From: Octopus bimaculoides
Taxonomy: Eukaryota
Length of the DNA: 39,915 nucleotides
NCBI RefSeq assembly: GCF_001194135.2
Contig: NC_068992.1
Span: 63,453,688 to 63,493,602, forward strand
Direction of reading: 5' to 3'
Part shown: piece by piece, positions 1-39,915 of the stretch
How the letters are laid out: each line of letters begins with the position of its first letter
Numbering within the stretch: position 1 is the first letter of the stretch
Program-made: the position numbers and the translations under genes
Notes under the pieces: model-generated
Told to the model about the DNA's origin: nothing
The model's database searches: none
The model's input: only the letters and a program-made list of their open reading frames with translations

Positions 1-119
1 AGAAGAAGAAGAAGAAGAAGAAGAAGAAGAAGAAGAAGAAGAAGAAGAAGAAGAAGAAGATTATCCAGAACTGGTGACCAGTAATTCTTGCCCTCTAGTC
101 TAATAATAGTGACCATTAA

Positions 120-153
<34 letters not shown>

Positions 154-366
154 GCTGTTGTTGTGGTGGTATGATATATTTTTATTTGTTTAGGGAGGCT
201 CATTCGTTGTAATAAAAAGGACAATCCACCACCCCCGTCGTTATCGAAGTAAAAGGAATTTGATTGGTTGTTATCAAATACTCTTTATCCTTCTAGCTTC
301 ACACTGATTGGAAGAACGAGAACATGCATGTACACATGCGCACACATGTACTTCACATGCACACCT
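1..366 (+). repeat. Copy 1 of a duplicated block (copy 2 at 30219-30638)
   Basis: Same order of (GAA)n, gaactggtgaccagtaattcttgccctctagtctaataatagtgacc, (ATT/GTT)n and ggaggctcattcgttgtaat...ccttctagcttcacactgattggaagaacgagaacatgcatgtacacatgcgcacac. Homology ends at cacatgcacacct. Confidence 0.95.
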
Positions 367-639
367 ATAAATTACATGGAGAAGAAACAAAAGATCATAT
401 CAAATGAATGTCATATAAAACTATTCCGCACATACAGTAACAGCCATACTAGCAATCCCACACCCCTCCATCATCAGCTGCCCCACTGCTGATATCACTA
501 TGGTTTCGACACCTGGGGTAGTACCATTCAATCCGACGGTGTAAACAGCACTAAAATTAATGTTATTTGAAAACAAGGAACAATAAATCATTGGAGAAGA
601 CACAATAAATTATTGGAGAAGAAACAATAAATTGTAAAT

Positions 640-1270
640 ACAAGTAACAGCACAATATGTGGCGAAGAAACATTAAATCATATTGTCACTAGCAACCCAG
701 TCCTGCCTGAGAAGGAATATATTCACAGACACGACAGAGTTGGGACCTATACACATTGGAAGCTATGCCAACATTATGGAATAACAACAGAAAAAAGATG
801 GTATAGGCACACGCCAGAAAAGGTCACAGAAAATGAGAAAGCAACCATAGTCTGGGAAATGCAGGATATAGTTGTCAGAGATCAAGAAAAAATTGCTTTC
901 TAATCGATGTATTAATACCAACAGAAGACAACGGTTCTCTAAAGGAAATGGAGAAACTTTCAAAATACAAAGATCTGGAAATAGAGGTAATTCATATGCG
1001 GAGTCTAAATACAGAAACAATTCTCATCATAGTAGACGCATTAGATATGATAGGGAAAAAAAAAGCATTCAGACGAAATCATAACACAAAAGCAGGACTA
1101 ACAAGTATATAAAACATACAGAAAATAGTACTAGGCACCGCACACATCTTAGGTAAAACATTTTCAATACAGTAACAATAAAAGCACCACAATAAACCAC
1201 AGCACATACCGAAGGTACACCGAGATGCACTCGGTAGTGCAGTGAAAGCACGTGATAAAAATAAGACTTC

Positions 1271-1271
<1 letters not shown>
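640..1271 (+). mobile_element. 3' fragment of an RLE non-LTR retrotransposon (R4/Dong-like), degenerate
   Basis: Frameshifted translation gives a zinc-knuckle remnant (ETLNHIV..PVL..KEYIHRHDRVGTYTHWKLCQHYGI), a restriction-like endonuclease region (KYKDLEIEV) and the C-terminus LGTAHILGKTFSIQ* (stop 1173-1175). The 3' UTR has a ccgag/ctcgg stem and ends in (TAA)n. Confidence 0.85.
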
Positions 1272-1328
<57 letters not shown>

Positions 1329-1339
1329 TAATAATAATT
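1272..1339 (+). repeat. (TAA)n microsatellite shared by the LINE 3' end and an opposed SINE tail
   Basis: Direct reading. Confidence 0.95.
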
Positions 1340-1575
1340 CTTTCTACTATAGGCCCAAGGCTTGAAATTCTGTGGGAGCCAACAGTTCTGAGAGGAAGAG
1401 ATTGGTCGGTACCTTTGACTCCAGTACTTGACTCCAGACTGCTTGATTATTTCGAGACCCGAAAGAATGAAAGCCAGATCTGAGCTCGGTGAGATGCTAT
1501 CCTGGAATGTAAAACACTGGAACTAAAACAGCAAGGAAGTTTTTCGAAGTTTTAACCATTCTGCTAGCTTTCAGC
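1340..1575 (-). mobile_element. tRNA-derived SINE, family 1 (degenerate)
   Basis: Matches the other copies (ggcacaaggcctgaaatt...cccgaaaggatgaaaggc...gaactc). Orientation is taken from the tRNA A/B-box head of intact copies. Confidence 0.8.
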
Positions 1576-2203
1576 CTGAATTTTCCCCATAAAATTCTCT
1601 CCTTTGCAAAAAAAAAAAAAAAANNNNNNNNNNNNNNNNNNNNNNNNNNNNNNNNNNNNNNNNNNNNNNNNNNNNNNNNNNNNNNNNNNNNNNNNNNNNN
1701 NNNNNNNNNNNNNNNNNNNNNNNNNNNNNNNNNNNNNNNNNNNNNNNNNNNNNNNNNNNNNNNNNNNNNNNNNNNNNNNNNNNNNNNNNNNNNNNNNNNN
1801 NNNNNNNNNNNNNNNNNNNNNNNNNNNNNNNNNNNNNNNNNNNNNNNNNNNNNNNNNNNNNNNNNNNNNNNNNNNNNNNNNNNNNNNNNNNNNNNNNNNN
1901 NNNNNNNNNNNNNNNNNNNNNNNNNNNNNNNNNNNNNNNNNNNNNNNNNNNNNNNNNNNNNNNNNNNNNNNNNNNNNNNNNNNNNNNNNNNNNNNNNNNN
2001 NNNNNNNNNNNNNNNNNNNNNNNNNNNNNNNNNNNNNNNNNNNNNNNNNNNNNNNNNNNNNNNNNNNNNNNNNNNNNNNNNNNNNNNNNNNNNNNNNATT
2101 CCCGGTTAATGGGTAGAAATTCCATGTTAATGTGATGTATTTTGAGTAGATATGAGGAATAATAATAAATGGAGCAAAACGCGTATAATCAATAAGTTGC
2201 TAT

Positions 2204-2295
2204 AATTCCTACATATGTTTCAAAATATATGTGCACTCTACTCCAAAGAAGTAAGAGGTGCTTGAAAATGCACGTAAATTCATCATCAGAGAACC
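2204..2295 (-). ncRNA. Hammerhead ribozyme (type I, Penelope-type), degenerate
   Basis: GGTTCT-CTGATGA(2289->2283), then a long imperfect stem II (tgaatttacgtgcat / gtgcacatatatttt), then GAAA(2221->2218)-C-ATAT-GTA^GGAATT. It has a palindromic minimal stem III, a GUA cleavage triplet, and stem I paired partly by G:U. Confidence 0.65.
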
Positions 2296-2834
2296 AACTT
2301 ACAAAAGCAAGACATGCGCTAAATGCTAAGGTTGCGTACGAGTAATAACACTATATAGCTAAGTTAAATGACCGTTAGAAACAAGAACGCTAGTTTACAG
2401 GGAGCCGTTAAGGGAGAGAGGCTATGAACGCTATACTAAGAGTTTAAATTAAAAGAAGACATAATGAACCGCAGTAAAATTCAAAAATCTAAAGTTCATA
2501 ATAATGGTAAACAAAAACTCTTAGTAAAGGAGAAAGGGAGAGAATCCAATGAATTCTTTATATATTACTCCTTATATAAACAAACTTATATAATGAAGTA
2601 AAATTAAGTATAGATTGTAAATATAATTAATTAACCATAGCAATGTATCATATTAAGATACGGTAATTAACCTAAATAAATGGTAATACAAGGTGATGAA
2701 ATAATAAGAATAAACATGCTTACGATAACAAGACCGATAGTATGTACGTAAATATACCAGTATGCTTCAAACTCAACGAATATAGCTTTTCTGGGAAAGA
2801 CTCGCTGAACCAACTGTAGAAGGGGAAAGAGTAA

Positions 2835-3240
2835 AAACAACTGGCGGTGGTAAGTAGCTTGCTTACCAACCACATGGTTCCGGGTTCAGTCCCACTGCGT
2901 GGCATCTTGGGCAAGTGTCTTCTACCATAGCCTCGGGCCGACCAAAGCCTTGTGAGTGGATTTGGTAGGCGGAAACTAAAAGAAGCCCGTCGTATACATG
3001 TATATATATATGTGTGTATGTGTTTGCGTGTCTGTGTTTGTCTCCCAACATCGCTTGACAACTGATGCTGGTGTGCTTACATCCACGTAACTTAGCGGTT
3101 CGGCAAAAGAGACCGATAGAATAAGTACTAGGCTTCCAAAGAATAAGTCCTGGGGTCGATTTGCTCGACTAAAGGCGGTGCTCCAGCATGGCCACAGTCA
3201 AAAGACTGAGACAAGTAAAATAATAAAAGAGTAAAGAGAG
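2835..3240 (+). mobile_element. tRNA-derived SINE, family 2 (near full length, internal (TG)n)
   Basis: ggtaagtagcttgcttaccaaccacatggttccgggttcagtcccactgcgtggcatcttgggcaagtgtc...gaataagtcctggggtcgatttgctcgactaaaggcggtgctccagcatggcc; recurs many times in the window. Confidence 0.9.
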
Positions 3241-3759
3241 TATTATCATTATTACTATTATTGTTATTGTCTAAAGTTAAAGGTAAATACTAAGTTGGGT
3301 GATTGTTCATACCACTTGTAAGGTGGCTGTTCACTAGTGAGAATGTTAGTAGGTGAAAAAATAAAAATAAAAACTAAAATTAGTAAAAAGGATGAAATTA
3401 AGGAAACGAACTGAAGGTGTGTTTCCTCCGATGCTGGCATCTGTATGCTCTCTGTGTTATTTGGTTTACTAAATTATTCTTGGACAACAGAATGTGGAAT
3501 AGCTCCAAGTTACAGAGAGGGCAAAAATCTTTACCCTTGTCGTAGGGTATTGAGATAGCCAGTATTGACCATTCCAAAGAGAATTGTTTATTGCAGTCCT
3601 TAAGTTTCCAGATTAACTTACTTAGACCGGTACTATTATTTTTATTCCTATCCCTAAAGGAAGAATAATGGTTGGAAATTCTCTTAGAGACCTGCTCAGG
3701 ACACATATCAAAAGGTGTTTAAAAAACCCGTAGTTCGATTTTATCTTGTATTTCTTCAA

Positions 3760-4300
3760 ATCTACTTACAAATTTCTTTAAAAAAAACTTACGCAGTCGT
3801 CAGAATATTCCTTTGTTGATTCGGGATTTTGTTCGCTCAATTTCGGAAAACGTGTGAAGCACTTTCTTTTTAATTGTGTGACATATAAATGAAGCATTGA
3901 TTCAAAACTTTTGATATGAGAAAGCAAACTGGTTATTATCTGATTGAAGCCTTGTAGTTTCAAGTTCAAATTAGTTAAATGATTAGTTTTATCTACTGGA
4001 AATGCTAAATCACTTTGAAATTTTTTATCTTCCAGTCCTATAATAGGAACACCTTTAATATCCATAAATATTTCACTTCTTCCTTCAGTTCATAAAATCG
4101 CTTAAGCATTTCGGCCTTAACCACTTAACTTCACAATGGTACAATAAAGATCTTTCAAAAATTCTTTAAATTCCCTATTATTCAACCCTTTGCTATTTAT
4201 CAAATTAATGGCCTTAGTTACAACTTTCATTACATTGCCCATCTTTAGAGATTTTGCACATAAACTTTCCATATCAATAAAGCAGTGACACACAAAGTTT
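3760..4300 (-). pseudogene. hAT-superfamily transposase fragment (SPIN/GTF2IRD2-like)
   Basis: Frameshifted minus-strand translation HCFIDMESLCAKSLKMGNVMKVVTKAINLINSKGLNNREFKEFLKD...WL...MLKRFYELKEE...MDIKGVPIIGLEDKKFQSDLAFPVDKTNHLTNLNLKLQG follows the SPIN/GTF2IRD2 core (HCIIH..LCAK, RWLSRG, DLAFLVD, LNxKLQG). Confidence 0.85.
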
Positions 4301-4501
4301 TCGGATCCAAAAGACCCTTCTTAAATTCATACTCAACCAGAACTACGAACCCTTCATACGGTAAATCAAAACCATTGAGGTTAAGTCGACCATTTGAAAT
4401 AGATCTTTACCTCTAGTTGTCCCATGCATTGAATTTCTTCCTGAATGTTGAATTTTGCAGTTATTCCACGTATAAATATTGCTATCGTGTGTTTGTACTG
4501 C

Positions 4502-4641
4502 TTTTAGCTTTAGGGTTTTAGGGTTTTAGGGTTAGGGTTCGGGTTTTAGCTTTAGGGTTAGGGTTACGGTTTTAGCGTCAGGGTTAGGGTTTTAGAGTTA
4601 GGGATAAGGTTTTAGAGTTATGGTTAGGGTTAGGGTTTTAG
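4502..4641 (+). repeat. Interstitial telomere-like array (TTAGGG mixed with TTTTAGGG/TTTTAGAG variants)
   Basis: Direct reading. Confidence 0.9.
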
Positions 4642-5029
4642 ATAATCTCGTTTCAAACCACTCACCCAATGAGTATTTTTGCCAAATTTGGTGAAAATCT
4701 GTTCAACAATTTTTCGGTAATTTTCTATGCACTGTGTACTCAGTAGCACATCTTCTAAATGATGGTAGAGTTTGATTTGAGGAAGATTTGGCTGTTATTT
4801 CTATGAAATGAAGCAACTGTTTGGAAGCCCTTTCTTTCAGCTATTTTGTTGGCTTGATTCCCTTATTAGCAATTATCCAATCAACAGAGACAAGTAGAAT
4901 AGTGTAATTCAAGCATATTGGCAGTAGTTAATAAACCATTCTATTATAGGCACAAGGCCTGGTTTTGAGGGAAGGAGTAAGTCAATTATATTAATCCCAG
5001 TGCATAACTGGTGCTTAATTCAAAAGGGT

Positions 5030-5852
5030 TACCAGGGACTAACGATATATACACCGCCACAAATTATTGTTGACAAAGAACAGCAGTAACTGTATTCAGC
5101 TGAATAGACGTCAGTGATTGGTTGAAATTACCGAAATACGACAATTTTTAAATAACTTCGAATATAAAAATTTTTCTCTGTTCTATAAGACAAAATATAC
5201 AAGTATACGAAATTTTAAAGTGTTTCGGTAGAAAACACACTAAATAAAAACTAAATAAAAAATGGTATTCGCCAAATCAGAAAGATCTGATTTTTACATA
5301 TTGTTTTCTTATCGACTGACAGAAAGAAGATGAGTGTCAGTTTCGGAGATTTATTTCGTAAAAACGTGAAAAATGAAACGGAGGAAAATTTAAATACTTG
5401 GTCTTCTTGGATATGAATAGTTTTTACACACTATCTTCTACAACTCTTCAGCTTCCGTTTCATATAAACATTATTTCGATACATGCAATATATTTTTAGT
5501 TTTCTCCGCTAAAGTGTAGCTGGGTCTCCAGCCGTTGGTACAAACCTAGCAATATGTGTTGTATAGTGAAAACAAAATTTCCATCCAAATGGCAATTTCC
5601 GGACGATTTCTGTTCGAGCCCGACCGTTTTAAGTCGTAGTGGAAACTCGATCTATGTTGCAAATAGACATACGAGTATTGTATAAATTATATAATTGCAA
5701 AATTTACTCTATTTTGTACATACGAGTATATTAGCCTGCGGTTAGATTCAGATAAACTTTAAACCGCTTCTTCTTACATGCTTAAATCGCTAAAGTTTAC
5801 ACTTCTATCCATTTATTAGTCATATGTAAGTCAGCTATTTGGAACACCCTGA
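5030..5852. mobile_element. Probable non-autonomous DNA transposon remnant
   Basis: AT-rich, non-coding, and ends in tttggaacaccctg (reverse complement CAGGGTGTTCC, which resembles Tc1/mariner termini). The matching left terminus is not clearly seen. Confidence 0.3.
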
Positions 5853-5889
5853 CTACTACAATGCTGAATCTATTGTTGGAAGCGCATGT

Positions 5890-6280
<391 letters not shown>

Positions 6281-6859
6281 TCCCACCACTGTTTCTATGT
6301 CTTTCTGTCTCTTTCTCTCCCTCTATCACATTCTTCACTATTTGGGAGATTACTTGTTGACATCGTAAAATTCTTCAGCGGAAATCACTCTTACACGGAC
6401 CAATCCAATTCAAACAGCACGCTAAGTTTTCGTTAGATTCAGATTTGGTTAAATCTTAAATTCCGTCCGTCTTTGGTTGATTCTTAAATTTACATTTGGG
6501 AAGTGAGGAACGCTGCAGTAGGTACCTCCCTCCGCTCGGCCATGGTAAGCGCCCCCGTACCATCTTCCCTACTCTCCCTGCCATTATGAATGTATTATAC
6601 TGAACCTGTGTCAAATGGCTTCCTCCTAGTCGACTTCCTTTTCTTTTCCTTTCACCTAGCTTTTCTGTTTGTCTGTCTGTCTTTCTCTCCCTCTCTCTCT
6701 CTCNNNNNNNNNNTCTTCTACTAGATCATATTTTTTAAACATTTTTATTAATTTATATATTTATTTATGTTTTACTTTTATTTAATTATTTATATATTTT
6801 TTCATTTTCTCTCAATGTCGGGGTGGTGAAGGGAGTTGAGCGCACACCACTTATAAAAT

Positions 6860-9672
6860 ACTCCAATGGCCTGCGCAAGACCTGTCCTCTGACAGTCAAG
6901 CCCGACTCCTTCACCAAGCCAACAGGAGTAGAGTGAGAAAAGGCGAGTATCTGGCGCTTTCAAATAACCGATGCTCCGAGTAGGCTGTATTCATTAGCCT
7001 TGGATGGCAGGCAGCCTAGGAGCAGGAACACTCTGAGTTCAAAACCAGGGGAGCAAGGACCCCGTCGCCTTGACGGACTACCTTGATAAAAATACCAGTT
7101 AGAAATAACCTAAAACCACACTCCATTTGTGGGTGAAAATGCCAAGCAAAATAAATTACAATAACGGTGTGAACGGGACTGGAACCAATGATGAAGGTGT
7201 CGCACCTGGCAGCGACCTCACTATGCAGTAGGGTGGGCTCCGCCGTAATTCAGCAACTGCTAGGCATACTACAAGTGGAGTAAACAAGTAAATATGATGG
7301 TTATGGAGTATTACTACCAGAGCACTCCAGTGGATGCGAATGGCGTGCCAGTCAGGGCGTACAGAAAATGAATGCACAATGAATGGAAGGCAATGGAACT
7401 CTACGAAATTACTGAACAGAGATTATGTGACAAGCAAGAGCAATACGAAAGAATGGATGGTTAACAGAATTGGACCTAGAAGCTATTAAAAGAAGAATAT
7501 CAGGTGATACTGGGCATGCGAGAAATGACGATAAAAAACGTGAAGGATTTGTCCCTGAGGCTGATGAAAGTCGACTTTTCTTGGGTAAGATATAGAATAA
7601 GCAAGACCAACATAATACTACAGCTGATTGGCTCTGCAGCCTCTAGCAAACAGCTTCTTATCCCCAGTAAGAGGCTATCCACTTCACAGAAGACAGTATT
7701 ATAAATATGAGTGAAAAGATGAGCAGCTGGAAAGCAGCAGGACCTGATGGGGTACAGGGATTTTGGATAAATAAAGTTCAGTAGTTGCCATAAATTGATT
7801 GCAGAACAATTTAATGTATTGATCAATTGAGAAGAATAAATCCCATGATGGTTGAGTAAAGGTCAAACGGTGTTGTGCTTGAAGGATGCATCAAAGGGAA
7901 ATGCTGCTGACAATTACAGACCAATTTTCTACCCCACGTTAATGTAGAAGTTACTGTTAGGAGAAATTGCAGAAGAACTGTATAAATTTCTTGATGAAAA
8001 CGATATATTATCGCCGGAACAAAAAAGGCTGTAGAAGGAGATGCAGAGGTACCAAAGATCAACTATTGATAGACAAAGTGATAATGCAAGATTTTAAGTA
8101 AAGGAGAACAAATCTGGGAATGGCCTGGATTGACTATCGCAAAGCATTCGATATGATTCCACATTCGTGGGTCACCGAGTGCTTAGATCAGGTTGGAATT
8201 GCGAGGAATGTAATGTGTTTCCTGAAGAGAAGTATGGCGGGATGGAAAACTGAACTGGCATCTTACAGAAAAAGCTTGGGCACCTTGGGTATCAGAAGAG
8301 GGATTTTCTGTTCTCCGTTACTTTTTGTTCTCTGCATGATACCCCTAACCTTGATACTTAGGAAAATTAACCTGGGGTACCAACTAAAGGAAAAATGCCA
8401 AACAATCAACCACCTCCTCTTCATGGATGATTTGAAAGTGTATGGCAAAGACGAGACACAAGTGAGTTCCTTGGTGGACACGATCGAATATTTTAATACT
8501 GATATTAGAATGGAATTTGGACTCAAGAAGTGTCGAATATCTACCTAAAAAGAGGCAAGATACAGTCTCTAGCAGGGATAGAATTACTGAACAGAGGCCT
8601 GATTAAGCAAATTGAAACAAACGGATATAAATACCTTGGGGAACTAGAGTTCAACGAAATAATGGGAAAAGAAATGAAAGAGCAACTGAGGACGGAGTAT
8701 TTCCGAAGACTGAGGTTGGTGTTGCGCTCAAAATTGACTGGATGGAATAATATCCAAGCATTTAATACGTGGGTGATAGCAACACTTCGGTATGGAGCGG
8801 GAATTATAAAATGGCAAAAGAGAGAAGTGAAGAAGATGGATACCAGACCAGAGAAATCCTAAGCGTCACACTGATAGGTTGTACTTGCCCAGAAGAAAGG
8901 GTGGGAGAGGTTTGATCAGTTTCCAGGACTATATCGAAGCAGAGGAAAACAGCCTAGGGTGGTATCTAAAATATGCCGTGGTGCCACTGTTGAAACACAC
9001 GAAGACGACTGGCGTCATCAAAACTGAAAATTGTGTAACTAAAGAAGAAATGAACAAAAACAAGAAAGAGAATAAATGGAAAAGAAAATGTATGGTCAGT
9101 TTGCAAGAGATGTGAAGACCAAGACAGATTCAGAGGACCAGTGGCTATGAATGAGGAGGAGCGATCTGAAGATAGAGACAGACGCATTCGTATGCGCAGC
9201 TTAAGAACAAGCGCTAAGGACCAATTATATGACGTGCAGAACTTACAACACTACCGATAGCGACAAAGGCTGAATGTGTGGTGAGAGGGGTGAAACGGTA
9301 TGGCACGTTGTTAGCGAATGCCCGAAATTGGTACAAGGCGGATACAAACGGCGCCATGACAGTGTGGAAAAAATGATCCATTGGAAGCTCTGTGGAAATC
9401 ACGGCCTACAAAGAGCAAAGATGTGGAATTGCAAAATCCTGTGGGATGCAATGATCCAGTACGATCACCCGACAAGAAATTGGAAACCGGATATTGTTGT
9501 GAGTAAAAGACAAAGAACATGTATGATAATCTACATAGCATGTCCCAGTGACAACAGGATCGATGTGAAAGAAGAAGAAAAAATAAACAACTATGATGAT
9601 TTGAAATAGGAAATACGAAGGTTGTGGTCAATGAAGAGAGTAGATGTGATACCAATAGTAATTAGTGCACTT
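6860..9672 (+). mobile_element. Degenerate R4/Dong-clade RLE non-LTR retrotransposon (5' UTR, N-terminal domain, RT, zinc knuckle, RLE; 3'-truncated)
   Basis: Many stops and frameshifts. N-terminal KWSKQVNMMVME.YYQS.P...EQRL...KNGWLTELDLEAIKRR (about 7270-7500). RT motifs KAAGPDG, NYRPI, EQKGCRR, MAWIDYRKAFDMIPHSW, HLLFMDDLKVY (LFMDD 8417-8431), YKYLG and LYLPRRKGGRGL. Zinc knuckle MCGERGETVWHVVSECPKL. RLE motifs RHD, KPDIV and YDDLK. Confidence 0.93.
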
Positions 9673-9674
9673 CT

Positions 9675-9845
9675 ATCGACTCCACTATTTGACTAGTTAC
9701 TTATGTAATACTCCGAAAGAACAAAAAGCAAAGTCGACCTCGGTGACATTTGAACTCAAAACATAAAGCCGGAACAAATGCCGGTAACGAGTCTCGTAGC
9801 TTGTTGCCTGATAAAGTTGGCCTCAACGGAATTTGAAACTCAGAA
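9675..9845 (-). mobile_element. SINE family 1 fragment at the LINE truncation point
   Basis: ccgaaagaacaaaagcaaagtcgacctcggtgacatttgaactcaa matches the family 1 core. Confidence 0.75.
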
Positions 9846-10039
9846 TCTAAAAAAAAAAAAGAAAAGAAAAAGAAAAAAAACAAAACAAACACTGTTAAAT
9901 TAGTTTTCCGACACTGAAACGAAACTGCCAACCAATCCGCCACCCTAAGGATGATAATAATATAATGAAGGTCTCTCCTGTCGTAGACGATATATGAGTG
10001 TTTAGCTTTTTTGCCGAATGCCCTGCACAAGCGATTCGT

Positions 10040-10260
10040 TTCTAGTGATCAAATGTGTGTGCCGTACATTAGTTCACTTCTTCCATCAAATCAACGTTAC
10101 CTGAACAGGTGCACCGTTTAAATCAGGTGTCGAAGTGATCACATAGCAACGTGAGATGAAGTGGTTTGCTCAAGAACACAACACCCACCCGATCTGGGAA
10201 TTGAAACCACGATCTCGCGATCGTGAGTGCAACATCCCAGCCACTTGGCCATGCAACCTA
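10040..10260 (-). mobile_element. tRNA-derived SINE, family 3-related
   Basis: The reverse complement starts ggttgcatggccaagtggctgggatgttgcactcacgatcgcgagatcgtggtttcaattcccaga, a tRNA-like head similar to 23611 and 36532. Confidence 0.75.
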
Positions 10261-10261
10261 A

Positions 10262-10354
10262 TAATAATGATAATAATAATAACAACAACAGCAACAATAA
10301 TAATCTTCAATTCGATATCACATTGTATATTTAGAGTCATTATATTTATTTATT
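10262..10354 (-). terminator. Candidate polyadenylation region of the AstC-like gene
   Basis: Overlapping minus-strand AATAAA hexamers at 10354-10349 and 10350-10345 (another at 10427-10422) lie 80-160 nt after the stop. A GU/U-rich tract follows at about 10300->10262. Confidence 0.5.
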
Positions 10355-10505
10355 CAATAAATTTGGGTTTTGTTTTTTTTATATATATATTTGTTGTAAT
10401 TTTCCTTGTAAATTGAAATTGTTTATTAGTTTGTGATTCCGTCGTGTTTTTTTGGGGCGTTTAGGTCCTGCTTTGATGGTCTCCATTTCATTTCGAATGC
10501 GATCT

Positions 10506-10646
10506 TTACTTCTTCCTCTTCACGCAGGAAATGACGTTCCAAATACACGGATCGTTCTTCTTGTCATCTGATCCATCTGAAGGAAAGGCATCTCGGCTGT
10601 CACGCAACAGTCGGTTCATTAAGTCCCTTTTGCGTGTAATCATGAA
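10506..10646 (-). CDS. AstC: Terminal coding exon of an allatostatin-C-like (AstC/somatostatin family) neuropeptide precursor; predicted mature peptide NDPCIWNVISCV
   Basis: Read by hand on the minus strand. The acceptor ctctcttttttctttcttttatttatttctacAG (AG = 10648-10647) precedes a phase-0 141-nt exon, FMITRKRDLMNRLLRDSRDAFPSDGSDDKKNDPCIWNVISCVKRKK-TAA. The C-x6-C ring CIWNVISC matches the AstC pattern (insect CYFNPISC). It is flanked by basic sites KK and KRKK, with an upstream RKR site. Paralog identity is not established. Confidence 0.8.
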   Translation of the reverse strand, partial: FMITRKRDLMNRLLRDSRDAFPSDGSDDKKNDPCIWNVISCVKRKK

Positions 10647-11190
10647 CTGTAGAAATAAATAAAAGAAAGAAAAAAGAGAGCAACTTAGTAAAATTGGAAT
10701 GAAACACAGACAAAGGAATTCTTACAACGTAAACAACAAAATTTTCGCTGGTAAAAACAAAAGTTCTGAAATAAATGGAGAAATTCAAAAGACCGTCTGT
10801 CATATTTACAGATGTAAGTTTGTGTTTCATGTGCAGCTTTTGACTTTTTCCATCCAAACGTTTTTTTCCTTTTTAACATAATATTTTTACCATTGTTTGT
10901 AGCTTTATTTACTTCGAATTTTACCGTTAAAAAGAATTTGCTTCACGTCTCTCGAAGTTTGTAAATACTTATAACGCATGCATCCTGAAATGTTCGCTGG
11001 TCAGAAGGAAGCTTCTAAAATAGATGGCGATTTGGACTGCTGTAGTATAGCGGCAAAACATCTACCACGTTTAAAGAAGATATGGGTTCGAGTCCTATGT
11101 GAGACTAGGTAGAGCATTTATTGTAAAAAAACAAAGACTTAGAATAACAAGTGAATCACTGACTACAACACATTGTATATATAGATGTTT

Positions 11191-11271
11191 TCGATCTAGT
11201 TTGGATTCTTTGCCATCAAATTTGATTGCAAAGAATTCAAATTTGATGGCAAAGAATCCAAACTAGATCGA
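11191..11271. repeat. Perfect 35-bp inverted repeat with 11-nt loop
   Basis: 11191-11225 tcgatctagtttggattctttgccatcaaatttga is the exact reverse complement of 11237-11271. The arms extend about 10-15 bp further with mismatches. Confidence 0.97.
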
Positions 11272-23065: not shown

Positions 23066-23391
23066 ATATCTTATATTATTGCATCAGTCGTTTCATTAAC
23101 ATAAGGGATGTCTAGCCATATTGACCACTAATATTGTTTCTGCTATCGGTACAAGGCCTGAAATTTGGATGATGTAGAGCTGTCTAGTCAATTACTCCAA
23201 CCCCCACTGCTCAACTGGTAGTTATTTTATTAACTCTGAAGTATATATGGTGTTTTTTAACATAATGCGTATATATAGGAATTTTTCCCGGACAAAAGCC
23301 GCAACCTCTGACTTTTCAATAACGCACATATATTAGGTACGTTACGTTGATAAAGGTTTTACTGTAGAGCTGCTGGCATTGCATAATTAGA

Positions 23392-23510
<119 letters not shown>

Positions 23511-23610
23511 TATCTGTCTGTCTGCTTATCAATCAATCAAGCAAGCAATCAATCTCTATCTTTCTCACTATATATATATGTGTGTATATACATATGTGTG
23601 TGTATGCATG

Positions 23611-23850
23611 ATGAGGCGCAATGGCCCAGTGGTTAAGGGAGTGGACTCGCGGTCATAGGATCGCGGTTTCGATTCCCAGACCGAGCGTTGTGAGTGTTTA
23701 TTGAGCGAAAACACCCAAAGCTCCACGAGGCCCCGGCAGGGGATGGTGGCGAACCCTGCTGTACTCTTTCACCACAACTTTCTCTCACTCTTACTTCCTG
23801 TTTCTGTTGTGCCTGTAATGCAAAAGGGTCAGCCTTGTCACACTGTGTCA
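23611..23850 (+). mobile_element. tRNA-derived SINE family 3 (runs into gap)
   Basis: gaggcgcaatggcccagtggttaagggagtggactcgcggtcataggatcgcggtttcgattcccagaccg has tRNA-like A and B boxes; homologous to 36532-36871. Confidence 0.9.
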
Positions 23851-24372
23851 NNNNNNNNNNNNNNNNNNNNNNNNNNNNNNNNNNNNNNNNNNNNNNNNNN
23901 NNNNNNNNNNNNNNNNNNNNNNNNNNNNNNNNNNNNNNNNNNNNNNNNNNNNNNNNNNNNNNNNNNNNNNNNNNNNNNNNNNNNNNNNNNNNNNNNNNNN
24001 NNNNNNNNNNNNNNNNNNNNNNNNNNNNNNNNNNNNNNNNNNNNNNNNNNNNNNNNNNNNNNNNNNNNNNNNNNNNNNNNNNNNNNNNNNNNNNNNNNNN
24101 NNNNNNNNNNNNNNNNNNNNNNNNNNNNNNNNNNNNNNNNNNNNNNNNNNNNNNNNNNNNNNNNNNNNNNNNNNNNNNNNNNNNNNNNNNNNNNNNNNNN
24201 NNNNNNNNNNNNNNNNNNNNNNNNNNNNNNNNNNNNNNNNNNNNNNNNNNNNNNNNNNNNNNNNNNNNNNNNNNNNNNNNNNNNNNNNNGCTCTTTCCTA
24301 AAAATGTAGCTTGAAGAAATATTCTTGTTATATCTACGAAATATTTGATTAAAAGTATCACACAGACACACA

Positions 24373-24414
<42 letters not shown>

Positions 24415-24436
24415 CTTTTAGAGCCACAACACACAG

Positions 24437-24650
24437 GGCGGTGAGCTGGCAGAATCGTTAGCGCGCTGGGTGAAATGCATAGCAGTATTTCGCCCGTCGC
24501 TACGTTCTGAGTTCAAATTCCGCCGAGGTCGACTTTGCTTTTCATTCTTTCGGGGTCGATAAATTAAGTACCAATGAAACACTGGGATCAATTAAATCGA
24601 CTAGACCCCTCCCCCAAAATGTCAGGCCTTGTGCTTATAGTAGAAAGGAA
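24437..24650 (+). mobile_element. SINE family 1, well preserved
   Basis: ggcggtgagctggcagaatcgttagcgcg...tacgttctgagttcaaattccgccgaggtcgactttgc...gtcaggccttgtgcttatagtagaaagg. Confidence 0.92.
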
Positions 24651-24959
24651 CAATTAACAATACTGGGTTGTTAGAACTGCTAGATAGAGGAACCCCAACT
24701 TCATGAAATCATACCCTATTGTTCTTAAAAACGAAGGGTTATTTGGAGTTACACAACAACAGCAACATCAACCGGTCGTGTAACTTTTGAAATGAAGCAT
24801 ATATTAACATAATCGAAGCTAATTTATTACTGAGAGCCACAGTGGAGTGATAGAAGCCTGTACGGTCTGGTTTCCAGTACTCCCAGGATTTATATTGTCT
24901 AACATCTTCGGGCCGATATAACCTATAGTGAGCCAAGCTATACGCCTTGTTCTATTTAT

Positions 24960-25820
24960 GTTTCGGGTTCGTATCACACTGAGGTTAGAGCTTCCTTCGA
25001 TTCTTTAAAGGTAGATGACATAAAGTACCAGTTAAAAACTGGGGTTCATAAAAGTGTCTGTCTCTTCCACACACACCATTGGAGTCTTAATGCTTGTGAT
25101 TCAATTTTCGCGGTCTGAGTTGAAATGCCGCCTAGATTGGATTTTCCTTTTATTGTTCAGGAGCAAATAAGATAAAATACCAGTTGAAAACTGGGGTCGA
25201 TAAAATAGTCTCTCCTACTCATACAACATTGGAATTTCAGTGTCTATGAGTTAATATTGGCTGCATTTTCCTATAATTCTCCAGTGGGGCGGGGGGGGGG
25301 TAAGGTAAAACAAAGCAACATAGAAAAAAAATGAAGATTGGTCTAAATAACCATATCTTCACCCACTCCCAACAAATGGCGATGTACCAAATTTAGACGC
25401 CGATGTTTGTTTTCAGCAAAGCAATGAGCCGAAAAATCGTTAGCACGCTGGGTAAGATGTTCAGCGGGATTTCGTCCGTCTGCATGTTCTGTGTTCGAAT
25501 TCCGCCGATCTCCATTTTCGCTTTTCATCCCTTTCGGGGTCTATAAAATAAGCCCCCCGAAATTGCTGGCGCAGTGCCAAAATTTGAAATTAATATAAAC
25601 TTTCAGTAAGGAATCGTGCAGGATGAATCGCTAGCACGCCGGCAAGATGTTCTGCGGCATTTTGTCCCTCATCGCGTTCTGAGTTCAAATCACACTGAAG
25701 TCGGCTTTGCCTTTCCTCCCTTGAGGTCTATAAAGTAAGCACTGATTGAGCACAGGGGTTGATGTAATCGACTTCCTGACCTTGTACTAAAATTGCAGGC
25801 CTTGTACTAAAATTTGAAAC
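24960..25820 (+). mobile_element. Four degenerate SINE family 1 copies in tandem
   Basis: Repeated ataaagtaccagtt.aaaactgggg and tctgagttcaaat/ctttcatccctttcggggt motifs at about 24960, 25100, 25425 and 25615. Confidence 0.7.
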
Positions 25821-26519
25821 CTATATTTACATTCAATATTCAAATACTGTTGGAATTAACTTTGTCGTGCATCCTCCTAGGACACGATTACATAAATACC
25901 AGTAACTCATATAGGTTCGATTCAATCGATTACGCCTATCATTTACACAATCGTTATCTGGTGCCAAGGTTAAAAACAAGTGCAGTATGTGATCTAATTT
26001 ATTTATACGGCGTCGTGGAATTTTGGGAGATTAAATTAAAGAAACGACTTTTACTCCAGTAAATCAAGTTATACCTGTTGGTCTAACTAGCGACAAAATG
26101 GCGGAATAGTTCAGAGCGCTGAGCTGCTCCTCTAAGAATCAATAAATTGCACTTTAACACAGTTGTTGCATAGAGTTCGTAACAAAGACGAAATACTGCT
26201 TCTCCACTAACGTAGCTAACTATAAGAGGTACGTATCGTCTGTGATTAGCCACTAAGAGAACATCTATGCTGTGACTCACTCAACCTGATAAAAATAGCA
26301 ACCAAATTCTTCCTCATTTTCCCCACAACATTTAAAAGTAACAATAATAATAAACTTTGGAAAATATAGTTCTACATATATAAATAGTGGTGATAGGAAC
26401 CGTTAACCTTCGTCAGCAGGAAGAACACTATAGAAATTACGAGTGTTAAACTCACTTGTTGAACTGAAGATGGCTGAACAGAAGCGTGTCGAAAGCATGT
26501 ATTTATCAGTGTGGTGCTG

Positions 26520-26669
26520 CATGTATCTATGCATGTATTTATATATATATGTATATATATGTATATATTCATATATGTATGCATGTATATATGCTCATAT
26601 ATGTACGTATGTATATATGAGTACATGGATGTATGCATCTATACATATATGTAAATACTTATATGTATG

Positions 26670-26746
<77 letters not shown>

Positions 26747-27095
26747 TATGTATATATATATGCTTATTCATAAATATGTATACGTATGTGTAGTAATAAG
26801 CACTATACAACTGAAAGCGAAACCCGCAGGTGATGTTATAGTCTCTGCTAGTATCTTCAATTTTATAATTAAATATACGTGTGCATTTATTTAAAAACCT
26901 ATGTATGTAAATATCTATGAATGTACGCACGAAATTATCTATATAAATATGTTTACATTATATATATGTATGTATGGATGTATTTATGTATGTGTGTGTA
27001 TGTATGTATGTATGTATGTTTGTGTGTGTGTGTTTTCATGTATGTATGTATGTATGTATATATGTATGTATGTATGTGTGTATGTATGTATGTAT
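26520..27095. repeat. Long (TA)/(TG)/(TATG) compound microsatellite
   Basis: Direct reading; source of the YIYI/VCVC ORFs. Confidence 0.95.
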
Positions 27096-27662
27096 GAACT
27101 TATATATTGATAATTCTGAACACTGAAGACTTGAACACCTATGAAGATTCATGGAACTTTGATATTTAGTAACATTATCTTTTGGAAATATATTCAATTC
27201 AGGAAAAATCTGGATTAGCTTCATTTAAGTTTGACTAATATGGCCTGTAGTAGTAACTTTCATTAAATCATCCTGTTTTCAGAAACAAGACGTGTACCGG
27301 TAATGCATATAGTTACTTTAGTATAATAATACCGCAAATTGTGTTTTTAATTCAAGTTAACTACACAGAGGAATTACTAAGATTTACTATCTTGATTGCC
27401 GAAGATTTTATCCATAAAATGTCGGTTCGTCTTTTCCTGTTCACGTTGTGAATATACAAATATGAATGTTGATTACGTTGTTTTATGTAGTAGATATGTT
27501 TAAGTTTCGCATGCATTGACGGCTAAAATCTTTGGGTATACTTCATAGTAAAGTTTAGAATGAAAAATAAACAAGGTTGACAAGTCAGAAATTTACATAA
27601 AAGAGAGAGAGAAAAGAGGGAGGAAGATAGATAGATGTGTGCACGCGTATATGGCTGCATGC

Positions 27663-27696
<34 letters not shown>

Positions 27697-29788
27697 NNNN
27701 NNNNNNNNNNNNNNNNNNNNNNNNNNNNNNNNNNNNNNNNNNNNNNNNNNNNNNNNNNNNNNNNNNNNNNNNNNNNNNNNNNNNNNNNNNNNNNNNNNNN
27801 NNNNNNNNNNNNNNNNNNNNNNNNNNNNNNNNNNNNNNNNNNNNNNNNNNNNNNNNNNNNNNNNNNNNNNNNNNNNNNNNNNNNNNNNNNNNNNNNNNNN
27901 NNNNNNNNNNNNNNNNNNNNNNNNNNNNNNNNNNNNNNNNNNNNNNNNNNNNNNNNNNNNNNNNNNNNNNNNNNNNNNNNNNNNNNNNNNNNNNNNNNNN
28001 NNNNNNNNNNNNNNNNNNNNNNNNNNNNNNNNNNNNNNNNNNNNNNNNNNNNNNNNNNNNNNNNNNNNNNNNNNNNNNNNNNNNNNNNNNNNNNNNNNNN
28101 NNNNNNNNNNNNNNNNNNNNNNNNNNNNNNNNNNNNNNNNNNNNNNNNNNNNNNNNNNNNNNNNNNNNNNNNNNNNNNNNNNNNNNNNNNNNGTGTGTGT
28201 GTGTGTGTGTGAGTGAGTGAGTGTGTGTAGTGGTGGGGCATTCTCTCCCGAAAAGCTGAAAGTAACCTACAATGTTTTTTTCTAAAAAAATCTCACGTCT
28301 ATGATCCAAACATGTCAAAAGCTAAAATCTCTCAAGAGGGGCGCTGAGTAACTTAAATGCATATATAAATTCGCCATTAATTACTGAAACAAATCTAATG
28401 TTATAACACATGTCTAATTGATTTATCACAGATGTTTTCATATATCTCTGATATTGTGTTTAGCATCTGTTCCATAGCTAAAATCTTGCTCAACGACTGT
28501 TTATACTTCCTTTACATTATTTCAAATCACAATGTCTGTTCTGTTAGCCTACATTTCACAGAATCTTTTGTACCAGCATTCTTTCATATTATGGTTGGGT
28601 ATAGCTTGAATACCATTGTATCTTGTAATTTGTTTGTCTTCAGTACCATCCTTTCTCCTACTGGCATGTCTGCATATATGTATACATATATACGTGTATG
28701 TATGTATTTGTGTACATATGTATATGTATAAACGTGTATGTATCTACAAATGTATGAATGTATGTTAGTAAAGATGTCATTGTATGTATGGGTTTGTATG
28801 CTTTTACTTATATATGCGTAGTTATGCGTATTCCTTTATGTGTCCATATACTTCCATTCATATGTGTATATGTGTGTGCCAGTATGTATATGCGTATTCA
28901 TGTGTACATATACACTCTCTCTATAGTTGAAGAGATCAATCACCTCAACGGCAACGATTTCACGTATGATTCACTTGTGTGTATGTATATGTATACTTTT
29001 ATGAATGTGTATATATGTATGTATATACTTATATATATATATATATACAATATATTCATATATATATTTATATATTTGTATATACATATATGCATGTAAC
29101 TATATATATGTATATATATATATATATACAATATATTCATATATATATTTATATATTTGTANNNNNNNNNNNNNNNNNNNNNNNNNNNNNNNNNNNNNNN
29201 NNNNNNNNNNNNNNNNNNNNNNNNNNNNNNNNNNNNNNNNNNNNNNNNNNNNNNNNNNNNNNNNNNNNNNNNNNNNNNNNNNNNNNNNNNNNNNNNNNNN
29301 NNNNNNNNNNNNNNNNNNNNNNNNNNNNNNNNNNNNNNNNNNNNNNNNNNNNNNNNNNNNNNNNNNNNNNNNNNNNNNNNNNNNNNNNNNNNNNNNNNNN
29401 NNNNNNNNNNNNNNNNNNNNNNNNNNNNNNNNNNNNNNNNNNNNNNNNNNNNNNNNNNNNNNNNNNNNNNNNNNNNNNNNNNNNNNNNNNNNNNNNNNNN
29501 NNNNNNNNNNNNNNNNNNNNNNNNNNNNNNNNNNNNNNNNNNNNNNNNNNNNNNNNNNNNNNNNNNNNNNNNNNNNNNNNNNNNNNNNNNNNNNNNNNNN
29601 NNNNNNNNNNNNNNNNNNNNNNNNNNNNNNNNNNNNNNNNNNNNNNNNNNNNNNNNNNNNNNNNNNNNNNNNNNNNNNNNNNNNNNNNNNNNNNNNNNNN
29701 NNNNNNNNNNNNNNNNNNNNNNNNNNNNNNNNNNNNNNNNNNNNNNNNNNNNNNNNNNNNNNNNNNNNNNNNNNNNNNNNNNNNNNNN

Positions 29789-29985
29789 ATATCGTTTATA
29801 GTTCTGTTGTTTTTTTAAATTTTCCCCTCTTCTTTGTTTGTGATTCGGGTTTGTGTTCTTTCTTGTCTGTGTGGTCAGTGCTGCTGTTGCGTCTCGTTTT
29901 GGTTTGTTCTCCTATGGAAGTGGCGAGTTTCTTTTATAGCCATATTACTCCTCCCAGTCGTTAATAACGGCACGCCATTTTGCGA
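29789..29985 (-). promoter_or_regulatory. Candidate Pol II core promoter and 5' leader (possibly of the AstC-like gene)
   Basis: Minus-strand TATAAAA at 29938->29932 and a YY1-type CAAAATGGCG at 29982->29973. The A/C-rich leader-like sequence that follows runs into the gap 29162-29788. Linkage to the exon at 10.5 kb is inferred only from strand and position. Confidence 0.4.
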
Positions 29986-30218
29986 GGGAGGAGAATGAAC
30001 GTGTGTGTGTATGCAGGTGTGTGCATGCTTGTCTGTATATATGTGTGTGTGTGCATGTGTATGTATGTGTATATGGTAACCTGTAGGTGTATGTGTGTTC
30101 CAAGGTGCGTATATGTTTGTGTGTGAGTGTGTGTGTATGCGTGCGTTAGTGCGTGTGTGTGTGTGTGTGTGTGCATCTGCACGTGTGTGTGTGTGAAAAT
30201 ACAAAAAAGATGATGTTA

Positions 30219-30338
30219 AAGAAGAAGAAGAAGAAGAAGAAGAAGAAGAAGAAGAAGAAGAAGAAGATTATGAAGAACTGGTGACCAGTAATTCTTGCCC
30301 TCTAGTCTAATAATAGTGACCATTAATATTATTATTAC

Positions 30339-30369
<31 letters not shown>

Positions 30370-30638
30370 GTTATTATTATTATTGTTGTTGTTGTTGTTA
30401 TTATTATTATTGCTGTTGTTGTTGTTGTTGTGGTATGATATCATATTTTTATTTGTTTAGGGAGGCTCATTCGTTGTAATCAAAACAAAGGACAATCCCC
30501 CCACCCCCGTCATAATCGAAGTAAATGGAATTTGATTGGTTGTTATCGAATACTTTTTATCCTTCTAGCTTCACACTGATTGGAAGAACGAGAACATGCA
30601 TGTACACATGCGCACACATTTACTCCACATGCACACCT
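30219..30638 (+). repeat. Copy 2 of a duplicated block (copy 1 at 1-366)
   Basis: Direct repeat of 1-366 with few substitutions in the unique parts; the microsatellite tracts differ in length. Confidence 0.95.
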
Positions 30639-31682
30639 GTGAGCATACATGCATGCATAGCCGGATGCACTCATGAACACACAGATGCAGCTATGCATAT
30701 ATATGCTTCAGTGCATACACACGCACACACAAACACATACTTATACACACACACACATACAAACACATACTTAAACACACACACAAGCACATACANNNNN
30801 NNNNNNNNNNNNNNNNNNNNNNNNNNNNNNNNNNNNNNNNNNNNNNNNNNNNNNNNNNNNNNNNNNNNNNNNNNNNNNNNNNNNNNNNNNNNNNNNNNNN
30901 NNNNNNNNNNNNNNNNNNNNNNNNNNNNNNNNNNNNNNNNNNNNNNNNNNNNNNNNNNNNNNNNNNNNNNNNNNNNNNNNNNNNNNNNNNNNNNNNNNNN
31001 NNNNNNNNNNNNNNNNNNNNNNNNNNNNNNNNNNNNNNNNNNNNNNNNNNNNNNNNNNNNNNNNNNNNNNNNNNNNNNNNNNNNNNNNNNNNNNNNNNNN
31101 NNNNNNNNNNNNNNNNNNNNNNNNNNNNNNNNNNNNNNNNNNNNNNNNNNNNNNNNNNNNNNNNNNNNNNNNNNNNNNNNNNNNNNNNNNNNNNNNNNNN
31201 NNNNNNNNNNNNNNNNNNNNNNNNNNNNNNNNNNNNNNNNNNNNNNNNNNNNNNNNNNNNNNNNNNNNNNNNNNNNNNNNNNNNNNNNNNNNNNNNNNNN
31301 NNNNNNNNNNNNNNNNNNNNNNNNNNNNNNNNNNNNNNNNNNNNNNNNNNNNNNNNNNNNNNNNNNNNNNNNNNNNNNNNNNNNNNNNNNNNNNNNNNNN
31401 NNNNNNNNNNNNNNNNNNNNNNNNNNNNNNNNNNNNNNNNNNNNNNNNNNNNNNNNNNNNNNNNNNNNNNNNNNNNNNNNNNNNNNNNNNNNNNNNNNNN
31501 NNNNNNNNNNNNNNNNNNNNNNNNNNNNNNNNNNNNNNNNNNNNNNNNNNNNNNNNNNNNNNNNNNNNNNNNNNNNNNNNNNNNNNNNNNNNNNNNNNNN
31601 NNNNNNNNNNNNNNNNNNNNNNNNNNNNNNNNNNNNNNNNNNNNNNNNNNNNNNNNNNNNNNNNNNNNNNNNNNNNNNNNNN

Positions 31683-31716
<34 letters not shown>

Positions 31717-32068
31717 GTATATATATAAACATATCCATATATACAACTGCACCCACATACGCGTACATAGCCTTTACGAACATAAATATGCACATATAAG
31801 CATAGCTATAACCGCACGCCCACACTCACGCATATGAACAGATAAATATAAGTAGAAACACACAGACGGACGCACGCATACACACATAGACGCGGACACA
31901 TACGCAAGCTCAAACACACCTACAGACACGCATCTCGTCATGCTCCCATACGCGTAATCACACATCTGAAGGCACACATACACACACAGATCATACGTGC
32001 ATTCACGTCTCCGTACAAAGCATGCCTTTCAATTCAGTCTCCTTTTTTCTCCTCCACTTTCTTCATAA

Positions 32069-32107
<39 letters not shown>

Positions 32108-32263
32108 GATAGATATAGATATAGATATAGATATATACGTACACACATTTCACATACACACACATACATACACACAGACACATATAGGTACATCCATCCA
32201 TACATGTATGTACATATATATATATATATATTCATATGAATATATATAATATATGAATAAATA

Positions 32264-32320
<57 letters not shown>

Positions 32321-32364
32321 GAGAAACATATATATGTATATACACACATGTAAGTATATATATA

Positions 32365-32605
32365 TATGGTAAGAAGCTTGCTTCCCAATTACATGGTTCT
32401 GGGTTCAGTCCCACTGTGTGGCACCTTTTACTATCGCCTCTGGCCGACCAAAGCTTTCTGAGTGGGTTTCGTAGACGGAAACCGAAAGAAGCACGTCGTA
32501 TATATATAAGAGACCGATAGAATAATTATTAGGCTTATACAGAATAAGTGCTGGGGTTGATTTGTTCGACTAAAGGCGGTGCTCCATCATAGCCGCAATC
32601 AATCA
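32365..32605 (+). mobile_element. SINE family 2, internally deleted
   Basis: ggtaagaagcttgcttcccaattacatggttctgggttcagtcccactg...gaaagaagcacgtcg...gaataagtgctggggttgatttgttcgactaaaggcggtgctcc. Confidence 0.85.
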
Positions 32606-33919
32606 ATATATATATATATATATATATATATANNNNNNNNNNNNNNNNNNNNNNNNNNNNNNNNNNNNNNNNNNNNNNNNNNNNNNNNNNNNNNNNNNNN
32701 NNNNNNNNNNNNNNNNNNNNNNNNNNNNNNNNNNNNNNNNNNNNNNNNNNNNNNNNNNNNNNNNNNNNNNNNNNNNNNNNNNNNNNNNNNNNNNNNNNNN
32801 NNNNNNNNNNNNNNNNNNNNNNNNNNNNNNNNNNNNNNNNNNNNNNNNNNNNNNNNNNNNNNNNNNNNNNNNNNNNNNNNNNNNNNNNNNNNNNNNNNNN
32901 NNNNNNNNNNNNNNNNNNNNNNNNNNNNNNNNNNNNNNNNNNNNNNNNNNNNNNNNNNNNNNNNNNNNNNNNNNNNNNNNNNNNNNNNNNNNNNNNNNNN
33001 NNNNNNNNNNNNNNNNNNNNNNNNNNNNNNNNNNNNNNNNNNNNNNNNNNNNNNNNNNNNNNNNNNNNNNNNNNNNNNNNNNNNNNNNNNNNNNNNNNNN
33101 NNNNNNNNNNNNNNNNNNNNNNNNNNNNNNNNNNNNNNNNNNNNNNNNNNNNNNNNNNNNNNNNNNNNNNNNNNNNNNNNNNNNNNNNNNNNNNNNNNNN
33201 NNNNNNNNNNNNNNNNNNNNNNNNNNNNNNNNNNNNNNNNNNNNNNNNNNNNNNNNNNNNNNNNNNNNNNNNNNNNNNNNNNNNNNNNNNNNNNNNNNNN
33301 NNNNNNNNNNNNNNNNNNNNNNNNNNNNNNNNNNNNNNNNNNNNNNNNNNNNNNNNNNNNNNNNNNNNNNNNNNNNNNNNNNNNNNNNNNNNNAAGAGTA
33401 AAAGATATATATATGTGTGTGTGTATGTGCGTGTGTGTATGTATCTATATATATATACGTATATATGTACGTGTATATGTTTATACATATATATATGTAT
33501 ATATATATATCAATATATATCTCTCTCTATATATATATACTCACACACACATACATACTCACACATACATACTCACACACACATACATATATACAGACAG
33601 ACAGACAGACCCAATTAGCCATAAAACTGTGTTTCAACATACACACATCTGCCCACGTTACTATATATCTGGTCAACCTTCTTCGAGAATTTGGCCACAT
33701 GAAACATTAACCATCATCAAGTAGGCCGTACTACTGAAAACATTCAAGATAATTTTTCGTAGGCATGTCACTCAGAGAGGCCCGTGGGCCGCAATTTGGC
33801 CGTGACTGCTATAAACTGCATTTCACCACCCACGTCTCTATAAAACTGTACCTCTCCAGCCATGCCAATCTCCCCGTCTGCACCTCCCCATACAGCCACC
33901 CCTTTATTGAAAACTCTAA

Positions 33920-34085
33920 AGGCGTGGCTGTGTGGGTGACAAGCTTGCTTCCGAGCCATGTGGTTTTTGCATTCAGCCCCGGTGGGCAGCGTCTTGGGTG
34001 AGTATTTCGTACGGTAGTTCTGGTCCGACCAAAGCCTTGTGAGTGGATGTGGTAAACGGAAGTTGAAAATAGCCAGTCGTGTCTG

Positions 34086-34139
<54 letters not shown>

Positions 34140-34500
34140 AATCAACCTCTCTCTCACACTCTCTTTCTCTCTCTCTCTTCCTCTCTCTCTCTTTCTCTGT
34201 ATATATATAAACGTATGTGTGTGTGTGTTTATATATATTTGTATACACATACATGTATATGCATTTGTATATATCCATATGTGTGTGTGTGTTGGTGTTG
34301 GTGTTGTATTTGTGCCCATCTTCGCTTGAAAACCGGTGTTGGTTTGCTTACGTCCCTGTAACTTAGAGCTTAGGAGAAAAGGGAGCGATAGAATGAGTAG
34401 CAGGCTTGAAAATAAGAACTGGAGTCGATTTTTTTCGAGTAAAGCATTCTTGGCAGTGCCCCAGCATGACTGCAGTCTAGTGACTGAAACAGGTAAAAGA
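33920..34500 (+). mobile_element. SINE family 2 with expanded internal microsatellites
   Basis: Head ggcgtggctgtgtgggtgacaagcttgcttcc, ggtccgaccaaagccttgtgagtggat, internal (TCTA)/(CT)/(TG) tracts, tail gcccca gcatgactgcagtc...gactgaaacaggtaaaaga. Confidence 0.85.
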
Positions 34501-35074
34501 AGAACGCATACACACCCCTCCCCCTCCCTATAAAACTCTGCTCCACCTTACACCCACCATTTAATGAAAATGAACCTCATCGTACATAATATATACGACA
34601 TATACACACCCACACATTGATAAAATCGCGCCGCGCCATACAGGTAACGCATACATAGTGATCTATCTCTAATCTTGACCCTGTCCCCATACATACCTTC
34701 GTACCCGAGCATGAAACTACCCTGACAAAGCACCGTCCACCCCTCCGAAAAAAAATCGGTATGGTTTTCCCTCTAACACAGACCTATCTCTCTGAATCTA
34801 TCAACTTCCTCCGACCCCATACATACGTGCCTATGTGCACCTTCCACTATGATCCTCATTTATCTCTCCAGAAATACTGTACAGCCATCCCCACCTGTAA
34901 AACACCTACTCTTTCTTTCTCGCTCTATAAAAACGGCACCTCCTCTAGCCATACACGCAGGCCTACCTCTACAGAAAACTGCACCTCCCTCAGTACACAC
35001 CCATCTCCATCGCTATTTCTGCCTCCTTCCAAACGGCTAGACGTGTGATATATATTAAGCTAGCAAGCTAACGG

Positions 35075-35144
35075 GATACACACACACACACACACATATA
35101 GACAGAGAGATAGATAGATAGACAGANNNNNNNNNNAGATAGAC

Positions 35145-35210
<66 letters not shown>

Positions 35211-35290
35211 TCATTCTATCAGATAGACAGATTGAATGATAGATAGGCAGATCGATAGATAGGCAGATCGATAGATAGATACATAGACAG
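35075..35290 (+). repeat. (CA)n plus (GATA)n/(GACA)n compound microsatellite
   Basis: Direct reading. Confidence 0.95.
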
Positions 35291-35984
35291 GTGCGTGTTT
35301 GACTGTGGGCGGTAAAGAAAGGGAAGAAAAAAAAACAGTAAAGACCGCTTGGTTCCCTGAAAATCCTCTTCCTGCTTCCTGTATCTCAGACTTAACAACT
35401 GTTATATTATGCCTCTTTCTTCCTTCCTTTCTTTCTTTCTTCCTTCCTTCCTTCTGTCCTTCTTTTCTTTTCTTCATTCCTTCTTTCCTTTTCCCTTTTT
35501 TTCTCTCTTTGTCTTTCTATCTAAATACTCTGTTTTATTTTTTCATTGCATTTCCTTCCCGTCTCATTTTATCTTTCTTTCATTTTTATAAATTTATTTT
35601 ATTTTTTTTTATTCGTCAGCTTAATTGGTTTGTTTGTTGTTTTGTTTTATTTTTATGCAGGTTGGTGCCATCGTTGTCATTGCTATTGTTTCATTGTTGT
35701 TGTTGTTGTTATTGATGATGATGGAAGTGGTGGTGGTGGTGGTGATGTTTCTTGCCGTATCACTTTAATGTTTATGTAGCTTTTGCCTAAATTATTCATT
35801 CATTTTGTCATTTTGTCATTCACTGTCATTCAGTCTTTCTTTTGTTTAGTCACGGTCTATCACTCACACTCTCTCTATCCCTCTCTCTCTTCTCTCTATT
35901 ACCCCCTCTCTCTCTGTATATATATTATCTTTACTTTAATATGTGTCAGTCACTAGACTCAGGCAATGGTGAATCGACCCCCAC

Positions 35985-36372
35985 TCTTATTTCTTTTAAG
36001 CCTGGTACTTGCATGTCGCTCTCCTTTGCCGAACCGCTAAGTTACGGGGACGTAGACACACCCCTCCAACACTGATTTTCTGGCGGTAGCGGGGGACAAA
36101 CACAAAAACAAAAACACACACACACGTACATAGATATATCACGACGGGCTTCTTTCAGTTTCCGTCTACCTAATCCACTCACAAGGCCTTGTTCAACCCG
36201 AGACTATTATAAAAGACACTTACCCAAGGTGCCACGCAGTGACACCGACCCCGGAACCATGTGGTTGACTGAGAAATAAGCTTCTTATCATATAGCCACG
36301 CCTGCGCCTACATAGCCACACCTGCGCTAATATGGCCACGCCTGCGCCCACTTGACCACGCCCGCGCCTATA
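35985..36372 (-). mobile_element. SINE family 2 with a fourfold repeated 5' head
   Basis: Reverse copy of family 2. 36291-36372 holds four ~20-nt units (a)tagccacgcctgcgcc, the reverse complement of the head ggcgcaggcgtggct. Confidence 0.88.
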
Positions 36373-36477
36373 TAAGTGCATATATATATNNNNNNNNNNN
36401 NNNNNNNNNNNNNNNNNNNNNTATATATATGCACGCATACATAGATATATATGTATAGATGTATATGCATGTATAGT

Positions 36478-36529
<52 letters not shown>

Positions 36530-36531
36530 GT

Positions 36532-39915: not shown

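Follow-up and report, generated by a model that had tools for sequence, protein, structure and literature searches.

The question raised by this locus is whether a short minus-strand stretch of codons in the Octopus bimaculoides genome, absent from the annotation, is a genuine exon for a ring peptide of the allatostatin C (AstC)/somatostatin type. An original prediction, made from the letters alone, had proposed such an exon for the window, by which we mean the whole 39,915-nucleotide stretch of contig NC_068992.1 that was analysed. Comparative sequence evidence indicates that this "hidden exon" is genuine, and that it is the conserved terminal exon of a tandemly duplicated octopus gene that had been overlooked and is predicted to encode a small secreted ring peptide. 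The splice acceptor, the 46-codon phase-0 exon, the RKR, KK and KRKK basic sites, the C-x6-C spacing and the poly(A) signal were all found on the minus strand where they had been predicted:

10647-10690, minus strand: 3' splice site, with AG at 10648-10647, a polypyrimidine tract and a branch-like TACTAAG at 10690-10684
10506-10646, minus strand: coding sequence of the last exon, with 46 codons and a TAA stop, translated in phase 0 as FMITRKRDLMNRLLRDSRDAFPSDGSDDKKNDPCIWNVISCVKRKK
10634-10626, minus strand: basic site RKR
10605-10634, minus strand: pro-region motif RKRDLMNRLL, the counterpart of RERQLANRLL in canonical octopus AstC
10562-10557, minus strand: basic site KK
10521-10556, minus strand: predicted mature peptide NDPCIWNVISCV, between KK and KRKK, with a disulfide that would join Cys 10547-10545 to Cys 10526-10524
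10547-10524, minus strand: ring CIWNVISC (C-x6-C), read directly from the sequence
10545-10547, minus strand: first Cys codon TGT, in which GT (10546-10545) is the counterpart of a weak donor in the Octopus vulgaris model CAI9731370.1
10520-10509, minus strand: basic site KRKK
10330-10505, minus strand: 3' UTR, containing AATAAA at 10427-10422 and a further poly(A) signal at 10354-10345

The acceptor, ttctttcttttatttatttctacag/TTC on the minus strand (slashes mark exon boundaries throughout), was graded strong. Chance occurrence of the ring was estimated from 300 first-order Markov simulations of the window, in which the core motif C-x-x-N-x-[IV]-[ST]-C was expected 0.1 times per window and the same motif with a downstream dibasic site 0.003 times, while the motif flanked by dibasic sites on both sides appeared in 0 of 300 simulations. 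Since the motif will recur by chance across a genome of 2-3 Gb, it is not decisive alone, and it is the comparative evidence that decides. A repeat search within the window, whose output was mostly N runs and simple repeats, placed the exon in none of the window's repeat families, Rfam returned no match for positions 10250-10800, no tRNA genes were found, and Pfam gave no meaningful match for either the new precursor or the canonical AstC precursor. Elsewhere in the window, positions 1-164 are repeated at 30208-30371 with 93% identity (repeat family D18).

When 1.84 billion representative proteins were searched exhaustively with HMMER, the exon matched a hypothetical protein of O. vulgaris, CAI9731370.1 (E = 1.5e-21), whose residues 45-77 are identical to the window exon and whose N-terminus reads MEHSIYKN-MIVLVVLLSVAAVMF-EPVQT; the same search found no relatives among the proteins of other cephalopods. 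A second match, to a 1796-residue protein (E = 2.5e-4), proved to be a repetitive Cys-rich TSP1-like protein containing CVKNVISAH and was judged to reflect low complexity or chance. The source of CAI9731370.1 is a 54 kb locus on OX597825.1 (78.36-78.42 Mb, hereafter L001) that matches the window colinearly (70-92% identical nucleotides), with blastn blocks in the same order pairing window positions 11336-29155 with L001 32386-10287. At this locus, an exon 1 of 132 nt (L001 10001-10132, from ATG to AAT/GTAAGT) and an exon 2 of 141 nt (L001 34328-34468, CAG/TTC to TAA) form one 90-codon open reading frame with a phase-0 boundary; spliced transcripts would be joined as AAT/TTC and read TGGAAAAAT/TTCATGATT across the junction. 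The encoded protein begins with a putative signal peptide, in which MEHSIYKN is followed by a 15-residue hydrophobic core, MIVLVVLLSVAAVMF. The original prediction had staked its case on an upstream signal peptide and had proposed recovering the full precursor; a putative signal-peptide exon does exist at the orthologous O. vulgaris locus, and the two exons together supply the 90-residue precursor. The corresponding part of the window is organised as follows:

10649-29161, minus strand: intron occupied by SINE/LINE-type repeats, simple repeats and assembly gaps; it measures ∼19 kb here, compared with 24,195 bp in O. vulgaris
29162-29788, minus strand: assembly gap (N run) at the expected site of exon 1, which would read MEHSIYKNMIVLVVLLSVAAVMFEPVQTVPINDERASDLLRWKN followed by a GTAAGT donor

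A tblastn search of the window with exon 1 found nothing because the expected position of this exon falls within the assembly gap, whose flanks at window positions 29155 and 29791 correspond to L001 10287 and 9865, with O. vulgaris exon 1 between them. CAI9731370.1 and the neighbouring model CAI9731369.1 splice at the orthologous or paralogous acceptor. Use of the 10647 acceptor in phase 0, as originally predicted, is therefore backed by both annotated O. vulgaris models, although no spliced transcript was seen.

Conservation was assessed across two Octopus species, O. bimaculoides and O. vulgaris, which split tens of millions of years ago (about 34 My). Only 3 of the 141 bases of exon 2 differ, all of them at third positions and synonymous, so that the proteins are 100% identical and the two Cys residues and the basic sites are kept in the second species, as the original prediction had required. 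Between these orthologous exons dS is 0.117 and dN is 0 over 110 nonsynonymous sites, with no nonsynonymous changes compared with ∼13 expected at this dS. Identity to O. vulgaris is 97.9% in the coding sequence, falling in the intron to 88-89% proximally and 77% distally. The 3' UTR is 97.5% identical from the stop codon to the first AATAAA and ∼78% identical beyond ∼10380-10300; since it is conserved about as well as the coding sequence, the conservation must partly reflect something other than protein-coding constraint. The substitution pattern shows purifying selection on the protein of the intact copy. Additionally, an alignment of four copies shows no variation in the CTAA of the branch motif or in CAG/T at the acceptor.

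Transcript contigs, the only form in which the protein collection contains the canonical octopus AstC precursor, yielded that precursor when three repeats of the 16-residue canonical peptide served as the query; the canonical AstC gene lies in neither L001 nor the window. BLASTP aligned the new 90-residue precursor colinearly with the canonical one, also of 90 residues (residues 5-85 against 1-89, E = 4e-4). The local score for exon 2 was 36, compared with 18.3 ± 3.4 for shuffled sequences (7 of 20,000, p = 3.5e-4), and shuffling of the full precursor gave p = 1e-3, while hhalign of a three-copy profile against canonical AstC gave a weak match (E = 0.017, probability 2.7%). The motif R-x-R-x-L-x-N-R-L-L is common to both proteins, and in each of them four residues separate it from the exon start (FMIT-RKRDLMNRLL and SELS-RERQLANRLL). 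The published OvAstC gene has coding exons of 102 and 171 nt and encodes the mature peptide AVITACYFQAVSCY (bioRxiv 10.64898/2026.02.18.706622), and this structure, together with the shared motif offset, indicates that the phase-0 intron occupies the same position in both genes. Precursor-level homology combined with a shared intron position makes "AstC paralogue" more than a statement of motif resemblance.

Both genes encode a 90-residue precursor with a signal peptide and a single C-terminal peptide whose C-x6-C loop ends in [IV]-S-C, and both are interrupted by one long phase-0 intron (24.2 kb for the new gene in O. vulgaris, 24.3 kb for OvAstC). The equal protein lengths and near-equal introns (24,195 and 24,304 bp) were considered as evidence of relationship and rejected as coincidence, as the exon boundaries are 30 nt apart and the sequences differ throughout. 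Overall identity is only ∼22%, and the coding exons measure 132 and 141 nt in the new gene compared with 102 and 171 nt in OvAstC. The canonical ring is CYFQAVSC, whereas the new ring is CIWNVISC, with Trp in place of Phe, Val in place of Tyr after the second Cys, and Asn where the canonical cephalopod peptide has Gln. The N-terminal site is KK in the new gene and KR in OvAstC, a KRKK tail follows the new peptide whereas in OvAstC the stop codon comes directly after the peptide, and the new gene is tandemly triplicated in O. vulgaris, unlike OvAstC. KK is less common than KR as a cleavage site. The novelty suggested for the peptide holds in that it is not the described cephalopod AstC.

[quoted passage not shown] CIWNVISC is a C-terminal ring with a six-residue loop, Ile as its first loop residue and Asn third after the first Cys. 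The gene also has the structure of spiralian ASTC genes, with one phase-0 intron in the pro-region and the peptide wholly within the last exon, and the O. vulgaris orthologue encodes a single C-terminal peptide on a short precursor with a putative N-terminal signal peptide. An additional Tyr or Phe after the second Cys, listed as a shared AstC feature (PMC5996578), is replaced by Val here and by Leu in one of the O. vulgaris copies (copy C, below); as ASTCs in general are described as lacking a strictly conserved motif (PMC9048919), this Val is a departure from the family rather than grounds for exclusion from it.

Among molluscan peptides compared with the new one, the bivalve AstCs of oyster (SHIRCLVNVIACY; PMC4200219) and scallop (GHIQCLVNLVACYamide; PMC5996578) share its six-residue loop, which in each begins with an aliphatic residue and has Asn at position 3. 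The N-V-I of the oyster loop matches the new ring exactly, and five of nine residues are identical between CIWNVISCV and oyster CLVNVIACY. In contrast to the bivalve peptides, the new peptide has Trp at loop position 2, Val rather than Tyr after the second Cys, and an N-terminal extension that is short and acidic (NDP) rather than basic (SHIR/GHIQ). Arthropods provide a precedent for multiple AstC-type genes, as AstC, AstCC and AstCCC are encoded by several genes with divergent rings in one genome and act on one or two AstC receptors (PMC8514136); those duplications are arthropod-specific, and no orthology is claimed. A single AstC-like gene per species has been reported across 27 mollusc species (PMC8514136), and no earlier description of the peptide was found in a full-text literature search with peptide strings and octopus neuropeptide precursor surveys. 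From these comparisons we conclude that the gene represents a so far undescribed AstC paralogue in a phylum where AstC is held to be single-copy. It is probable, in our assessment, that the window exon is the last coding exon of a two-coding-exon gene whose product is a 90-residue secreted prepropeptide and a divergent paralogue of AstC.

The O. vulgaris locus contains three tandem copies of this gene: copy A is intact, a 10-nt deletion puts copy B out of frame, and copy C is hyperdivergent in the peptide region and has lost its dibasic sites and stop codon. All three have a near-identical exon 1 (3 nt differences in 132) and conserved acceptors, and their 3' UTRs are 91-98% identical. Copies A and C retain the ring C-IWNVIS-C, and copy B retains it in its DNA. 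At the dibasic position preceding the ring, the window exon has KK, copy B has RK in the ring frame and copy C has none. Between copies A and C, the mature-peptide region is only 46% identical, and the last 16 codons have a dN of 0.58 compared with a dS of 0.13. The list of open reading frames revealed no fourth copy in the 10 kb downstream of copy C. One further feature of the window relates to these copies:

1-1268, minus strand: homology to the region upstream of the paralogues' exon 1, matching L001 47827-46524 (exon 1 of copy C is at L001 48290)

This homology suggests that the next gene copy of O. bimaculoides starts just past the left edge of the window.

When 5.8 billion proteins, among them the transcriptome-derived Logan set, were searched by word index, no transcript-derived protein was found for the new gene; the only matches were the two genome models of O. 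vulgaris. The 46-residue exon gave no match in a word-indexed search of proteins, and exact look-up of the 45-residue open reading frame gave no record. The canonical AstC precursor, however, was present in at least 53 Logan blocks (at least 24 contigs) with run accessions in three number series, and this difference indicates that, in the tissues sampled, the new gene is expressed weakly, narrowly or not at all. Annotation lacks the exon in one species and fuses it with a transposon exon in the other. In O. vulgaris, the 161-residue CAI9731370.1 reads KKNDP/SEFVLY as it enters an exon derived from a transposase, after which it joins exon 2 of copy B; it leaves the exon through an internal donor within the first Cys codon (T/GTATCT in O. 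vulgaris, T/GTATTT in the window) that skips the ring.

Taken at face value, CAI9731370.1 would make the exon part of a longer, different protein in which the internal donor removes the ring and no AstC-like peptide is made. This model belongs to a public annotation that drew on transcripts, proteins and ab initio predictions, but its combination of copy A exons, a hAT/FAM200-ZBED5 transposase fragment (Pfam PF27073) and the next copy's exon 2 is typical of a chimera. The internal donor is weak, the codons it would skip (ring, KRKK and stop) are perfectly conserved between species at the protein level, each copy has its own stop codon and poly(A) signal (the stop of copy C being counted as lost above), and the neighbouring CAI9731369.1 has a simple two-exon structure; a longer protein is accordingly highly improbable. 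The lack of transcript-derived protein, the damage to copies B and C and a 3' UTR conserved as much as the coding sequence would also be expected of a non-functional or dying AstC duplicate, a relic that is not transcribed and owes its conservation to low local mutation or to gene conversion. We consider this improbable, as the three changes in exon 2 all fall at third positions with none of the ∼13 expected nonsynonymous changes, the adjoining intron has diverged by 11-23%, and neither species shows damage to the open reading frame, acceptor, stop codon or poly(A) signal despite about 34 My of separation; moreover, gene conversion within a genome cannot yield identity between species. A chance open reading frame with a chance motif can practically be dismissed: the core motif at ∼0.1 per 40 kb window amounts to thousands per genome, but the orthologue, the signal-peptide exon and the substitution pattern refute this origin.

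Other explanations accept the gene and differ over what it encodes. The somatostatin side of the predicted "AstC/somatostatin-type" identity has its counterpart in the protostome SSRP-like/urotensin-II-like family, to which Trp at the second internal ring position and the CIW-x-V start might point, given CIWKVC in the SSRP-like peptide of the annelid Capitella and CFWKYC in apUII of Aplysia (PMC9048919). SSRP-like peptides and the consomatins likewise have a small C-terminal disulfide loop with Trp near its start. However, they feature a WK motif in a four-residue loop, whereas the new ring has WN in a six-residue loop, and SSRP-like genes are set apart by their description as three exons with phase-0 and phase-1 introns and a peptide split over exons 2 and 3, compared with one phase-0 intron and a peptide whole in the last exon here. 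Given also that the pro-region motif and intron offset match octopus AstC, membership of the SSRP-like family is very improbable; the AstC part of the predicted identity is upheld by precursor homology and the intron, while a strict SSRP-like assignment fails on motif, loop size and gene structure. Alternatively, the gene could be real and its product secreted, but as part of a rapidly evolving group of AstC-derived peptides exported as salivary toxins, pheromones or defence peptides, much as consomatins derive from SSRP-like genes. The paralogues do show a consomatin-like pattern of conserved signal exons and 3' UTRs around a mature region that is hypervariable between copies A and C, and the new gene is absent from many transcriptomes that contain canonical AstC. 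Against this, copy A has been under strict purifying selection between species (dN of 0), unlike prey-driven toxins, and the divergence of copy C could equally reflect decay. A 2026 survey of highly expressed secreted proteins of cephalopod salivary glands, which were searched with Ast-C and Ast-CC models, reported no AstC mimic, and the new gene, unlike consomatins, has no evidence of venom-gland expression. An exported peptide family is thus unlikely, and the suggested co-option as a salivary or venom peptide is unsupported.

For the AstC paralogue that we favour, we infer the processing sites, disulfide, secretion, receptor and expression of NDPCIWNVISCV along the following lines. Exon 1, expected within the gap at 29162-29788, would provide the signal peptide and the start of the pro-region, separated from the window exon by a phase-0 intron of 19-24 kb. 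Once the signal peptide had been removed, prohormone convertases would cleave at KK, and perhaps also at RKR, and a carboxypeptidase would trim the C-terminal KRKK, leaving NDPCIWNVISCV as a 12-residue, disulfide-cyclised, non-amidated peptide that would most likely act on AstC-type GPCRs. The receptor OvAstCR2 has one known ligand, the canonical peptide, for which its potency is 100-fold lower (bioRxiv 10.64898/2026.02.18.706622), and NDPCIWNVISCV is a candidate for its preferred ligand. A more ambitious proposal, which we regard as speculative and rather doubtful, is a two-ligand, two-receptor octopus AstC system in which NDPCIWNVISCV is the missing high-potency ligand of OvAstCR2, and in which the tandem array is undergoing focal, toxin-like diversification of mature codons between conserved signal and UTR sequences, an early neofunctionalisation that would be the first such case in molluscs.

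The earlier view, based on 27 mollusc genomes and the 2026 O. vulgaris study, was of one AstC gene and one peptide acting on two receptors, with the 100-fold gap in potency unexplained. That study obtained a single AstC hit from a genome BLAST search, which missed the new gene (bioRxiv 10.64898/2026.02.18.706622), and the locus illustrates how short peptide genes are lost, through an unannotated exon, a mistaken merger with a transposon and a BLAST search that passes over them. The ancestral Asn and the aliphatic first loop residue are kept in the new peptide and lost in the canonical cephalopod one, which bears on the question of which copy is ancestral. A second conserved AstC-type precursor would add to the ligands of a system for which a role in modulating nociception has been proposed, in an invertebrate under legal protection, and, if NDPCIWNVISCV is indeed a ligand of OvAstCR2, this would explain the 100-fold weaker response of that receptor to the canonical peptide.

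Read on the minus strand of the window from position 10646 down, the sequence is ttctttcttttatttatttctacag/TTC ATG ATT ..., and the exon translates without interruption as FMITRKRDLMNRLLRDSRDAFPSDGSDDKKNDPCIWNVISCVKRKK before a TAA at 10508-10506. The original prediction described a hidden exon with a strong acceptor, an open frame and a nearby poly(A) signal, and all of these are present at the predicted place on the minus strand:

10648-10647, minus strand, acceptor AG preceded by a long pyrimidine tract
about 38 nt upstream of the acceptor, minus strand, TACTAAG branch-like motif
10427-10422, minus strand, AATAAA, 79 nt past the stop codon, and again at 10354-10345

In 300 simulated windows of the same composition, the AstC (allatostatin C) core motif C-x-x-N-x-[IV]-[ST]-C occurred 0.1 times per window, 0.003 times with a dibasic site after it, and in 0/300 windows with dibasic sites on both sides. 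Such a pattern is unusual for one window, yet a genome this large should hold dozens by chance, so the motif is not decisive on its own.

A word-indexed protein search and an exact look-up with the exon protein gave no match. When 1.84 billion representative proteins were searched exhaustively with HMMER, one strong match appeared (E 1.5e-21): CAI9731370.1, a 161-aa 'hypothetical predicted protein' from Octopus vulgaris whose residues 45-77 are identical to exon residues 1-33. Its residues 1-44, MEHSIYKNMIVLVVLLSVAAVMFEPVQTVPINDERASDLLRWKN, have the build of a putative signal peptide: the N-terminus is charged, 15 hydrophobic residues form the core, and the stretch closes with polar residues. 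The source locus of this protein, L001 (OX597825.1, 78.36-78.42 Mb), shows full-length colinearity with the window in reverse orientation (70-92% nucleotide identity) and holds three tandem copies, of which copy A is intact and orthologous to the window gene:

L001 10001-10132, exon 1 of copy A, ending AAT/GTAAGT
L001 34328-34468, exon 2 of copy A, beginning CAG/TTC
L001 42753-44545, copy B, exon 1 at 42753 and exon 2 at about 44411, with a 10-nt deletion in exon 2
L001 48290-50775, copy C (CAI9731369.1, 99 aa), two-exon structure kept

The copy A exons are joined in phase 0 across an intron of 24,195 bp into an ORF of 90 codons, which supplies the upstream exon with the build of a signal peptide that the prediction called for. 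The corresponding place for exon 1 in the window lies inside an N gap (29162-29788; flanks mapping to L001 10287 and 9865), and this exon is therefore invisible there.

The conservation evidence covers two congeners, O. vulgaris and O. bimaculoides, whose split is reported at ~34 My ago; a synonymous divergence of 0.117 would suit this pair. Their exon 2 sequences differ at three bases (window positions 10551, 10548 and 10542), all third-position and synonymous (dS 0.117; dN 0 over 110 nonsynonymous sites), against a neutral expectation of about 13 nonsynonymous changes. The protein is held constant between species, with RKR, KK, both Cys, KRKK and the stop codon identical, as anticipated for a genuine peptide gene in the original prediction. 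The two species agree at 97.9% of bases in the CDS and 97.5% in the 3' UTR as far as the poly(A) signal; agreement drops to 88-89% in neighbouring intron sequence and to ~77% farther away on either side, which gives a conserved block shaped like a terminal exon. The 3' UTR (window 10330-10505, minus strand) is conserved like the CDS, also among paralogues (91-98%) and far above the intron, which suggests a regulatory element; Rfam gave no match for this stretch.

The AstC peptide already known from cephalopods, AVITACYFQAVSCY, derives from one 90-aa precursor whose gene has exons of 102 and 171 nt and a single 24.3-kb intron and has been placed on O. vulgaris chromosome 12 (bioRxiv 10.64898/2026.02.18.706622). 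This canonical octopus precursor was recovered from transcript contigs as MHTQTLVCLFLLLTCSSMFIQAMALNEVIPKGEL/SELSRERQLANRLLHRLLDVAYETFRDYGGTENELKEIQRKRAVITACYFQAVSCY:

L002 340-612, canonical AstC precursor, Logan transcript contig, SRR29271458

The new and canonical precursors align colinearly by BLASTP (residues 5-85 vs 1-89; 22.3 bits, E 4e-4), and their best local block, ITRKRDLMNRLL vs LSRERQLANRLL, scores 36 against 18.3 +/- 3.4 in 20,000 shuffles (p 3.5e-4). In each gene this block starts from the third residue of exon 2, which puts the phase-0 intron at the same position in both. A profile comparison of the new precursor copies with canonical AstC was weak (E 0.017). Both precursors are exactly 90 residues long, and the O. 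vulgaris introns are 24,304 bp (canonical) and 24,195 bp (new).

The C-terminal ring fits the ASTC traits of PMC9048919, namely a loop of six residues that includes an Asn and opens with an aliphatic residue, the last being a mollusc/annelid trait, and the single phase-0 intron matches that of spiralian ASTC genes (PMC9048919). C, N-V-I and C of the ring are common to oyster AstC, SHIRCLVNVIACY. The new peptide differs from the family in its Trp at loop position 2, Val for Tyr/Phe after the second Cys, and KK for KR. Because the ring has a Trp, the protostome somatostatin-related (SSRP-like)/urotensin-II-like family (CFWKYC, CIWKVC) was considered, and rejected: the WK motif is absent, the loop size is wrong and there is no three-exon split-peptide structure. 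Given the precursor alignment, intron position, ring traits and SSRP-like mismatch, we regard the gene as quite probably a divergent AstC paralogue, functional step included. The AstC side of the predicted AstC/somatostatin-type identity is thus retained, while the SSRP-like side is abandoned.

Among the copies, only 3 nt separate the exon 1 sequences, and 3' UTR identity is 91-98%. The 10-nt deletion in copy B leaves a perfectly preserved ring-coding sequence, RKNDPCTWNVISCVKRKK with its stop codon, out of frame; this copy is probably a pseudogene of recent origin, the alternative being an error in the assembly. Copy C, with the C-terminus ...RANDDFEAPCLWGDVHCLKMRSRSKGNGDHQSRT, retains the C-x-W-x4-C loop (CLWGDVHC) and lacks dibasic sites; its stop codon is lost to a 9-nt deletion. 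Over the peptide-coding stretch it shares only 46% identity with copy A (dN 0.58 vs dS 0.13, small numbers from 16 codons), which reflects either toxin-like focal diversification or decay. CAI9731370.1 is a chimera that runs from copy A exon 1 through a copy A exon 2 truncated at a weak donor within the first Cys codon and a FAM200/ZBED5-type transposase fragment to copy B exon 2. Public protein models of the gene are unnamed, and one is mis-modelled. A hAT/FAM200-ZBED5-type fragment also lies downstream of the window gene (4402-4486, minus strand); its counterpart at L001 40979-41137 is the one that CAI9731370.1 includes as a coding exon, so that the model merges two adjacent peptide genes. 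Window 1-1268 matches the O. vulgaris region upstream of a downstream gene copy, and the stretch upstream of where exon 1 falls in the gap (window 30208-30704) is repeated at window 1-366 (93% identity over 164 nt), so another copy begins just outside the window.

The surrounding DNA is gap-rich, AT-rich and repeat-laden, with 14 N runs:

7400-9650, plus strand, degenerate LINE-type retrotransposon directly downstream of the exon (reverse transcriptase, Pfam RVT_1, E 7e-15, 8102-8545)
4509-4637, interstitial telomere-like repeats, (TTAGGG)n with variants, ~130 bp
12976-13351, 13733-14155, 19118-19278, 24437-24650, 25433-25774 and 37830-37999, many copies of a SINE-like element of ~160-190 nt, both orientations
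22369-22506, 30-nt tandem repeat GTTCACCGTCATCGATTCACCGCAGGGAAT, 4.7 copies, within the long intron

The LINE is common to both species at 85% identity, so its insertion predates their split, and the SINE-like element also matches dozens of sites in L001.

A full-precursor search of 5.8 billion proteins found O. vulgaris genome models only and no transcript-derived protein, whereas 53 blocks of Logan RNA assemblies list the canonical precursor, their run accessions falling into three number series. Expression of the new gene must therefore be low, restricted or absent in the sampled material. The suggested salivary or venom co-option found no support, as a 2026 cephalopod salivary-gland secretome screen with Ast-C models reported no AstC mimic. 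Mollusc surveys give one AstC-like gene per species (PMC8514136), and the 2026 O. vulgaris study describes 'two receptors, one peptide' (bioRxiv 10.64898/2026.02.18.706622). The proposed paralogue does appear new: its peptide differs from AVITACYFQAVSCY, and among the papers covered by a full-text search none contained the new peptide strings.

Judging from the precursor, the signal peptide would probably be cut after VQT, which the BLASTP alignment pairs with IQA in the canonical signal peptide. Convertases would cut after KK, and possibly also after RKR to give a 35-residue form; a carboxypeptidase would then take off KRKK and a disulfide would close the ring. By family membership, the resulting non-amidated 12-mer, NDPCIWNVISCV, would act on AstC-type GPCRs. 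Two AstC receptors occur in O. vulgaris, with EC50 values that differ 100-fold for their sole known ligand, and several explanations of this gap have been weighed, a second ligand not among them (bioRxiv 10.64898/2026.02.18.706622). The peptide proposed here obviously suggests itself as a candidate second ligand. The gene adds to the known AstC family rather than founding a system of a new kind, and specialists in neuropeptides and cephalopods should find it of moderate to high interest, because it may offer an immediately testable answer to a stated receptor puzzle.
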